Part shown: positions 1 to 64,000 of the stretch, one piece after another | Layout: each line of letters begins with the position of its first letter | How positions within the stretch are numbered: the stretch's first letter is position 1 | Assembly: GCA_045641985.1 (NCBI GenBank) | Contig: JAZUHY010000033.1 | Coordinates: 33,985 to 97,984, forward strand | Direction: 5' to 3' | Length of the DNA: 64,000 nucleotides | DNA from: Candidatus Cryptobacteroides sp. | GTDB taxonomy: Bacteria > Bacteroidota > Bacteroidia > Bacteroidales > UBA932 | The notes under the pieces: generated by a model | What the model saw: only the letters and a program-made list of their open reading frames with translations | Database searches by the model: none | Told to the model about the DNA's origin: nothing | Made by a program: the position numbers and the translations under genes

Positions 1-2
1 CA

Positions 3-1388
3 TTGAAGGTGAATGTCGCTGAAAATGATACTGAAGCCGACCGCGATTTCAAGGTTATTATCCAATCTGAAGGTTTGAAACCCATCGAACTCAGTTTCAC
101 ACAGCAGAGCCAGTTCCATATGAACATCGCTACCACCGAGTACAATGTTTCAAAGGATGGCGATGAGTTTACAATCACCGTTGATGCCAATGTCGATTTT
201 ACCGTCACAGACTATTCGGACAAATTCACCTGGCAGCACGTTGCCCCCTCAAATGACGGCAAGACTTACAAAGTCACCATCGATGCAAACACTTCCCGGA
301 CTCCTCGTCAGTCATATATCAAATTCACCTCTTCTGCTATTCAGGTGCCTGTTAACGGAGAAAGCGGTGAGCCTACAGGCGAGACGAAGGATCTTGCAAT
401 CCGTGTTTACTTCACTCAGGCAGGTCTTGCAACCCTTGTATGGCAGAAGAGCCTAACAGCATATGGAAGTGTAGCAACAGTAGGCGGTGTGCATCGTCTT
501 CTCATCAATGAAGGACAGCCTGTTCTTTCTGATGGTTCAAAAATGCATCTTCTCGATGCAAACACCGGTAATATTCTATACGCGGAAGAACTTTCAGCCG
601 ACAATGTTACAACTGACGACGCAGGCAACCTTATCTATGCCGCTGCAACTTCTTATCTCGACACACTCAATATTCATTATATTACTGCAGATGCCGAGGA
701 AGAGGGAATTCTCATCACATATAATCATAATGAAGTATATAGCACATCTCTTTCAAATATCCGCGTAAAGGGTGATATCAAAGGGGATGCTCTTGTTGTA
801 GCCTTCACCGATTTATATGTTTATGCAGTTTGCTGGGAAATCAAGGATGGTGAGGTAAAAGAGCGCGTTCTTGTTCCCCTTCCTACAATAGCCGATTGGA
901 CTAATTGGACTGGCATAGTCTGGCAGGCTTCACGTAACGGCTGCGTTGTTCCCGTCAGCACATCACTTGAAGACGGCCTTCTCTATATCGCGTATGACGG
1001 TCGCTATGTTCTTACTAAGGTGGATACTGATGGCACTGAAACGGAAATTTATTCTCCTTATGACGTTCCTGCAGAGGAAGGCGGAAACGAGAATTTCAAC
1101 TGCATTTCCACTACAATCTGGAACGGTGCGTATATGGTTGCTTTTGAGAGAGGGCAGTTCTTCTCTTATGGTAATTGTACTGACTTCTATCTTTTGGATC
1201 AGGCAAATAATACTGTCGATTATTTCGATCACAATTTGTTCGGAGTAAATACAACTTACCTCGGTACAGATGACGGCGAAAATGCTTCCAGCGATATACT
1301 GCTCTATCCAGAATCCAACGGTGACCTCTCAGTTTATGTTGTCGATGCTCTAGCTGATGTAATATACAAAGTCAAGATTGAGAAATAA
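3..1388 (+). CDS. BACON-domain surface/secreted protein with a C-terminal putative beta-propeller region (5'-truncated by the window edge)
   Basis: Open from the window start. It has BACON-like segments (..VAENDTEADRDFKVIIQ..FTQ and ..VTIDANTSRTPRQSYIKF..FTQAG) followed by about 320 aa of beta-rich sequence. AT-richer than the core genes. Confidence 0.6.
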   Translation: MKVNVAENDTEADRDFKVIIQSEGLKPIELSFTQQSQFHMNIATTEYNVSKDGDEFTITVDANVDFTVTDYSDKFTWQHVAPSNDGKTYKVTIDANTSRTPRQSYIKFTSSAIQVPVNGESGEPTGETKDLAIRVYFTQAGLATLVWQKSLTAYGSVATVGGVHRLLINEGQPVLSDGSKMHLLDANTGNILYAEELSADNVTTDDAGNLIYAAATSYLDTLNIHYITADAEEEGILITYNHNEVYSTSLSNIRVKGDIKGDALVVAFTDLYVYAVCWEIKDGEVKERVLVPLPTIADWTNWTGIVWQASRNGCVVPVSTSLEDGLLYIAYDGRYVLTKVDTDGTETEIYSPYDVPAEEGGNENFNCISTTIWNGAYMVAFERGQFFSYGNCTDFYLLDQANNTVDYFDHNLFGVNTTYLGTDDGENASSDILLYPESNGDLSVYVVDALADVIYKVKIEK

Positions 1389-1405
1389 TGTTGATTTATT
1401 CTATG

Positions 1406-1434
1406 AAAAAAGGCGGCCTGAGGGCCGCCTTTTT
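1406..1434. terminator. Bidirectional intrinsic terminator
   Basis: AAAAAA-GGCGGCC-TGAG-GGCCGCC-TTTTT just after the stop at 1388. Confidence 0.85.
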
Positions 1435-1444
1435 CAGTTCGTAT

Positions 1445-1951
1445 CTTTTCATTGACAATCCCGCCTCCGGTCACGACGGTTGTAAAGTTCAACAACTTCC
1501 TCGGACGGCTATGTTTCATAGGAATCCGGACATTCTATAAGATGTTGGTTAAGAGCATATTCTTTGATTCGGAGGGCATCGGAGAGCTGCGGCATATGTT
1601 CAATGACAAGAAGCTCGAAAGTGTTGCCTGCCCACGTATAGAACGGTTTGCTTCTCTGTACAGAGCGCCACGAAGCGAACTCCGGATTTTCGCAGAAACG
1701 CAGGTAAAACAGCGTAAAGAAGTCCATAAGTTGGTAGATGGTCTTTTTGCGCTGGCCACCATAGAGGGTATAACTGCGTATAATGCTGGAGTCTATGAGG
1801 TTTTCCAGGACATCGGAGAAGTTGCCACCGCCTTGAACTCTTGTCTGGCTTTATCCTTGTTGAAATAAATGGTGTTGATGTTGTCAGCCATAGTCCTGTC
1901 CGGCCTGAAACGGTCCATATAGTAAGGTACACCGCCAATTTTTACAAACTT
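1445..1951 (-). pseudogene. Relic of a Bacteroidales AAA-family ATPase (COG1672/archaeal-ATPase-like), C-terminal half only
   Basis: Three minus-strand frames give successive family-like pieces: GGVPYY..NINTIYF..EF, then GGNFSDVLENL..IYQLMDFFTLFYLRF..W.GNTFE..HMPQLSDALRI, then KLLNFTTVVTGGGIVN. No Walker A region is present. Family recognised from memory. Confidence 0.6.
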
Positions 1952-2028
1952 GTCGGCGGTCCGGGTTAGAGTATGGTTTGTAAAAAACACAGTATTATCC
2001 TGCTCTTGCGAAGGACAGGTGAAATTAG

Positions 2029-2036
2029 TAGTTTTG
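2029..2036 (+). promoter_or_regulatory. Bacteroidetes -7 promoter box (TAGTTTTG)
   Basis: Matches TAnnTTTG and ends 5 nt before the ATG at 2042. Confidence 0.6.
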
Positions 2037-2041
2037 CCTGT

Positions 2042-3637
2042 ATGAAAAGATGGTTCGGATTATTTGCCTTGGCCGTGGCAATATCCTGCAGCTCACAGGA
2101 TAATAAATACTACGACGTCATAGTTGCCGGAGGCGGTGCGTCGGGCGTGTGCGCCGGCATACAGGCGGCGCGGAGCGGGGCGGAAACACTGATTCTGGAA
2201 GAAGGGCCCTGGCTGGGCGGTATGCTGACATCGGCCGGAGTGAGCGCCATAGACGGGAACTTTAATCTGCGTGACGGCCTTTTCGGCGAGTTCTGCGATT
2301 CCCTTGCGGCAAGGTATGGTGGCTATGAAGCCCTCAGGACGGGGTGGGTGAGCAACATCCTCTTTCAGCCTCACGTAGGGGTTGAGGTGTTGGACAATAT
2401 GGCCTCCGGCGAGCCCGGGCTGACCGTCAGAAAAAATACAGGTATCCGCTGTGTCGAAAAGTTGAAATGCGGATGGAAGGTCATTACGGACGGAGGCTCG
2501 TACCTCTGCCAGGTGCTCATTGACTGCACCGAACTGGGTGACGTGGCCCGGATGTGCGGAGCGAAGTACAGCATAGGCAACGCCGACGGCATAATCCAGG
2601 ATCTGACCTATGTGGTGACCATAAGGGATTACGGCCCGGATGCCGACAGGACCATACCCGAACCTGAAGGATATGACGAGGCTCTCTATTCCAACTGCTG
2701 CCTCAATCCCTGCAACGTTCTTCCATTTGAAAAGGGACAGACCCTCTGGAGCCCCGAAATGATGCTCAGTTACGGCCGTCTGCCTGGCGGTGACATAATG
2801 CTCAACTGGCCCATCGAGGGTAATGACTTCTATGCCAATATTATTGATGCTACCCCAGAAGAAAGGTCCGAGGCAATCAGGCAGGCCAAGAACAAGGCCC
2901 TCGGTTATCTCTATTTCATCCAGACCGTTTTAGGCTTCAAAAATTACGGCATAGCGGAAGGGGAGTATCCCACTGATGACGGACTGCCGCTGATTCCGTA
3001 TTACAGGGAAAGCCGGCGCATAGAAGGCGAGGCACGTTTCACTTTCGAGGCGGCGTCTGCCCCTTATGACTGTCCGGAGCCGCTCTATCGCACAGGAGTC
3101 GCTGTTGGGGATTATCCGGTGGACCATCACCATTATGCCCATTCTGAATGGAAAATTCTACACAAATCCTATTCTCCCATACCCTCGTTCACCGTCCCTG
3201 CGGGCGCTATGATACCCATTGGAGTCGAGGACCTTATCGTTGCGGAGAAGTCAATATGTACGGATTGCATAGTCAATGGCACCACCCGTCTGCAGCCCGT
3301 GGTTATGGAACTGGGGCAGGCGGCGGGAGTAATGGCCGCAATGGCTGTCCGGCAGGGTTGCCGGGTGCGTGACCTGAGTGTGAGGGAGATACAGAGCGAG
3401 CTCCTGAATGCCGGAGCGAGGATACAACCGTATCTTGACCTGAAAGCCTCCGATTCTGATTTCAAGGCTCTGCAGAGATCCGGATCAATGGGACATTTCC
3501 GAGCAGAAGGCCGTTTCGAAAATTGGCGGGGCGAGTCCTGGCTTCTTTCGGGTCACCCCGAGCGTCTCGACTCCATCCGTCTGACCGACAATCCCGCCGT
3601 CTTTTCCGCTCAGCCTATAAGTTGGCGGGGGAACTGA
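2042..3637 (+). CDS. FAD-dependent oxidoreductase (FAD_oxidored type), predicted lipoprotein
   Basis: Start taken at MKRWF with a lipobox-like VAISC. Rossmann motif DVIVAGGGASG, EEGPWLGGMLTS, and a C-terminal TRLQPVVMELGQAAG. Confidence 0.85.
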   Translation: MKRWFGLFALAVAISCSSQDNKYYDVIVAGGGASGVCAGIQAARSGAETLILEEGPWLGGMLTSAGVSAIDGNFNLRDGLFGEFCDSLAARYGGYEALRTGWVSNILFQPHVGVEVLDNMASGEPGLTVRKNTGIRCVEKLKCGWKVITDGGSYLCQVLIDCTELGDVARMCGAKYSIGNADGIIQDLTYVVTIRDYGPDADRTIPEPEGYDEALYSNCCLNPCNVLPFEKGQTLWSPEMMLSYGRLPGGDIMLNWPIEGNDFYANIIDATPEERSEAIRQAKNKALGYLYFIQTVLGFKNYGIAEGEYPTDDGLPLIPYYRESRRIEGEARFTFEAASAPYDCPEPLYRTGVAVGDYPVDHHHYAHSEWKILHKSYSPIPSFTVPAGAMIPIGVEDLIVAEKSICTDCIVNGTTRLQPVVMELGQAAGVMAAMAVRQGCRVRDLSVREIQSELLNAGARIQPYLDLKASDSDFKALQRSGSMGHFRAEGRFENWRGESWLLSGHPERLDSIRLTDNPAVFSAQPISWRGN

Positions 3638-5087
3638 GGCGATTCGGCTCAAGTTTTTCTACATAGACTCTGCCGAATCGGTCGGTCACGCGGACCTCGG
3701 GATCCTCTGCCGAGGGATTATATCTGCAGCGGAAGAGATTCGGAGAAGGGAAATATGCCAGCCAGGAAATCTTGTAGATACTTATATCAGTGAAAATCTC
3801 CTTGGCGTGGGGGTCCGTGCCGACAAAATTTTCCATATCGCAGACCTTGCGGCCGTTCTCCCAATACTCCACTTCCCACTTCTCGTCCTGATCCCAGACG
3901 TGGGCTATGATTTCACCGGGATAGTCCGGATGGTCGGTATAGACCTTCATCTGGCAGTCGGCCGGAAGGTTGTCGCCCTTGTAATACCAGCTCAGCTTCC
4001 TGCCGTCGCGGTCGAATACTTTGAACCCCGGAGGACATCCGTCAATGCATACATCCCCGCACCACCAGGCACCGCACAGACCGCCGATGTTGTGCTCCAC
4101 GATATTGTGGCTTATCGTTACATTGGAGTTGGTGTGCATATGGCCTGTAAGTATCGTGGTGTGATAGGGTTCCAGTATCTTGTACAGGGCCGTATTGTTG
4201 CACAGCAGGTCCGCGATGTCGGGATATGAGAAATCCTTTGTCGCAACCTTGTAAAGGGTAGTGGGAATGTGCATACAGACTACAAGTTCCGAACCCTTCT
4301 TCACGTTGGCAAGGTCTTTTTCCAGCCAGGAAAGCTGTCTTTCGTCGAGATAGCCGATGTAATACCAGTCCTTTCCCACAAAGAAATTGTCGTTCAGCAC
4401 CACGTAATGGACCTCTCCCACATTGAAACTGTAGTAAGTGGGGCCGAAGGTATTTTCGTAATCGGTGTGCGAAGTCTCGGAACTCCGCCCCCAGTTTGTC
4501 ATATCGTGATTGCCTATCACGTTGCGCCACAATATGTTGCCGCGCTCGAAAATTCTGTTGATGCGTGGATAGAGGCTGTGGTTCCATCCCACCATATCAC
4601 CCAGGTTGATGCCGAAGCACCAGCAATCCTTGATTCCGTCCGTCACGCCTCTGATATCCTCCAGACGCCCTTTCAGAGGTTCAAGGTCTTCCGGGTCGGA
4701 AATCTGCGGATCGGCCACGACTATCACCTTGTGGCGCTTGTCGTCGAAACGGTTGCGCGTGAGCGTGAAATCATATGTCTTTTTGGAGGAACCGGTGTTT
4801 TTTCCGTCAATCATTTTGTAGAAGCAGTCATCTCCTCCCATAGTCGTGGAGACGTAGCCCGCCGGAGTGGTGATGAACACAAAACGCCCCGAGTTCTCGC
4901 TGTAGGGGAGAGAATAATGCCCCTTGCTGTCAGTCAGGACAATGTTGACCCCGTCAGACACGGCTACTCCTTTCACTCCCTTGTCACCGCAACTTACGTT
5001 GCCTTCCAGTCCGAGGCAAACTTCTTCCGCCGGCATATTGCCTACAGACATTACGCACGCCAGCGCTACTGCAATAAATGTTTTCAT
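3615..5087 (-). CDS. Secreted calcineurin-like metallophosphoesterase with N- and C-terminal accessory domains
   Basis: Signal peptide plus motifs ADPQ, LGDMV, GNHD, CMHIP, GHMH. Confidence 0.9.
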   Translation of the reverse strand: MKTFIAVALACVMSVGNMPAEEVCLGLEGNVSCGDKGVKGVAVSDGVNIVLTDSKGHYSLPYSENSGRFVFITTPAGYVSTTMGGDDCFYKMIDGKNTGSSKKTYDFTLTRNRFDDKRHKVIVVADPQISDPEDLEPLKGRLEDIRGVTDGIKDCWCFGINLGDMVGWNHSLYPRINRIFERGNILWRNVIGNHDMTNWGRSSETSHTDYENTFGPTYYSFNVGEVHYVVLNDNFFVGKDWYYIGYLDERQLSWLEKDLANVKKGSELVVCMHIPTTLYKVATKDFSYPDIADLLCNNTALYKILEPYHTTILTGHMHTNSNVTISHNIVEHNIGGLCGAWWCGDVCIDGCPPGFKVFDRDGRKLSWYYKGDNLPADCQMKVYTDHPDYPGEIIAHVWDQDEKWEVEYWENGRKVCDMENFVGTDPHAKEIFTDISIYKISWLAYFPSPNLFRCRYNPSAEDPEVRVTDRFGRVYVEKLEPNRLSSPANL

Positions 5088-5123
5088 TATATCCTGTTCA
5101 TTACGCGAGTCACTCGCGTGTGT

Positions 5124-6494
5124 TCAACTTCTCCAGAACAAGCGCATTCTGGTGCACAAAGTTGTCGCAAAATACATCAGTGCGGTAATTGTCAAACCCC
5201 TGACAATACCCCAGAACGGCGAACCGGCGCAAAGACGGTCGATGTGGCCGAGCAGGCCGCAGCCATACAGCAGCGGGCATATCACAAACCAGCATACGGT
5301 GTATGCTATCATAGGATTCTGGCCTGAAGCGGCCAAAAAGCCTCCCTTCCATCCCTTGTTTTCGAGGTAAAGCAGGAAATATGTGACGATGCAGGACATT
5401 CCTCCGGTAGTGAGCAGGTAGGACAGGTTGCAATGGTCCTTAGCTATCCCTCCATCGGGGAAATCGAACAGAATGCCGGCAATCAGCATAACGAAGCCCA
5501 GGGTTGCCACCGGCAGATTCCTGATATTCCTGTTAACGTTCAGGACAAAGAATATTGCGGTCAGAGACAGTGTGATGCACAGGTCACAGACCGTCTGCCT
5601 GCAATACAGGCCCCACAATTGGACAGCCGCCGCCGCGAGGGCCACAGCCGCAGCCCATCCTTCTTGCCCCGAACGGGACAGCGCTGATGACCTTTTGAGG
5701 CTGGTTTCCAGCAGTATGTCTCCCACGAGGGAGGCGGGGATGATGAGTATCATATACTGCAGGAATCCCCAATTGAACACCCAGTTGAGCCATTCGGGGA
5801 TTTGGGGCAGGGCAATCAATGAAGTGTACGAAAGTATGGCCTTCAGACCTATGGCAATCAGCCATACACTCGTGCGCATCAGTGTGCTGTTGCGGGTGAA
5901 CAGCCAGATGAATCCGCCCCAGAAGGCCACCGTGGCCAGAATCATAATGATGATGTCGTTGTCGTGCAGGCTCATCGGCACCTTGAATATGAAGGCCTCC
6001 GCGGCCATCAGCGCCGCCACGAGGACATAGCCTGCCACGTTGACCGTCCGCTTGTCTGTCCTTACCAGGCTGAGAAACATTCCCGTCCAGAGCAGGATGG
6101 AGAAGCCTCCCTTGACGATATCGGAACCCTGCCATTTGTAGATGCCGCCGGCATTGCCTATGACGAGGGAGAAGAGCACAAGCGTTACCCATCTGCGCAG
6201 CAGGAAAAGCAGGATGTCCGAATTGCCCTTGCCGCTGTCGAGACGCCTGCTGATGGCGAAGGGGAAGGCCGCCCCCATACTGAAGAGGAAGAAGGGGAAC
6301 ACAAGGTCCACCCAGGTGATACCTCTGATTTCGGGATGGAAAACATAATCCGGAGGAGGAACCTGACAATGGAACATCCACGCCGGAAGACCGCTGTTCG
6401 AGGCGATTGCCGCGCAGAGTATCATCATACCCATTGTGAATCCTCTCAGTGCATCGATGGAAATGATGCGCCTGTTATTGCTGCCTGCTGACAT
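5124..6494 (-). CDS. DUF5009 membrane protein (HGSNAT-like putative acyltransferase)
   Basis: Polytopic. SIDALRGF and GITWVDLVFPFFLFSMG motifs of the HGSNAT-related family. Confidence 0.8.
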   Translation of the reverse strand: MSAGSNNRRIISIDALRGFTMGMMILCAAIASNSGLPAWMFHCQVPPPDYVFHPEIRGITWVDLVFPFFLFSMGAAFPFAISRRLDSGKGNSDILLFLLRRWVTLVLFSLVIGNAGGIYKWQGSDIVKGGFSILLWTGMFLSLVRTDKRTVNVAGYVLVAALMAAEAFIFKVPMSLHDNDIIIMILATVAFWGGFIWLFTRNSTLMRTSVWLIAIGLKAILSYTSLIALPQIPEWLNWVFNWGFLQYMILIIPASLVGDILLETSLKRSSALSRSGQEGWAAAVALAAAAVQLWGLYCRQTVCDLCITLSLTAIFFVLNVNRNIRNLPVATLGFVMLIAGILFDFPDGGIAKDHCNLSYLLTTGGMSCIVTYFLLYLENKGWKGGFLAASGQNPMIAYTVCWFVICPLLYGCGLLGHIDRLCAGSPFWGIVRGLTITALMYFATTLCTRMRLFWRS

Positions 6495-7867
6495 TACTTT
6501 TTCCAGTATTCTTCGATTTCCTCAAGTGTCTTGCCTGTGGTTTCGGGCACAAGTTTCCACATAATCAGCATATACGGTACGCACATCACTGCGAACAGGA
6601 AGAAGGTCCCGGCAGGGGAGAGGGTAGCCATACACCAGGGCGTGAACTGGCCGATGAGATAGGTCCCGACCCATAGCACGAGGCCTGCGATGCTCATCGC
6701 GAGCCCGCGCACCCTGTTGGGATACATCTCGCTCAGCAGCACGAACACCACGGCACTTATGCTGATTGCCTGGCAGAAAATGTACAGAAGGAAGAAAACG
6801 AGCAGAACCGTGCCGGCTCCTTCCGTAGCGAATATGATGCCTATGGCGATAAGGCAGAGTATCATTCCGCTGACGCCGAAATAGATGAGTTTCTTGCGGC
6901 CCACCTTGTCGATGATAAATACGGCGAGTACGGTGGTCAGCATATTCACAAGCCCTACAAGCACAGTGGAGAAGGATGAGTCCTCAGCCGCAAGGCCTGC
7001 GTCGGCGAAAATGTCGGGACCATAGTATATTACAGCATTGACGCCCATAAACTGTCCGAGTATGGCGATGGCCGAACCAATCAGCACGGCGCGTATGATT
7101 CCTTTCTCTGTCAGGGCCTTCCATTCGGATTTCACCTCTCCGGCAATGGATTCCCTGGTCCTGAGGCATTCTTCCTCTGCACCTTCGGCAGTGGCTTTCA
7201 GTCTGCGGAAAATACTCATTGCCTTTTCGTTCTGCCCCTTGACTATCAACCATTTGGGGCTCTCCGGGATAAAGAAGACAATGAAGAAGAACAGCAGGGT
7301 GATGACGGCCTCGCTGCCGAGCATTCCGCGCCACAATTCATCGCTGAGCACCCATTTGAAGAAACCGCCGAACTGCACAGTGCCGGAGTTCTTGAGTATG
7401 ATGAAGTTGATGAGATAGGCCAGAACAATGCCCAGAGTCACGGCAAACTGGTAAAGCGACACCATCGTGCCCCTGATTTTCGCCGGAGACACTTCCGAAA
7501 TGTAGATGGGGGAGACTATGCTCACAATACCTATTCCTATGCCGCCTATGATGCGGTAAATCACAAGGTCGGTCATACCTATGCACAGGCAGCATCCTAT
7601 TGCTGAAACGCTGAACAGCACGGCTGCAATCAACATTGATTTCTTCCTTCCCAGAAAATCGCTGAGCATACCGGCAATCGCGGCTCCGAAGATGGTTCCC
7701 ACAAGGGCGCACCCCACGTACCAGCCCTTGGCCATCTCGTCCAGACCGAACTGGGCGCTCACCTGGGCCGTGGTGCCGGATATGACAGCCGTGTCATAGC
7801 CGAACAGTATTCCTCCCAGTGCGGCTACGAACGAGAGGAACAATACATACGGGAAATTGTCTTTCAT
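6494..7867 (-). CDS. MFS sugar porter (XylE/GalP-like)
   Basis: GGILFGYDTAVISG, DFLGRK, YISEVSPAKIRG, PESPKWL, PETTGKTLEEI. Confidence 0.95.
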   Translation of the reverse strand: MKDNFPYVLFLSFVAALGGILFGYDTAVISGTTAQVSAQFGLDEMAKGWYVGCALVGTIFGAAIAGMLSDFLGRKKSMLIAAVLFSVSAIGCCLCIGMTDLVIYRIIGGIGIGIVSIVSPIYISEVSPAKIRGTMVSLYQFAVTLGIVLAYLINFIILKNSGTVQFGGFFKWVLSDELWRGMLGSEAVITLLFFFIVFFIPESPKWLIVKGQNEKAMSIFRRLKATAEGAEEECLRTRESIAGEVKSEWKALTEKGIIRAVLIGSAIAILGQFMGVNAVIYYGPDIFADAGLAAEDSSFSTVLVGLVNMLTTVLAVFIIDKVGRKKLIYFGVSGMILCLIAIGIIFATEGAGTVLLVFFLLYIFCQAISISAVVFVLLSEMYPNRVRGLAMSIAGLVLWVGTYLIGQFTPWCMATLSPAGTFFLFAVMCVPYMLIMWKLVPETTGKTLEEIEEYWKK

Positions 7868-7872
7868 AGCCG

Positions 7873-8973
7873 TTATCTGATATTGAAGTAGTCCTTGTAT
7901 CTGTCATAGAGATGTCCGGCCTGCAGATATGCGCTCTGTGGACTCATAAAGTGACTGAACTCGAAGGTGATGGCCTTGTCGTAGCCGCAGCGCTTGGCGG
8001 CCTCGAGCTTCATTCGGAGCTTGTCGAACTTGATGGGCAGGAAGTTGATGGGCATATCGCGGTCGAAGCTTTCGGCATTGGTCCAGCACTGCATTCCGTA
8101 GCGGTCCGCCAACTTCTTGTTGACGCTGAAGAAAGCGTCCAGTTCGTCATAATCTATGTGGCCGTCCTGGAATGCGCAGGCATCCACCACGTCGTGTATG
8201 CCGTCGAAAATCTCGTTCCATTCCTCTTCGTGCTTCTGCACGGAAACACCTTTCTTGCTCTTGAGAGATGTACCCATAATGGCTTTCTTGCCGTCTATCC
8301 AGGGGGATATGAATGTGGGCAGCCCGCCGGAAACATCCTTGCACATACGCCCCATCTCGTGGAACGCGCCTATCGCCCCCTTGGTGTTGCGGCTTATCTC
8401 GGTGCTGATATACCAGCCCTGGAAACTCTTGTGGTGGCCGTAAGCCTGCCATACTTCATCGATGACGAATTTGTTGTACTCCAGTTCCCAACTCATATCG
8501 CGTGTGTCCCAGTAGTGGCCGGTGTCATACAGGCCGAAATAGAATTTCATCCCGTATTTGTCGGCCAGCGAGAGGAAAAGTTCCACAAGGTCTATGGAAG
8601 GCATATAGCACCCCTTCTTCAGAAGGAACCGGCTGGGCCAGGTGATGAACTTGCGGTAGCCGCTGCGTATCATTATGACCGTGTCTATGCCTATGGCCTT
8701 CATATTCTGGAAATCCCTGTCCCATTCCACAGGACCCCAGTTCTGGTGGGGGATGTCGTGGGATATCTCATCGAGGAATGTTCCGGTGATGCGGAGTCCC
8801 GCTTCTTTAGGAACTATCAGGTAAGAGCCGTCCTCACTTGTCGGAAATCCGGGTTCGGCTATATCCTTGTCGGCAACTGCGCCTCTGCGCCTGCAGCTCT
8901 CCACAAAGGGAGTGACAGCCATTGCGGCAGTAGCTGCCGCCGCTGTTTTCAAGAATGTTCTTCGATCTGTCAT
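7873..8973 (-). CDS. DUF4434 protein (glycoside-hydrolase-like TIM barrel) with a Tat-type signal
   Basis: RRTFLK twin-arginine signal with a downstream Cys. ITGTFLDEISHDIPHQNWG, WYISTE and WTNAESF are typical of DUF4434. Confidence 0.8.
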   Translation of the reverse strand: MTDRRTFLKTAAAATAAMAVTPFVESCRRRGAVADKDIAEPGFPTSEDGSYLIVPKEAGLRITGTFLDEISHDIPHQNWGPVEWDRDFQNMKAIGIDTVIMIRSGYRKFITWPSRFLLKKGCYMPSIDLVELFLSLADKYGMKFYFGLYDTGHYWDTRDMSWELEYNKFVIDEVWQAYGHHKSFQGWYISTEISRNTKGAIGAFHEMGRMCKDVSGGLPTFISPWIDGKKAIMGTSLKSKKGVSVQKHEEEWNEIFDGIHDVVDACAFQDGHIDYDELDAFFSVNKKLADRYGMQCWTNAESFDRDMPINFLPIKFDKLRMKLEAAKRCGYDKAITFEFSHFMSPQSAYLQAGHLYDRYKDYFNIR

Positions 8974-8991
8974 ATTGCGTGTGCTCTTTGG

Positions 8992-10089
8992 TTATTCGAT
9001 AGGTTTGACCGGCATTTCCCAGCCGGTGAGGGTGGCGACATAGGGAATGATGCAGGAGGCCACTTTCCTATGGCCTTTGTAATTGGGATGGCTGCAGGAA
9101 CCCAGGTCTCCCGAATCGTCGTGGGCTCCCGGCAGTATGACGGCGCAGCGCGCGTTGCTGTCTCCTGTGCTTTCCACGGCTATGCGCACATATTCACTCA
9201 TAAGGGGGTCGGCATTGGATGCCACACAAAGGACAGGAACGTCGGGACCGTAATTGCCGCGTACCTGACGGAGGAGCTGCGCATAACCCGCACACCATAA
9301 TTTGAGAGAAGGCTGTTTGCCGCAGCTGAAGTCGTTGGTGCCGAGGTATATCACAACGATATCCGGCTTGAAACCGTCCCGTGATGCATCCCATTTCCTG
9401 TCCCTGAAGCTGTCGTCAAGATACTGGCCATATCTGTCCACCATTGTCCCCGACTCGGGGTCCGCGTCATTGTAATTCCTCACTACTCCCCTTCCTGAGT
9501 GACATATTGTCCTTATACCGGCATCGAAGTACCTTCCTGTTATGGATGCATATGCAAGGTTGCAGTTCTCTTCCGAAGCGCGGAAAGGCTGGCTCTTGTC
9601 TGCTCCTTCCGTGCCGAAGCCGCAGGTGTAGGAATCTCCAATGAATTCTATGTGTCTGGTGAACGGATCCGCGGCCTTGAGAAGTTTTCCGTCAGTCAGG
9701 AACCTGTTGATTGTCAGGCATCCCTGCTCCCCCTCGCTACGTTTCTGGAGAATGATGCTGTGGCTGCCTTCCTGCAGACCTTCGGCCAGCGGGATGCGTC
9801 CGCCGTTCTCCGTGGCGATGACGTAGTCCTGCGCGGGCCTCATCGGCTTGTCAATCCAGACATTGAAGAAACAGGTACCGCTGTCCTTACAGTCCATTGT
9901 CAGACAGGTGCCTGAGAATTTGATATATACTGTGGTATTGCTCCAGTCAAGGATTACCTTCCCGTTTTCTTTCAGGACCCTTCCCTGATAGAATATGCCG
10001 GGATCCGAAGCATTATGAAGAGAGGGCTCCGCTCCGAGTGAGGCCAGGGGGAGCAGAAAAAAAAGAGCAAGAAAGTTGATTCTGTTCAT
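8992..10089 (-). CDS. SGNH/GDSL esterase (CE2-like acetylesterase)
   Basis: Blocks FIGDSYTCG, SGRG, YLGTND, HPN plus a signal peptide. Confidence 0.85.
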   Translation of the reverse strand: MNRINFLALFFLLPLASLGAEPSLHNASDPGIFYQGRVLKENGKVILDWSNTTVYIKFSGTCLTMDCKDSGTCFFNVWIDKPMRPAQDYVIATENGGRIPLAEGLQEGSHSIILQKRSEGEQGCLTINRFLTDGKLLKAADPFTRHIEFIGDSYTCGFGTEGADKSQPFRASEENCNLAYASITGRYFDAGIRTICHSGRGVVRNYNDADPESGTMVDRYGQYLDDSFRDRKWDASRDGFKPDIVVIYLGTNDFSCGKQPSLKLWCAGYAQLLRQVRGNYGPDVPVLCVASNADPLMSEYVRIAVESTGDSNARCAVILPGAHDDSGDLGSCSHPNYKGHRKVASCIIPYVATLTGWEMPVKPIE

Positions 10090-10114
10090 TTTTGGACTTG
10101 TTTTCGTTAACCCT

Positions 10115-11413
10115 TTATAGTTTGCAGATGAGCGTGGCCTGGGTGCAGTCCACGACCTTTACGCGGACGAGGTCGCCGGCCTTGTGCACGCTGTCTTCCC
10201 AGACGCACATCTTGCCCGTGCCGGTGCGGCCGCAGAGCTGCGACTGCCCTTTCTTGGAAGGCCCTTCCACAAGCACGTCGAAGCATTTGCCCACATCGCG
10301 CCGGTTGCTTTCCAGACTCAGTTTGTTCTGCAGCGCAATGATTTCCTCCAGGCGGCGCGTCTTGGTGTCGATATCCACGTCATCCGGATATTTCCGGGCG
10401 GCCAGAGTCCCCGGCCTTTCGGAATAGTAGAACATAAAGGCGGCGTCGAACCTGACTTTCTCGAACAGGCTCAGCGTGTCCTTGTGGTCTTCTTCAGTTT
10501 CGGAGCAGAATCCGGCAATCACGTCGGTGGTGATGGCGCAGTCCGGCATTATCGAGCGGATTCTTGCGACCCTGTCCAGATACCATTCCCTTGTATAGCG
10601 GCGGCGCATCTTCTCCAGAATCCTGTTGGAGCCCGATTGCACCGGGAGGTGAATGTGATGGCAGATATTGGGGTATGCCGACATAGTGTAAAGCACCTCG
10701 TCCGAGATGTCCTGCGGGTTGGAAGTGGAGAAGCGCACGCGCATATCGGGACAGGCCTCGGCCACCATTGCCAGCAGTTGCGCGAAAGTGGTGCCCTCGA
10801 AGTTGTAGGAATCTACGTTCTGGCCGAGGAGTGTCACTTCCCTGTACCCTTTCGAGCCGCATTCGCAGGCCTCACGGACTATGGTGCGGCTGTCTCTGCT
10901 TCTTTCGGCTCCTCTGGTGTAGGGAACAACGCAGTAGGAGCACACGTTGTTGCAGCCGCGCATAATTGAGATGAAGGCTGATACACCGTTCCTGTCAATC
11001 CGGACGGGGGAGATGTCACCGTAGGTCTCTTCCCGCGACAGGGTGACGTCAATCTGGGGATGACCGCCGGAGGCTGCGTCAAGAAGTCCGGGGAGATTAC
11101 GGTATGAGTCAGGCCCGGCTACGACATCAACCTTTCCGGAGTCGAGCAAAGCATTCTTGAGCCGCTCCGCCATACATCCCAGTATGCACACGATGACCTT
11201 GCGGCCGCGTCTCTGAAGATTGAACTGCTCTATCCTGCCCCATATCCTCTGCTCGGCATTGTCTCTGACGGAGCAGGTATTCGCCATTATGACGTCCGCC
11301 TCGTCAATGCTTTCCGTGCGTTCGTATCCGGCTTGCCCGAGTATGGAGAAAACGACTTCGGTATCGTTGACATTCATCTGGCAGCCGTAGGTCTCTATGT
11401 ATAGCTTTTTCAT
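10115..11413 (-). CDS. miaB: tRNA-2-methylthio-N6-dimethylallyladenosine synthase
   Basis: ETYGCQMN N-terminus, radical-SAM GCNNVCSYC, HIHLPVQSGS, C-terminal TRAM domain. Confidence 0.97.
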   Translation of the reverse strand: MKKLYIETYGCQMNVNDTEVVFSILGQAGYERTESIDEADVIMANTCSVRDNAEQRIWGRIEQFNLQRRGRKVIVCILGCMAERLKNALLDSGKVDVVAGPDSYRNLPGLLDAASGGHPQIDVTLSREETYGDISPVRIDRNGVSAFISIMRGCNNVCSYCVVPYTRGAERSRDSRTIVREACECGSKGYREVTLLGQNVDSYNFEGTTFAQLLAMVAEACPDMRVRFSTSNPQDISDEVLYTMSAYPNICHHIHLPVQSGSNRILEKMRRRYTREWYLDRVARIRSIMPDCAITTDVIAGFCSETEEDHKDTLSLFEKVRFDAAFMFYYSERPGTLAARKYPDDVDIDTKTRRLEEIIALQNKLSLESNRRDVGKCFDVLVEGPSKKGQSQLCGRTGTGKMCVWEDSVHKAGDLVRVKVVDCTQATLICKL

Positions 11414-11421
11414 ACTGAGAG

Positions 11422-11449
11422 CAAAGATAGAGATTTTTCGTTATCTTTG
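11422..11449. promoter_or_regulatory. Back-to-back -7 boxes for miaB (minus, 11422-11429) and the LEA-SPOR-rpoN unit (plus, 11442-11449)
   Basis: TATCTTTG on each strand, 8 nt and 4 nt from the respective ATGs. Confidence 0.7.
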
Positions 11450-11453
11450 CGTA

Positions 11454-11921
11454 ATGGATATGAAGAAGCTTCTTATTATATTGAGTGCCTGCATCACGCT
11501 TTTCGCAGGTTGCAGCGGCTCCATCAACGATATTGAGGTCACAGGCTTCAATATCATCTCGGTCACGCCCAGGGGGGTGAGCGAGTTGTACGCCACCGTA
11601 GAACTGGGTATCAGGAACCCCATCATAGCCTTTACCCTCCAGAATATGGAGGGCACCATAAATATGGACGGGCAACCCTGTATCAGAATCACCGCCGACC
11701 AGCTGATGGTGGACGGCAAGTCTGACAAGGTGTATGTGATTCCCGTCAAAGGCAAACTGATGGAAGGATTCAACCCCTGGCAGTTGCTGTCAGTACTGAA
11801 AGACAACGATTTCAGCAAGCTCACCGTGGATGCGTCCGCCAGGGTGTCATTGAAATCGGGTATTGGCAAGGATATTGCTGTCAAGGATATGTCACTTGAA
11901 AAGTTGCTCAAGAAAGAATGA
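11454..11921 (+). CDS. LEA type-2 (WHy-like) lipoprotein
   Basis: Start at 11454 or 11460, lipobox LFAGC. The pattern VELGIRNP..FTL..MEGTI..DGQ is LEA_2-like. Confidence 0.65.
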   Translation: MDMKKLLIILSACITLFAGCSGSINDIEVTGFNIISVTPRGVSELYATVELGIRNPIIAFTLQNMEGTINMDGQPCIRITADQLMVDGKSDKVYVIPVKGKLMEGFNPWQLLSVLKDNDFSKLTVDASARVSLKSGIGKDIAVKDMSLEKLLKKE

Positions 11922-12427
11922 TGAAGAAACTGACAGTATTGCTTGTATCGGCGGCCTTGGGCTGTGTGTCATACGCCCAGACGCAATCCGGTGTCGCCAT
12001 CGATTCGGTTCTGATGCAGAAGGGAATCTTCGGCGTGATGTCCGGGTCCGTGAATGTGCGGCAGACGCAGGCGGTGAGGGATATTGTGGAGGGGAGGATT
12101 GCGCAAAACGAAGTGTCCGGATTCGACGGATACAGGATACGAATCTATTTCGACAACAGTCAGGATGCGCGGGATGCTTCCTCTTCCATTCTGGAAGCTT
12201 TTGAGACGTCGCATCCCGATATCCCGGCCTACAGAACCTTCGACAGCCCCAATTTCAAGGTGACGGTGGGAGATTTCCGCACCCGTTCGGAGGCCCTGGC
12301 AGCTCTCAGGTCGATGCAGCCGGAGTACCCTTCCGCTTTTATCGTGAGGGAAAAATTCAAATATCCTTCCTTGCCTGTTGATTCCGCAACTCCTGCTGAT
12401 TCCCTCAAAGTGCAACCGGTTCTGTAG
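11918..12427 (+). CDS. SPOR domain-containing protein
   Basis: Signal peptide. GYRIRIY..AYRTFDSPNFKVTVGDFRTRSEA..AFIV is a SPOR signature. Confidence 0.9.
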   Translation: MMKKLTVLLVSAALGCVSYAQTQSGVAIDSVLMQKGIFGVMSGSVNVRQTQAVRDIVEGRIAQNEVSGFDGYRIRIYFDNSQDARDASSSILEAFETSHPDIPAYRTFDSPNFKVTVGDFRTRSEALAALRSMQPEYPSAFIVREKFKYPSLPVDSATPADSLKVQPVL

Positions 12428-12430
12428 CCT

Positions 12431-13840
12431 ATGATCAAACAGGGACTGGAACTCAAGCAGACGCAAAAGCTTTCCCCCCTCCAGATTCAGACAATCAAAC
12501 TCATAGAATTGCCGATTCAGGAGCTGGAGCAGAAGATTCGTGCCGAACTTGAGGAGAATCCTGTCCTGGAGGATGCTCCTTCTTCATCCGAGGATGAAGA
12601 CCCCGCCGGCAAGGACATATCCATCGATGAACTCAAAGAGGATGACAGCATTCCCGCCTACAATCTCAAGGTAAGGAACTGGGGGCCGGACCAACGACCG
12701 GAATACAATACTTTTTCCGTCAGGGAAAGTTTTACCCAGAGTCTGGAAAACCAATTGGGATACAGGGATTTGACAAAAAAACAACGGCGGATAGGTCTGT
12801 TTCTGATAGGCAGCCTCGATACAAACGGCTATCTCAGGAGAGATATTGAATCCATTGTGGATGATTTGGCATTCAGGGAAGGGCTTGAGGCTGATGCAGG
12901 GGAAGTGGAGGAGATGCTTTATGTGATTCAGGAGTTCGAGCCGTCCGGCATCGGCGCAAGGGATTTGAGGGAATGCCTTCTGATTCAGTTGAGAGCCCTG
13001 CGTCCTAATGAAGACGTTAAGACTGCAATACGTATCATAGATGAGGAGTTTCAGGAATTTTCCAACAAGCATTTCCAAAAGATAATGTCCCGTCTCGGAA
13101 TAGATGAAAACCAACTTAAGGCCGCAATGGCCCGTATCGTCAGGCTGAATCCATACCCCGGAGGTCAGATAGACGATACCTACATCGACCAGGCGCAGCA
13201 GGTAGTGCCGGATTTCGTCCTTGAGGACGAGGGAGGGCAGCTGTCTTTCTTTATGCCCCGTTTTTCCGTACCGGAGTTAAGGGTGAACAGGAAATACGCA
13301 GATCTTCTGCAGAATTCGAAAGGCTCTTCCGAACGTGTGCAGAAGGAGGCCGCGACATTTGTCAAACAGAAGCTTGACTCGGCGAAGTGGTTCGTTGAGG
13401 CGCTGAAACAGAGGCAGAATACTCTGAGGAAGACTATGCAGGCCATTCTCGATTATCAGTACGAGTATTTCCTCACCGGAGACGAGACATCCCTGAAACC
13501 TATGGTCCTTAAAGACATAGCCGAAAAGACAGGTTTCGATATTTCTACCGTTTCGAGGGTGGTCAACAGCAAATACATCGAAACGCACTTCGGCATCCGG
13601 CCGCTCAAGTATTTCTTCTCCGAAGGCCTGGAGAATCAGGATGGTGAGGAGATTTCCACCCGGGGACTCAAGAAGGCCCTGGAGGAGTGCATAGCCGGAG
13701 AGGACAAGAAAAAGCCGCTCACGGATGAGCAGCTTGTGGATGAAATGAGCAGGCGTGGGTACAAGGTGGCCAGACGAACCATTGCCAAGTACCGCGGCCA
13801 GTTGGGGATTCCCCTTGCCCGGTGGAGGAAGGAACTCTAG
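12431..13840 (+). CDS. rpoN: RNA polymerase sigma-54 factor
   Basis: Gln-rich region I, HTH LKDIAEKTGFDISTVSR, RpoN box ARRTIAKYR. Confidence 0.97.
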   Translation: MIKQGLELKQTQKLSPLQIQTIKLIELPIQELEQKIRAELEENPVLEDAPSSSEDEDPAGKDISIDELKEDDSIPAYNLKVRNWGPDQRPEYNTFSVRESFTQSLENQLGYRDLTKKQRRIGLFLIGSLDTNGYLRRDIESIVDDLAFREGLEADAGEVEEMLYVIQEFEPSGIGARDLRECLLIQLRALRPNEDVKTAIRIIDEEFQEFSNKHFQKIMSRLGIDENQLKAAMARIVRLNPYPGGQIDDTYIDQAQQVVPDFVLEDEGGQLSFFMPRFSVPELRVNRKYADLLQNSKGSSERVQKEAATFVKQKLDSAKWFVEALKQRQNTLRKTMQAILDYQYEYFLTGDETSLKPMVLKDIAEKTGFDISTVSRVVNSKYIETHFGIRPLKYFFSEGLENQDGEEISTRGLKKALEECIAGEDKKKPLTDEQLVDEMSRRGYKVARRTIAKYRGQLGIPLARWRKEL

Positions 13841-14490
13841 AGTTTCTCTCCGAAGGCAAGATCTCCGGCATCTCCGAGACCGGGGATGATGTATGAATGG
13901 CTGTTCAGTTCCGGGTCTATCGTTGCAACCCACAGCGTCACGTTCTCCGGCATCGATTTCTTAAGGTTCTCCACGGCCTTTGCGCTTGAAATGGGGCATA
14001 CGAGGTGAATGTGCCCCGGTATTCCGCCTTCCTTGCACAGAACCTCGATGGCCACTTCTATGGAAGAACCGGTCGCCAGCATCGTGTCTGCGAGAATCAG
14101 TGTCTTGCCGCTGAGTTCCGGGCAGACGCAGTATTCTGTGTGGATGTGAAATTCCATCTCCGAATCATACTTGCGGTAAGCGGCGACAAAGGCGTTCTCC
14201 GCATTGTCAAAGAAATCAAGCAATCCGTCGTGCAGCGGAAGCCCGGCTCTCAGAATGGTGGCAACTACGATTCTGTCTTCAGGAATGCTGACCTTTGCCG
14301 TGGCAAGAGGGGTGACCACATCCTTGACGGTATAGTTCAATCTCTTGCTTATCTCATAACCGAAGATTTCACCCACGCGGTGCAGGTTTTTGCGGAAGCG
14401 CATACTGTCCTTCTGGATTTCCTTGTCCCTCATCTGCGCTATGAATGAGTTGAGAATCGAGTTTGTTTCTCCTAAATTGATGATTTCCAT
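13837..14490 (-). CDS. upp: Uracil phosphoribosyltransferase
   Basis: ILRAGLP, PRPP-binding ADTMLATGSS, YIIPGLGDAGDLAFG. Start taken at MEIINL. Confidence 0.95.
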   Translation of the reverse strand: MEIINLGETNSILNSFIAQMRDKEIQKDSMRFRKNLHRVGEIFGYEISKRLNYTVKDVVTPLATAKVSIPEDRIVVATILRAGLPLHDGLLDFFDNAENAFVAAYRKYDSEMEFHIHTEYCVCPELSGKTLILADTMLATGSSIEVAIEVLCKEGGIPGHIHLVCPISSAKAVENLKKSMPENVTLWVATIDPELNSHSYIIPGLGDAGDLAFGEKL

Positions 14491-14503
14491 ATTGTTTGTG
14501 TTA

Positions 14504-15193
14504 TTAGTATTCGTAGCTGTGCGAGGCGCTGTGCTCCTCAATCACGAATTCGCCGTTGTCCGAGTATCTGCGCCATTTCAGGCATATCACCTTTCTTGAA
14601 TGGCTGCGCGGAACGGTCTTTTCCAGACTGTATGAGGAAAAGTACGTTCTGGCAAGAAAGGTCTTTGACTTATGTTGCGGATTGTCGGGCTTTTCTCCGA
14701 ATGAATTGTGGCACATCGAGAAGAACAGCGTGTCTCCCCGGCTGGCCGTGTCGTCGAAGACGAGGTTGACAAGGTGCCCGGTGGGGGAATCCTTGAGAGT
14801 AATGCAGCAGTTCCGCATATTGATATGGTCTCCTGATATCCATACGTCAACCACGTCCAGAGGGTCGCACTCCAGCGCTTCGGCTGAGGCACCGCTCCTT
14901 GTGAGAATCTGAGGCCCTTCAGCCTTCACGATGCCGTTCAACCTGCCCTCGTATTCGTGCTCCGCGGTCTTGCGCATCGCATCACAGCTTACCATAAACC
15001 TCCCTGAATCCAAGGGACAGTCAGCGTCGGGGTTCACGATGACGTATCTGTCCCCCGTGTCGGAAATGAGCTCACCCGAGGCCGCCGTCACCATCCCCTC
15101 GAAAATGAAAACGGGAAGGCTGCTTGACGAAACGCAGGATATCAATGAAAACGCCAATGCCCCAAGCGCGATTCTGAAGAAGCCTTTCGTCAT
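14504..15193 (-). CDS. NigD-like lipoprotein
   Basis: Lipobox SLISC. DPLDVVDVWISG..HLVNLV..DTLF..HN resembles the NigD C-terminal domain. Confidence 0.6.
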   Translation of the reverse strand: MTKGFFRIALGALAFSLISCVSSSSLPVFIFEGMVTAASGELISDTGDRYVIVNPDADCPLDSGRFMVSCDAMRKTAEHEYEGRLNGIVKAEGPQILTRSGASAEALECDPLDVVDVWISGDHINMRNCCITLKDSPTGHLVNLVFDDTASRGDTLFFSMCHNSFGEKPDNPQHKSKTFLARTYFSSYSLEKTVPRSHSRKVICLKWRRYSDNGEFVIEEHSASHSYEY

Positions 15194-15642
15194 AATGAGT
15201 TGATTTTCTTTGGCTTCCTGGTGGGATGACATACGAACTGTATGTCAATGTAATCGACTTTGTATCCCCTGAATCTTCTTTTCTTCAGGAAGGATTCCGC
15301 GATGCCCTGCAGCTCGTCGTCCACTATGTCCTTGTACTCTCCGTTGACGCTGTCGTACAGATGGATGTGAGTGGAGGTGTTGATGTCGAAATACATCTTG
15401 TTGTTCGAACTGAGCCGGTGGCGGTAGAATCCCAGAAGAGTGAGTTGCGTGAGAATATTGTAAACGGATGCGACGGTGACCTTGGTCTCACTGTGCCCGG
15501 CAATCCACTGGCACACGCTGTCTGCGCTGGCGTGCCCGAGTTCGAGCATTGCCTGATGAACGGAAATCCTCTGGGGCGTCGCCTTCAGCCCTCTGGCTTT
15601 CAGACGGCTTTGGAACTGGCCGATGGTGAAAAACGTTTTCAT
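15190..15642 (-). CDS. Fur/PerR/Irr-family transcriptional regulator
   Basis: GLKATPQR, HASADSV, VASVYNIL, HIHLYD. This is the C-terminal part of track ORF 15190..16626, with the true start at 15642. Confidence 0.9.
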   Translation of the reverse strand: MKTFFTIGQFQSRLKARGLKATPQRISVHQAMLELGHASADSVCQWIAGHSETKVTVASVYNILTQLTLLGFYRHRLSSNNKMYFDINTSTHIHLYDSVNGEYKDIVDDELQGIAESFLKKRRFRGYKVDYIDIQFVCHPTRKPKKINSL

Positions 15643-15647
15643 CGTGT

Positions 15648-15686
15648 CAAAGTTAGGATTAATTTTTGTAAAATTCATTATATTTG
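15648..15686. promoter_or_regulatory. Divergent -7 boxes (fur minus 15648-15655; trxB plus 15679-15686) flanking an AT-rich palindrome at 15661-15675
   Basis: TAACTTTG and TATATTTG boxes, with AATTTT-TGT-AAAATT between them. Confidence 0.65.
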
Positions 15687-15693
15687 TAAGAAT

Positions 15694-16611
15694 ATGGAAA
15701 GAGTCAGATGTCTGATAATAGGTGGAGGCCCTGCCGGATATACTGCAGGAATATATGCCTCGCGTGCAGGATTGTCCCCTGTGATATTTGAAGGAACGGC
15801 CCCGGGCGGCCAGTTGACCACCACCACGGTAGTGGAGAATTTCCCCGGGTTCCCCGATGGTGTGGATGCCAATTCGCTGATGGCGGATATGCGCTCCCAG
15901 GCCGTGAGGCTTGGTGCCGACATCAGAAGCGGGAGCATTACCGACGCCGATTTCTCCGCAATCCCCTTTTCCGTCGTGATTGACGGAGGAGACAGGATTT
16001 CCGCAGATGCCGTGATTGTAGCCACGGGCGCTACGGCAAAATACCTCGGCCTTCCCTCCGAGCAGAAATTCAAGGGTCTCGGGGTCTCCGCCTGTGCGAC
16101 CTGCGACGGATTCTTCTACAGAAAGAAGGTTGTGGCAGTTGTGGGCGGGGGGGATACCGCCTGCGAGGAGGCCACCTACCTGGCGAGCCTCTGCCGCAAG
16201 GTGTATATGATAGTGCGGAGGGACGTGCTTCGCGCTTCGGAGGCAATGCAGGAGAGGGTGCGTGCCGCGGAGAACATAGAGATTCTGTTCAACTGCAACA
16301 CGCAGGAGGTCCTCGGAGATGCTTCCGGAGTGACGGGAGCCAGGCTGAAGAGGAATGATGGCGAGGTTTTTGATATCGACATAGACGGTTTCTTCCTGGC
16401 CATAGGACATCATCCCAATTCGGAGCTGTTCTCGCGCTGGCTTGAAACGGACGCCAACGGCTACATAGTCACTCACGACGGTCAGAAGACTTCGGTTGAA
16501 GGAGTGTTTGCCGCAGGCGACGTTCAGGACCCGCATTACAGGCAGGCGATAACTGCGGCGGCGTCGGGATGCCGTGCCGCGCTGGATGTGAAAAATTATC
16601 TTGACAAATGA
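15694..16611 (+). CDS. trxB: Thioredoxin reductase
   Basis: IGGGPAG, GGQLTTT, redox CATC, GGGDTA, FAAGDV. Start at MERVRC. Confidence 0.97.
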   Translation: MERVRCLIIGGGPAGYTAGIYASRAGLSPVIFEGTAPGGQLTTTTVVENFPGFPDGVDANSLMADMRSQAVRLGADIRSGSITDADFSAIPFSVVIDGGDRISADAVIVATGATAKYLGLPSEQKFKGLGVSACATCDGFFYRKKVVAVVGGGDTACEEATYLASLCRKVYMIVRRDVLRASEAMQERVRAAENIEILFNCNTQEVLGDASGVTGARLKRNDGEVFDIDIDGFFLAIGHHPNSELFSRWLETDANGYIVTHDGQKTSVEGVFAAGDVQDPHYRQAITAAASGCRAALDVKNYLDK

Positions 16612-17393
16612 AAAGAGTGAAAACAATTGTCCTTGTCCTGCTGCTTGGCGCAGCCGTTCTGTCCTGCAAATCGCAGTATGACGCGATGCTCGAGAGCAAT
16701 GACGTGGATGCCAAGTATGCCGCCGCCAAGGCTTATTTCGAGAACGAAAAATATCAGAAAGCCGCCGCTCTCTTCGAGTCTCTGTCTTTTCTCACTTCAG
16801 GAATGGCTATGGACGACACCGTCCAGTATTTCTGGGCGTTGAGCAATTACAAGTTCAAGGATTACGTCGTTGCAGAAAGCAATTTCGAACATTTCATAAG
16901 CAATTTCCCCCGCAGCCCTTTTGCGGTGGAGGCCAGGTTCCTCAGGATTGACTGCCTGTTCCGGGAGACACTCAGGTATGAACTCGATCAGACTCCCACC
17001 TACAAGGCTATGGGTGAGATATCCCAGTTTATGAGCGATTACCCTGATTCCGACAAGATGCCTTTCTGCATCCGGATGCTTGAAGATCTGGGAGAACGCA
17101 TCGACAGGAAGGATTTCGAGAATGCAAAAATATACTACACGATGGAGGACTACAAGGCTGCACGCGTGGCCTTGACCAATGTGCTGAAGGAGGATGCCGA
17201 CAACATCTATCGCGAGGAAATCCTGTATTATACGGCTATGTCCTCCTACAAATACGCAGATATGAGTGTCCAACAGAAGAAGAAGGAACGCTTCCTCCAG
17301 TTTGTCGACGATTATCTGAATTTCGTCGGAGAATACCCCGAATCGTCGCACCGCAAGGAACTGGATGCACTTTACAGGAAAGTGAAACAATAA
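16608..17393 (+). CDS. bamD: Outer-membrane protein assembly factor BamD (TPR lipoprotein)
   Basis: Lipobox VLSC, TPR pattern, YELDQTPT; conserved position before rpoZ. Confidence 0.9.
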   Translation: MKRVKTIVLVLLLGAAVLSCKSQYDAMLESNDVDAKYAAAKAYFENEKYQKAAALFESLSFLTSGMAMDDTVQYFWALSNYKFKDYVVAESNFEHFISNFPRSPFAVEARFLRIDCLFRETLRYELDQTPTYKAMGEISQFMSDYPDSDKMPFCIRMLEDLGERIDRKDFENAKIYYTMEDYKAARVALTNVLKEDADNIYREEILYYTAMSSYKYADMSVQQKKKERFLQFVDDYLNFVGEYPESSHRKELDALYRKVKQ

Positions 17394-17450
17394 ATTTGAA
17401 ACTTATCGTAAAAACCGTTCCGTATTGTCTATATGTAAGACAAAAAAATT

Positions 17451-17774
17451 ATGGAAAAGAAAACTGTACCTCAAAACACTGTGACAAGGGATGTGAAAGA
17501 CCTTGCCGCCCCTACCGGGAACATATATGAATCCGTAGTGGTGCTCTACAAGAGAGCCAACCAGATTTCTCTGGCCGAAAAAAAGGAACTCACGAAGAAA
17601 CTTGAAGACTTCAGGAACGAACGCGACACAATGGACGAGGTCTTCGAGAACAAGGAGCAGATAGAAATCTCCAAGTACTATGAGCGCCAGCCGAAACCGG
17701 ACCTCGTGGCAATCGCGGAATTTGAGAACGGAGAACTCGTTTACAGGAAGGCTAAGACTGATGACGTTCAGTAA
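17451..17774 (+). CDS. rpoZ: RNA polymerase omega subunit (Bacteroidetes type)
   Basis: TGNIYESV..KRANQI..EVFENKEQIEISKYYERQPKP. Confidence 0.9.
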   Translation: MEKKTVPQNTVTRDVKDLAAPTGNIYESVVVLYKRANQISLAEKKELTKKLEDFRNERDTMDEVFENKEQIEISKYYERQPKPDLVAIAEFENGELVYRKAKTDDVQ

Positions 17775-17780
17775 CGTCCT

Positions 17781-19424
17781 GTGATCCGTTCACTTCATAT
17801 AGAAAATTATGTATTGATAGACTCTCTGGATGTAACGTTTCCGGAGGGTTTGGTCATTATTACCGGCCAGACCGGTGCGGGAAAGTCAATCCTGCTCGGT
17901 GCGCTGTCCCTGATTCTCGGCTCAAAGGCTGATGCCTCCAACATCTCCGAGGGGGCGGGGACTTGCGTCGTGGAGGCGGAGTTCGATGTGGAAGGCAATG
18001 CCGAAATGCGGGAACTCCTGGAAGACAATGACGTCGATTGGGACGGAGGTCATCTGATTGTGAGGCGGGTACTGAACCGCAACGGCCGCTCCAGATCGTT
18101 CGTCAACGATTCTCCGGTAGCCGGAACCGTACTGGCCTCTTTGGGCTCTTCTCTGGTCGATATCCATTCGCAACATCAGAGCCTGCTGCTCTCCGACAGG
18201 AAATTTCAGCTGTCCGTCCTTGACGGGTTCGCCGGCATCACCGGTAGGGTGGATGCTTGCCGCGTCCTCTGGGCGGCTTACCGCTCAAAGCTTGAAGCGC
18301 TCGCGGAACTCCGTGAGTCTGCCGGCAGGATGGCCTTCGATTATGAATACAACTCTGCCAGGCTGAAGCAGCTGAAGGATGCCTGCCTGCGGGACGGAGA
18401 GCTGGAGGAACTTGAAGAGGAGCAGAAAATGCTTGCCAATGCGGAAGAGATAAAGCTCGCATTGGCCCAGGCTGTGACGCTGCGGCCCGATGCGGCCGTG
18501 AAGGATGCGGCCCGCTCCCTTTCGAAGATTACAGGATTTATGCCGTCATTGGCGGCTCTGTCCGGCAGGCTTGATTCTGCCAGAATAGAGCTTGCTGACA
18601 TATTCGATGAACTTGAATCCAGATGTGACGGTGTGGATTTCTCCGGAACCCGTCTGGAACAGGTGGAGGAGAGACTCTCACTCCTGTACGGACTCCTGAA
18701 GAAAAACTCCTGCGCCACGGTCCCGGAGCTCATTTCCCTCAGGGAAAAACTCGCTTCGGAGCTTGAGGGCTCTTCTTCCGTCGATGACAGGATAAAGGAT
18801 ATGGAGGCTGAGGTCGATGCGGCACGCAATGAATACTTGAAAACCTGTGGGGAACTTCACTGCAGTCGTATGGAAGCTTCAGCGCGCTTTGCCGGGATTC
18901 TTCGAGAATCCCTTGTAAGGCTGGAAATGGCAAGGGCGCTCTTCAAGGTTGAACTTGTCGATGCTCCACAGGGGCCTTGCGGCACCGATTCCGTGTGTTT
19001 CAAGTTCTCTTCAACCGGCTCGGCCCCGGTGGATGTGGCCAAATGCGCATCCGGAGGCGAAATTTCCAGAATAATGCTGTGCCTCAAATCGGTGATGGCC
19101 GGCTTCTCCGGAATGCCCACTCTGGTGTTCGACGAGATAGACACCGGGGTGTCCGGCAGTGTTGCGGACAGTATGGGCGCTATGATTTGTGAAATGGGGG
19201 AGAAGATGCAGGTGATAGCCATAACCCATCTTCCTCAAGTAGCCGCCAAGGGAAATGCCCATTTCGTGGTGTCCAAGACTATGGCCGCAGGCGGCGCTGC
19301 GGTATCCGGCTTGAAAGAGGTGAAAGGCGAGGACCGCATCAACGAGATAGCCAGGCTGTTGAGCGGCGCCACCATCACTCCCCAGGCAGTGGCGAATGCC
19401 AAGGCCCTATTGGATTGTGATTGA
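17781..19424 (+). CDS. recN: DNA repair protein RecN (GTG start)
   Basis: Walker A TGQTGAGKS, VDIHSQHQ, ASGGEISR, FDEIDTGVSG, ITHLPQVAA. Confidence 0.97.
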   Translation: MIRSLHIENYVLIDSLDVTFPEGLVIITGQTGAGKSILLGALSLILGSKADASNISEGAGTCVVEAEFDVEGNAEMRELLEDNDVDWDGGHLIVRRVLNRNGRSRSFVNDSPVAGTVLASLGSSLVDIHSQHQSLLLSDRKFQLSVLDGFAGITGRVDACRVLWAAYRSKLEALAELRESAGRMAFDYEYNSARLKQLKDACLRDGELEELEEEQKMLANAEEIKLALAQAVTLRPDAAVKDAARSLSKITGFMPSLAALSGRLDSARIELADIFDELESRCDGVDFSGTRLEQVEERLSLLYGLLKKNSCATVPELISLREKLASELEGSSSVDDRIKDMEAEVDAARNEYLKTCGELHCSRMEASARFAGILRESLVRLEMARALFKVELVDAPQGPCGTDSVCFKFSSTGSAPVDVAKCASGGEISRIMLCLKSVMAGFSGMPTLVFDEIDTGVSGSVADSMGAMICEMGEKMQVIAITHLPQVAAKGNAHFVVSKTMAAGGAAVSGLKEVKGEDRINEIARLLSGATITPQAVANAKALLDCD

Positions 19425-20588
19425 GTAATCCTGATTATAAATTACCCTTTTGACGGAAACGTTCTCCATCCCCGATTCCGTCTCCCTGAATCTGAATCCC
19501 GTCTGGAGACCGTCTCCGGGGAATTCCGGGAGTTTTCTGTACCACTGGCGTCCGAATTTGGAGCATATCTCCGTGAAGTACTTCATTGTGTCGTAGCCGT
19601 GGAATGCGAATGAGTTGGGTTCCGCGCGGAAGAGGGACCTGTAGGCAATGACGAAATTCCTGACATCCTCTCTGCTGTAATCGACCTGGTAGGTTGTGGT
19701 CAGGTGCACGTTGGCGCTGTGTATGAGTTCGACGTTGAGGTTCTCCAGAGACCGGACTCTGGAGGGGCAGAACAGAGATACGTTGTTGTGCTGCATCGCC
19801 AGCACCGAGACCTGTCGGACTGCTCCGGCTGTGAAATAATCCTTTTCCGAGCCCGTGATGAATATCGTTCTGCGTTCTTTGTCGCAGAACTTTCCGACGG
19901 ACATATATCCTGCCGTCAGGGAGAAGTCTGCGCCGATGCGCTTCAATTCGTCCACTATGACGTCCGGGGAATTGTCCGCGCTTTCGAGGAGCACAACCAG
20001 TCTGCCGTTGTCGGAATTTGTGCTTTCCCAGGCCCAGCGGGCCAATTCCCGAAGCTGTTCCTCCAGACTTGCGGGAACTTGCACCAGGTGACGGGTTGAC
20101 GTAAATTCGCGGCATCTCGGGTCGAGGGGAGACACAAGGACCTTGTTTCCCGGGCAGTGTTCCAGAGCCTTGCCCACTTCATCGAACCCTATGGGACCGA
20201 TGAAGACGTCGCTATCTTCCATCAGTTGCCCGGAGATGCTGCCGGTACTCGAATCGAAAGCCCTCAGATTTATTTTTTCGCCATTGTCTCCCATATCGCG
20301 TGCGGCGACCAGAGCCCCGCAGTAGAAATCAATGTTTCCTGCAGATGCGCTGTCTAGCGGCATTGCCAGAGTGACATTGGTGATTTCGGGAATATCAAGT
20401 ATGAAGGCCGGACTTGCAGTGGTGTCGGCAATTGACAGGGTGTCCGCCGCAAGTTTCACTGTGTCCGGCGTTGCCGCCGCCGCGCTCTCTGCGGGCACGG
20501 CTTTCCTGCTTACCTTGGAGCTGTCTTTGGCCGCAGCCCCGGGAAAGAGGTACCAGGGAATTATCAGTATGAACAGCAAGAGTTTCAT
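19407..20588 (-). CDS. Periplasmic type-1 binding-fold protein (C-terminal-domain homologue of Bacteroidetes LysM/PBP1 proteins)
   Basis: Signal peptide. VTLAMPL..DFYCGALVA, VFIGP and YRSLFRAEPNSFAFHGYD. No LysM domain seen. Confidence 0.6.
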   Translation of the reverse strand: MKLLLFILIIPWYLFPGAAAKDSSKVSRKAVPAESAAAATPDTVKLAADTLSIADTTASPAFILDIPEITNVTLAMPLDSASAGNIDFYCGALVAARDMGDNGEKINLRAFDSSTGSISGQLMEDSDVFIGPIGFDEVGKALEHCPGNKVLVSPLDPRCREFTSTRHLVQVPASLEEQLRELARWAWESTNSDNGRLVVLLESADNSPDVIVDELKRIGADFSLTAGYMSVGKFCDKERRTIFITGSEKDYFTAGAVRQVSVLAMQHNNVSLFCPSRVRSLENLNVELIHSANVHLTTTYQVDYSREDVRNFVIAYRSLFRAEPNSFAFHGYDTMKYFTEICSKFGRQWYRKLPEFPGDGLQTGFRFRETESGMENVSVKRVIYNQDYSITIQ

Positions 20589-20592
20589 TCCG

Positions 20593-21714
20593 CTATAATG
20601 ACTCAGCAAATATAATCAATTCCTTGCAGAATTCGGACCAGGACAGCCTTTCGCGTTCCGCGCTTATACAGGAAATGCATTTCCCTCTGATTGCACCGTC
20701 TCCGAAGTACCTCACGATTTCCGCTGCAACGGACTCCGGAGAAACCTCACTGCAAATGAGACCTGTCCCTCTGTTGCCAATAGTCTCCTTCAGGCCTCCG
20801 ACCGGAGTCACAATCATCGGGACGTCAAAGTGGTATGATACGGAACTCACTCCGCTCTGGGTGGCGCTTCTGTAGGGCAGCACAGTCACGTCTGCCGCGG
20901 AGAAATACTTTTTCACCTCCGAGTCCTTTATATAATTCAGAAAAGTGCGTATCCTGTCCTTCCCGCGACTGCCGTCAATCAGGGTTTGATAGACGTCGAA
21001 AGAACCGTACGGCTCTCCGGCTATGATGAGCTGGTAGCTGTCATCCAGCATTTCGAAGGCCTTCAGGAGAATGTCCAGCCCCTTGTATTGCCTGATGAGA
21101 CCGAAAAACAGGATGTTTTTCTTCCCCGCTTGAAGGCCCAGCATTTTTTCTGCTTCCTCCCGCGGGAGTTTGTTTCCGAAATGGGAATAGAGCGGGTGGT
21201 ATGCAATCTTGAATTTCGCCTTCGGCTTTACGGTCAGAAGGTCTCCGGCCACCTCTGAACATAGAGTAATGCAACCGTCAACCCCACTGAGGAAATAGCG
21301 GGTGAGCAATCTGTCGAAAGGCCGGCGTTCGTGCGGAATCACGTTGTCCAGAATGGCTGTCACCTTGCATCTCCGGTCCATTCTTCTTGCCACAAAACCA
21401 AGTGACGGCGCAAAGAAGGGCATCCAGTACCTGAGGATGAGGATGTCCGGCCGCCATTTGCGTATGGCGCGGGCCGTGCGCATCCAGGAAAAAGGATTGA
21501 CCGTATCCAACAGAGCCTCTGACTCTATGGATACGGCCTCATCTTCCGCTGTCACGTACTGCGTCCTTCCGGGGAAGAGAAAGTCGGGATACTGCCTCTT
21601 GAAGTTGAAGGCTCTGACCTCGTGGTCGCGGCACAACTGCGCATAAAGGCTGGCGTTGAACTGCGCGATACCTCCCCGGTATGGATGGAAACAGGACAGG
21701 ATGGCGATTCTCAC
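20593..21714 (-). CDS. Glycosyltransferase family 4
   Basis: HPYRGGIAQF, FFGLIRQYKGLD, LPYRSATQSGV. Confidence 0.92.
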   Translation of the reverse strand: MRIAILSCFHPYRGGIAQFNASLYAQLCRDHEVRAFNFKRQYPDFLFPGRTQYVTAEDEAVSIESEALLDTVNPFSWMRTARAIRKWRPDILILRYWMPFFAPSLGFVARRMDRRCKVTAILDNVIPHERRPFDRLLTRYFLSGVDGCITLCSEVAGDLLTVKPKAKFKIAYHPLYSHFGNKLPREEAEKMLGLQAGKKNILFFGLIRQYKGLDILLKAFEMLDDSYQLIIAGEPYGSFDVYQTLIDGSRGKDRIRTFLNYIKDSEVKKYFSAADVTVLPYRSATQSGVSSVSYHFDVPMIVTPVGGLKETIGNRGTGLICSEVSPESVAAEIVRYFGDGAIRGKCISCISAERERLSWSEFCKELIIFAESL

Positions 21715-21720
21715 GCCCTG

Positions 21721-22329
21721 TTATTCTGATTTCTTCGTTTTCACGTACTCGGCGTTGAGCCCGGCGAGGATGTCGTCCGTTACGTCGAGGCTGGCGTCAC
21801 CGGTCACAACGGGGGCGGGGAGGATGCTGCCCTGGCTGGCGATGATCATTGCATACCCCTTCTCCTCGTTGTACTTGTCGATGAAGGTCTTGATGGCATC
21901 GGCAATCTGGTTCATCATAACCTGCTGCTCCTCGGCAATCTCCTGCTGCTTCTGACCGGCATAGTTCTGGAAGTTGACCTGGTCCTGCTGGAGTTTCTCC
22001 TGCTGTGCCTGAGCCACGGAACTTACAAGCAGACCCTTGTTGATTTTGTCCTGGAAGTTCTTGATGTCCCTTTCAAGTTTGGAACCTCTGCGGTTGACCT
22101 CCTCGGTGATGCTCTGGGCCTTTGTCTCCACTACCGAACGCAGGTCGTTGGCCATATCATATTCCTCGAGGACCCTGTCGAGGTTGAAATATACGATGGA
22201 TCCAGCCGCGATTGTGCTCTCGCCTGCTTCTTTTGTTGTTTCTCCGGCCTTCTGCTTGCAGCCGAACGCGATTGTTGCGATTGCGCAGAGTGCTGCGAAA
22301 ACGCCGATTGCATTGATGATCTTTTTCAT
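21721..22329 (-). CDS. OmpH/Skp family chaperone (lipoprotein-type N-terminus)
   Basis: IVYFNLDRVL, coiled-coil Gln-rich core, D(V)TDDILAGLN. Confidence 0.85.
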   Translation of the reverse strand: MKKIINAIGVFAALCAIATIAFGCKQKAGETTKEAGESTIAAGSIVYFNLDRVLEEYDMANDLRSVVETKAQSITEEVNRRGSKLERDIKNFQDKINKGLLVSSVAQAQQEKLQQDQVNFQNYAGQKQQEIAEEQQVMMNQIADAIKTFIDKYNEEKGYAMIIASQGSILPAPVVTGDASLDVTDDILAGLNAEYVKTKKSE

Positions 22330-22379
22330 TTTATTGACAGAATATAATAATTCGCGAAATGATTATTCGACAAAGTTAA

Positions 22380-23099
22380 TCAAAAATTCCGAATCTCGGA
22401 GAGATATGCCCCTATTGTTTTCTCAAGACCGTTGTAAAGGGCGTCGCAGATGATGGCATGGCCTATCGAGACTTCGTCGGTCCAGGGGATTGTACTGGTG
22501 AAATACCTCAGGTTCTGCAGATTGAGGTCGTGGCCTGCATTGAGCCCGAGGCCGCATTCCCGCGCCGCCTCGGCCGCCTGCAGGTAATCCGTGATTGCCG
22601 CCGCAGGATTCGAGGGGTATTTCTCCGCATACATTGCTGTGTAAAGTTCCACTCTGTCGGCCCCGCACTCCGCGGCTCCTTCCGCCATTTGCGGGTCGGG
22701 ATTGATGAAGATTGAAGTGCGTATGCCGCAGGACTTGAACTGGGCGCATACGTCACGCAGGAAATCCCGGTTTCTGAGGGTATCCCAGCCGCAGTTTGAG
22801 GTTATTGCGTCAATTGCATCAGGAACAAGGGTGACCTGGTCGGGGCGGACTTCCATTACAAGTTCGCGGAATTTTCCGACAGGATTGCCCTCAATGTTGA
22901 GTTCCGTGCGTATGAGGGGTCTGATGGCCCTCACGTCCGAGTAGCGTATATGCCTTTCGTCCGGTCTCGGGTGAACTGTGATTCCCTGCGCGCCGAAGTT
23001 TTCGCAATCAAGAGCGGCTCTCGCAACGTCCGGAAGATTCCCTCCCCGGGCGTTCCGGAGTGTGGCTATCTTGTTTATATTGACGCTTAGTCTTGTCAT
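22380..23099 (-). CDS. pdxJ: Pyridoxine 5'-phosphate synthase
   Basis: [38 protein letters not shown]. Confidence 0.97.
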
Positions 23100-23105
23100 A
23101 ACTCA

Positions 23106-23155
23106 CAAAAGTAATCAAATCCGTGCAATTATTATAAATATTTGTGTTAAATTTG
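23106..23155. promoter_or_regulatory. Divergent -7 boxes (pdxJ minus 23106-23113; nadK plus 23148-23155)
   Basis: TACTTTTG and TAAATTTG, 6 and 8 nt from the ATGs. Confidence 0.65.
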
Positions 23156-23163
23156 AAGGTTTT

Positions 23164-23958
23164 ATGAGAATTGCCTATTACATAAAGAAGTCTTCCCTCA
23201 AGGAGGATGAGAGGGTTGCGGAAGTTGTGCGCGGTCTTGAAAAAGGGGGCGCGCAACTATGCCGCCTTGTATCCCCGGAAGATCTTGATACTTCGGCCGA
23301 TATGCTCCTGAGTTTCGGTGGGGACGGGACTTTCCTGTCGGCCGCTGTGGCCTCACACCGTTTCGGAGTGCCTGTGCTCGGCATCAATCTGGGAAGGATG
23401 GGTTTTCTTGCCGGTGCGGGGCTTTCCGGCCTTGCCGCTCACATTCTGGCGGGAGAATATGAAGTCGAGGAACGTCAGATGCTGCGCGCTTCCGGCTGTT
23501 ATGCCCTGAACGAGGTGTCTTTATGCAGAGTGGGGGCATACACCGTCGGCGTTGACGTGGAGATTGACGGTCGGGCCCTTCCCACTTATTGGGCCGACGG
23601 ACTGCTCATTGCGACCACGTCCGGGTCCACGGCCTACAACCTGAGTGTGGGAGGTCCCATCTGTATGCCGGGTTCGAGGGTGTTCGTGATTTCTCCCATC
23701 GCCCCGCACAATCTGGGCGTGAGGCCGTTGGTGATTCCGGACAGCTCGAAAGTGCGCCTGTCGGTCAAGTCGAGATGCGGCAGGGCCGTGTTCTCCTGTG
23801 ACAATCGTGTCACGGAGGTTCCCGACGGTTTTTCCGTTGATGTCAGCCTGGCTGAAAAGCCTCTGAAATGTGTGAAGATAGGGGATTCCAATTTCATAGA
23901 TGCCCTCAGAAACCGTTTTTTCTGGGGACAGGACGTGAGAAACACCACAGAACAGTGA
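23164..23958 (+). CDS. nadK: NAD kinase
   Basis: GGDGT, GINLGRMGFL, LNE, DGL.IATTSGSTAYNLS.GGPI. Confidence 0.95.
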   Translation: MRIAYYIKKSSLKEDERVAEVVRGLEKGGAQLCRLVSPEDLDTSADMLLSFGGDGTFLSAAVASHRFGVPVLGINLGRMGFLAGAGLSGLAAHILAGEYEVEERQMLRASGCYALNEVSLCRVGAYTVGVDVEIDGRALPTYWADGLLIATTSGSTAYNLSVGGPICMPGSRVFVISPIAPHNLGVRPLVIPDSSKVRLSVKSRCGRAVFSCDNRVTEVPDGFSVDVSLAEKPLKCVKIGDSNFIDALRNRFFWGQDVRNTTEQ

Positions 23959-23959
23959 T

Positions 23960-24640
23960 ATGGAAAAACTGAGCAAGATACCGGAGCACGTATCCATCAT
24001 TATGGATGGAAACGGGAGATGGGCCAGGGAGCGCGGCAAGGAACGTGTGTTCGGCCATTTTGAAGGAGTGGAAAGCGTCAGGGCGGTGACGGAGGCCTGC
24101 ATTGAATGGGGAGTGAAGTATCTGTCCCTGTTCGCGTTCTCGGAGGAGAATTGGGGAAGACCCGATGCGGAAGTGCAGTCATTGATGTTACTTATGGCCA
24201 AATCCGCACGGAACGAACTTCCCGTATTTATGAAGCACGGCGTGCGTTTTGTCGTCTTGGGCAACAGGGAAAGGCTTGGTGCTGAGCTTAACGATACTAT
24301 AGACGAGGTGTCTTCCCTGACTGCCGGCAACGACAGGCTGGTGTTCATTCTGTTCATCAGTTACAGCGGGAAGTGGGATATCAACCAGGCTGCCAGACGT
24401 ATGGCGGAGGCGGGGGAGGATGACATAGAACCGTTCCTTGTGACGGCGGGCATTCCGGATCCCGACCTCATAATCCGCACTTCCGGAGAAAAACGGCTCA
24501 GCAATTTCCTGCTCTGGCAGGCGGCATATTCCGAATTGGTGTTTGTCGATAATCTTTGGCCCGATTTTAGAAAGGAAAGTTTCCGCGCGGCGCTGGAAGA
24601 GTTCGCTTCGCGTGAAAGACGTTTCGGAAAAATCAAATAA
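23960..24640 (+). CDS. uppS: Undecaprenyl-diphosphate synthase (isoprenyl transferase)
   Basis: IIMDGNGRWA, FSEENWGR, IRTSGEKRLSNFLLWQ. Confidence 0.97.
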   Translation: MEKLSKIPEHVSIIMDGNGRWARERGKERVFGHFEGVESVRAVTEACIEWGVKYLSLFAFSEENWGRPDAEVQSLMLLMAKSARNELPVFMKHGVRFVVLGNRERLGAELNDTIDEVSSLTAGNDRLVFILFISYSGKWDINQAARRMAEAGEDDIEPFLVTAGIPDPDLIIRTSGEKRLSNFLLWQAAYSELVFVDNLWPDFRKESFRAALEEFASRERRFGKIK

Positions 24641-24665
24641 AAGGCGTATATTTGCAGACTTTCAG

Positions 24666-27281
24666 ATGAGTAATACGATAAAACGGTTGGCATTGTTGTT
24701 GGGCGTGGTTCTTTCGTCCTATGGCGCATTCTCGCAGGAGAGTGCCGTCACCATAGACTACAACCGTCCGCAGAAATACATAGTAGCCGGTGTGTCCGTG
24801 GAAGGGAACACTTATTTCAGCGATTCTCAGATTATACAGCAGACAGGTCTGGAAAAGGGAATGGAACTGACGGTCCCCGGAGAGGATGTTTCCAATATCG
24901 TCAGGCGCTTGTGGCTCCAGCGCAAATTCGAAGACATAGCGTTCTCCATAGACAGCCTGACTGCCGGCGGGGATTCCGCTTATTTCAGGATTACCATTGT
25001 GGAGAGGCCGCGAGTGTCGAGATGGACGTTCACCGGAGTGAAGACCGGCGACAAGAAGGAGCTGATGGAAAGGCTGCATCTGCGAAGGGGCGGCGAGTTC
25101 TCCGAGTATGTTGAAAGGACGTCCATCGACATAATCAAGCGCTACTTCGCGGAGAAAGGTTTTCTCAAGGCGGAGGTGAAGGCGGAAGTGCAGAAGGACA
25201 CCATCGTAAAGCGGGCCATCAAGGTGAATTTCGCCGTCAACAGGGGCGACAAGATACGCATCAAGACGATAAATTTCATAGGCAACGACCACGTCAAGGA
25301 ATTCAAGCTTGCGCGCTCTATGAAGAAAACAAAGTCCAGTAAGTGGTATAACCTCTTCAGCAGCAAGAAGTTCGTTGAGAAGGAGTATCCCAACGACAAG
25401 AAGGAACTCCTGAGCAAGTTCAACGAAGCCGGATACAGGGATGCGCGCATCGTCAAGGATTCCATTTACTATGTGGATGACAAACACCTCGGCATCGACA
25501 TTACCGTGGAAGAGGGCGACAAATATTATTTCAGGGATCTCAGCTGGACCGGAAATTCCGTCTTTACAACAGAAGGTCTGAATGAGATAATGGCCTTGAA
25601 GAAAGGAGACGTGTATGATATGGTGTCGATGAACAAGCGCCTGTATGGCGGCGGCAAGCAGAACGAGTACGACGTGTCCAAGCTTTACAGGGACCACGGC
25701 TACCTGTTCTTCAACGTCACTCCCGTCGAGACCAATATCCAGAATGACTCCGTGGATGTGGAATTCCGCATTTCCGAGGGCAAGCCTGCAACACTCAACA
25801 AGATTATAATCAACGGCAACGACCTCACCAACGAGAAAGTCGTCAGGCGTCAGGTATTCACCCGACCGGGATATCTTTTCAGCCAGACCGACTTCGAGCG
25901 TTCGATCAGGGAAATAGCATCTCTGGGCCAGTTCGACCCCGAGTCCATCTCCGATCCGTCCACCGGCTATTCCATCATTCCCAATCAGGCGAACAACACC
26001 GTTGATATCATTTACAACGTTACCGAGAAACCTTCCAGCCAGCTGGAGCTTTCGGGAGGTTGGGGAGGCAATACCTTCGTGGCCACGGTGGGCGTGAGCT
26101 TCAACAACTTCTCCACCCACAGATTCCTGGACAAGAGTGCCTGGCGTCCCGTTCCTCTGGGAGATGCGCAGAACCTGGCCTTCCGTTTCCAAACCAACGG
26201 AACCTACTACACGGCTCTGACCGCAAGTTTCACGGAGCCTTGGCTTACCGGGAAGAAACCGACGTCCCTGAACCTGTCGGCCTATTACACCAGGCAGACC
26301 AATTCCTATCTGGCTCTCAATATACTCAGCAACGACAGGCAGATGGAGGTCTATGGCTTCTCCGCTTCGATAGGTACGCGTCTCAAGTGGCCGGACAATT
26401 ACTTTGTCCTCTATAACGGACTCAGTTGGCAGACATATAAGTTGACCAACTGGTTCTCCGGATATTTCATCTTCGCCGACGGCACTTCCAACAACATCAA
26501 CTACTCGTTGAGCCTGGTACGCAACTCTTCCGACCAGCAGATTTATCCGCGTTCGGGTTCGGAATTCTCGCTGTCGCTGCAGCTGACCCCTCCTTTCTCC
26601 CTCTTCAGGAAGCATACCTATGACGCTGAAGGGAACAAGGTGCCTGTAGGCAGTTGGAGGGATATCGACTACGATGCCATAGATGAGAACACCGGCAAGT
26701 TCCTGTGGTCCGCACAGAACCGTTACAGGTGGATTGAGTATCACAAGTGGAAGTTCTCGGCGACCAACTACACCAAGATTGTCGGCGACCTCGTCCTTAT
26801 GACAAGGGCACAGTTCGGATATCTCGGTTACTATAACCGCAATTGGGGGTACTCTCCGTTCGAGGGCTTCCTCGTAGGCGGTGACGGAATGTCGGGCTAC
26901 AACTCGTACGGCTCCGAAGTGATTTCCCTGAGGGGATACGAAAACTACTCGCTTACACCGTATCAGTTCACGCAGTACAATGCCGAGTCCGGCAACTACG
27001 CCTATGCCGGCAACGTGTACGACAAGTTCACCGTCGAGCTGCGTTACCCCGTGATTCTGCAACCCTCATCCACGATTTATGCGCTCGCATTCCTTGAGGG
27101 AGGCAATTGCTGGTCGGATATCAGATATTTCAATCCTTTCCAGATAAAGAGAAGCGCCGGTGTCGGCGTCAGGATTTTCCTCCCGATGGTAGGACTCCTG
27201 GGTGTTGACTGGGGCTATGGATTTGATGATGCAACCAAGGGTGGAAGCCAGTTCCACTTTGTGATAGGACAACAATTCTAA
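24666..27281 (+). CDS. bamA: Outer-membrane protein assembly factor BamA
   Basis: Signal peptide, POTRA repeats, ISLRGY motif, C-terminal FHFVIGQQF. A -7 box TATATTTG lies at 24647-24654. Confidence 0.97.
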   Translation: MSNTIKRLALLLGVVLSSYGAFSQESAVTIDYNRPQKYIVAGVSVEGNTYFSDSQIIQQTGLEKGMELTVPGEDVSNIVRRLWLQRKFEDIAFSIDSLTAGGDSAYFRITIVERPRVSRWTFTGVKTGDKKELMERLHLRRGGEFSEYVERTSIDIIKRYFAEKGFLKAEVKAEVQKDTIVKRAIKVNFAVNRGDKIRIKTINFIGNDHVKEFKLARSMKKTKSSKWYNLFSSKKFVEKEYPNDKKELLSKFNEAGYRDARIVKDSIYYVDDKHLGIDITVEEGDKYYFRDLSWTGNSVFTTEGLNEIMALKKGDVYDMVSMNKRLYGGGKQNEYDVSKLYRDHGYLFFNVTPVETNIQNDSVDVEFRISEGKPATLNKIIINGNDLTNEKVVRRQVFTRPGYLFSQTDFERSIREIASLGQFDPESISDPSTGYSIIPNQANNTVDIIYNVTEKPSSQLELSGGWGGNTFVATVGVSFNNFSTHRFLDKSAWRPVPLGDAQNLAFRFQTNGTYYTALTASFTEPWLTGKKPTSLNLSAYYTRQTNSYLALNILSNDRQMEVYGFSASIGTRLKWPDNYFVLYNGLSWQTYKLTNWFSGYFIFADGTSNNINYSLSLVRNSSDQQIYPRSGSEFSLSLQLTPPFSLFRKHTYDAEGNKVPVGSWRDIDYDAIDENTGKFLWSAQNRYRWIEYHKWKFSATNYTKIVGDLVLMTRAQFGYLGYYNRNWGYSPFEGFLVGGDGMSGYNSYGSEVISLRGYENYSLTPYQFTQYNAESGNYAYAGNVYDKFTVELRYPVILQPSSTIYALAFLEGGNCWSDIRYFNPFQIKRSAGVGVRIFLPMVGLLGVDWGYGFDDATKGGSQFHFVIGQQF

Positions 27282-27296
27282 ACAACAAACAACAAT

Positions 27297-27869
27297 ATGA
27301 AAAAGATTTTTTTGATTGCCGCAGCGGCTATTGTTTCTTTCAGCGCTTTCGCACAGCCCAAATTCGCTCACGTTAATATGAACGAACTTGTTCAGCTTAT
27401 GCCCGAAATGGACCAGGCTCGCAAGGTGATGGATACCTCCAGCAAGGAGGCTCAGGAGACATACCAGTCAATGGTATCGGAGTTCAACGCCAAATACCAG
27501 AGTTATGAGCAGGTGGCGGCTACTGCCTCACAGGCAATCCGTGAGGCCAAGGAAAAGGAATTGACCGATATGCAGCAGCGCATCGGCGAGTTCCAGCAGA
27601 CTATCCAGGCCGAACTTCAGCAGAAGCAGCAGGAACTTATGGCTCCCATCGCCGAGAAGGCCCAGAAGACCGTCAACGACATTGCCAAGGCAAACGGCTA
27701 CATCTATGTGTTTGACGTCGTTTCTATCCTTTATGTGGATGCAACTCAGAGTGCCGACATCACCGCTCAGGCCCGCAAGGCCCTCAACATCCCTGACGAC
27801 AGGACACTTGAAACTTTGGCACAGGAACTTCAGGCCGCTCAGCAGGCAGCTGCGGCAGAGACAAAATAA
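27297..27869 (+). CDS. skp: OmpH/Skp family chaperone
   Basis: Signal peptide, KFAHVN..LVQLMPE, GYIYVFD; downstream of bamA. Confidence 0.9.
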   Translation: MKKIFLIAAAAIVSFSAFAQPKFAHVNMNELVQLMPEMDQARKVMDTSSKEAQETYQSMVSEFNAKYQSYEQVAATASQAIREAKEKELTDMQQRIGEFQQTIQAELQQKQQELMAPIAEKAQKTVNDIAKANGYIYVFDVVSILYVDATQSADITAQARKALNIPDDRTLETLAQELQAAQQAAAAETK

Positions 27870-27887
27870 CATTTAAAAATCAACTGA

Positions 27888-29735
27888 ATGCAACACAAAG
27901 TAATAGATGCTGGTGATGTTGTGATCAGATTTGCGGGGGACTCGGGAGACGGCATGCAGCTGACCGGGTCTCTTTTCGCAGATATGTCGGCAATCTACGG
28001 CAACGGGCTGTCCACGTTCCCGGACTATCCCGCGGAAATCCGGGCGCCTCACGGCACGGTTTCAGGAGTTTCCGGATTCCAGGTCCACATAGGCAGTACC
28101 GTTGTCAACACTCCGGGCGATATGTGTGATATGCTCATTGCGATGAATCCGGCTGCGCTCAAGGCAAATGCCAAATGGTGCAAGCGTCACGCAATGATTC
28201 TCATCGATGAGGACGCATTCGACGAAGCCGGTATGAAGAAGGCCGGTTTCAAGACGGACAACCCTTTCACGGAGCTTTCAGTAGAGGACAGAACCATCAT
28301 TGTGGCCCCCATCACAACGATGACGAAGGAGAGTCTGAAGGACAGCGGAATGGACCAGAAAGCCATTCTCAAATGCAAGAATATGTTCACACTCGGCATT
28401 GCCTGCTACATTTTCAACAGACCGCTGGAACCGATATTCAGCTATCTTGAGAAGAAATTTGCCGCGAAGCATCCGGAAGTGATAGAACCCAACAAGAAAG
28501 TAATTCAGGACGGTGTCAACTATGCGGCCAACGTGCAGGCAATTGCCAATACCTACACCATTGAGCCCGTCAAGTCCGCCAAGAAGGGTACCTACCGCAA
28601 CATTACCGGAAACCAGGCGGTTGCGTGGGGGCTTCTTGCCGCATCGGAGAAATCCGGGCTGCCCCTTTTCTGCGGCTCATATCCCATTACCCCGGCTACG
28701 GCCATCCTTGAGGAACTTGCCGTTCATAAGAGTCTCGGGGCCAAGACCCTTCAGGCAGAAGACGAGATTGCCGGAATCTGTACGGCCATCGGAGCATCTT
28801 TTGCCGGCAATCTTGCCGTGACTACAACCTCCGGACCCGGACTGTCTCTCAAGTCGGAGGCTCTCGGACTTGCAGTGATGGCTGAACTGCCTCTGGTCGT
28901 GGTTGATGTCCAGCGTGGCGGTCCTTCGACCGGCCTGCCCACCAAGACGGAGCAGACCGACCTCAATCAGGCCCTTTACGGAAGGAACGGAGAGTGCCCC
29001 ATCCCTGTGGTATGCGCTCATTCTCCTGCGAACTGCTTCTTCGCCGCTTTCCAGGCGGCTAAGATTGCCCTCGAGCATATGACTCCCGTTATCCTTCTTT
29101 CCGAAGGTTTCCTTGGAAACGGCAGTGAACCCTGGCTCATACCGTCAATGTCGGAATATCCGGAAATCAATCCTCCTTTCGCTACAGGGGCGATGGCATC
29201 CGGCGAAAGATTTCATCCTTTTGAGAGGGACCCGAAGACGCTGGTGCCAAAGTGGGCAATCCCCGGGCAGAAGGGATATGAGCACAGAGTGGGCGGATTG
29301 GAAAAGACCCACGAAGGAGTGTTGTCCACAGATCCGCTGAATCACGAGACTATGGTCCGTGAAAGGGCTGAGAAGGTAGCGCGGATAGCCGACGACATTC
29401 CCGAGCTCAAAGTTCGCGGAGCCGAATCGGGCAAACTGCTGGTTGTAGGCTGGGGCGGTACGTACGGTCATATATCGAGTGCCATACACGACCTTCAGGA
29501 GGAGGGGGTGGCGGTATCCTATGCGCATTTTGACTTCATCAACCCTCTGCCCGCCAATACGGAGAAAGTTTTTTCCGGATTCGACAGGATTCTGGTTTGC
29601 GAATTGAACTCCGGCCAGTTTGCCGACTACCTCCGCGCAAAATTCCCGGGGAAGCATTTCATCAAGTTCAACAAGATTCAGGGACAGCCTTTCCTTGTAG
29701 AGGAAATCACATCCGCTGTCAGAAAGGAGATATAG
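27888..29735 (+). CDS. korA: 2-oxoacid:ferredoxin oxidoreductase alpha(gamma) subunit (KorA-like)
   Basis: RFAGDSGDGMQ, YPITPAT, QAEDEIA, TSGPG, QRGGPSTG.PT. Substrate (2-oxoglutarate) is inferred. Confidence 0.9.
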   Translation: MQHKVIDAGDVVIRFAGDSGDGMQLTGSLFADMSAIYGNGLSTFPDYPAEIRAPHGTVSGVSGFQVHIGSTVVNTPGDMCDMLIAMNPAALKANAKWCKRHAMILIDEDAFDEAGMKKAGFKTDNPFTELSVEDRTIIVAPITTMTKESLKDSGMDQKAILKCKNMFTLGIACYIFNRPLEPIFSYLEKKFAAKHPEVIEPNKKVIQDGVNYAANVQAIANTYTIEPVKSAKKGTYRNITGNQAVAWGLLAASEKSGLPLFCGSYPITPATAILEELAVHKSLGAKTLQAEDEIAGICTAIGASFAGNLAVTTTSGPGLSLKSEALGLAVMAELPLVVVDVQRGGPSTGLPTKTEQTDLNQALYGRNGECPIPVVCAHSPANCFFAAFQAAKIALEHMTPVILLSEGFLGNGSEPWLIPSMSEYPEINPPFATGAMASGERFHPFERDPKTLVPKWAIPGQKGYEHRVGGLEKTHEGVLSTDPLNHETMVRERAEKVARIADDIPELKVRGAESGKLLVVGWGGTYGHISSAIHDLQEEGVAVSYAHFDFINPLPANTEKVFSGFDRILVCELNSGQFADYLRAKFPGKHFIKFNKIQGQPFLVEEITSAVRKEI

Positions 29736-29738
29736 ATT

Positions 29739-30758
29739 ATGGCAAATCTGACATCAAAGGATTTCAAGAGCGATCAGGAGGTGCGCTGGTGTCCGGGTTG
29801 CGGCGACCACGCCGTGCTTGCGGCCCTGCAACGTGCGCTTCCGAAGGTAAGCCAGGCTCTCAACTATGACAAGGAACGTTACGTCATCGTTTCCGGAATA
29901 GGATGCTCGTCACGCCTGCCCTATTATATGGATACTTTCGGTTTTCACAGCATTCACGGGCGGGCCACGGCAATCAGCACCGGCATCAAGGTGGCCAATC
30001 CCTGGCTCACCGTCTGGCAGGCCTGCGGTGACGGTGACGCCCTGGCAATCGGAGGAAACCATTTCATCCACGCCATCCGCAGGAATATCGACATCAACGT
30101 CATACTGTTCAACAATCAGATCTACGGCCTGACAAAGGGGCAGTACAGCCCGACGTCCAAGTTCGGAGCCATAACGAAGACTTCGCCCTACGGTACGGTG
30201 GAGCATCCCTTCAATCCCGGGTCCCTGGTTCTGGGAGCCAAGGGCACCTTCTTTGCCCGCTCTCTGGACGTGGAGCTTGCCCTCAACGAGGAGATTATGA
30301 CAGCGGCGGCCCTCCACGACGGATGCTCCGTGATGGAGATGCTTACCAACTGCGTGATTTTCAATGACGGGGCGCACAAGAGTCTGTCGGACCCCGCCGT
30401 CAGGGCAGACCATACCATCATCCTCAGGGACGGGGAGAAAATGGTATTCGGACGCGACAGGGACCGCGGCCTGGTGTTCGACGGCAGGAAAATCCGTGCC
30501 GTGCGCATCGGCGAGGGCGGGTACACGATTGACGACATTATGGTTCACGATTCCCATTCGGACGACATCGGTCTGCATATGGCTCTTGCCGAGATGAAGG
30601 GGCCGGACTATCCGGTGGCTCTCGGTGTCATCCGGGACGTGAAGGACATCACATACGACGACGGTGTCCGTGACCAGGTCAAGGAGGTTATGACAAAATC
30701 CAGGATTCATTGCGTGGATGACCTCCTCCACAGCGGCAGCACCTGGGAAGTGAAATAA
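29739..30758 (+). CDS. korB: 2-oxoacid:ferredoxin oxidoreductase beta subunit (KorB-like)
   Basis: RWCPGCGD, SGIGCS, TPP-binding GDGDA..NN, YGLTKGQ.SPT. Confidence 0.9.
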   Translation: MANLTSKDFKSDQEVRWCPGCGDHAVLAALQRALPKVSQALNYDKERYVIVSGIGCSSRLPYYMDTFGFHSIHGRATAISTGIKVANPWLTVWQACGDGDALAIGGNHFIHAIRRNIDINVILFNNQIYGLTKGQYSPTSKFGAITKTSPYGTVEHPFNPGSLVLGAKGTFFARSLDVELALNEEIMTAAALHDGCSVMEMLTNCVIFNDGAHKSLSDPAVRADHTIILRDGEKMVFGRDRDRGLVFDGRKIRAVRIGEGGYTIDDIMVHDSHSDDIGLHMALAEMKGPDYPVALGVIRDVKDITYDDGVRDQVKEVMTKSRIHCVDDLLHSGSTWEVK

Positions 30759-30776
30759 CAGAACAATGATTATATT

Positions 30777-32120
30777 ATGAAGACATCTGAAATAATGGCC
30801 CGTCTGCGGGCAAAGTATCCTGGGGAGAACGAATATCTCCAGGCTGTGCAGGAAGTTTTGGAAAGCATAGAGGATGTATATAACGAGCATCCTGAATTTG
30901 AAAAGGCGAAGATAGTGGAGAGGATGGTTGAACCCGACCGCATCTTCAGTTTCCGCGTTACCTGGATAGATGACAAGGGTGAGGTGCAGACCAACACAGG
31001 ATACCGCATCCAGTTCAACAGCGCCATAGGCCCCTACAAAGGCGGCCTCCGTTTCCACAAGGCCGTTACGCCCTCAATGCTCAAGTTCCTCGGCTTCGAG
31101 CAGACTTTCAAGAATGCCCTCACCACTCTCCCTATGGGCGGCGCGAAGGGCGGCTCCGATTTCGACCCCGTGGGCAAGAGCAATGCTGAAATTATGCGCT
31201 TCTGTCAGGCGTTTATGCTGGAACTCTGGCAGTGCATAGGTCCGGACCAGGACATCCCCGCCGGAGATGTGGGTGTGGGAGGCCGTGAGATAGGATATCT
31301 CTACGGAATGTACAAGAAACTCGCGCGCGAGTACAACACCGGTGTCCTCACCGGAAAGGGAGCAACTTGGGGAGGCTCCATCCTCCGTCCTGAAGCCACC
31401 GGCTTCGGTGCTCTCTATTTTACCCAGAATCTTCTTCACAAGGCGGGGAAGGACATCAAGGGGTGCAGGGTCGCAATCAGCGGCTTCGGCAACGTGGCCT
31501 GGGGTGCCTGCACCAAGGCTACCGAACTCGGAGCGAAGGTTGTGGCTGTTTCCGGTCCCGACGGAGTGTGTGAGATTCCCGACGGCATTACGCCGGAGAT
31601 GATTGCCTATATGCTTGAGATGCGTGCCTCCAACCGCAACAAGGTGCAGGATATGGCGGACAAGTTCCCCGGACAGGCAAAGTTCGTCGCCGGCAAGAAG
31701 GCTTGGAGCGTCAAATGCGATATTGCCCTTCCCTGCGCCTTCCAGAACGAATTGTCGGAGGATGATGCGAAGGAACTCAAGGCCAACGGAACCTGGTGCT
31801 GCTGCGAGGTTTCCAATATGGGATGCCAGCCCGGCGCCATCCGCTACTTCCAGAACAACGGAGTGCTTTTCGCTCCGGGAAAGGCTGTCAACGCGGGCGG
31901 AGTGGCCACTTCCGGTCTGGAGATGACGCAGAACGCCAGTCATATCAGCTGGAGCGGCAGGGAAGTGGACGAGAAACTTCATTTCATTATGGACAGCATT
32001 CACGAAGCCTGCGTGAAATACGGCACGCAGCCTGACGGCACTGTGGATTACGTGAAAGGAGCGAATATCGCCGGCTTTATGAAGGTCGCCACGGCAATGC
32101 TCGAACAAGGAATAGTATAG
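30777..32120 (+). CDS. gdh: Glutamate dehydrogenase, intact, with NAD-type fingerprint
   Basis: GPYKGGLRF, FKNAL, GGAKGG, PAGD, RPEATG, NAGGV. GFGNVA and SGPDG match the NAD-preferring clostridial/Porphyromonas type. Confidence 0.95.
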   Translation: MKTSEIMARLRAKYPGENEYLQAVQEVLESIEDVYNEHPEFEKAKIVERMVEPDRIFSFRVTWIDDKGEVQTNTGYRIQFNSAIGPYKGGLRFHKAVTPSMLKFLGFEQTFKNALTTLPMGGAKGGSDFDPVGKSNAEIMRFCQAFMLELWQCIGPDQDIPAGDVGVGGREIGYLYGMYKKLAREYNTGVLTGKGATWGGSILRPEATGFGALYFTQNLLHKAGKDIKGCRVAISGFGNVAWGACTKATELGAKVVAVSGPDGVCEIPDGITPEMIAYMLEMRASNRNKVQDMADKFPGQAKFVAGKKAWSVKCDIALPCAFQNELSEDDAKELKANGTWCCCEVSNMGCQPGAIRYFQNNGVLFAPGKAVNAGGVATSGLEMTQNASHISWSGREVDEKLHFIMDSIHEACVKYGTQPDGTVDYVKGANIAGFMKVATAMLEQGIV

Positions 32121-32123
32121 CAT

Positions 32124-33239
32124 ATGGATGAAAAAACAGCTTTTATTAATGGATTTCTAGACAATTTCGACGCACTCAATCCTGGAGAAACGGTCTTCAG
32201 ACAGGCTGTGGCTCTCTCTTTGGAAGCCGTCGCTCCGTACATTCTCGAACATCCCTCCGTGGAGGACCAGAACGTTATGGACAGGCTCGCAGAGCCGGAA
32301 CTCGCGGCGTCGTTCAGGGTTGTCTGGCTGGATGACGAAGGCGAGCCCAGAGTCAACAGGGGATTCTTTGTGAGGATGAACTCTGCCTTGGGCAAATGCC
32401 GCGGAAGGCTGCGTTTCCATAGTGACGTCAATATGGACGTTGTGAAGTACCTGGCTTACGAACAGGCCTTCAGTAATGCGCTTGCCCGGACTCCCGCCGG
32501 CGGATGCGCCGCCGGATCCGATTTCTCCGTCCGAGGCAAGTCCGACACGGAGGTGATGAACTTCTGCCAGAGCTTCATTACGGAACTGCAGAAATACTGC
32601 GGCTCCTCGGAGTTTACTGCGGAAGTGGGCGTGAGCGAGAGGGAGACCGGCTTCATCTTCGGGCAGCTCCGGCGACTGAAGGGAGAGGGTGCCGGCAGGC
32701 TGAGTACATTGGACACCGATGCCTGCGTTGTGCCTGAAAGCCTTTCCGGCAAGACGGTTGCCCTGTCCGGTTCAGGCAAGACAGCCCAGTACGTGGCATC
32801 GGAACTTGTGGCTTCCGGAGCCAGGGTTGTGGCACTGTCCGATTCCGAAGGTTTCGTTTATGACCGTGCCGGTATGGATGAGACTAAACTTGCCTATGTC
32901 GCGGAACTCAAGAACGTTTTCCACGGCTCTCTCAAGCGTTATGTCGAGAAATATCCCCAGGCCGAATACTTCTCGGGAGAGCATCCCTGGAGCGTGAAAT
33001 GCGATGCCGTCATAGCCTGCGCCTGCCAGAACGAGATAAATGCCGACGAGGCGAAAAAACTGCTGAAGAACGGCTGCACCCTGGTGGACGAGCTTTCGGG
33101 AATGTCCTCCTCCGCCGAGGCTTCGGCCGTGTTCGCCGCATCGGGAATCACATATATGTCCTCCTGCCTCTGTGGCGAGAAGTGCCTGAAAGCCTTCTCC
33201 CGGATTGCAGAGGCGATGCTTTCACAGGGACTTGTATAA
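32124..33239 (+). CDS. Glutamate dehydrogenase homologue lacking catalytic residues (putative pseudo-enzyme)
   Basis: Aligns to GDH along its length but has YKGG>CRGR, FKN>FSN and GAKGG>GCAAG. The RPEATG and NAGGV segments are deleted in-frame. The ORF is uninterrupted at 371 aa. Confidence 0.85.
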   Translation: MDEKTAFINGFLDNFDALNPGETVFRQAVALSLEAVAPYILEHPSVEDQNVMDRLAEPELAASFRVVWLDDEGEPRVNRGFFVRMNSALGKCRGRLRFHSDVNMDVVKYLAYEQAFSNALARTPAGGCAAGSDFSVRGKSDTEVMNFCQSFITELQKYCGSSEFTAEVGVSERETGFIFGQLRRLKGEGAGRLSTLDTDACVVPESLSGKTVALSGSGKTAQYVASELVASGARVVALSDSEGFVYDRAGMDETKLAYVAELKNVFHGSLKRYVEKYPQAEYFSGEHPWSVKCDAVIACACQNEINADEAKKLLKNGCTLVDELSGMSSSAEASAVFAASGITYMSSCLCGEKCLKAFSRIAEAMLSQGLV

Positions 33240-33251
33240 TTATATGAAATT

Positions 33252-35351
33252 ATGAAAACTTCAATTATTGTGGCGGCGGCCTGTGTGGCGCTGCTCAGTT
33301 CGTGTAAAATGGAAAACCCGCTTCTGAGCGAGTCGCCGCTTCCTTATGGCGCCCCGCAGTTCGACAAGATTAAGAATGAGCATTATCTCCCCGCTTTCGA
33401 GCAGGGCATAAAGGAGGGAAAGGCTGAGATTGATGCCATCGTTGCCAATCCTGATGCTCCCACATTCGAAAATACAATCGTGGCTTTGGAGGAGAGTGGC
33501 AGTACTTTGAGCAGGGTCTCGGGTATTTTCTACAATCTGATGGAGGCCGACACCGATGACGAAAAGCAGGAGATTGCGGAAAAGGTGTCTCCTATGATGA
33601 CTGAGTACTCTATGTATATCTCGCTCAACGAAGGCCTCTTCTCAAGGGTGAAGGCTGTGTATGAGCAGAGGGAAAGTCTCGGTCTTGACAGAGATCAGAT
33701 GAGACTTCTCGAGAAGACATACAAGGGCTTCGTCCGCGGCGGAGCAAACCTCAGCCCGGAGGACAAGGAGACGTACAGCAAATTGAACGAACAGTTGTCC
33801 CTTCTTGAACTCAAGTTCGGAAAGAATTCCCTTGCCGCCACAAATGCATTCAAGCTGAATCTGACTGATGAGGCTGACTTGGAAGGATTGCCGCAGTTCG
33901 TAAGGGATATGGGAGCCGCCACAGCGAAGGAGAATGGTCAGCAGGGATGGACCTTTGACCTGACCCATCCCAGTTACAGTCCGTTTATGCAGTACAGCTC
34001 CCGCAGGGATCTCAGGAAAACGCTTTATATGGCTTCTGCCACCAAGGCTGTAGGCGGTGAATTTGACAATACCGCCGTGTGCAAGGAAATTGTCGGTCTC
34101 AGAATTCAGATTGCCAATCTGCTGGGATACAAGACTTACGCCGACTATGCGGTGGAAAGCAGGATGGTGGGTTCCGTGGACCGTGTGCATTCGTTTATGA
34201 AGGAGCTTCTCGATCCGTCACTCCCGTCTGCACGCGCCGAGGTGGCCGCAGTGCTCAAGTATGCCAAGGCCAATGGATTCGAGGACAACGAACTTCAGCC
34301 CTGGGACTTTTCCTATTGGTCCGAGAAGTACAAGGATGCGCATTACGCCCTCAATGACGAAATTCTCAAGCCTTACTTCAAGCTGGAGGACTGCATAGAT
34401 GCGGTGTTCGGGCTTGCCACAAGACTGTTCGGCATCAGTTTCGAGGAGAGGACGGACATTCCCGTGTATCATAAGGACGTGAAGGTTTATGACGTGAAGG
34501 ATGCAGACGGGCGTCATCTGGCATTGTATTATGTGGATTTCTTCCCCCGCGCCTCCAAGAGGTCGGGAGCCTGGATGACCGAGTTCCGCGGGCAGAGCAT
34601 AAGGGACGGCGTCGAGTACCGTCCGTTCGTGAGCATCGTCACCAATTTCAGCAAGCCCACGGAGACTGCCCCTTCGCTTCTGACGCATTACGAGCTGACC
34701 ACATTTATGCACGAGTTCGGACATTCCCTTCACGGGATGTTGACGGAAGGACGCTACGAATCCCTCGCCGGCACCAACGTGGACCACGATTTTGTGGAAC
34801 TGCCTTCACAGATAATGGAGAACTGGGGCTATGAGAAAGACTTCCTCAAGCCCTTCGCAAAGCATTACGAAACCGGTGAAGTGATTCCCGATGAGCTGAT
34901 AGACAAGATTATTGCCTCGCAGAACTATCTGGCCGCCTACCTTCAGGTACGCCAGCTTCAGTTCGGTACCATAGATATGGCGTGGCATACACTCACCTCG
35001 CTGCCCGAAGACGGCACCGTCGAGTTCGAACGCAAGGCTGTGGAGCCACTTCTCACCTTGCCTGCCGTGGAAGGAGCCTGCTCCTCCACAACTTTCGGCC
35101 ATATATTCTCCAACAACTACTGCGCGGGTTACTACTCCTACAAGTGGGCCGAGGTGCTGGCCGCCGATGCCTACTCCCTTTTTGAGGAGAAAGGCATCTT
35201 CAACACCGAAGTGTCCGGTTCTTTCCGCGAAAACGTCCTTTCGAAGGGGAGCACCGAGGAGGAAGCCGTACTCTACCGCAGGTTCCGCGGACATGACCCG
35301 GAGCCGAAGGCTCTGCTGGTGAAACTCGGAATAGTTGCTCCGGCCAGATAG
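33252..35351 (+). CDS. dcp: M3 family metallopeptidase (peptidyl-dipeptidase Dcp-like), lipoprotein
   Basis: Lipobox LLSSC, KRSGAWM, HEFGH, VELPSQ.MENW, AGYYSYKWAEVL. Confidence 0.93.
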   Translation: MKTSIIVAAACVALLSSCKMENPLLSESPLPYGAPQFDKIKNEHYLPAFEQGIKEGKAEIDAIVANPDAPTFENTIVALEESGSTLSRVSGIFYNLMEADTDDEKQEIAEKVSPMMTEYSMYISLNEGLFSRVKAVYEQRESLGLDRDQMRLLEKTYKGFVRGGANLSPEDKETYSKLNEQLSLLELKFGKNSLAATNAFKLNLTDEADLEGLPQFVRDMGAATAKENGQQGWTFDLTHPSYSPFMQYSSRRDLRKTLYMASATKAVGGEFDNTAVCKEIVGLRIQIANLLGYKTYADYAVESRMVGSVDRVHSFMKELLDPSLPSARAEVAAVLKYAKANGFEDNELQPWDFSYWSEKYKDAHYALNDEILKPYFKLEDCIDAVFGLATRLFGISFEERTDIPVYHKDVKVYDVKDADGRHLALYYVDFFPRASKRSGAWMTEFRGQSIRDGVEYRPFVSIVTNFSKPTETAPSLLTHYELTTFMHEFGHSLHGMLTEGRYESLAGTNVDHDFVELPSQIMENWGYEKDFLKPFAKHYETGEVIPDELIDKIIASQNYLAAYLQVRQLQFGTIDMAWHTLTSLPEDGTVEFERKAVEPLLTLPAVEGACSSTTFGHIFSNNYCAGYYSYKWAEVLAADAYSLFEEKGIFNTEVSGSFRENVLSKGSTEEEAVLYRRFRGHDPEPKALLVKLGIVAPAR

Positions 35352-35357
35352 ACGGCC

Positions 35358-35409
35358 GGTAGTGCTTGCCGAAGCGTTCGAAGGTGGCCTTTTCGAGGGC
35401 CTCGCGGTC
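35358..35409. repeat. Left copy of a 52-bp direct repeat (orphan copy of the CoA-transferase 3' end)
   Basis: 47/52 identical to 37192-37243. The minus strand reads DREALEKATFERFGKHY. Confidence 0.92.
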
Positions 35410-35423
35410 ATGGGCCCTTTTGC

Positions 35424-35448
35424 GTCATTGCGGGCCCGACCCGCAATC
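35424..35448. repeat. REP-like palindrome GTCATTGCGGG-CCCGA-CCCGCAATC
   Basis: Perfect 8-bp stem ATTGCGGG/CCCGCAAT with a 5-nt loop, preceded by GTC. Only one copy seen in the window. Confidence 0.5.
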
Positions 35449-35467
35449 CCCTGATGAAAGAGATCCT

Positions 35468-35509
35468 GGCACTTGCGCGCAGTCACCGGCGCAAGTGCCG
35501 ACTTTTTTT
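35468..35509 (+). terminator. Intrinsic terminator (ends the dcp transcript upstream of the ATPase promoter)
   Basis: 11-bp stem GGCACTTGCGC/GCGCAAGTGCC, 10-nt loop, then a T7 run. Confidence 0.85.
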
Positions 35510-35535
35510 GTTTTGCAATTGTGAAAACGAAGAAT

Positions 35536-35543
35536 TAACTTTG
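35536..35543 (+). promoter_or_regulatory. -7 box of the ATPase-nuclease gene
   Basis: TAACTTTG, 6 nt before the ATG at 35550. Confidence 0.7.
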
Positions 35544-35549
35544 CAGGGT

Positions 35550-37118
35550 ATGGAAACACGGACACAGCTTCGCAACCTGCCCATCGGCATCCAGAACTTC
35601 GAGAGCCTGAGAAACGATGGATACCTTTACGTTGACAAGACGGAACAGATATACAGGCTCGTCACTACGGGGAGGTACTATTTTATCTCCCGTCCGCGCA
35701 GGTTCGGGAAGAGCCTTCTGATGAGTACGATTCATTCGTTTTTCAGTGGCAGGAAGGACCTTTTCGAGGGCTTGGCCGTTGCCTCCAAGCCGGACGTCAC
35801 CTGGGAGAAGCACCCGGTGTTGCATCTGGACCTGAACGCACAGGAATATGCCACAAAGGAAAAATTGCAGTATGTGTTGAATGAATTCCTTCTTCTTCAC
35901 GAGCGGCGTTACGATATTGACAGTGATAAGAGTGACAATTTCGGCCCGCGTTTTTCAAATGTCATCCGTCGCGCTTTCGAAAAGACCGGCCGCAAGGTTG
36001 TGATACTGGTTGACGAGTACGACAAGCCTATGCTTCAGGCCATCGGCAATCCGGAGTTGCAGGAAGCATACCGCGCTACGCTGAAGGGCTTCTACGGGGC
36101 CCTCAAGTCGATGGACGGCTGCATAAGGTTTGCCCTTCTGACGGGCGTGACGAAGTTCGGCAAGGTGAGCGTGTTCAGCGACCTGAACAATCTCAACGAC
36201 ATCTCGATGGATGCTGAGTTCTATGATGTCTGCGGCATCACTGAAGGAGAACTGCGCACTCAGTTTGTCCCGGAGATCAAACAGCTGGCCGAAAAATACG
36301 GCATCACGGAGGACGAGTGTCTGACGGCTCTCCGGGAAAAGTATGACGGATATCACTTTGAAGAATCTGTCCCCGGCGTCTATAACCCGTTCAGCCTGCT
36401 CAACGCATTCTATAAAAAGAAATTCGGCAGCTACTGGTTCGAGACCGGCACTCCGACCTATCTTGTGGAACTGCTGCAGGAACGCGACTATGACCTCGAA
36501 AAGATGTCGCGCGTAACGGCCGACGCTGACGAGCTGAACAGCATCGACTCGACATCTACCAATCCGATACCCGTGATTTACCAGAGCGGATACCTCACCA
36601 TCAAGGGATTTGACCCGGAGTTCGGCACCTATACGCTGGGCTTTCCAAACGCCGAAGTGGAGGAAGGCTTTACCAAATTTCTGATGCCCAGCTATATCCA
36701 CCGTCAGGAGAACCGTTCGCCGTTCCTGATAAACAATTTTGTGGAGGATGTGAGAAACGGCAACACGGAACAGTTCATAGGACGCCTCCGCTCCCTTTTC
36801 GCCGACACCCCCTATGAGATAATCCGCAATATGGAGACCCACTACCGCAACGTGGTGTGGCTTCTATTCAAGCTGATGGGCTTCTACACCCAGGCCGAGT
36901 ACCGCACCAGCGAGGGACGCATAGACCTCGTGGTAAAGACCCCGAAGTTCTGCTATGTGCTGGAGTTCAAGCTCGACGGCACCGCCGAAGAGGCTCTGGC
37001 CCAGATTCAGGACAAGAACTACACCCTTCCCTTCGCCGTCGAGGACCAGCAGATTGTCCGCATCGGCATCAACTTCGACTCCGCCACCCGCAACATCGGC
37101 AAGGTCCTCGTCGGGTAA
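35550..37118 (+). CDS. AAA-ATPase-like protein with a C-terminal PD-(D/E)XK nuclease domain (Bacteroidales 'ATP-binding protein')
   Basis: LPIGIQNFE, YVDKT, Walker A RPRRFGKS, Walker B ILVDEYD, YDGYHF, YNPFS, WFETGTP, nuclease GRIDL..LEFK. Confidence 0.93.
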   Translation: METRTQLRNLPIGIQNFESLRNDGYLYVDKTEQIYRLVTTGRYYFISRPRRFGKSLLMSTIHSFFSGRKDLFEGLAVASKPDVTWEKHPVLHLDLNAQEYATKEKLQYVLNEFLLLHERRYDIDSDKSDNFGPRFSNVIRRAFEKTGRKVVILVDEYDKPMLQAIGNPELQEAYRATLKGFYGALKSMDGCIRFALLTGVTKFGKVSVFSDLNNLNDISMDAEFYDVCGITEGELRTQFVPEIKQLAEKYGITEDECLTALREKYDGYHFEESVPGVYNPFSLLNAFYKKKFGSYWFETGTPTYLVELLQERDYDLEKMSRVTADADELNSIDSTSTNPIPVIYQSGYLTIKGFDPEFGTYTLGFPNAEVEEGFTKFLMPSYIHRQENRSPFLINNFVEDVRNGNTEQFIGRLRSLFADTPYEIIRNMETHYRNVVWLLFKLMGFYTQAEYRTSEGRIDLVVKTPKFCYVLEFKLDGTAEEALAQIQDKNYTLPFAVEDQQIVRIGINFDSATRNIGKVLVG

Positions 37119-37121
37119 GAC

Positions 37122-37156
37122 AATAATGGGATGGCTTTTTTAGTCATCCCATTATT
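37122..37156. terminator. Hairpin between the convergent ATPase and CoA-transferase genes
   Basis: AATAATGGGATGGC / GTCATCCCATTATT stem (one G-T pair) with AT-rich flanks. Confidence 0.75.
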
Positions 37157-37177
37157 ATTGTTGTTATTGATTGTGAA

Positions 37178-38479
37178 TTACTTCACAATCAGGTAGTGCT
37201 TTCCGAAACGTTCGAAGGCGGCTCTTTCGAGGGCCTCGCGGTCGTCCGGATGGGCGATGGAGGTCAGCAGTCGGGCGCGTTCCTGATAGCTCTTGCCGTA
37301 AAGGTTGACGGCACCCCACTCGGTCACGACCCAGTGCACGTGGAATCTTGAAGTCACGACGCCTGCGCCTTCCTTCAGTACCGGTGAGATTTTGGACACA
37401 CCTTTCTTCGTGCGTGAGGACATTGCTATGATAGGCACGCCTTCCTGGGCGAGGGATGCTCCGTAGATGAAGTCGATCTGTCCGCCGACGCCGCTGAAGT
37501 GTTTCGTGCCGATGGAGTCTGCGCAGACCTGGCCGGTGATGTCCATCTCCACAGCCGAGTTGATGGCAGTCATTCGGGGGTTCTTGGCAATCACATACGG
37601 ATCGTTGGTGTAGCCCACGTCCATCATCAATACGTCAGGGTTGTTGTCGATGAAGTCATAGACTTTCTGTGAACCCATCAGGAAAGTGGAAACTATCTTG
37701 CCCTTGTCGGTAACCTTGTTGGAGCCGTCGATGACGCCCTTTTCCACCAGGTCGAGCACGCCGTCAGCGAACATCTCCGTGTGGATACCGAGGTTCTTGT
37801 GGTTTCCGAGCTTTGCCAGAATGGCGTTGGGGAGCGCCCCGATTCCAAGCTGGAGACAGGCTCCGTCCTTGATGAGAGGCAGACAGTTCTCTCCGATGGC
37901 CAGGTCGGTCTCGTCAGGTACGACGACTTTGGCTTCCATAAGAGGAGTATCGTCCTGGACAAAGATATCTATCTGGTCCAATGAAATCATTGCCTGGCCG
38001 AAAGCGCGGGGTACGTGCGGATTGACTACGGCAATTACCGTTTTCGCACACTCCACGGCGGCGAGGGTCGCATCGACACTGGTGCCGAGGGACACCATTC
38101 CGTTCTCGTCCGGAGGACAAACCTGAATCATTGCCACGTCGCACGGCACGGCTCCGCAGCGGTACAGTTTCTGAGTCTCGGAAAGGAATACCGGGATGTA
38201 GTCTGCATATCCGCTCTGAACGCCTGCGCGGACATTACCGCCGATGAAGAAGCCCTGATGGAAGAAGATTCCGCTGTATTTCTCGTCAACGTAGGGCGCC
38301 GGGCCTTCAGTGTGAAGATGATGGATGCGCACATCCTCCAGTTCTCCGGCATCGCCTCTGCGGCAAAGGGCCTGAATCAGGCACTGCGGTGCGCTTGCAA
38401 CGCTGCTGAAATGTATGTGGTCGCCGGATTTGACAACCTTAACGGCTTCGTCAGCACTTACAAAATTAATCTGTTTCAT
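37178..38479 (-). CDS. Acetyl-CoA hydrolase/transferase family CoA-transferase (likely propionyl-CoA:succinate or acetate CoA-transferase)
   Basis: LQLGIGALP, HTEMFADG (catalytic Glu region), SGVGGQIDF, VVTEWG. Last gene of the propionate operon. Confidence 0.9.
   Translation of the reverse strand: MKQINFVSADEAVKVVKSGDHIHFSSVASAPQCLIQALCRRGDAGELEDVRIHHLHTEGPAPYVDEKYSGIFFHQGFFIGGNVRAGVQSGYADYIPVFLSETQKLYRCGAVPCDVAMIQVCPPDENGMVSLGTSVDATLAAVECAKTVIAVVNPHVPRAFGQAMISLDQIDIFVQDDTPLMEAKVVVPDETDLAIGENCLPLIKDGACLQLGIGALPNAILAKLGNHKNLGIHTEMFADGVLDLVEKGVIDGSNKVTDKGKIVSTFLMGSQKVYDFIDNNPDVLMMDVGYTNDPYVIAKNPRMTAINSAVEMDITGQVCADSIGTKHFSGVGGQIDFIYGASLAQEGVPIIAMSSRTKKGVSKISPVLKEGAGVVTSRFHVHWVVTEWGAVNLYGKSYQERARLLTSIAHPDDREALERAAFERFGKHYLIVK
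37192..37243. repeat. Right copy of the 52-bp direct repeat (in-frame 3' end of the CoA-transferase)
   Basis: The minus strand reads DREALERAAFERFGKHY; 47/52 identical to 35358-35409. Confidence 0.92.
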
Positions 38480-38488
38480 AAGCTCGTA

Positions 38489-40564
38489 CTATTCTTTTCC
38501 CAACAAAAGTTTCATCATTGTAGCTGCAGAATAAGCAATGGAAGTACCGGGACCGAAGATGGCCGCGACACCTGCCTTGTAGAGAGCATCATAGTCCTGG
38601 GTGGGTATCACACCGCCGGCAACGACCATAATGTCCTCACGGCCGAGCTTGCGGAGCTCCTCGATGAGTTTGGGGATGAGGGTCTTGTGGCCTGCGGCGA
38701 GCGATGATGCGCCTACGATGTGCACGTCATTCTCGACAGCTGCACGGGCGGCCTCTTCCGGAGTCTGGAAGAGAGGTCCCATATCCACGTCATACCCGCA
38801 GTCTGCGTAACCTGTGGCTACAACCTTCGCACCGCGGTCGTGTCCGTCCTGTCCCATCTTGGCGATGAAGATACGGGGACGGCGTCCTTCTTTCTTTGCG
38901 AATTCGTCTGTGAGGCGGACAGCTTCCTCGAACTGCTCGTCCTTCTTGTATTCTGAACTGTACACTCCTGAAATGGTTCTTATTGTTGCCTGATAACGGC
39001 CTACGACTTTCTCGCAGGCATCACTTATTTCGCCAAGGGTGCAGCGAAGCTTCGCGCATTCGATGGCGGCTTCAAGAAGATTGCCTTTCTTGGTGCGTAC
39101 GACCTCGGTAAGGGCATCGAGGGCTGCGCGGCAGGCCTTCTCGTCACGGTTGGCGCGAAGGGCTGTGAGAGACTCTTCCTGCTGCTTTCTTACCTCGGCG
39201 TTGTCAATCTCGAGAATATCGATGGGATCCTCGTGATCGAGGCCGTATTTGTTGATGCCGACAATTGTCTGCGCGCCGGAGTCGATACGCGCCTGTGTAC
39301 GGGCGGCAGCCTCTTCGATACGCATCTTCGGAACTCCGGTCTCGATGGCCTTTGCCATACCGCCGAGTTTCTCGACTTCCTCTATGAGGGCCCAGGCCTT
39401 CTCTACGAGTTCGTTTGTAAGGGTCTCCACATAGTATGAACCGGCCCAGGGATCAATCTGCTTGCAGACCTTGGTCTCGTTCTGGATGTAGATCTGGGTG
39501 TTGCGGGCGATACGGGCGGAGAAGTCCGTGGGAAGTGCAATGGCTTCGTCAAGAGCGTTGGTATGAAGGCTCTGGGTGTGGCCGAGCACGGCGGACATAG
39601 CCTCGACGGCGGTACGTCCTACGTTGTTGAAAGGATCCTGTGCGGTGAGGGACCATCCCGAAGTCTGGCTGTGGGTGCGCAGAGGCATTGATTTGTCGCT
39701 CTTTGCACCGAAGCTCTTCACAATCTTGGCCCAGAGAAGACGTCCTGCACGAAGCTTGGCAATCTCCATAAAGTGGTTCATTCCGATGCCCCAGAAGAAT
39801 GAAAGCCTGGGTGCGAACGCATCCACGTCGATGCCTGCATTGACACCGGCCCTGAGGTATTCCATACCGTCGGCAAGGGTGTATGCAAGCTCGATGTCAG
39901 CGGTGGCTCCGGCCTCCTGGATGTGGTATCCGGAGATGGAGATGCTGTTGAACTTGGGCATATTCTTGGATGTGAACTCGAAGATGTCGGCGATGATTCT
40001 CATCGAGAACTCGGGCGGGTAGATGTAGGTGTTGCGCACCATAAACTCTTTGAGGATATCGTTCTGGATGGTTCCGGCCATTTCCTCGAGCTTTGCGCCC
40101 TGCTCAAGACCGGTCACGATGTAGAATGCAAGGATAGGAAGCACGGCACCGTTCATTGTCATAGAAACGGACATCTTGTTCAGGGGGATTCCTTCGAAGA
40201 GCCTCTTCATATTCTCGACGGAGCAGATGCTGACGCCTGCCTTTCCCACGTCACCTATGACTCTCATATTGTCGGGGTCATAGCCACGGTGGGTAGGAAG
40301 GTCAAAGGCCACGGAGAGTCCCTTCTGGCCGGATGCCAGGTTGCGTCTGTAGAACGCGTTGGATTCCTCGGCTGTGGAGAATCCTGCATACTGGCGGATG
40401 GTCCACGGCTTGAAAGGATACATCATCGAATAGGGTCCGCGCAGGAAAGGAGGAAGTCCGGCGACGAAGTCCAGATGCTCCATTCCCTCGAGATCTTCCT
40501 TAGTATAAACCGCCTTCACGCCGATTTGTTCCGGGGTTTTCCAAACTATATCATTCTTTGCCAT
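38489..40564 (-). CDS. scpA: Methylmalonyl-CoA mutase, catalytic large subunit
   Basis: [33 protein letters not shown]12-binding GQDGHDRG. Confidence 0.97.
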
Positions 40565-40566
40565 AA

Positions 40567-42411
40567 TTAGATACCGAGTTTTTGGTTAAACGATTTCAAG
40601 GTCTCGAGCTGGTTTACCCTGACGTGTATGAAGTTCTCGATGCCTGCGGCCTTGAGTTCTTCCGCGCATTCCGGGTTGCCCGCTACCACGAACAATGCCC
40701 TTCCTGCAAGACATTTGAATGCAGGGATGGCATACTGAGCATATTCCTCGTCGGATGAGCATATCACCACTATGTCGGCACCGGCCTTCATTGCGGCCTC
40801 GACGCCCTCTTCAACGGAGGCGAAACCAAGATTGTCCACTACCTTGTATCCGGCGGATGCAAGGAAATTGCAGGAGAACTGTGCGCGTGCCTGGCGCATT
40901 ACGAGGCTGCCGATGGTGAGCATAAATGCGACAGGCCTCTTTGCCGCTTTTTCCGTGGAAAGACGAAGGGTCTCGAACTCGGAAGAAAGTCTGGATGTGC
41001 TGATGCCTTTGTAGGGAGCATCCTCTTTTGCACATTTGCAGCAGCAGGTCATAGGTGCCTTTCCGTCCGAATTCTCCGTGAAATTAGGGAACTGGTTGGT
41101 TCCGAGGATGAATTCGCGGGACTGTGCGGCAAGGGTGTGGCGCTTGGTGTCGGAGGCGACGATGTCGTCCTGCACGAGGCCGTTCTTTGCATATTCCACA
41201 ATGCCGCCTCCCTCCTGAACCTTGAGGAAAATCTTCCAGGCTTCGGTTGCCAGGGAATCGGTAAGAACCTCGATGTAGTAGGAACCGCCTGCGGGGTCGA
41301 CGACCTTGTCGAAATGAGACTCCTCCTTGAGGAGAAGCTGCTGGTTGCGGGCGATGCGCTCGGAGAATTCATCCGGTTTTTCGTATGCGGCATCGAACGG
41401 TGTCACGGTAATGGAGTTGACACCTGCGATTGCCGCGGACATAGTCTCTGTCTGGGAACGGAGCAGATTGACATAGGAGTCAAACAGCGTCATATTGTAG
41501 AAGGAGGTCTTTGCGTGGATGCAGGCCTTGCAGGCTTCCTTGTCGTTTCCGGCAAATTCTTCGGCAATCCTGGACCAGAGCATACGGGCTGCACGGAATT
41601 TTGCTATTTCCATGAAGTAGTTGGTGCTGATGCCCATATTGAACTTGATTCTGCGTGCGATTTCGCCGCCTGCAACGCCTTCGTCTGCAAGGCGCTTCAT
41701 ATATTCGGCTCCCCAGGCAAGAGAATAACCGAGTTCCTGGACGATGTATGCACCGCTGTCGCTCAGAGCTGCTCCGTTCACTGATATGACCTTGAAGGCA
41801 GGATAAGCCTTGACAGTCTCAATCAAAGCCTTGCCGGTCGCTATCAGGCTCTCGGTATCCTTGCCCTTCATTATCAGGCCCTTGATAGGGTCGAAATCGA
41901 TGGATGCATTGATGCGCGCAGGGTCATAACCCTTGCCTGCGAAGTAAGCGACAAGAATCTGCGCGAGTTCAAGGGCGTGCTTGGGACATACCTTGAAGTT
42001 AAGCTCCACGCAGTCGCAATGGATGCCGTTGAGCAAAGTCTGCACATATTCTGCGCCGAGCTGCTCTGCGGGAACGGTGAAACCGAGTGAATCGATGCCT
42101 TTCCCGAGGACGTCGAGCGCTTTCCTGTTTGCATCTGCAGCGGATTCGCCGCAAATTTCCTGACGGACAAACCAGTTGTTGTCGTCCGCTTTGTTACCCC
42201 TTACATAAGGGAACTCTCCCGGCTCTGAGCCGATGGTGCTGAGCTTCTCCAGGTCCTCTTTCATATAGAAAGGCTGTACTGAGAATCCCTCGTCGGTCTT
42301 CCAAACCAGCTTTTTCTGGAAATCGGCCCCCTTGAGATCGACCTGAATCTTGTCAAGCCAATCCTGACGGGAGGGAGAAGTGAATTCGGAAAAAAGTTTT
42401 TTGTTTGACAT
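40567..42411 (-). CDS. mutA: Methylmalonyl-CoA mutase small subunit
   Basis: [28 protein letters not shown]-like, [11 protein letters not shown]; no DxHxxG motif. Start at MSNKK. Confidence 0.93.
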
Positions 42412-42437
42412 TTTGTCTGTAATTATTGAAATATAAT

Positions 42438-43529
42438 CTATTTTATCAGTCTGTAGTATTCGTCCAGTAGCGAATGCGCTGCGGTGAATGGCGTCATACG
42501 GCCGTTCCAAACGGATTCTTCGGCCTGGCTCAGGCGTATTTCCATCCTGTGATAGAAATCGCCGAGAATGGCCGAGTCGATGGTCTCTCTCATCCAGTAG
42601 TTGTTCTGCCGGCGGCGGCGTATGTCGAAGTACCCGTTTGTCTTCACAAAGTCTATGTAGGAAAAGACCATTTCAAAAATCTCCTTTATGCCGGTGCCGT
42701 TCAGCCCCGAGTAGGTGAGGACCTGACGTGTCCAGCCGCTTTCGGGAGCGGGGAAAAAGTGAAATGCGCCACGCAGCTGGATTGCCGAAAGTTTGCAGGC
42801 ATCCACATTGTCTCCGTCACATTTGTTGATGGCAATTCCGTCAGCCATTTCCATAATCCCGCGTTTGATGCCCTGGAGTTCGTCTCCCGCGCCGGAAAGC
42901 TGGATTACCAGGAAGAAATCCACCATAGACTGGCAGGCGGTCTCGCTCTGGCCCACACCGACTGTCTCGATGAAAATCTTGTCGAAACCGGCGGCTTCGC
43001 AGAGCAGTACGGTCTCTCTTGTCTTGCGGGCCACTCCTCCGAGACTGCCGGCCGATGGACTTGGACGGATGAAGGCGTCCCTGCGCTGAACAAGGGTCTC
43101 CATACGGGTCTTGTCTCCAAGGATGCTGCCTTTGCCGAACTCCGATGACGGGTCGATGGCAAGCACTGCCAGTTTGCCTCCGTAATTGTCCAACAAATGT
43201 ACGCCGAACTTGTCTATGGACGTACTCTTGCCTGCTCCCGGCACGCCGCTGATGCCTATGCGTACCGACTTTCCGCTGAGGGGAAGGCATTTTTCGATAA
43301 CTTCCTGCGCCTTGGCATAATGGTCGGGATTGGTGCTTTCCACAAGCGTGACTGCCTGTGACAGGACTGTTATGTCGCCCTTCGATATGCCCTCAACCAT
43401 TTCCGCCACGGAAAGTTCGTGGTGACGGAAACTGTTCCTTCCAAGATACGGGTTGACTGCTGGCGGCTGCGCGACGCCTTCGTTTACCACAAGTCCCTTG
43501 TAGGCTTTATCGTTTTCCGGGTGTTCCAT
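42438..43529 (-). CDS. meaB: Methylmalonyl-CoA mutase-associated GTPase
   Basis: GISGVPGAGKST, AIDPSS, GDKTRM, ETVGVGQSE, GDELQGIKRG, NKCD. Confidence 0.96.
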   Translation of the reverse strand: MEHPENDKAYKGLVVNEGVAQPPAVNPYLGRNSFRHHELSVAEMVEGISKGDITVLSQAVTLVESTNPDHYAKAQEVIEKCLPLSGKSVRIGISGVPGAGKSTSIDKFGVHLLDNYGGKLAVLAIDPSSEFGKGSILGDKTRMETLVQRRDAFIRPSPSAGSLGGVARKTRETVLLCEAAGFDKIFIETVGVGQSETACQSMVDFFLVIQLSGAGDELQGIKRGIMEMADGIAINKCDGDNVDACKLSAIQLRGAFHFFPAPESGWTRQVLTYSGLNGTGIKEIFEMVFSYIDFVKTNGYFDIRRRRQNNYWMRETIDSAILGDFYHRMEIRLSQAEESVWNGRMTPFTAAHSLLDEYYRLIK

Positions 43530-43541
43530 TTCACCGACATT

Positions 43542-44099
43542 TTAAAGTTTCGTGTCTTCTATGCCCGCATCGGCATTGAGCCTGCGTGAGAGTGCGAACA
43601 GCAGGTCGGAAAGGCGGTTGAGGTACTTCAGCGCCCCGTTGCTGTCCGGATCAATCTGATTCTCGCAGAGGAATGCCACGACGCGGCGTTCCGCCCTTCT
43701 GCATACAGTCCTGCATACCTGACATTGGCAGGAAGCCGGACTTCCTGCGGGGAGGATGAAGCATTTGAGCGGCGGCAGACTGCGCTCGATGGAGTCAATT
43801 TCTGTTTCGAGAGCCTTGATTTCCCCGGTGAACGTCATTTCAGAGCCGGGGCAGGCTATCGCAGCTCCAACCGCGAAGAGCTCCCGGATAATCCTTTCCA
43901 GCAGTGGGGTATAATATGAAACTCTGCGGTTGGCAGGTAAATTGCCATCCGCAGAGCATAATGAGTTCAGAAAAGAAATCTGCGAGCCCAGTTCGTCCAC
44001 TTCCCCGTAGGCTTCCACTCGGGCATCAGCTTTGGACACTCGTCTTCCGTCCGGCAGGGACGTGCTCCCGCTATCTCCTTTCCGGGTATAAAGCGACAT
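43542..44099 (-). CDS. PduO-type cob(I)alamin adenosyltransferase
   Basis: LYTRKGDSG.T, RVEAYGEVDEL, RTVCRRAER, YLNRLSDLLF. Confidence 0.93.
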   Translation of the reverse strand: MSLYTRKGDSGSTSLPDGRRVSKADARVEAYGEVDELGSQISFLNSLCSADGNLPANRRVSYYTPLLERIIRELFAVGAAIACPGSEMTFTGEIKALETEIDSIERSLPPLKCFILPAGSPASCQCQVCRTVCRRAERRVVAFLCENQIDPDSNGALKYLNRLSDLLFALSRRLNADAGIEDTKL

Positions 44100-44509
44100 T
44101 ACTTTTTCTTTTCACAAAGTTCGGTGAGAATGCTTTGGGTAGCCTTGGGATGAAGGAAAGCAATGTTCATTCCGTCAGCGCCCGCTCTGGGAGCCGCATC
44201 AATGGTGCGGATTGATTTTTCGCCGCATTCTGCAAGTGCGTTTGCGACGCCATCCTCTACGGCGTATGCCATATGATGGAATCCGGGGCCTCTTGTCTCA
44301 AGGAACTTTGCCACAGTGCTGTCGGGGCTTGTGGGCTCAAGAAGTTCGAGCTTGGTGTCACCGACCTTGAGGAAGGCGGTCTTGACCTTCTGGTCTGCTA
44401 CTTCTTCAGTCTTGTAGCATTCGAAACCAAGAACGTTTTCATAGAAGGGGAGTGCCTCTTCTATGCTGTTTACGGCTATGCCGATGTGTTCGATATGTGA
44501 TATTTTCAT
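44099..44509 (-). CDS. mce: Methylmalonyl-CoA epimerase
   Basis: HIEHIGIAV, DQKVKTAF, LELLEP, GFHHMAYAV, FLHPK. Confidence 0.95.
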   Translation of the reverse strand: MKISHIEHIGIAVNSIEEALPFYENVLGFECYKTEEVADQKVKTAFLKVGDTKLELLEPTSPDSTVAKFLETRGPGFHHMAYAVEDGVANALAECGEKSIRTIDAAPRAGADGMNIAFLHPKATQSILTELCEKKK

Positions 44510-44555
44510 AATACTGTTTTGTTAAGTCATTTTTTCATCATTCCTAAATGATTTA

Positions 44556-45698
44556 TTATCCGAGGAACCCGAGGAGGATACCGGCAGCTACGGCCGAACC
44601 GATGACGCCGGCAACGTTAGGTGCCATAGCGTGCATCAGGAGGTGGTTGCCCGGGTCGCACTCCAGACCGACCACTTCGGATACACGGGCGCTGTCAGGC
44701 ACTGCCGACACACCAGCGTTGCCGATGAGAGGGTTGATCTTGTGTCCTTCCTTGCAGAAGAGGTTCATAAACTTGACGAAGAGCACGCCGCAGGTGGTGG
44801 CGATGACGAACGAGAGAAGTCCGAGTCCGAAAATCTTCACGGAGTTGCCCGACAGGAATACGTCAGCCTGGGTTGACGCTCCAACGGTGAGGCCGATGAG
44901 TGTGGTCACAACGTCGATGAGCGGTCCGCGGGCTGTCTCGGCGAGACGGCGGGTAACGCCTGACTCCTTGAGAAGGTTGCCGAAGAACAGCATACCGAGC
45001 AGGGGAAGACCTGACGGAACGAGGAACGCAGTGCAGATGAATCCGATGATAGGGAAGATAATCTTCTCTTTCTGGCTTACCACGCGGGGCTTGGCCATAC
45101 GGATGAGACGCTCTTTCTTGGTGGTAAGAAGCAGCATTATCGGCTTCTGGATTACAGGTACGAGCGCCATATATGAGTATGCCGACACGGCAATGGCTCC
45201 CATAAGCTCCGGTGCGAGACGTCCGCTGAGGAAGATGGCCGTAGGACCGTCAGCTCCACCGATGATACCGATGGCACCTGCTTCGCTGGGAGTGAATCCG
45301 AGTACAAGTGCGAGAAGGTATGCGCCGAAGATACCGCACTGAGCGGCTGCTCCGATGAGAATCAGTCGGGGCTGTGATATCAGTGCGGAGAAGTCGGTCA
45401 TTGCGCCGATGCCCAGGAAAATGAGAGGCGGGTACCAGCCTTGTCTTACGCCCTGATACAATATGTTGAGCACGGAGTTCTGCTCATAGATGCTCACCTG
45501 AAGGCCCGGGAAGAGCGGGATGTTGCCCACAATCATACCGAAACCGATGGGCACCAGCAGGAGCGGCTCCCAATGTTTGACAATACCGAGGGTGATGAAA
45601 ATCAGGCCTATGCCTATCATCACCAGGTGCTGCCAGGTGCAATTCGCAAATCCGGTGAACTGCCAGAATTGCTGGAGACTTTCGAGTATATTTTCCAT
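44556..45698 (-). CDS. mmdB: Na+-translocating decarboxylase beta subunit (MmdB/OadB)
   Basis: EPLLLVPIGFG, PPLIFLGIGAMTDF, IGIIGGADGPT, AGVSAVP, NVAGVIGSA. Confidence 0.95.
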   Translation of the reverse strand: MENILESLQQFWQFTGFANCTWQHLVMIGIGLIFITLGIVKHWEPLLLVPIGFGMIVGNIPLFPGLQVSIYEQNSVLNILYQGVRQGWYPPLIFLGIGAMTDFSALISQPRLILIGAAAQCGIFGAYLLALVLGFTPSEAGAIGIIGGADGPTAIFLSGRLAPELMGAIAVSAYSYMALVPVIQKPIMLLLTTKKERLIRMAKPRVVSQKEKIIFPIIGFICTAFLVPSGLPLLGMLFFGNLLKESGVTRRLAETARGPLIDVVTTLIGLTVGASTQADVFLSGNSVKIFGLGLLSFVIATTCGVLFVKFMNLFCKEGHKINPLIGNAGVSAVPDSARVSEVVGLECDPGNHLLMHAMAPNVAGVIGSAVAAGILLGFLG

Positions 45699-46159
45699 TA
45701 AGCGACAGTTACTATGTTGGCACCTTCGAGCACTGAGTCACCCTTTGCTACGTGGATGGCCGAGACTGTACCTTCGTATTCTGAAAGAATCTCGTTCTCC
45801 ATTTTCATAGCCTCGAGGACTGCGAGTTTCTGACCTCTCTTGACAGCCTGGCCTTCCTTTACATCCACGCTGAGTATGACGCCGGGAAGGGGACTCTTCA
45901 CGACCTTGCCTCCGGCCGGAGCCGCCGCCTTCGGGGCTGCCGGAGCTGCTGCGGGAGCCGGGGCGGCCTGTGCTGCAGGAGCCGCAGGTGCTGCTGCCGG
46001 TGCCGCTGCAGGGGCTGCTGCAGGAGCGGGTGCCGGAGCATTTTCGAGTTCAACATTGTATGAAACACCGTTCACTGTGACATCGGCGTTCTTGCCTTCG
46101 ATGCCGTTGATGGCCACGTTATATTCGTTGCCGTTGATTTTGAATTTATATTCTTTCAT
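45698..46159 (-). CDS. mmdC: Biotin carboxyl-carrier subunit (MmdC)
   Basis: Start MKEYKF, Ala/Pro linker, SPLPG, LEAMKMENE biotinylation site. Confidence 0.95.
   Translation of the reverse strand: MKEYKFKINGNEYNVAINGIEGKNADVTVNGVSYNVELENAPAPAPAAAPAAAPAAAPAAPAAQAAPAPAAAPAAPKAAAPAGGKVVKSPLPGVILSVDVKEGQAVKRGQKLAVLEAMKMENEILSEYEGTVSAIHVAKGDSVLEGANIVTVA
45914..46040 (-). repeat. Ala/Pro-rich low-complexity linker within the biotin carrier gene
   Basis: APAPAPAAAPAAAPAAAPAAPAAQAAPAPAAAPAAPKAAAPA. Confidence 0.85.
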
Positions 46160-46164
46160 AATTA

Positions 46165-46602
46165 TTACTGTTTTCTGAGGTTGAACATTTTGTTTCCCCA
46201 AGCACTCTGGCCGGGTTTTATGGTGAGCACGAAAGGCCCGCCGTCGTGAGAGCTGCAAGCGGTGTGCAGGTGAAGCGCGGTGGCGATGGCGGCATAGACC
46301 TCGTCGCCCCCGTTCATCTGAAGAGCCAGCGCTATGGCTGCGGCTACCTTGTCATCCGCCTTTCCGGACACTGCCTTCGCGGCTTTGACCTTCTTCTCCT
46401 TGGGGGCTTTCTTGTATTTCCCCGAGAAGATGTTGCCGGACAGGTTGTAGATGAAATAGAGGATTATGAGGCCGAGAAACACAGTGCTTACGGCAATGAG
46501 CGTAAGGGTCCATCCGTGCGGGTCGGTCTGCCACAGACTTTCGGCCTTGGCTGTTATGGTGTGACCGTCAATGTACGGTCTGGCTTCAAGCAGGTTTATC
46601 AT
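46165..46602 (-). CDS. OadG/MmdD-family decarboxylase anchor subunit
   Basis: Single TM segment ([16 protein letters not shown]), AAIALAL repeats, located between mmdA and mmdC. Confidence 0.85.
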
Positions 46603-48152
46603 AACGGCAGATTATCGTGTTTCTTGGCAGGAACGTTCTGCTGTTTGCCTCGAAGCGATTCGAGAGCGCGAATCACGCGGAAACGTGTGGTTGCAGGTTC
46701 GATTACATCCTCGATATAACCCTTCTGCGCTGCCTGATAAGGATTTGCGAAGAGGTCATTGTACTCGGCTGTGCGTGCGGCCTTGATCTGGGCCCTCTTT
46801 TCAGGGTCTTCCTCTTCCTTGAGTTCCTTTCCGTAGAGGACGCCCACTGCGCCGTCGGCACCCATCACAGCTATGTTGGCTGAAGGCCAGGCGTAGTTGA
46901 TGTCGCCGCGCAGCTGCTTGCAGCTCATCACGATGTGGGCTCCGCCGTAGCTCTTGCGCAGAGTCACCGTAACCTTGGGAACGGTAGCCTCGCCGTATGC
47001 ATAGAGAAGTTTCGCTCCGTGGGTGATGATGCCGCCGTACTCCTGCTGTGTGCCGCAGAGGAATCCCGGAACGTCCACGAGGGTCACGAGAGGAATGTTG
47101 AATGCGTCGCAGAAACGCACGAACCTTGCGGCCTTGCGGCTTGCGTTGATGTCGAGCACTCCGGCCATAGCCTTCGGCTGGTTTGCCACGACGCCTACGC
47201 TCTGCCCGTTCATATGGGCGAAGCCGACGATTATGTTCTTCGCGAAGGAGGCGTGAACCTCGAAGAAATCGCCGTCATCCACTATGCTGTTGATAACGGT
47301 GTACATATCATAGGCCTGATTGAGATTCTCGGGAATGAATGTATTGAGAGAGTCGTCGAGTCTGCCTGCAGGATCGTTCGTGGGCTTCGCGGGCGCTTCC
47401 TCCAGATTGTTCTGGGGGAGGAAGGAGAGAAGCTTCTTCAGTGATGCGATGGCCTCGGTCTCGGTCTCGGCGGCGAAATGAGCCACACCGCTCTTGGAGG
47501 TGTGAACCCAGGATCCGCCAAGGTCTTCCTGAGTTACCACTTCACCGGTAACGCTCTTCACGACGGACGGTCCGGTGAGGAACATATATGAGGTGTCCTT
47601 CACCATAAGGGTGAAGTCGGTCAGAGCCGGGGAGTAAACCGCTCCGCCGGCGCAGGGGCCGAAGATGCCGCTGATCTGGGGGATTACTCCCGAGCAGAGG
47701 ATATTCCTTTCGAAAATGTCGGCATATCCTGCAAGGGCGTCGATGCCCTCCTGAATACGCGCTCCGCCGGAGTCATTGATGCCGATGAACGGTGCTCCGC
47801 ACTGCAGGGCCATATCCATAACCTTGCAGATTTTCTCGGACATCGTCTTGCTCAAAGAGCCGCCGCTGACGGTGAAATCCTGAGCGAAAACATAAACGAT
47901 ACGACCGTCAATCGTACCTCTGCCCGTTACGACACCATCTCCGTCGGTGTGGGATTTTTCCATACCGAAATTGGTGCAACGGTGCTGAACGAAGGTGTCG
48001 AATTCTTCGAAACTGCCTTCATCAAGCAGGAGAGCCAGACGCTCGCGTGCGGTCATTTTTCCTTTCTCGTGCTGTGCATCGATTCTTTTCTGACCTCCGC
48101 CAAGCTCGGCTTTGGCCCTGCGGGCCTTGAGAGAACTGAGTTTGTCTTCCAT
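46599..48152 (-). CDS. mmdA: Methylmalonyl-CoA decarboxylase/acyl-CoA carboxylase carboxyltransferase subunit
   Basis: [60 protein letters not shown]. Confidence 0.93.
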
Positions 48153-48191
48153 ATCTTAAATTAAAACGTTGTAATTTGCAGGTGAATTGCG

Positions 48192-48250
48192 CTGATTTAT
48201 TTAATCAGACAAATATATGGATTTTGCCAATCCTCCAGTTGCTTTGGCAA
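48192..48250 (-). promoter_or_regulatory. Promoter of the propionate operon: -7 box (48210-48217) flanked by two inverted repeats
   Basis: TATATTTG on minus, CTGATT-N5-AATCAG at 48192-48208, TTGCCAA-N13-TTGGCAA at 48224-48250. Confidence 0.55.
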
Positions 48251-48289
48251 GTGTATTTTTCGATAGCGGCAATCGGTTGCTGTTGGAAT

Positions 48290-48892
48290 TTACGTTTGTC
48301 GTTCAAGCCTGACAACGACCCTGTTGAATTCGTCTATGATTTCAGCCACACCTGCCGGGGTAGAGGCTTGTGCGCTTCGTCGCGCAATGGCTTCCGACAG
48401 CCGACGAAGTTCTTCGTGGGTGTCATATTCCTGACCGGTCAGATTCTTGAGGCTCACGGGATTGGGCAATTCCGGCGGCCAGTCCGTCTGGTTGAGGTTC
48501 AGCCCCACACCGACTATGGACGATTCGATTGTACCGGCGTTGATGGTGTTCTCAATGAGTATTCCGCAGATTTTTTTCTCCTCCACCCAGATGTCATTGG
48601 GCCACTTTATCCAGGGCCCGATGCCTTTCGTTTGCAGGTAATCGCATATTCCCAGTGCCATTATGGACGTTACGGCGAGAGCGTCCGTCGCTTTCAGGCA
48701 ACGGTGCCGCAACAGAATGGAGAAAGTGAGGTTCCGTCCCGGTGCCGAATGCCAGGTATGGTTGCCCTGTCCGCGTCCCTCCGACTGCTTATCGGCCGCT
48801 ATTATCGTGAGATTGTCCGACCGGTCCAGGCGTCTTCTCAGTTCGCTGTTCGTTGAGTCGGTGCTTTTCAACCAGATTATCCTGCTTTTCAT
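48290..48892 (-). CDS. birA: Biotin-protein ligase (class I, no N-terminal HTH)
   Basis: STDSTN, Q.EGRGQGNHTW, IKWPNDI, KKICGILIEN, GVGLNLNQ. Confidence 0.93.
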   Translation of the reverse strand: MKSRIIWLKSTDSTNSELRRRLDRSDNLTIIAADKQSEGRGQGNHTWHSAPGRNLTFSILLRHRCLKATDALAVTSIMALGICDYLQTKGIGPWIKWPNDIWVEEKKICGILIENTINAGTIESSIVGVGLNLNQTDWPPELPNPVSLKNLTGQEYDTHEELRRLSEAIARRSAQASTPAGVAEIIDEFNRVVVRLERQT

Positions 48893-48978
48893 TGTCCTTG
48901 TTTTTTGACAAACATACTGCAAATATACAGCTTTACAGACTTATCTTGAAAAAACATATTATCTTTGCGGACGTTATT

Positions 48979-49881
48979 ATGGAACTCAGGCAGTTGAAAT
49001 ATTTCGTCAGAACGGCTCAGACACTGAATTTCTCTGAAGCCGCCCGAAGTTTATATGTCAGCCAAAGTACTCTTTCACAACAGATAAAGTCGCTTGAGAA
49101 CGAACTCGGGACACTTCTGTTCCAGCGTGATTCCCATTCCGCTTCCCTGACTCAAAGCGGCTCGATGCTTCTGCCGCTTGCAATCCAGACCATTCAGGAT
49201 GCCGAAGCCTGCAAGGCCCAGGTGGATGACCTCAAGGAAATGCTGACGGGAGAGCTCAACATCGGAGTGACATATTCTTTCAGCCATATCCTGACTCAGA
49301 CCGTAAAGAATTTTGCCAGGGAGTATCCGGGCGTAAAGCTCAATATCTTCTACAGGAATATGGTTGAGCTGATGGAAGCGCTGCGTCACCGTGAAGTGGA
49401 TTTGGTGCTTGCGTTCAAGCCGGACAATCCTTACGAAGAAATCGAGTCCAGCAACCTTTTCAGTGACAAACTTTCCGTAATAATGCGCAGGGACCATCCC
49501 CTCGCCGGCAGAGAGTCCATAAGTCTGGAGGAACTCGGCCGCTACCGCATAGCTATTCCGGCGAAAGGTCTTCAGGCGCGAAATGCCCTCGAGGAACATA
49601 TATGCATCGAACGTTCCGGCCTGAACATCTGCCTGGAAATCAACGAGGCCAACATACTGCTTGACATTGTCCAGGACAACAATCTCCTGACTATGCTGTC
49701 CGAGACATCCATCCGCGGAAGGGACCATCTGAAGGCGGTGCCGCTCAACCTTCCGTACAACCGTATGCAGGGTTGCGTCCATACTCTCAAGCGTGTTTTC
49801 CACAAACGGAGCGCGGATACTTTCGTGAAGATGCTCCGCGATGCTGATATTATTCGTGAACTCTCTGTCGAATGGCCATAA
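48979..49881 (+). CDS. LysR-family transcriptional regulator
   Basis: MELRQLKYF..LNFSEAA..SQSTLSQQIK.LE.ELG..LF.R HTH plus substrate-binding domain. -7 box TATCTTTG at 48960-48967. Confidence 0.95.
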   Translation: MELRQLKYFVRTAQTLNFSEAARSLYVSQSTLSQQIKSLENELGTLLFQRDSHSASLTQSGSMLLPLAIQTIQDAEACKAQVDDLKEMLTGELNIGVTYSFSHILTQTVKNFAREYPGVKLNIFYRNMVELMEALRHREVDLVLAFKPDNPYEEIESSNLFSDKLSVIMRRDHPLAGRESISLEELGRYRIAIPAKGLQARNALEEHICIERSGLNICLEINEANILLDIVQDNNLLTMLSETSIRGRDHLKAVPLNLPYNRMQGCVHTLKRVFHKRSADTFVKMLRDADIIRELSVEWP

Positions 49882-50381
49882 TCAAAGAACTTAACGGAAA
49901 GTCCCCCATAGTCGGGCAGCGGTGTTTTCTGGCGGAGAACGCCGCATTGATAGGTGACGTCACCATAGGTGAAGACTGCAGCATATGGTATGGTACCGTG
50001 TTGCGGGGGGATGTAAACCCCATTGTAATCGGTGACAGGGTGAATGTCCAGGACGGAGCCGTCCTCCATACTCTCTATAAGCGTTCGGTGGTTGAAATCG
50101 GCAATGACGTGTCCGTAGGGCACAATGCGGTGATACACGGTGCCAAAGTAGGCAGCAATGTGCTTGTGGGAATGGGCGCGATACTGATGGATGGCGCCGT
50201 CATTCCTGACAATACGATTATCGCTGCCGGTGCGGTTGTGCTCAGCAATCAGGTCCTTGAACCGGGCGTCTATGCCGGCATTCCTGCAAAGAAGGTCAAG
50301 GAAGCATCCGAGGCCGTGGCCGACGCGGCCCACAAGAATGCTCAGGGATATCTTCTCTACAAAGACTGGTACAAAGACTAG
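49872..50381 (+). CDS. Gamma carbonic anhydrase family protein (hexapeptide repeat)
   Basis: IGDVTIG..SIWY..VLRGD, NVQDGAVLH, VGHNAVIHG. Confidence 0.93.
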   Translation: MAIIKELNGKSPIVGQRCFLAENAALIGDVTIGEDCSIWYGTVLRGDVNPIVIGDRVNVQDGAVLHTLYKRSVVEIGNDVSVGHNAVIHGAKVGSNVLVGMGAILMDGAVIPDNTIIAAGAVVLSNQVLEPGVYAGIPAKKVKEASEAVADAAHKNAQGYLLYKDWYKD

Positions 50382-50405
50382 AAAATATCGTATATTTGCA
50401 CCAAT

Positions 50406-50563
50406 CTGTGGTGAGCCGCGTGGTGCGGCTTGAAAAGGGAACCGGGTGAAAGACCCGGACTGTGCCCGCAGCTGTGAGTTCCGCAATCGTTCTGAAATCT
50501 TTGCCATTGTCCGAAAGGATGAGAAGGCCCGGAACGGGGAACAAGTCAGAAGACCTGCCATAG
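50406..50563 (+). ncRNA. Cobalamin (B12) riboswitch
   Basis: AAAAGGGAACCGGGTGAAAGACCCGGACTGTGCCCGCAGCTGTGA, GCCATTG, GAGAAGGC, B12 box AAGTCAGAAGACCTGCC. P1 is CTGTGG/CCATAG. -7 box TATATTTG at 50391-50398. Confidence 0.95.
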
Positions 50564-50615
50564 TTAAGTCAAACAGGTGAAGCCCGGGGGCAGGTTTCCG
50601 TTGAGACAATACAAT

Positions 50616-52412
50616 ATGTTTCTCTTTTCTTTATTGTCAGTTGCGGCCGGTCTGCTTCCGGCAGAGCCTTCAGACACTCTCCAGCCGGTTACAGTCGTTG
50701 CTGACCGTGGAGTTGTGGTATCCAGAACCGATACCATCCAAACCAAACATTCCATTTCCATTACCGATGCGTTTTCCTCGATTCCGGGGATGTATGTCTG
50801 CGACTACGGCGGACTTGCCGGCCTCAAGAACGTCAGTCTGCGCAGCCTGGGAAGTCCCCACGCCGCCATCTATTTCGACGGAGTGAGGGTGGGGAACGTT
50901 CAGACCGGTCAGGCCGACCTCGTGTTCCTGGATTTCGGGAACTGCGGCAGTACGGTCATAGACTATGCACAGAACAGCATCTCGTTCAATACGGCCAGAC
51001 CGGTTTTCGGCGACAGAAATGTCGGCGGCAATGTCAAATTCCGCGGAGGGTCCTTCGGGACGTTCGAGCCTTCCGGAAGGCTCAACTTCCGTCTGTCCGA
51101 CAAAGTCAGTCTGTCCGCCATTGCATCGGGCGTTCTCAGCAGGGGAGACTTCCCTCTGCAGGACGGAACCTCGAGGACCAACAATGACATCAGGCAGCTG
51201 CGCGCCGCTCTGGATTTGTGGGGCCTTATGGACGGCGGCGATTATCACGCAAAGGCATATTACAACGGCTCGAAGCGGGGAACTCCGGGTTCTCTTGACT
51301 GGCCGTCCTCCGACAGGCAGAACGACCGCAACGCCTTCATTCAGGCTGTTGTGCGAAGGCAGGTTTCGCCTCTGTATCATTTGACTGCCAGCGCAAAAGT
51401 GTCGCTGGATGACCTGCTGTATCTGAGCGAATGGGGAGACAACCGCTATAAACAGACGGAAGCACAAATCAACAGTTCCCACAAATTCACCGTATGCGAT
51501 TGGTTTGACGCCTCCCTTGCCGCTGACTTCCAGTGGGACGGTCTGGATTCCGACCTGTACTCCAATGCCCGCTCATCGGTTTTCGCCACCGTCTCGGCCG
51601 CCTTCCATCCGGACAGATTCAAGGCGGACCTGGCTTTAGAATATGCCGGAGTATTTGACAGGGGTGGGCAGAAACGCCATATCCTTTCTCCTTCGGCAGA
51701 CCTTCGTTGGAATGTCTTCAAGGGCTTTGACATTCTGGCGTTTGCGCGAAGGGCTTACCGTACGCCGACTTTCAACGAACTGTATTATCCCGGATACGGC
51801 AATCCCGACCTGCAGGCCGAGGATGCCTGGCTGACAGATGTCGGGGTAGAATACCACTGCTCTCCCGGCAAGCACCTGCAGATTCAGGCTAAAGCCGATG
51901 CCTTTTTCAATCATTTGAAGAACAAGATTGTCTCCGCACCTACGGAGATGGATCCGAACATATGGCTCCCATATAATATCGGAGTGGTTCAGATGTCGGG
52001 GGCGGACGCACGCGCCGAACTCCGTTACTCGAAGGGGAATTGGAAATCTTCCTTTTCAGTCCGCTACAGCCTTCAGAAAGCAACGGACAAGACTCCCGGC
52101 AGTTCTTCGTACGGGCAGCCGGTTCCCTATATCTCGAAGCACACGGTGATTCTGGGAGCGGATGCCTCATATAAGGGATGGTTCGTCGCGCTTAACTGGA
52201 ACTGGCGTGGCGGACGTTACGACCCTGCGGGGCCGATGCCGGATTACAACACTCCGGACCTGAATGTAGGGAAGGATTTCGCTCTTCCGGGGAATCTCAT
52301 TCTCGGCGTTAAATTCATAGCCCGCAATCTCAGCGACTGCCGTTACGAACTCTTCGGCGGCTACCCTATGCCCGGACGCTCGTTTTATGGAGAAATCAAC
52401 TTCAAATTCTAG
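50616..52412 (+). CDS. TonB-dependent receptor, probable B12 transporter (BtuB-like)
   Basis: TonB-box-like LQPVTVVA, plug motifs (GGLAGLKNVSLR, DGV.V..QTGQADL), RTPTFNELY, C-terminal YPMPGRSF..F. Directly under the cobalamin riboswitch. Confidence 0.9.
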   Translation: MFLFSLLSVAAGLLPAEPSDTLQPVTVVADRGVVVSRTDTIQTKHSISITDAFSSIPGMYVCDYGGLAGLKNVSLRSLGSPHAAIYFDGVRVGNVQTGQADLVFLDFGNCGSTVIDYAQNSISFNTARPVFGDRNVGGNVKFRGGSFGTFEPSGRLNFRLSDKVSLSAIASGVLSRGDFPLQDGTSRTNNDIRQLRAALDLWGLMDGGDYHAKAYYNGSKRGTPGSLDWPSSDRQNDRNAFIQAVVRRQVSPLYHLTASAKVSLDDLLYLSEWGDNRYKQTEAQINSSHKFTVCDWFDASLAADFQWDGLDSDLYSNARSSVFATVSAAFHPDRFKADLALEYAGVFDRGGQKRHILSPSADLRWNVFKGFDILAFARRAYRTPTFNELYYPGYGNPDLQAEDAWLTDVGVEYHCSPGKHLQIQAKADAFFNHLKNKIVSAPTEMDPNIWLPYNIGVVQMSGADARAELRYSKGNWKSSFSVRYSLQKATDKTPGSSSYGQPVPYISKHTVILGADASYKGWFVALNWNWRGGRYDPAGPMPDYNTPDLNVGKDFALPGNLILGVKFIARNLSDCRYELFGGYPMPGRSFYGEINFKF

Positions 52413-52415
52413 CCT

Positions 52416-53207
52416 ATGCTGAATATTCTATATGTGATTCTTTGCGGCATTGCCCTCCCGATTGGCGGAGTGCAGATGCAATATTTGTGGAGAAACCAGC
52501 TTGGAGACATATATTCTCTCGGACTCGGCAGCGCGGCCTGTCTCGGAGCCGCAACGGCAACGATGACCGGGTGGTGTTCGCTCACGGTAGGCGCTTTCAT
52601 CTGCCAGGCGGTCTGTGCCCTGATTGTCTCGCTGGTCGCCATCAGGCTGAATACCTCCCGCCTCATTACTTTCGGCATCCTTTTCGGGACTTTCATCGGC
52701 TCAATCGGAACGATAGTTGTCACCAACGCACCCACGGGTGACTTGCTGAAGCAATATTACCTCTGGGGCGCCGCCAACTTCAAATTGCAGGGGGTGACGA
52801 CTGCTGACATTATCCTGAGCCTTGCGATGTTTGCAGCCGGCCTCACCACCGCGCTGCTCTGCGCAAAAAAGCTCACGAGCCACTTCAAGGGGGAAACGGA
52901 AATGCCCAACACTTCAAAGGCCGGAATATTGTTTATGACAAGTATTCTGGTGACGAGCGTGGTAAGTATCTGCGGAACCATCGGCTTCGTGAGTCTGGGC
53001 GTGCCGAACCTTGTGCGCGCATTGGTCAGGCCCGGAGACATACGGAGGCAATATGCCTGGTCCGCCCTGCTCGGGACAGCGCTGCTGTCCATAACATACA
53101 TCATCGTGGAATATTGCAACTTCGGCATATACCTTCCCGTAAGCGCAACAATGGCGCTCATTGCATTGCCTTTGACTGCTGTCCTCTTTGCCGGGGAAAA
53201 GTCATAG
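52416..53207 (+). CDS. BtuC/FecCD-fold permease, short and divergent
   Basis: GVQMQYLWRNQLGDIYSLGLGSAACLG (cf. MQ.LFRNPLA.P..LG...GA.LG), G.IGF.SLGVPN, LPV. Only 263 aa. Confidence 0.75.
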   Translation: MLNILYVILCGIALPIGGVQMQYLWRNQLGDIYSLGLGSAACLGAATATMTGWCSLTVGAFICQAVCALIVSLVAIRLNTSRLITFGILFGTFIGSIGTIVVTNAPTGDLLKQYYLWGAANFKLQGVTTADIILSLAMFAAGLTTALLCAKKLTSHFKGETEMPNTSKAGILFMTSILVTSVVSICGTIGFVSLGVPNLVRALVRPGDIRRQYAWSALLGTALLSITYIIVEYCNFGIYLPVSATMALIALPLTAVLFAGEKS

Positions 53208-53250
53208 TAAACTTTTTCTTATCTTTGCGTGCAGTTCAAATCCCAATCGT

Positions 53251-54708
53251 ATGTCAGACACGAAATATAACTTTAAGTTTTGTATCCTGCTGCCTTTGGT
53301 GCTCGCGGTTACACTCTTCCTCTGGTGTTGTCCGGCATCATTCTTCGGGAGTCTCGGTGAAGCGCTCACGGTGACGCAGCAGCGCACCGTCGCCATTTTC
53401 GCGTTCGCCGCTCTGATGTGGATATTCGAGATTGTCCCCAACTGGGTTACGTCCCTGATGGTCATTGTGATTTCCCTCCTCACCATCTCCGACAAGAGTG
53501 TCTCGTTCCTGATGAATACCGGCGATGCGAGTCAGTTCGTCCCGATGAAAGAACTGATGCGGGCCTTCGCCGATCCTGTGGTGATGCTCTTCCTCGGCGG
53601 ATTCGTGCTCGCAATCGTTGCGGCCAAATACGGTATGGACGTCACGATGGCCCGTATCCTCCTGAAACCTTTCGGGAAAAAGCCGAAGATGGTTCTTCTG
53701 GGTGTGCTCATCGTGATTTCCATCTTCTCTATGTTTATGAGCAACACCGCAACAGCGGCTATGTTCCTCGCGTTCCTCTCGCCCGTGTTCGCATCCCTTC
53801 CCGACTCTGACCGGAAAGGCAAGATAGGCATCGCCCTTGCAATCCCCATTGCGGCCAACGTCGGAGGTATCGGTACCCCTATCGGCACTCCTCCCAACGC
53901 GACGGCTGTGGGCAACCTTGATTCCCTCGCCGGCATCACCATCGGATTCAGCGACTGGGCGCTCAGGATGATTCCCTTCGTAGCGGTAATGATTCTTTTC
54001 GCGTGGGTGCTCCTCTGCGCATTTTATCCTTTCAAGTCGGAGGAGATTGTGCTCGAGATAAAGAAGGGAGACCACCGAAAAACCTACAGGGACTACGTTG
54101 CCTGGATTACTTTCGGCGTCACGATTCTCCTATGGATGACGGAGCAGATTCACGGCATTAGTTCCAATATCGTTGCCTTGATTCCTCTTTGTGTCTATAC
54201 TGCCACTGGGGTTTTCGGTAAGGATGACATCAAGGAGATAAACTGGGAGGTTCTCTGGCTGGTGGCCGGCGGATTTGCGCTCGGCTATGCCCTTTCCGGA
54301 ACCGGACTTGCAAAGGCTATGATTGAGTCCATCGACTTCAGCGTGATGAGCATCATCGTGGTTTTCGTTGTCGCGGGCCTCATATGTTACCTTCTCAGCA
54401 ACTTTATCAGCAACTCAGCCACTGCGGCGCTTCTCATCCCCATTATGATAGCGATGGGCAGCGGCCTTCTCGAAAGCGGCAATGCCGATGCTTTCAACGC
54501 ACTCGGAGGACAGGCCGGTCTCTCAGTGTTCGTTGCCGTATGTGCATCTGTTGCAATGTGCCTCCCCATCTCAACGCCTCCGAACGCCATCGCATCCGCA
54601 ACGGGGCTTGTCGATACAAAGGATATGACCAAAGTAGGCCTCATCGTCGGCATCGTGGGGCTCGTGCTCGGGTTCTTCTGGGTTACGAAAATATTCCCGT
54701 TCACTTGA
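53251..54708 (+). CDS. SLC13/DASS family anion (dicarboxylate) transporter
   Basis: SMFMSNTATAAM, ANVGGIGTPIGTPPN, FISNSATAAL, LPISTPPNAI. -7 box TATCTTTG at 53220-53227. Confidence 0.93.
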   Translation: MSDTKYNFKFCILLPLVLAVTLFLWCCPASFFGSLGEALTVTQQRTVAIFAFAALMWIFEIVPNWVTSLMVIVISLLTISDKSVSFLMNTGDASQFVPMKELMRAFADPVVMLFLGGFVLAIVAAKYGMDVTMARILLKPFGKKPKMVLLGVLIVISIFSMFMSNTATAAMFLAFLSPVFASLPDSDRKGKIGIALAIPIAANVGGIGTPIGTPPNATAVGNLDSLAGITIGFSDWALRMIPFVAVMILFAWVLLCAFYPFKSEEIVLEIKKGDHRKTYRDYVAWITFGVTILLWMTEQIHGISSNIVALIPLCVYTATGVFGKDDIKEINWEVLWLVAGGFALGYALSGTGLAKAMIESIDFSVMSIIVVFVVAGLICYLLSNFISNSATAALLIPIMIAMGSGLLESGNADAFNALGGQAGLSVFVAVCASVAMCLPISTPPNAIASATGLVDTKDMTKVGLIVGIVGLVLGFFWVTKIFPFT

Positions 54709-54726
54709 AATGACTCATAGTGGAAG

Positions 54727-55884
54727 ATGAATCTGCCGTTGTACATAGCCTGGAGGTATCTGTTTGCCCGGAAGTCGCACAATGTGATAAATGTGCTTTC
54801 AGCAATCAGCGCTGTCGGTATGGCCGTCGGCACGGCTGCGCTCGTTTTGATTCTGTCTGTCTATAACGGGTTCAACGGAATAGTTGAGCAGACTCTTTCG
54901 GATTTTGATCCGGACGTGAAGGTCTGTACGACCGAGGGGGGATATGATGTTCCGGACAGCCTTGTGGCTTTGTTTTCCGGGGATCCGGATGTCTGCACGG
55001 TGAGCCGTTCCCTTGAATTCGAGGCTTTCCTGAAATATGGAGAGAATCAGGGAGCGGCCCGCCTTGTCGGGACCGACGGTGATATGTCCCTGAGGCGTGG
55101 AGAGCTGAAGATTGCGTCCGTGGGTGCCGGACTGGCGCGCACGATGGGTATCAATCCCGCTTTTCTGGATCCTTTGGAAATCTATTCTCCGGAGCGGTAC
55201 AGACCTTTCTCTCCCGCAAATCCGCTGGCTTCGTTGCGGAAGGTGGAGGTGTTTCCCGAGCACCTGCTCAATGTGAACGCCGAAATTGACGAAAGCACGG
55301 TGATGGTGCCTTTGGAAACGGCGCAGGAACTTTTCGGGAAGCAGGGAGCCTGCTCATCCGTGGATGTCCGGCTCAATGACAATTCGGACAAAGCCGTGAA
55401 GGGATTTATCCGCAGGTACGGACAGCTTTCGGAATCGGGACTGGTCCTCAAGGATAAGTATGGGCAGCATCCGGAACTGTACAGGATGATGAGGACGGAA
55501 AAGACCGCCGTTTTTCTGATTCTGATATTCGTGGTACTGATTGTTGCTCTCAACATTTTCAGCAGCCTGTCGATGCTTATCATAGAAAAGAAGGGCGATA
55601 TCGGAACGCTTGTTTCCCTGGGGGCCGATGAAGGGCTTGTCCGACGTGTTTTCGTATATGAAGGATGGTTGATATCCCTTCTTGGGATGCTCGCCGGCCT
55701 CATTGCGGGTGTCGCGGCCGTTCTGATTCAACAGAATTACGGCATAATCAAAATGCCGGGGAATTATCTGGTGGACGCATATCCGGTGGCTCTGAAGTCC
55801 GGAGATATTGCAGTTTCACTGGTTGTGGTCGGAGTAATCGGCTTGCTGGTTGCCGTATTTTCGTATAATTGCAACAAAAAATAA
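54727..55884 (+). CDS. LolC/E-type (FtsX-like) ABC permease
   Basis: IAWRYLFARKSHNVIN.LS.IS..G, LSVYNGF, NIFSSLSMLIIEKK.DI. Confidence 0.9.
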   Translation: MNLPLYIAWRYLFARKSHNVINVLSAISAVGMAVGTAALVLILSVYNGFNGIVEQTLSDFDPDVKVCTTEGGYDVPDSLVALFSGDPDVCTVSRSLEFEAFLKYGENQGAARLVGTDGDMSLRRGELKIASVGAGLARTMGINPAFLDPLEIYSPERYRPFSPANPLASLRKVEVFPEHLLNVNAEIDESTVMVPLETAQELFGKQGACSSVDVRLNDNSDKAVKGFIRRYGQLSESGLVLKDKYGQHPELYRMMRTEKTAVFLILIFVVLIVALNIFSSLSMLIIEKKGDIGTLVSLGADEGLVRRVFVYEGWLISLLGMLAGLIAGVAAVLIQQNYGIIKMPGNYLVDAYPVALKSGDIAVSLVVVGVIGLLVAVFSYNCNKK

Positions 55885-55888
55885 ATAA

Positions 55889-57178
55889 ATGGCATTGAGT
55901 AGTATTATTGTTGTTTCTGTCTTGGTCGCATTTGTTGCCGCTCTGGCTGTTCTGGCCTTCATCCTCTCCGGAAGGGTCTCGGCGGAAAGAGCGAAAGCCG
56001 AGGAGAATGCACGGAAGGCTGCGATGCTGGAGGGAAAGCTTCAGACGCAGGAAGCTTTGGCCGATGAGAGGGAAAGAGTTTTTGTGAGCCAGCGCAAACA
56101 GATGGAAGAAAGTTTCAAATTGCTTTCCGAGCAGAACAGTGCCGGCCTTCGCAGGCAGAATGCAGAGTCTCTCGCCGAACTGTTGAAGCCGATTCAGGAA
56201 AAGTTCTCCGGATTCGAGAAGTCCGTCAAGGACAGCCAGGAAAAGTCTGTAGCGCAGGATGCCGCGATGAGGGAACTGCTGAATACGGTGATGAAACAAA
56301 GCGAGACTGTAGGGAATGAGGCGAAAAATCTGGCCAGGGCGCTGACGGGCCACGCAAAAATCCAGGGGAATTTCGGCGAGATGCTTCTGGTTGACCTTCT
56401 CAGGCAGTCAGGTCTTGAGGAAGGAGTTCATTTCTCGACCCAGGATGTGTTGAGAGATGCCCAGGGCCACGAAATCAAAAGTGAGTCAGGAGGGACAATG
56501 ATTCCCGACGTGATAATTTATTATCCCGACGGCAGTGAAGTAATTATCGATTCCAAGGTCAGCCTGAACGCATATGTCGATTATATGAACTGCGAGGATC
56601 CGGAGCAGAAACCCGCATTGGCCAAACGCCATATCGAGTCCATAAGCCGGCATATCGACGAATTGAAGCAGAAGGACTATGCTTCCTATATCGCAGAGGG
56701 AAGAAGGAAGGTTGATTATAATATAATGTTCATACCGATGGAAGGCGCTTTCCGGGTGATGCTTGACGAGGCTCCTACGCTATGGCAGAGGGCAAAAGAT
56801 GCCAAAGTGCTGATAGTCAGCCAGCAGAATCTGATGATAGTGCTCAATATGATACTGATGAGCTGGAGGCAGTATGATCAGGAAAGGAATATCGAGGATG
56901 TGTATGCCACCGCATCGGAACTTATGAGCCAGTTGAAGAATTGGATGGATTCTTTCGTGAAGGTCGGCGATTATCTGGAAAAGGCCAGGGACGCATACGG
57001 CGATTCCAGGAAGAAGCTTGTGGAATCCAACCAGTCGGTTATCAGGAAAATAGACAAGCTGGAGCATCTCGGGATTTCGCCGAAGAGGTCCAATGCGAAA
57101 ATCAAAGCCGGAGCCAGAGTGGCAAATGGCAGGGAATCCATAATCCCAAGGGAACTTTCCGAAGAAGAAAATTCGTAA
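55889..57178 (+). CDS. rmuC: DNA recombination protein RmuC
   Basis: N-terminal TM plus coiled coil, QGNFGE..L, PDVII.YP, IDSKVSL, MFIPMEGAF. Confidence 0.93.
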   Translation: MALSSIIVVSVLVAFVAALAVLAFILSGRVSAERAKAEENARKAAMLEGKLQTQEALADERERVFVSQRKQMEESFKLLSEQNSAGLRRQNAESLAELLKPIQEKFSGFEKSVKDSQEKSVAQDAAMRELLNTVMKQSETVGNEAKNLARALTGHAKIQGNFGEMLLVDLLRQSGLEEGVHFSTQDVLRDAQGHEIKSESGGTMIPDVIIYYPDGSEVIIDSKVSLNAYVDYMNCEDPEQKPALAKRHIESISRHIDELKQKDYASYIAEGRRKVDYNIMFIPMEGAFRVMLDEAPTLWQRAKDAKVLIVSQQNLMIVLNMILMSWRQYDQERNIEDVYATASELMSQLKNWMDSFVKVGDYLEKARDAYGDSRKKLVESNQSVIRKIDKLEHLGISPKRSNAKIKAGARVANGRESIIPRELSEEENS

Positions 57179-57258
57179 TTGTCAGGAAATTTCCGATATT
57201 TACAGGAAATTTTTGAAACAACAGGCACAACAGTTCGCATCAGTCAAAAATCAAGAAT

Positions 57259-58626
57259 ATGAAGAAGATATTTGTATTAGCCCTTGTTTTCGCGGGTATC
57301 AGCGCACTTGCACAGCAGAATGGCGGAATCACCCCCGAAATGCTGTCAGAGATTCAGAAAGGCTATGAAGGCACAACCGCCGACAAAGCCATCCGCAACG
57401 CACTCAACAACGCGGACTTCAATGTTCTGGCTGTCAATTCGGAGAGGGCGGCCGAGATAGACGGCGACTTTTCCGACAGGGTGAAGACGGTAGGAATTAC
57501 CAATCAGATGAAATCAGGCCGCTGCTGGCTCTTCACCGGTCTTAATGTCCTTCGCGCCGCCGCCATTGAAAGGCACGACCTCGGAGACTTCCGGTTCTCG
57601 CAGTGCTACTGCTTCTTCTGGGACCAGCTGGAGAAAGCCAACCTTTTCCTGCAGGCTGTGATTGACACCCGTGACAAGTCATTTGATGACCGCGAAGTGG
57701 ATTGGCTCTTCGCCCATCCCATCAGCGACGGCGGCACTTTCACCGGAGTCGCCAATCTTGTTATGAAATACGGAGTCGTTCCGTCGTATGCTATGCCTGA
57801 GAGTCGCATCGCAAACAGCACCTCACAACTTGCCTCCCAACTTGCCACAATACTCCGTCAGGACGGTCTGAAACTCCGGGAGACTCCCTCCGGCATCAAG
57901 GCGAAGAAGGTTCCCGAGTATCTCCGGCAGCAGAAAGTGGAAATGCTGAAGGAGATTTATCACGTTCTGGCTCTGGCATACGGTGTACCTCCCACTGAGT
58001 TTGAGTGGAAAGGGAAGACATACACTCCAGCCGCATTCTATCAGGAGATGGTGGGATTCGACCTGAACAACAACTATGTGATGCTTATGAACGACCCTAG
58101 CCGCGAGTACGGGAAGGTGTACGAAATTCAGTATGACCGCCACCTCTATGACGGGCAGAACTGGCTCTACGTGAATCTCCCCATTGAAAGAGTCAAGGAG
58201 ATGGCAATCGCCAGCATCAAGGGCGGCGACGCAATGTATTTCTCCTGCGACGTCGGCAAATATCTTGACCGTGCGCGCGGGCTGGCTGATCTCAAGAATT
58301 TTGACTATGAATCTATTCTGGGTGTCAAATATACAATGGACAAGAAGCAGCGGGTGATGACCCACGCCAGCGGCTCCTCCCACGCTATGACACTCATCGC
58401 CGTTGACATCAAGGACGGTGCCACCACGAAATGGATGGTGGAAAACAGTTGGGGAAAGGATACGGGATACAACGGTTATCTTGTTATGACCGACGAGTGG
58501 TTCAACGAGTATATGTTCCGTCTGGTGGTGGAGCGCAAGTATGTGCCGGCGGACGTGCAGGAGATGCTCAAGCAGAAACCTGTACAGTTGCCGGCCTGGG
58601 ATCCGATGTATCTTGGAGAAGAATAA
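57259..58626 (+). CDS. pepC: C1B cysteine aminopeptidase (PepC/bleomycin hydrolase family), secreted
   Basis: [30 protein letters not shown]. Confidence 0.93.
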
Positions 58627-58639
58627 TAACATAGAAGAG

Positions 58640-59929
58640 ATGAAGAATTTTTTTGAAGAGCTGAGGTGGAGGGGAATGATTCACGACGTCACTCCCGGTA
58701 CGGAAGAAGAACTTAAGAAAGGTCCGATGTCTGCATACGTGGGCATTGACCCCACGGGAGATTCCCTGCACATAGGGCATCTGGTCAGCATAATGATTCT
58801 CAAGCATTTCCAGGCCTGCGGAAACAAGCCTTTCGCGTTGGTGGGCGGCGCAACGGGAATGATAGGGGACCCTTCGATGAAGAGTCAGGAGCGCAACCTG
58901 CTTGACGAGGAGACTCTTGCCCACAACGTGCAATGCATCAAGAATCAGCTGGGCCGTTTTCTCGATTTCAATTCAGACGCTCCCAACAAGGCGGAACTTG
59001 TCAACAACTATGACTGGATGAAAGATTATACTTTCATCAATTTTACGAGGGATATCGGCAAACTCATCACCGTCAACTATATGATGAGCAAAGACTCGGT
59101 CAAGAAGCGCCTGAGCCGTGATTCCAGTGAGGGAATGTCATTTACCGAATTTACATATCAGCTGCTTCAGGGATACGATTTCCTTTATCTCTACCAGAAC
59201 AGGAACGTCAGACTGCAACTTGGCGGCGCGGATCAGTGGGGTAACATCACTACCGGTACCGAGCTGATTCGCAGGACCTGCGGCGGCGAAGCTTTCGCAC
59301 TTACCTGCCCGCTTATCACAAAGGCTGACGGAGGCAAGTTCGGCAAGACCGAGAAGGGCAATATCTGGCTGGACCCGGAGCGTACATCGCCCTATCAGTT
59401 CTATCAGTTCTGGCTGAACGTCAGTGACGACGATGCCGAGAAGTATGTGAAAATCTTTACAATGCTTGACAAGGAAGTCATTGATACCGCCATCGCCGAG
59501 CATCGTGAAGATCCCGGTCAGCGCAGACTTCAGAAACTCCTCGCCAAGGAGATTACCATTATGGTGCACGGAGAGGCAGAATATGAAAAGGCTCTCAAGG
59601 CTTCACAGATGCTTTTCGGCAAGGCCACGGCCGATGATCTCAGGAGCCTGGACGAGAAGACTTTCCTTGATGTTTTCGACGGAGTGCCCACCTTTGAGCT
59701 TGACAGGACCAAACTTCCCGTCAACATCCTGGAGGCTCTGGCCGTTGAAACGACAATCTTCCCTTCAAAAGGTGAAGCCCGCAAGATGATTCAGGGCAAC
59801 GGTTTCAGTGTCAACAAAGAGAAGAGAACCGATCCGAACGGCACCCTGACGGATACCGATATAATCGACGGCAAGTATATTCTTGCCCAGAAAGGGAAGA
59901 AAGATTATTACATTATCATAGTGAAGTGA
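58640..59929 (+). CDS. tyrS: Tyrosine--tRNA ligase
   Basis: [43 protein letters not shown]-terminal S4 domain. Confidence 0.98.
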
Positions 59930-60276
59930 TGGAGTCACCGGCCAGTACAAGGCAACTCAAGGTTGCAAGGGAGCTTCAGCGGCATCTTGCGGAGATTATC
60001 CGCAGCCGCGGGATGTCGGTTTTCGGCGGTGCTATGGTCACTGTCAGCGAAGTCAGGATAAGTCCCGACCTCAGCGTTGCAAAGGTTTACGTAAGCATCT
60101 TCCCGTCCGAAAAGCAGGAAGATGTTATGAAAACTCTTCAGGTGGAGAACAAGTCCATCCGCGGCGAACTAGGAAGGAAGGTTGCCAAGCAGCTCAGGAT
60201 AGTCCCGGATATCGATTTCTATCTGGACTCTACGCTCGACTATGCCGAGCATATCGACGAACTTCTCAAGAAATAA
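59926..60276 (+). CDS. rbfA: 30S ribosome-binding factor A
   Basis: [32 protein letters not shown]...FYLD. Confidence 0.95.
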
Positions 60277-60277
60277 A

Positions 60278-61591
60278 CTACTGGAACTCAATCTTTCCGT
60301 TTCTGTAGAAATCGAGCAGTTTCGTCTGGAAAAGACATTCATACCGCGCCTGGAGAAAGTTTGATGCGGCTTCCAGGTAGCGGTTTTTGGATTCATTGTA
60401 TTCCGTGATGTTTGCTTTCCCGTTCTCGTAGCGTTCGCGTACCAGGTCGAATGACTTTGATGCGCTTTCCGCCGCCTGCTCGCTGCTTACATATTTCCCC
60501 TGTGAAGTCAGGGCGTTGTAATATGCCTGCTGAATTTCCTTGAAGAGATATTTCTTGGTGTTCTCCAGCTGAAGCCTCTGGTTCTCGTATGCCAGTTTGG
60601 CTGAACGTATGGAATTGCGCGTTTGAAGCCTTGCGAAGATGGGGATGTTGAGGGAAAGACCCACATACTGGCTGAAATTGTTTTTTACCTGATTCCCGAA
60701 ACTGTCATTGTCCCTTCCGTTGGCTGTGTAGTAGTTGGTGCCTATTCCACCGTTAAGAGAGAGGGAGGGGAGCAGCGCACCCTTTGCCCGTGCTATGTCA
60801 ATGTCTGCATAGTCGAGTCTCAGCTGCTCCGACAGGATCTGGGGCTTGAATCCTACGGCCTCCGCATAGATGTCCTCCGGCTTCATAAGAAGGTTCAATT
60901 GGAGGTCATTCACTGAAGGGGCGATGATGTCGAATCCTTCGGGCGTCTCCAGTTCAAGAAGTTGGCTGAGATCCAGCAATGCAATCTCGGCATTGCCGTT
61001 TGCCTGTGTCTCGGACAGTCTGCTCTGGGCCAGGGTGGCGGCCTGCGCCGCAACGTCAGAGGCGCTGGCCTTGCCTGCATTGAACATTGCCTTCAGGCGT
61101 TCATGCTGGAGTGAGTCGACGGAAACCTGCCCCCGTGCCACGTTGAGTATTTCCCTTGAATACAGGACTTCCACATAGGCCTGGGCCACTGCAACCTTGA
61201 TGTCATCCTTGGCCTTTTCCAAATCCTCCGTGGCGGCCTGAAGATTCAATTTGCTCAGCTTGATGCCGTTATTGATATCAAAACCGTGGAAGATGGGAAG
61301 ATCACCTCCAAGACTGAAAGAGGTGGAGGTTGTGTTGGTGTTGGAATATGTATTGTCCGCCGTAAGGCCTCGTCCGAACGAAAAATTCTGAGAACCGGAC
61401 GCGCTGATGCCCGGCAGCCTGCGGGCTTCCGCCGTACTGAGGGCTATCTCCTGTTGTTTGACATTTATATTGCTCTGCTGGATGGAGATGTTATGCTCCA
61501 GAGCATAGTCTATGCACTGGCTCAGTGTCCAGGGCTCTGCCGACCAGGCAAGCGCCGGCAGGAAAAGCAAACTTGTCAGAAGTCGTTTCAT
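60278..61591 (-). CDS. TolC-family outer membrane efflux protein
   Basis: Signal peptide, WTL.QCIDYALEHN, A..AY..VL, YENGK. Confidence 0.93.
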   Translation of the reverse strand: MKRLLTSLLFLPALAWSAEPWTLSQCIDYALEHNISIQQSNINVKQQEIALSTAEARRLPGISASGSQNFSFGRGLTADNTYSNTNTTSTSFSLGGDLPIFHGFDINNGIKLSKLNLQAATEDLEKAKDDIKVAVAQAYVEVLYSREILNVARGQVSVDSLQHERLKAMFNAGKASASDVAAQAATLAQSRLSETQANGNAEIALLDLSQLLELETPEGFDIIAPSVNDLQLNLLMKPEDIYAEAVGFKPQILSEQLRLDYADIDIARAKGALLPSLSLNGGIGTNYYTANGRDNDSFGNQVKNNFSQYVGLSLNIPIFARLQTRNSIRSAKLAYENQRLQLENTKKYLFKEIQQAYYNALTSQGKYVSSEQAAESASKSFDLVRERYENGKANITEYNESKNRYLEAASNFLQARYECLFQTKLLDFYRNGKIEFQ

Positions 61592-61594
61592 CGC

Positions 61595-62686
61595 TTATTT
61601 CTCCTTGATTATTTTGTTTCCTCTGACGATATCCCCCTTCTTCAGACCCTCCTTGATTTCGATGTTGACACCGTTGCTGATGCCTGTTTTTACAGGAGTC
61701 CTGTCATATGACTCGCCGTTCTTGATGAATACGAAAGTGCTGTCGCCAGAAAATTCCAGAGTGCTTTCGGGAACGGACAGTACGCTGTCCGCCTGTGCGA
61801 GCACTATTTCGGCATTGGCAGAATATCCGGAGCGTATCATCTTTCCGTTGTCAGCCTTTACGGCCGCCTTTATCTCAAACTGGTTGGCTCCATTGACCTC
61901 CACGGCCTTGGGGGAGATGTATTCGATGGTCGCGTCAAGACTGTAGTCCTGAAGAGCTCCTATGGTGATGGTCACTCCCATTCCTTCAGTGATGGACCCG
62001 ACTTCGGTCTCGTCTATATTGCCGTCGAAAATCAAATCGTTCATATTGGCCACGGATGCTACGGTGGTACCTTCATTCATAGTGTTGGCCTGAATGACCG
62101 AATTCCCGACTTTGACCGGAATGTCCAGAATCAGACCGGAAATCGTGGACCTCACGAGTGTCGAGCTCCCCGTCTCATTGCTCTTTGAAACGCCGTCCCT
62201 GATAACTTCCAGGGATTCCTTGGCTGCGGCCATCTCCTCTTTCGCCTGATTGAATGACTGCAGTATCTGGTCGTATTCTTCCGCGCTCACGAGATTCTTG
62301 TCATACAGGGCTTTCTCCCTCTCAAGATTGGTTCTGGCCTGATTCAGATTGATTTCCGCCAGACGCACGCGGCTTTGGGCGGAACTCAGAGAATTCATAT
62401 CCGGAATGACGGTAAGTCTGGCAATAACCTCGTTGGCCTTGACGGTCTGCCCGGCTTCCTTGTAGAGTTCGTAGATGATGCCGTTGATCTGAGGCTTGAT
62501 ATTGACCTCATTGCGAGGCTCAATCTTGCCGGTAATGATGGTCGTCTTTCTGATGGTCTGTATTCCGGCCTCTATTTCCTGATAACTCTCGACCTCCGGT
62601 TTTGATTTCTTGAACAGGAAAACGAAGGTTCCGATGAATAGAACTCCAATCAGAGCGAAGATGATGTACTTGACTATTTTTTTCAT
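61595..62686 (-). CDS. Efflux periplasmic adaptor (MFP) subunit
   Basis: N-terminal TM, GKIEPRNEVNIKPQINGII, STISGLIL, IRSGYSANAEI. Confidence 0.92.
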   Translation of the reverse strand: MKKIVKYIIFALIGVLFIGTFVFLFKKSKPEVESYQEIEAGIQTIRKTTIITGKIEPRNEVNIKPQINGIIYELYKEAGQTVKANEVIARLTVIPDMNSLSSAQSRVRLAEINLNQARTNLEREKALYDKNLVSAEEYDQILQSFNQAKEEMAAAKESLEVIRDGVSKSNETGSSTLVRSTISGLILDIPVKVGNSVIQANTMNEGTTVASVANMNDLIFDGNIDETEVGSITEGMGVTITIGALQDYSLDATIEYISPKAVEVNGANQFEIKAAVKADNGKMIRSGYSANAEIVLAQADSVLSVPESTLEFSGDSTFVFIKNGESYDRTPVKTGISNGVNIEIKEGLKKGDIVRGNKIIKEK

Positions 62687-62702
62687 ATATGTTGTGTTTT
62701 TA

Positions 62703-63935
62703 TTATTCGTCTCTCATTGCATCCACCGGCTTTATCTTCATGGCTCGGGATGCCGGGGCCATTCCCGCCGCCGCGCCCAGCACTATGAGCAGCAGCGCGG
62801 CCGTGACGGCTGTCCGGAAATCAATCAGGAAAGTGGCCTGATGCTTTGTTATTGTTTCCAGGGCGTTCAGCAGCAGTACGCTGAACACAATTCCCCCCGA
62901 GCCGGCCACTATCGTCAGGGCGATGCTCTCTTCGATAATCTGGCTCAGAATGCTGGAGGGAGTCGCGCCTATGGCCCTGCGTATGCCTATTTCGGTGGTG
63001 CGCTCCCTGACCGTAACCATCATGATGTTGCTCACACCTATCGCACCGGCCAGAATAGTGCCCAGACCTACAAGCCAGACGAGGAAATTCACTCCGCGGA
63101 ACAGGTTGTCCATAATGGAGAATATCTGCTCCGTGTTGAGCACGAACAGAGCCGGTTTGTCGGAAGGGTCGAAATAATGCTCTCTGGCCATAACCTCCCT
63201 GATTCTGCCTTCCAGACTTGAAATCTTGACCCCATTCTTCCCCGTAGCGCCTATCACATCAACGTTCTGCCCCCTCCTGTAAAGTTTCTGCACTATGGGC
63301 AGGGCCGTCACTACTGCTTCGTCAGCCCTTCCCTGAATGTTTATGTTGCCGGAATTGAAATCCACTCCGACCACCTGGAAGTAGATGTCGCCAACTTTTA
63401 TGAAAGAACCGCAGGGGTCGCCGCCTTCCGGGAACAGAGCATCGTATATGCGCTTTCCTATGACGCAGACCTTCCGTTCCTGACTGATGTCGGTCTGGTT
63501 GATGAATCTGCCGTATTTGAGTTTTGGCGTTTCTATCCTGCTGTAGTCGGGGAGTACACCCTTGATGATACAGGATACGGAATTGATGCCGTAAACGGCA
63601 TTCTGCCCCCATCTGGCCATGGTGGGTGAGACAACATCCAGTTCCGGAATCATATTCTGGAGCCGGTCGATATCTCTGAGGGTGAGGTTCCAATAGCGAT
63701 TTTCCTTGAATCCCTTGTAGGGCTTGGTCGTGTTGGAGGATACAAGAAATACGGAATTGGTGGCAAAGCCCTCGAAATTGTTCATCAGCATCTCCTTAAG
63801 CCCCGCGCCTCCTCCGATGAGGAAGAGGAGCATGAACAGCCCCCAGAATATGCCGAAGCCTGTGAGCAGACTCCTGCTCTTGTTGCGGACAAGAGAATCC
63901 GCTATCTCCCTGTATGTGTCAATGTCAAATCTCAT
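62703..63935 (-). CDS. MacB-like ABC transporter permease
   Basis: RSLLTGFGIFWG, GAIGVSNIM.VTV.ERT.EIGIRRAIGA, PA.RA..IKPVDA. Confidence 0.92.
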   Translation of the reverse strand: MRFDIDTYREIADSLVRNKSRSLLTGFGIFWGLFMLLFLIGGGAGLKEMLMNNFEGFATNSVFLVSSNTTKPYKGFKENRYWNLTLRDIDRLQNMIPELDVVSPTMARWGQNAVYGINSVSCIIKGVLPDYSRIETPKLKYGRFINQTDISQERKVCVIGKRIYDALFPEGGDPCGSFIKVGDIYFQVVGVDFNSGNINIQGRADEAVVTALPIVQKLYRRGQNVDVIGATGKNGVKISSLEGRIREVMAREHYFDPSDKPALFVLNTEQIFSIMDNLFRGVNFLVWLVGLGTILAGAIGVSNIMMVTVRERTTEIGIRRAIGATPSSILSQIIEESIALTIVAGSGGIVFSVLLLNALETITKHQATFLIDFRTAVTAALLLIVLGAAAGMAPASRAMKIKPVDAMRDE

Positions 63936-64000
63936 TCTGCCCTTAATGCTTCGATAGGTTTGATTTTTGATGCCTTGCGGGCGGGGAAGAATCCTGCAAG
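63932..64000 (-). CDS. C-terminal end of a second MacB-like ABC permease (truncated by the window edge)
   Basis: The minus strand reads LAGFFPARKASKIKPIEALRAE*; its stop overlaps the next ATG. Confidence 0.85.
   Translation of the reverse strand, partial: LAGFFPARKASKIKPIEALRAE

Follow-up and report, generated by a model that had tools for sequence, protein, structure and literature searches.

A degenerate glutamate dehydrogenase homolog kept behind gdh in herbivore-gut Bacteroidales, and its candidate role as a non-catalytic partner

The gdh locus and its short second gene

The window, by which we mean the whole stretch of 64,000 nucleotides analyzed here, carries the genes of interest on its forward strand, and all coordinates below are window positions. 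First come korA and korB (27888..30758), for a 2-oxoacid:acceptor oxidoreductase, which form the upstream context at most of the loci that we compared. They are followed by a full-length gdh (30777..32120, 447 aa), then by a short GDH-derived gene (32124..33239, 371 aa; P0001) whose product we take to be a pseudo-enzyme, and, after a 12-nt gap, by the gene of an M3-family, Dcp-like peptidyl-dipeptidase (33252..35351; Pfam Peptidase_M3, 430 bits). The peptidase is probably exported; its start resembles an N-terminal signal sequence.

The neighbor Gdh, the presumed catalytic partner, has the NAD-type motifs GFGNVAW and SGPDG, of the kind seen in the NAD-specific clostridial enzyme, and is recognized both by Pfam and by NCBIfam (PRK14030, 808 bits, above the cut-off of 743). 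Its best solved homolog is the NAD-specific GDH of C. symbiosum (1BGV, 533 bits), and all of the catalytic residues are present. The junction with the short gene (32118..32126) reads TAG-cat-ATG, a gap of 3 nt, and we saw no terminator-like or promoter-like site between the two genes. The short reading frame has no internal stop, so the initial annotation was right to describe an uninterrupted frame of 371 aa lying 3 nt behind gdh.

The tie to gdh is found wherever the short gene is found. In 14 of 14 loci gdh is directly upstream, with a gap that ranges from -1 to 13 nt and that includes TAATG overlaps, and the M3 peptidase comes next downstream in all 13 loci that reach that far. The korAB genes are dispensable: one locus (L032) keeps gdh, the short gene and the peptidase without them. 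Thus KorAB is weakened as a target of the short protein, and the link to KorAB that had been suggested for it is not supported, while the one to gdh is.

In the window, gdh and the short gene happen to be in the same reading frame. A read-through fusion as a piece of biology is ruled out, the gaps of 13 and -1 nt in loci L031 and L034 being out of frame. As a stand-in for a heterodimer, the 820-aa chain obtained by translating the TAG as Gly was folded; with a pTM of 0.47, a mean pLDDT of 71 and a Gdh half poorly modeled from 8 near-identical rows, the fold speaks neither for nor against an association of the two proteins.

The short protein belongs to the Glu/Leu/Phe/Val dehydrogenase superfamily by both of its Pfam domains and by its modeled two-domain GDH fold. 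ELFV_dehydrog_N (PF02812) matches residues 59-183 with 88 bits, and a partial ELFV_dehydrog (PF00208) matches residues 205-349 with 118 bits over profile positions 28-168 of 241, both above cut-off. It falls under every NCBIfam GDH cut-off, the best score being 317 bits vs. the 536 required (PRK09414). The AF2 model is confident (pLDDT 89.8, pTM 0.85), and Foldseek aligns it to bacterial GDHs with TM scores of 0.84-0.88, in agreement with the earlier statement that the N-terminal strands and the Rossmann domain of a GDH have been kept. Also retained is the C-terminal helix (residues 357-371, 33192..33236; helix 351-368 in the AF2 model), in which A357, F358, A364, Q368, G369 and L370 are invariant in the short clade. 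In GDHs this helix runs back to domain I.

Losses in the former active site

Residues were mapped to C. symbiosum GDH 1BGV (Cs numbering) through the neighbor Gdh, where the Cs number equals the neighbor number + 1, and with a column table. The three lysine motifs that had been reported as altered are altered, with K89R, K113S and K125A all confirmed. CRGR (residues 92-95, 32397..32408) stands for YKGG, and the lysine that holds the glutamate gamma-carboxyl, K89, becomes R93. The initial annotation needs correcting in that this motif is fixed only within the 371-aa subgroup (nine clusters); in a 350-aa subgroup its place is taken by F[AT][IV]S. FSN (116-118, 32469..32477) stands for FKN, and K113 becomes S117, at a position that varies in the clade among S, A, R and Q. 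GGCAAG (126-131, 32499..32516) stands for GGAKGG; the catalytic K125 becomes A129 and the next glycine A130, and these two alanines are invariant in 12 of 12 aligned short-clade sequences. The catalytic lysine of GG[AGS]KGG is absent, and the ligands of the substrate carboxyls, K89, K113 and S380, are likewise gone.

The PAGD motif, described earlier as lost, is altered to TAE in place of AGD (165-167, 32616..32624), with the acidic residue surviving: the catalytic aspartate D165 becomes E167, and D or E is found in all 12 orthologs. This is a conservative change inside an otherwise destroyed active site. Further substitutions are N240 to K219, N373 to G351 and, where ELSG (323-326, 33090..33101) stands for EGAN, the nicotinamide-side N347 to G326.

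Two in-frame deletions remove a total of 77 residues. The first takes Cs 189-202 plus 220-227, 22 residues net, including TGKG..WGGS, and leaves a remodeled first inter-domain crossover (residues 189-208, 32688..32747) in place of TGKG..WGGS..RPEATG and the following helix. Some 25 residues around RPEATG had been thought removed; the in-frame loss is real, and RPEATG itself is replaced by unrelated sequence. The crossover is also where the AF2 confidence is lowest (pLDDT 74-81). The second deletion takes 55 residues, Cs 380-434, with S380 and the hinge-helix region, the hinge being placed by homology. Its junction is at residues ~346-357 (33159..33194), and its boundaries are identical in the 371-aa and 350-aa subgroups. 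Here the expected loss of about 50 residues around NAGGV stands as a deletion, but NAGGV is substituted, and the deletion begins at S380. The hinge helix of GDHs follows the NAGGV motif (PMC7326016).

Stripped of its catalytic lysine and of both substrate lysines, and lacking S380, the hinge and the contacts on the nicotinamide side, the short protein should be unable to bind glutamate or to transfer hydride.

Constraint, distribution and ancestry

A gene that has lost all of its catalytic residues and 77 residues of its length, and that evolves faster than any other in its neighborhood, could be a pseudogene in decay, or an annotation artifact. The orthologs say otherwise. All 12 ortholog coding sequences are intact and have common deletion boundaries, shared across ~50% sequence divergence. 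None of them has a frameshift or an internal stop, and none of the 12 aligned short-clade sequences has the catalytic K125. An ML codon analysis gives ω = 0.063 for the short gene vs. 0.018 for gdh, and ω = 1 is rejected for the short gene (2ΔlnL about 2022). For the least saturated pair, ω is 0.062, similar to the 0.050 of the neighboring M3 peptidase. Domain I (0.053) and domain II (0.052) are constrained alike, and the remodeled linker is the only relaxed segment (0.26). By these codon statistics the gene is kept by purifying selection, and the confident fold agrees; the selection analysis refutes decay, to which we give next to no credence. The dN/dS and shared-deletion check on the initial annotation thus came out on the side of a maintained gene. 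Because the same features recur in 12 ortholog clusters, they are far beyond chance.

The short family is very small, has no name of its own and is restricted to one minor lineage of Bacteroidales from herbivore guts. When 1.84 billion representative proteins were searched exhaustively, one representative of the family came up, after which the score falls from 634 to 368 bits, and a 5.8-billion-cluster search added one extra 350-aa cluster; neither search found any more distant short clade. A profile search has a gap, 603 to 468 bits, between the short clade and its full-length relatives. The one other "short form" that came up in the family survey, a 373-aa open frame (G194), is a full-length gene cut by a contig end.

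Where does the short gene come from? Its product is 35% identical to the neighbor Gdh. Among the 60 columns that discriminate between the GDH types, 28 show the NADP-like state and 1 shows that of the partner. In the tree the short clade lies apart from the clade of the neighbor Gdh. A long stem of 0.49 substitutions per site, with support 100/100, divides it from its full-length NADP-type relatives, and its junction with the full-length groups of Bacteroidales is a polytomy on a long branch. Judging from the tree and the column counts, the gene descends from an NADP-type GDH and was not copied from the neighboring gdh, just as had been proposed from its cofactor motifs. The closest relatives are 451-aa NADP-type GDHs of Bacteroidales (e.g., proteins annotated as NADP-specific GDH in MAGs of Paludibacteraceae and Tidjanibacter), 45-49% identical, which share those 28 of 60 type-discriminating states, the GSG and SDS motifs included; unlike the short protein, they are full length and have every catalytic residue. 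The genomes with the short gene carry no full-length NADP-type GDH.

The cofactor site has NADP-type features. The glycine loop of the dinucleotide fold, SGSGKTAQ (215-222, 32766..32789), has Ser at the clostridial F238 position and K219 for N240. Ser at the F238 position is the NADP-type rule (PMC3157743). Within the short clade G216, G218, K219, A221 and Q222 are invariant, and S217, the F238 position, is Ser in 10 of 13 sequences and Ala in the other 3. A Walker-A reading of ALSGSGKT is ruled out, the Thr being T, V or L among orthologs. The second Rossmann strand ends in the NADP-type SDSEG (239-243, 32838..32852), with S241 at the clostridial P262 position; D240 is invariant, and at position 241 one of the 13 sequences has T and the other 12 have S. 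The NADP-like adenosine-side positions D240, Q222, K263 and N264 are invariant in the clade. In contrast, all four nicotinamide-side residues (Cs N240, T322, N347, N373) are changed, which makes full NADP(H) recognition uncertain. The protein may possibly still bind the adenosine side of NADP(H), and an NADP(H)-sensing role is plausible, no more.

Could the retained dinucleotide fold serve a different reaction, in a neo-functionalized enzyme? Both domains are strongly constrained, D105, K219 and R248 are invariant and specific to the short clade, and in the 371-aa subgroup the walls of the former cleft have acquired cysteines and arginines. The residues that would position nicotinamide have all been changed, however, and the hinge required for domain closure is deleted. 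Moreover, the cleft residues differ between subgroups, with no clade-wide new constellation that looks catalytic. We consider a new enzyme quite improbable.

A somewhat better alternative, still unlikely in our view, is a free-standing protein, homo-oligomer or monomer, that binds a nucleotide or metabolite and either acts on a target other than Gdh (KorAB, a transcription factor or another enzyme, for example) or buffers its ligand; adjacency to gdh would then mean co-regulation only. In its favor, the Rossmann domain is under no less constraint than domain I, and its residues on the adenosine side are NADP-like and invariant. The relation to Gdh also leaves room for it and counts against a partnership: the short protein, only 35% identical to Gdh, does not converge on it at type-discriminating positions (1 of 60 columns), and the two show no co-variation signal, Gdh being nearly unchanged (94-98% identical across loci) while the short protein drifts down to 51%. 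There is precedent too in the Thermus ADLP discussed below, a dead amino-acid dehydrogenase that regulates an unrelated enzyme. The locus, on the other hand, offers such a binder little to act on. Upstream the only neighbor that never varies is gdh, and downstream it is a probably exported peptidase; korAB is dispensable, and no other candidate partner is conserved. A stop/start overlap like that with gdh is usually seen where two proteins are produced at a set ratio.

A proposed role and its precedents

As the catalytic residues and the hinge are lost and yet the gene is preserved by selection, a non-catalytic partner or sensor is the most likely reading of the short protein. Specifically, we propose that it partners the Gdh encoded next to it without being catalytic itself, and we give this a probability of about one half. 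Co-assembly with Gdh, ligand binding and a regulatory effect are what we infer, as follows. The short protein and the NAD-type Gdh would be made from one transcript. Domain I, which builds the hexamer, is retained, as are the C-terminal helix and the Rossmann domain. The short protein would most likely associate physically with Gdh, either joining its hexamer by way of domain I or docking onto it, and the association would tune glutamate catabolism by Gdh. The tuning may answer to a nucleotide at the surviving adenosine/2'-phosphate half of the cofactor site. A metabolite site in the old glutamate pocket is not shared by the whole family, since the two subgroups differ there (CRGR vs. FAIS). 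In GDHs, domain I is the hexamer core (PMC7326016).

Partnership with Gdh could also take a form without ligand-dependent regulation, in which the short protein helps Gdh to fold, to assemble or to stay stable, or else serves as a scaffold of a storage-type or moonlighting kind. The retained assembly domain, the linkage to gdh and an old substrate site without a conserved ligand pocket would all fit. Such a factor would leave unexplained the equal constraint on the Rossmann domain and its NADP-type specificity positions. Besides, Gdh proteins 86-92% identical to this one are common in Bacteroidales, and the short family is found only in its own narrow lineage. We rate this form as improbable.

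A more specific version of the regulatory partner is correspondingly less secure, and we consider it rather unlikely. In it, the short protein would be a hinge-less, locked subunit in the NAD-Gdh hexamer that uses the surviving half-site to sense the NADP(H) pool, or else a ligand of the 2'-phospho-adenosine type, and would thereby couple catabolic glutamate oxidation to the anabolic redox state. If so, the glutamate oxidation that feeds KorAB and the propionate pathway would be tied to that state, and hetero-hexameric GDHs would have evolved a second time, independently and with a mode of sensing different from the leucine/AMP control of Thermus.

If co-assembly with Gdh is true in any form, hetero-oligomeric regulation of GDH would be a recurrent evolutionary outcome, and the short protein would be a natural minimal GDH scaffold that separates what assembly needs from what catalysis needs. 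It would also mark a control step in the amino-acid fermentation of the herbivore hind-gut (from peptides via glutamate, 2-oxoglutarate and succinyl-CoA to propionate), with an ecological weight limited by the narrow distribution of the family.

Regulation of an active enzyme by a pseudo-enzyme related to it is a well-documented theme of eukaryotic signaling and, to our knowledge, rare in bacterial central metabolism. For GDH the reference case is Thermus GdhA/GdhB, whose genes we take to be adjacent. According to the literature that summarizes it, T. thermophilus GdhA is the inactive regulatory subunit of a hetero-hexameric GdhA/GdhB enzyme (PDB 3AOE) for which hetero-hexamer formation and activation by leucine have been demonstrated, under leucine/AMP control (Tomita et al. 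2010, 2011). The precedent invoked in the initial annotation, a non-catalytic GDH paralog in Thermus, is to that extent real. Like GdhA, the short protein is a (predicted) inactive GDH paralog encoded beside an active one, a pseudo-enzyme on the enzyme's own fold. The differences are several. The short clade is of independent origin, arising within the ~450-aa GDHs of Bacteroidales, and is an analog, not an ortholog; the Thermus proteins are of the ~420-aa class, and the 3AOE chains match the short protein only distantly (E-values 1.5e-12 and 1.5e-7). GdhA has kept its full length, at 419-424 residues per chain, whereas the short protein is 77 residues shorter and has neither the hinge nor any of the three lysines. 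Its ancestry, moreover, is of another GDH type than that of its partner. Finally, hetero-hexamer and leucine activation are established for Thermus; for the short protein, co-assembly is a proposal.

Two other systems help to place it. T. thermophilus ADLP is an alanine-dehydrogenase-like pseudo-enzyme with its catalytic lysine replaced, which binds NAD(H) and acts as a redox-sensing accessory (bioRxiv 10.1101/2025.10.31.685773). As another amino-acid dehydrogenase homolog with a replaced catalytic lysine, it is a model for the nucleotide-sensor reading, although it is of a different fold family, its target is a CoA transferase, and its cofactor binding is demonstrated, where that of the short protein would follow from its motifs. 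In Arabidopsis, a single D3 hexamer can be built from different subunits (GDH1-3) that come together through domain I (PMC7326016), but these plant subunits are all active and closely related, unlike the short protein and Gdh.

Gut Bacteroidales seem to have come to the Thermus solution on their own, starting from the other major class of hexameric GDHs and taking a far more radical route, with three lysines gone, both inter-domain crossovers trimmed, the hinge removed, and an enzyme-like constraint on both domains. An inactive GDH partner is thus already known in kind from Thermus GdhA, and by this comparison the Bacteroidales form is most likely a new, independently evolved and far more degenerate instance of it.

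The former active site and the fold

The short gene is, as the initial annotation had it, an uninterrupted ORF of 371 codons (32124-33239, + strand) directly behind gdh (30777-32120, + strand, 447 aa), and the junction reads TAG-cat-ATG, with 3 nt from the gdh stop to the short-gene start. Its product, P0001, has hits to both GDH domains of Pfam, the cofactor one only in part (profile positions 28-168 of 241), and stays far under every NCBIfam GDH cut-off (317 bits vs. 536), whereas the neighbouring Gdh is above its own (808 vs. 743).

Classical residue numbers are fixed by the neighbour, which aligns over its whole length with 1BGV, the NAD-specific GDH of C. symbiosum (533 bits, one-residue offset). 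In that numbering (Cs), all three active-site lysine motifs are altered, as first proposed: K89 is R93 in the short protein (YKGG to CRGR), K113 is S117, and the catalytic K125 is A129 (GAKGG to GCAAG). The CRGR change is right for the window's protein but limited to one subgroup of the short clade. D165 is E167; the PAGD motif has changed, but an acidic residue, E or D, persists. N240, T322, N347 and N373 are K219, C301, G326 and G351, and S380 is deleted. The NAGGV motif is gone, but by substitution and not by the deletion originally described.

The first in-frame deletion removes 22 residues (Cs 189-202 and 220-227), the RPEATG segment between them being swapped for unrelated sequence. The second removes 55 (Cs 380-434) and, by homology mapping to other GDHs, would span the helix that acts as a hinge when the cofactor domain closes over the substrate domain (PMC7326016). 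Thus, both inter-domain polypeptide crossovers are shortened. Full-length relatives conserve 272 positions at 92% or more. Of these, 91 persist in 11 or all 12 of the aligned short sequences, 43 are deleted, and the remainder are altered or retained in part of the clade only. Judged from its residues, the short protein is GDH-shaped but would be unable to run the GDH reaction.

AlphaFold2 models it with a pLDDT of 89.8 and a pTM of 0.85 (37-row alignment), confidence being lowest (74-81) near residues 161-200, a stretch that takes in the remodelled linker. Foldseek matches the model to bacterial, fungal and protozoan GDHs (query-normalised TM 0.84-0.88). The N-terminal strands and Rossmann domain said to be retained are both present: the model holds five domain I strands, the Rossmann strands and the C-terminal helix.

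The former cleft has also gained residues (C92, R93, R95, C128, C301; 32397-32408, 32505-32507, 33024-33026). The 371-aa subgroup carries C92 in 9/9 and C128 in 6/9 sequences, together with the two arginines of CRGR, R93 and R95; C301 is found in 11 of 12 short-clade sequences overall. The 350-aa subgroup is without C92, C128 and the arginines. Going by these residues, the 371-aa cleft might house a site for an anion, a metal or redox chemistry particular to this subgroup.

Selection and the extent of the short clade

Is the short gene simply decaying? Coding DNA could be retrieved for 12 orthologues, and all are intact. Pairwise dN/dS is 0.046-0.062 for the least saturated pairs, and a GY codon model on the tree gives ω 0.063 for the short gene vs. 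0.018 for the adjacent gdh in the same genomes, with ω = 1 rejected for the short gene (2ΔlnL about 2022). The dN/dS check that had been proposed thus points to a gene kept intact by selection, and a decaying pseudogene, to which we assign a negligible probability, is ruled out by these figures. By region, ω is 0.043 in the N-terminal helices, 0.053 in domain I, 0.052 in domain II, 0.070 in the C-terminal part and 0.26 in the remodelled linker. Between the window and its closest relative, locus L004, it is 0.028 for korA, 0.021 for korB, 0.024 for gdh, 0.062 for the short gene and 0.050 for the M3 peptidase. The short protein is the fastest-changing in the neighbourhood (51-92% identity vs. 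94-98% for Gdh). The constraint on the short gene is that of an ordinary enzyme; that it encodes a new one seems to us improbable, and the old glutamate pocket is unlike between the two subgroups.

Among 5.8 billion protein clusters, a search turned up 11 of the same architecture: three at 350 aa (51-53% identical) and eight at 371-373 aa (66-98%). With one further 350-aa cluster from a profile search, the total is twelve clusters and 111 member sequences, none of which any source names. Conservation of the deletions was the other orthologue check proposed, and all twelve clusters carry both, bounded at the same residues, as well as the change of K125 to Ala. The last short member scores 603 bits against the profile and the first full-length GDH 468; an exhaustive search of 1.84 billion representatives returned one short-clade representative (634 bits) and then full-length GDH at 368 bits. 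The short clade is one narrow family without distant cousins. Named genomes carrying it are Bacteroidales MAGs from horse faeces, and among 201 sampled species genomes of the same family the window's alone has the short form; a second candidate in that sample was rejected as a contig-truncated gene. P0103, a 420-aa Bacteroidales NADP-type GDH on one 2.7-kb metagenome contig, has intact catalytic motifs and two internal gaps (~17 and ~15 residues) different from the short clade's; it could be a further trimmed GDH or a product of faulty assembly.

Ancestry and gene neighbourhood

The short protein shares 35% identity with its neighbour and 45-49% with 451-aa Bacteroidales GDHs that sources call NADP-specific. 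The ML tree recovers the short clade as monophyletic (100/100), with a long stem and several strongly supported branches between it and the neighbour's clade (100/99); among full-length Bacteroidales groups it attaches at a polytomy. There are 60 columns in which partner-type and NADP-type GDHs differ, each type being conserved to at least 90%; the short clade is NADP-type in 28 of them, partner-type in 1, other or mixed in 26 and deleted in 5. Cofactor-specificity positions are among the NADP-like columns: NADPH-dependent GDHs have Ser at the clostridial F238 and P262 positions (PMC3157743), which are S217 and S241 in the short protein and F and P in the neighbour. The view that the short gene derives from a former NADP-type GDH, and is no recent copy of its neighbour, is well supported by these sequence comparisons, in line with the initial annotation. 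A full-length NADP-type GDH is absent from three carrier genomes: that of the window, which is 96% complete, and two MAGs from horse faeces, both incomplete. PGAP-style names give "NADP-specific" to window-type Gdhs, although these carry the motifs of the clostridial, NAD-specific enzyme.

An M3-family peptidyl-dipeptidase gene (33252-35351; Pfam) lies on the same strand as the short gene's 3′ neighbour, 12 nt beyond it; 5′ of gdh are korA and korB, preceded by bamA and ompH (Pfam, NCBIfam). A simple scan, whose scope does not include Bacteroidota promoters, found no terminator-like or sigma-70-like sites in the two gaps that flank the short gene, towards gdh and towards the peptidase gene. 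Across loci, gdh is directly 5′ in 14/14 with upstream sequence (90-100% identical to the window's; gaps of -1 to 13 nt, with a TAATG overlap in 3), and the peptidase directly 3′ in 13/13 with downstream sequence. Most have korAB 5′ of gdh, but one, L032, lacks it, so the constant association is with gdh and the peptidase, and the tie to KorAB drawn earlier is not supported. The peptidase has a hydrophobic, signal-like N-terminus (33252-33290; MKTSIIVAAACVA) and is probably exported, making it an unlikely direct cytoplasmic partner.

Same-genus genomes keep bamA-ompH-korAB-gdh, but with a gdh only 73-76% identical to the window's and neither short gene nor peptidase at that site, the peptidase orthologue being elsewhere. 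Homologues 86-92% identical to the window's gdh (30777-32120) occur elsewhere in Bacteroidales (given by sources as Muribaculum and Alistipes; L049-L055), so the gdh-short-peptidase block may be off the species tree by replacement or transfer. In a same-family genome (L048; G022:C24:13000-25000), a full-length NADP-type gdh (5155-6504, - strand) lies convergent right after korB, and a NAD-type gdh 3 kb beyond (9663-11006, + strand). Both paralogues can therefore sit near korAB, possibly as a precursor of the window's tandem.

Two further differences concern the surroundings. In L004 a CoA-transferase gene lies ~100 nt 3′ of the peptidase gene (L004:7535-7638); at this spacer site the window has ~1.8 kb (35454-37118) holding an AAA-ATPase/PD-(D/E)XK ORF. 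The window's own genome also has, at a contig end (C37, 8171-8335; L003:1492-1668, minus strand), a 58-aa C-terminal gdh fragment with ~53/58 residues like the window's by eye and no short gene after it; this is either another copy of gdh or part of a contig from a variant strain that was binned into the MAG.

Proposed role and known systems

We put at roughly one in two the reading in which the short protein serves the adjacent Gdh as a non-catalytic partner. It and the active Gdh would come from one operon with stop/start coupling; both its domains are held by purifying selection, and the predicted fold retains the C-terminal helix and domain I, which in GDHs builds the D3 hexamer, including a ten-stranded sheet across the two-fold axis (PMC7326016). 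The short protein would then mix into the Gdh hexamer or dock onto Gdh. An invariant glycine loop and conserved NADP-type adenosine-side residues suggest that it may still bind at least the adenosine-2′-phosphate part of NADP(H).

Against the partner reading, the short protein has not converged on the partner's sequence, and the pocket difference between subgroups counts the same way. A free-standing ligand-binding regulator with a target other than Gdh is a less probable reading, though the most plausible of the rivals. The loss of nicotinamide-side residues also counts against the partner and its NADP(H) binding; an assembly or stability factor needing no ligand we consider unlikely, and it would leave the still conserved adenosine-side residues unexplained. 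The partner or sensor reading is directly testable.

The short gene is solid as an observation, and its distribution is narrow. Full-text literature on GDH pseudoenzymes or Bacteroides gdhA/gdhB yielded nothing on a Bacteroidales GDH pseudo-enzyme, a weak negative. The Thermus precedent invoked initially is confirmed: there, an inactive GDH paralogue is able to take its place in a hetero-hexamer and bring allosteric control with it. In Thermus, too, a lysine-less alanine dehydrogenase can act as an NAD(H)-sensing regulator (bioRxiv 10.1101/2025.10.31.685773). In outline, the short protein would resemble Thermus GdhA in its working. However, it stands outside the GdhA family, with only a distant match to the 3AOE chains; its clade arose inside the ~450-aa Bacteroidales GDHs; and whereas GdhA is full length, the short protein is much more degenerate.

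Follow-up and report, generated by a model that had tools for sequence, protein, structure and literature searches.

Among the closest described systems is insertion with long target duplication, which is known for nuclease genes, including those of restriction-modification systems (Nobusato et al., 2000, via Furuta et al., 2010, PMC2853133). Such insertions carry a nuclease-type gene with no mobility gene and span less than 20 kb free of other mobile-element genes; their direct repeats exceed 30 bp and both align to one empty-site copy, with a target that overlaps a gene's 3' end. The locus studied here shares each of these features, with repeats of 52 nt and an insert of 1.77 kb. Its gene belongs to the DUF1703 family (PF09820 + PF08011), expanded paralogues of which are found in Cardinium; the two-domain architecture is the same, and the family is multi-copy, horizontally spread and recombining (PMC6387759). 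Our locus differs in offering a discrete hairpin-promoter-gene module, an empty site and flank polymorphism at the strain level. Campbell-type integrative elements, which use the 3' ends of genes or tRNAs, are similar in that the insert lies between duplicates of part of the target 3' end. Finally, homology-facilitated illegitimate, or microhomology-mediated, recombination is known from the scars reportedly studied by de Vries and Wackernagel in 2002 and by Prudhomme et al. in 2002, and in such events recipient DNA is usually deleted, not duplicated.

The window, i.e., the whole 64-kb stretch of DNA that was analysed, comes from a gut bacterium of the Bacteroidales and contains a solitary DUF1703 ATPase-nuclease gene between the convergent genes dcp and CoA-transferase (Table 1). 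An earlier note on this DNA had predicted an empty site in which dcp abuts the CoA-transferase gene, and exactly this arrangement was found in the sister species G307 and in the metagenome contigs L034 and L036. The G307 order is gdh-gdh2-dcp-CoA-transferase, with a dcp product of 95% amino acid identity, and both contigs are arranged likewise; dcp faces the CoA-transferase gene across a spacer of approximately 105 nt, and the CoA-transferase end is present in one copy. The first 24 genus relatives showed no synteny at all around the locus and were therefore useless as empty sites. Relative to the empty sites, the window holds extra DNA at 35352-37118, bounded by the stop codons of dcp and the ATPase gene, and the ATPase-nuclease gene is an insertion relative to the sister lineages. 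Within this interval it is the sole gene (AAA-ATPase_like + PDDEXK_9); no integrase or transposase was found there and the neighbouring genes are metabolic, in agreement with the earlier proposal of integration without an encoded integrase.

On the left, homology in dcp ends at 35352 with contig L174 (94% amino acid identity) and at approximately 35332-35351 with G307 and L034, and the left limit of rearranged DNA falls immediately behind the dcp stop codon. Recent truncation of the dcp tail by the insertion was considered and rejected, as the tails in the window (GIVAPAR-stop) and in L174 (GIVAPTK-stop) are allelic forms. On the right, empty-site homology resumes at GGTAAGACAA, which overlaps the ATPase stop codon. 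The empty site also has a dispersed hairpin element of 24 nt that the window lacks. A compositional anomaly was also rejected, base composition being uniform across the region.

Table 1. Features of the locus, in window coordinates.
Feature	Position	Strand	Evidence or remark
dcp (M3 peptidyl-dipeptidase)	33252-35351	+	Pfam Peptidase_M3, 1.6e-128
Filler ACGGCC, 6 nt, from dcp stop codon to orphan fragment	35352-35357		No counterpart in empty sites or L174
Left copy: orphan internal CoA-transferase 3'-end fragment, residues ~413-429	35358-35409	-	47/52 vs right copy
REP-like dispersed hairpin repeat	35410-35466		Stem 35427-35434 / 35440-35447 (fold); degenerate half-unit on left
Hairpin + T-run, left end of ATPase module	35468-35509	+	Fold -14.8 kcal/mol, z = -4.4; terminator-like scan match
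Promoter-like region	35510-35549	+	TTTG 35512-35515 and TAACTTTG 35536-35543, read from sequence
Solitary DUF1703 gene (AAA-ATPase_like + PDDEXK_9 nuclease), 522 aa, intact	35550-37118	+	Pfam 9.1e-69, 4.7e-22
Native convergent spacer with terminator hairpin 37122-37156	37119-37177		Homology to G307, L034 and L036 spacers; terminator scan, fold
CoA-transferase, last gene of propionate operon	37178-38479	-	Pfam AcetylCoA_hyd_C, AcetylCoA_hydro

A repeat search returned one 52-nt direct pair, the copies of which (35358-35409 and 37192-37243) are identical at 47 of 52 positions and lie 1834 nt apart; by chance, about 2e-12 such pairs would be expected in 64 kb. Translated on the minus strand they read DREALEKATFERFGKHY and DREALERAAFERFGKHY, both of which correspond to the CoA-transferase C-terminus, and two of the five differing bases are synonymous, the other three giving K/R and T/A changes. 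The earlier note was correct on the identity and spacing of the pair, on the C-terminal reading of both copies and on two differences being synonymous, as it was in listing a hairpin, terminators, a promoter, the ATPase gene and a stop codon between the copies. Its view that the repeats bound a cassette of ~1.8 kb was not upheld: the insert ends at 37118, and the right copy sits 73 nt inside native sequence, within the CoA-transferase gene. The stop codon of that gene (37178-37180) ends a LIVK tail that is common to the sister clade, and the sequence evidence shows that this tail with its stop, the right copy and the terminator at 37122-37156 are native, not supplied by an element. The locus departs from Campbell-type elements, having no integrase, repeats that are not at the insert boundaries, a functional gene end that is native and a displaced copy that has no stop codon. 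These same observations run against a further suggestion of the earlier note, i.e., that a minimal circular element brought in its own version of the gene end.

All five differences are changes in the left copy, since the right copy matches the one copy in G307 at 52 of 52 positions, as against 47 of 52 for the left. The left copy has no tail, stop codon or terminator, its frame continues for 53 codons antisense to dcp, and it is non-functional. Its nearest relative is the window/G307 allele (47/52, vs 44 or fewer for ten other sister alleles), with which it shares the derived, lineage-specific GAAGG state. The left copy derives from the CoA-transferase allele of its own lineage; a foreign version of that gene's end is accordingly rejected as its origin. 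The motif ATGGGC does recur after a 6-nt gap beyond the repeat, as had been pointed out, but GTCATGGGCC, which comprises this motif and surrounding bases, is equally readable as a degenerate half-unit of the adjacent REP array, so that extension of the repeat to 58 nt is ambiguous. The orphan fragment directly adjoins the REP-like hairpin, a repeat that is present in approximately eight copies in the genome, often in tandem, and that is also found in G215, the genome with the closest homologue of the ATPase-nuclease. Set beside REP/RAYT systems, the repeat is dispersed and its cognate Y1 transposase was not found, PF01797 having no match in the 96%-complete genome; REP transposition driven by a RAYT was rejected on this basis.

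The source assembly is a metagenome-assembled genome in 116 contigs, and samples of this kind also contain related species. In principle, the left copy could have arisen through a chimeric join of related strains that co-occur, an explanation that we regard as highly improbable. The sequence on both sides of the fragment is unique, base composition does not vary across the region, and the join of ATPase gene, terminator and CoA-transferase gene is seen again in two independent assemblies. In addition, exact matches between the two copies do not exceed 19 bases, a length insufficient for a k-mer misjoin.

The conspecific contigs L172 and L173 (95.4% and 97.3% nucleotide identity), only 2.4-3.5 kb long, share with the window everything from 35465 through the CoA-transferase gene. 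To the left of 35465 they have no similarity to the window and carry a degraded copy of lipoprotein/OMP genes that lie beside typA in the source genome. The strain-level break thus coincides with the hairpin's left edge and not with the repeats, and the varying unit consists of the hairpin, the promoter and the DUF1703 ATPase-nuclease gene (~35465-37118, 1.65 kb). A segment common to three strains with different left flanks might suggest that the left copy is the stump of a former CoA-transferase end, left behind when a block of ATPase gene, terminator and CoA-transferase gene was imported, perhaps from an L172/L173-type conspecific donor by homology-facilitated illegitimate recombination; alternatively, the stump could be that of an old tandem paralogue. 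The membership of the left copy in the window/G307 allele group is in keeping with an import, and the sister genome G147 has a second CoA-transferase copy at a contig end and, on the other side of a 2.3-kb insert, a further internal fragment of this gene that has decayed. However, the stump of a block import is predicted to keep its own tail, stop codon and terminator, all three of which the left copy lacks, and L172-type donors have no REP at the hairpin edge. Moreover, no CoA-transferase paralogue was found in the source genome, and the placement of all five differences in the left copy, with a right copy equal to the G307 allele, also speaks against a stump. Overall, we consider this origin unlikely.

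The ATPase-nuclease scored 231.7 bits against PF09820 in its N-terminal part (cut-off 26.1) and 78.4 bits against PF08011 in its C-terminal part (cut-off 25.5), and the motifs FGKS, VILVDE and GRID...EFK are present. It had no match among the anti-phage defence models of PADLOC at E <= 0.01 and none in NCBIfam or the PDB; an Rfam search of the module and exact-protein look-ups of three window proteins likewise gave no match. By the established Bacteroides promoter consensus, TTTG and TAACTTTG would be the boxes of the promoter-like region, which is kept upstream of the gene's close homologues, while the preceding hairpin and T-run are now predicted to act as a terminator behind dcp. The clade of this ATPase (at least 77% amino acid identity) occurs in 5 of 401 genus genomes, each time in a different context, and a metagenome scan yielded only homologues of 65% identity or less. 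A source locus for the module was not found, G307 having no ATPase homologue and the two copies of G147 lying in non-syntenic contexts.

In G215 the protein is 86% identical, and homology extends from the hairpin, with compensatory stem changes, to the stop codon. Beyond the ATPase gene there, a 132-nt, 94.7% identical duplicate of a neighbouring gene's end is joined to a REP via a 10-nt microhomology, CCCGCAATCC. In a workable form of the earlier note's model, a circular DNA with the module and ~125 nt homologous to the CoA-transferase end (gene end, tail and terminator) would have integrated in the window by a single homologous crossover of the Campbell type, and a ~100-nt deletion would then have removed tail and terminator from the left duplicate. 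The clean order of duplicate, insert and duplicate in G215, with a duplicate of 127-132 nt that is close to the 125 nt implied here, fits this model. A homologous crossover needs no integrase, and a direct repeat flanks the gene here that is single in the empty sites. Yet the donor must already have held the module beside the same gene end, which is a regress, and the extra deletion has to be assumed. The derivation of the left copy from the lineage's own allele also tells against a circle, as does strain variation that breaks at the hairpin and not at the repeats. Excision would destroy the CoA-transferase C-terminus, since a crossover between the copies would replace LIVK-stop by the 53-codon extension antisense to dcp, and would be rare, the longest exact match between the copies now being 19 nt. 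Taken together, these points make integration of a circle rather unlikely.

A broader possibility is that DUF1703 ATPase-nuclease genes are autonomous selfish modules, each made up of hairpin, promoter and gene, whose own nuclease would promote insertion beside stop codons or terminator hairpins and leave variable long duplications or stumps. This would fit with the discrete edges of the module (hairpin on the left, stop codon on the right), with the scars seen here and in G215, with the patchy distribution, and with human-gut family members at least 93% identical sharing only the ORF and nothing outside it. At present we hold the idea to be distinctly doubtful.

The DNA downstream of the CoA-transferase gene differs in nine of ten readable sister genomes. 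On balance, and with moderate confidence, we favour an integrase-less illegitimate insertion of the module at this hot spot, with the 52-nt copy being a recombination scar and not an att core. As to the recombination mechanism and the order of events, we infer that, after the split from G307, the 1.65-kb module came to lie between the stop codon of dcp and the terminator native to the CoA-transferase gene, entering by illegitimate recombination a spacer that shows rearrangement in nearly all sister species. Junction formation on the right would have used the short microhomology GGTAAGACAA, which includes the ATPase stop codon, and the left junction would be a patchwork of the 6-nt filler, the 52-nt piece of the lineage's own CoA-transferase gene and the REP-like hairpin. 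That piece may be the eroded remnant of a ~125-nt target duplication (terminator, tail and gene end); alternatively, break repair or template switching may have copied it as a short stretch of the nearby gene. In either case the piece would then have drifted by five substitutions. To our knowledge, there is little documentation of templated patch insertion in bacteria.

The favoured insertion resembles the scars of homology-facilitated illegitimate recombination in its junctions at short microhomologies, here as in G215, in the gene stumps beside accessory genes and in its hot-spot behaviour; neither a donor nor a homologous anchor was identified at the locus. In contrast to insertions with long target duplication, the two repeats do not border the insert in a symmetrical manner: tail and terminator, 73 nt together, are present on the right side only. 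A REP and a 6-nt filler occupy the left junction, the copies have diverged by 10%, and a DUF1703 ATPase-nuclease is carried in place of a restriction-modification pair. The collinear order of flank, duplicate (D), insert, D and flank holds only if D measured ~125 nt (37119-37243) and the left D later lost ~73 nt together with the 24-nt element. A canonical target duplication thus needs a later left deletion of ~100 nt that took the terminator, the tail and the 24-nt element, and a Campbell-like or long-target-duplication origin is possible only with such a deletion. It weighs against even the best reading that no single simple event produces the present structure.

Solitary nuclease-type accessory genes enter bacterial chromosomes without recombinases, and the locus is a well-resolved instance of how this happens. 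An empty site, both junctions and a strain-level breakpoint at a conserved hairpin are documented together, along with a second independent scar at the closest homologue and a hot spot with turnover in almost all sister species. The locus would extend the class of insertions with long target duplication, which is mechanistically unexplained, by a DUF1703 case, cautions that not every duplicated gene end is an att site, and provides, in the hairpin-promoter-gene module, a testable unit for the contribution of the nuclease to its own spread. The propionate-pathway host operon is intact, and no physiological consequence is therefore implied.

The earlier note had also proposed a survey of the flanks of other family members for duplicated host-gene ends. 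The duplicate in G215 answers to this description, whereas the flanking repeats at L106, L124 and L139 are merely tandem gene arrays and were rejected as insertion duplications. At L040, a 322-nt repeat lies between two old paralogues and is ambiguous.

The window holds a single 52-nt direct repeat pair, the copies of which are 47/52 identical and spaced 1834 nt apart; by chance, only ~2e-12 pairs of this kind would be expected within 64 kb. As the earlier note described, both copies encode the CoA-transferase C-terminus on the minus strand, and the hairpins and terminators that it listed were also found. The longest exact match between the copies is 19 nt. A further ATGGGC past a 6-nt gap, which had been read as extending the repeat, does exist, but the extension is ambiguous: with its surrounding bases (GTCATGGGCC) it is equally readable as a degenerate half-unit of the adjacent array of REP-like dispersed hairpin repeats (REP). 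Methylmalonyl-CoA mutase genes are also present at the locus.

Features of the locus, in window coordinates
Feature	Position	Strand	Product
Second, degenerate glutamate-dehydrogenase-like gene behind gdh	32124-33239		
dcp	33252-35351	+	M3 peptidase
Extra DNA (by alignment)	35352-37118		
Left repeat copy	35358-35409		
REP	35410-35466		
Hairpin-promoter-gene module	about 35465-37118		
AAA-ATPase_like + PDDEXK_9 (DUF1703) gene	35550-37118	+	522 aa
Terminator	37122-37156		
CoA-transferase	37178-38479	-	
Right repeat copy	37192-37243		

The first 24 genus relatives examined had no gene order in common with the locus and were uninformative. A sister clade was reached via proteins 95-99% identical to the CoA-transferase, with 87-89% identity to the window in this gene at the DNA level. 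In the sister species G307, the gene order is gdh, gdh2, dcp (protein 95% identical to that of the window) and CoA-transferase, and the metagenome contigs L034 and L036 share this order. Because dcp and the CoA-transferase gene converge in all three across a spacer of ~105 nt, sequence comparison confirmed the empty site that the earlier note had predicted, with the ATPase gene being an insertion relative to these lineages. Comparison of the glutamate-dehydrogenase-like gene across sister loci L055, L065, L063 and L064 showed it to be kept in genomes G307 (92% aa) and G270 (69%); G358 and G332 lack it in the interval behind gdh.

On the left, homology to contig L174, the dcp of which is 94% identical to the window's and has a GIVAP-type tail likewise, ends one base past the dcp stop. 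On the right, homology with G307 restarts at GGTAAGACAA, overlapping the ATPase stop codon. By these edges, the extra DNA runs from stop codon to stop codon, in place of a 24-nt hairpin element that the empty site carries. The repeats are not at the ends of the aligned insert, and do not bound a cassette as had been proposed. In the alignment to G307, the right copy agrees with the only copy there at 52/52 positions and the terminator is homologous to that of the native spacer; the LIVK-stop tail of the CoA-transferase is the usual one in the clade. Two allelic dcp C-termini, GI[IVL]K-stop and GIVAP[AT][RK]-stop, occur in the clade, set apart by short indels close to the stop codon (window 35333-35351 compared with L174, G307, L034, L037 and L038). 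The 24-nt element (GGCGCATCAGCGCCGTGTCGAAGG), present in the empty-site spacers of G307, L034 and L036, is absent from the window precisely at the insert position. It forms a second dispersed repeat family, small and terminator-like, recurs immediately past stop codons at several loci, and has copies on contigs C31, C109, C111 and C115 (and a weaker match on C12) of G000, the genome containing the window.

Contigs L172 and L173, recovered from other samples, have this same ATPase gene (95.4% and 97.3% nt identity) and align with the window without a break from 35465 across the gene and terminator into the CoA-transferase. To the left of that position, REP, left copy and dcp are all missing, and their place is taken by an internally deleted copy of two genes, one for a lipoprotein and the other for an outer-membrane protein. 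Intact counterparts (88% nt) adjoin typA on a different contig of G000, the similarity stopping where the outer-membrane-protein gene reaches its last codon. The nearest homologue elsewhere (86% aa, in genome G215) is homologous from the hairpin at this edge to the stop codon, with compensatory changes in the hairpin stem. Together, these limits define hairpin, promoter and ATPase gene as a discrete module, and the 1834-nt repeat interval was rejected as the unit. With the right copy outside the insert, a native gene end and variation breaking at 35465, the reading of the repeats as the att core of a minimal circle is not supported as stated.

The left copy is an internal fragment with neither tail nor stop. 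Past ...GKHY, its frame continues for 53 further codons antisense to dcp; its other side abuts the REP, of which G000 has ~8 copies, frequently tandem, and which is found in G215 too. Of eleven sister alleles compared, that of the window and G307 is nearest to the left copy (47/52; others ≤44), which shares its derived GAAGG state, and all five differences between the copies are changes on the left copy. It was therefore copied from the CoA-transferase gene of its own lineage and has drifted since. This affinity rules out a foreign gene-end version brought by an element, as the earlier note had envisaged. Allelic import might also have left such a piece as a stump; that reading predicts a kept tail and terminator, both of which are missing. 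An assembly artefact is unlikely, because the right-hand join was recovered independently in two assemblies and too few exact bases are common to the copies for a misjoin.

The most economical reading is an illegitimate, integrase-less insertion, in which the gene module would have entered a convergent spacer prone to rearrangement. A scar is then what the 52-nt piece would represent: either the eroded remnant of a ~125-nt target duplication or a brief tract that repair synthesis copied from the gene nearby. Integration of Campbell type or from a homologous circle would ideally yield an identical product; it needs a donor already so arranged and a subsequent ~100-nt deletion. A crossover between the copies would delete the CoA-transferase's native tail and stop. 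With modest probability, the family's nuclease might itself drive the insertion of its gene. Among described phenomena, the nearest is "insertion with long target duplication", known for restriction-modification and other nuclease genes and defined by repeats >30 bp, a single copy where the genome is empty and the absence of mobility genes (PMC2853133). All three are found here, although the present locus lacks the symmetric flank-repeat-insert-repeat-flank layout. The locus is a clear, if unexceptional, case of this already described class.

DNA downstream of the CoA-transferase differs in nearly every sister species: a DASS transporter, immediately adjoining gdh, inverted dcp or unrelated genes. 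Genome G147 has a 2.3-kb insert of three genes (no Pfam domains) and, beyond it, a further decayed internal CoA-transferase fragment (residues about 364-402) with a stop and a frameshift, located on L059 (contig C35, stored coordinates 3660-3780). A second G147 CoA-transferase copy (L060, end of contig C37) is cut at the contig edge at residue 366. In G215 (locus L039), the neighbouring gene's intact 3' end stands on one side of the ATPase module and a single small ORF, and on the other side is a 132-nt duplicate of it (94.7% identical), which retains the stop and native downstream DNA and is joined to a REP via the 10-nt microhomology CCCGCAATCC.

DUF1703 proteins are an expanding, recombining family with no assigned function (PMC6387759). 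The ATPase-nuclease had no match among defence-system models, NCBIfam or solved structures. Its clade (≥77% aa identity) was found in only 5/401 genus genomes, in a different context every time, and more distant human-gut members at least 93% identical can have nothing in common outside the ORF. Human-gut metagenome DUF1703 genes (L093-L105, L102, L116) are 93-96% identical in DNA over the entire ORF, the similarity vanishing within ~10 nt of the start and stop codons, a pattern that indicates ORF-sized exchange or movement between loci. At least one further DUF1703 copy in G000 is split across contig ends (C112 1-213, C100 3-158; C-terminal piece 93% aa identical, N-terminal 75%), with neither CoA-transferase nor REP in its flanks. 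At locus L040, an 84% aa homologue lies between two diverged paralogous lipoprotein genes, the upstream 322 nt of which are 93% identical (4612-4929, 8506-8820), a similarity that gene conversion or an old duplication of large size might explain. Finally, contig C14 of G000 (10121-11224; L156, 2122-3225) carries a lone PDDEXK_2 ("nuclease family transposase") gene of 313 aa, with 49-nt direct repeats (92% identical) on its two sides and adjoining a truncated TonB-receptor gene close to the contig end.
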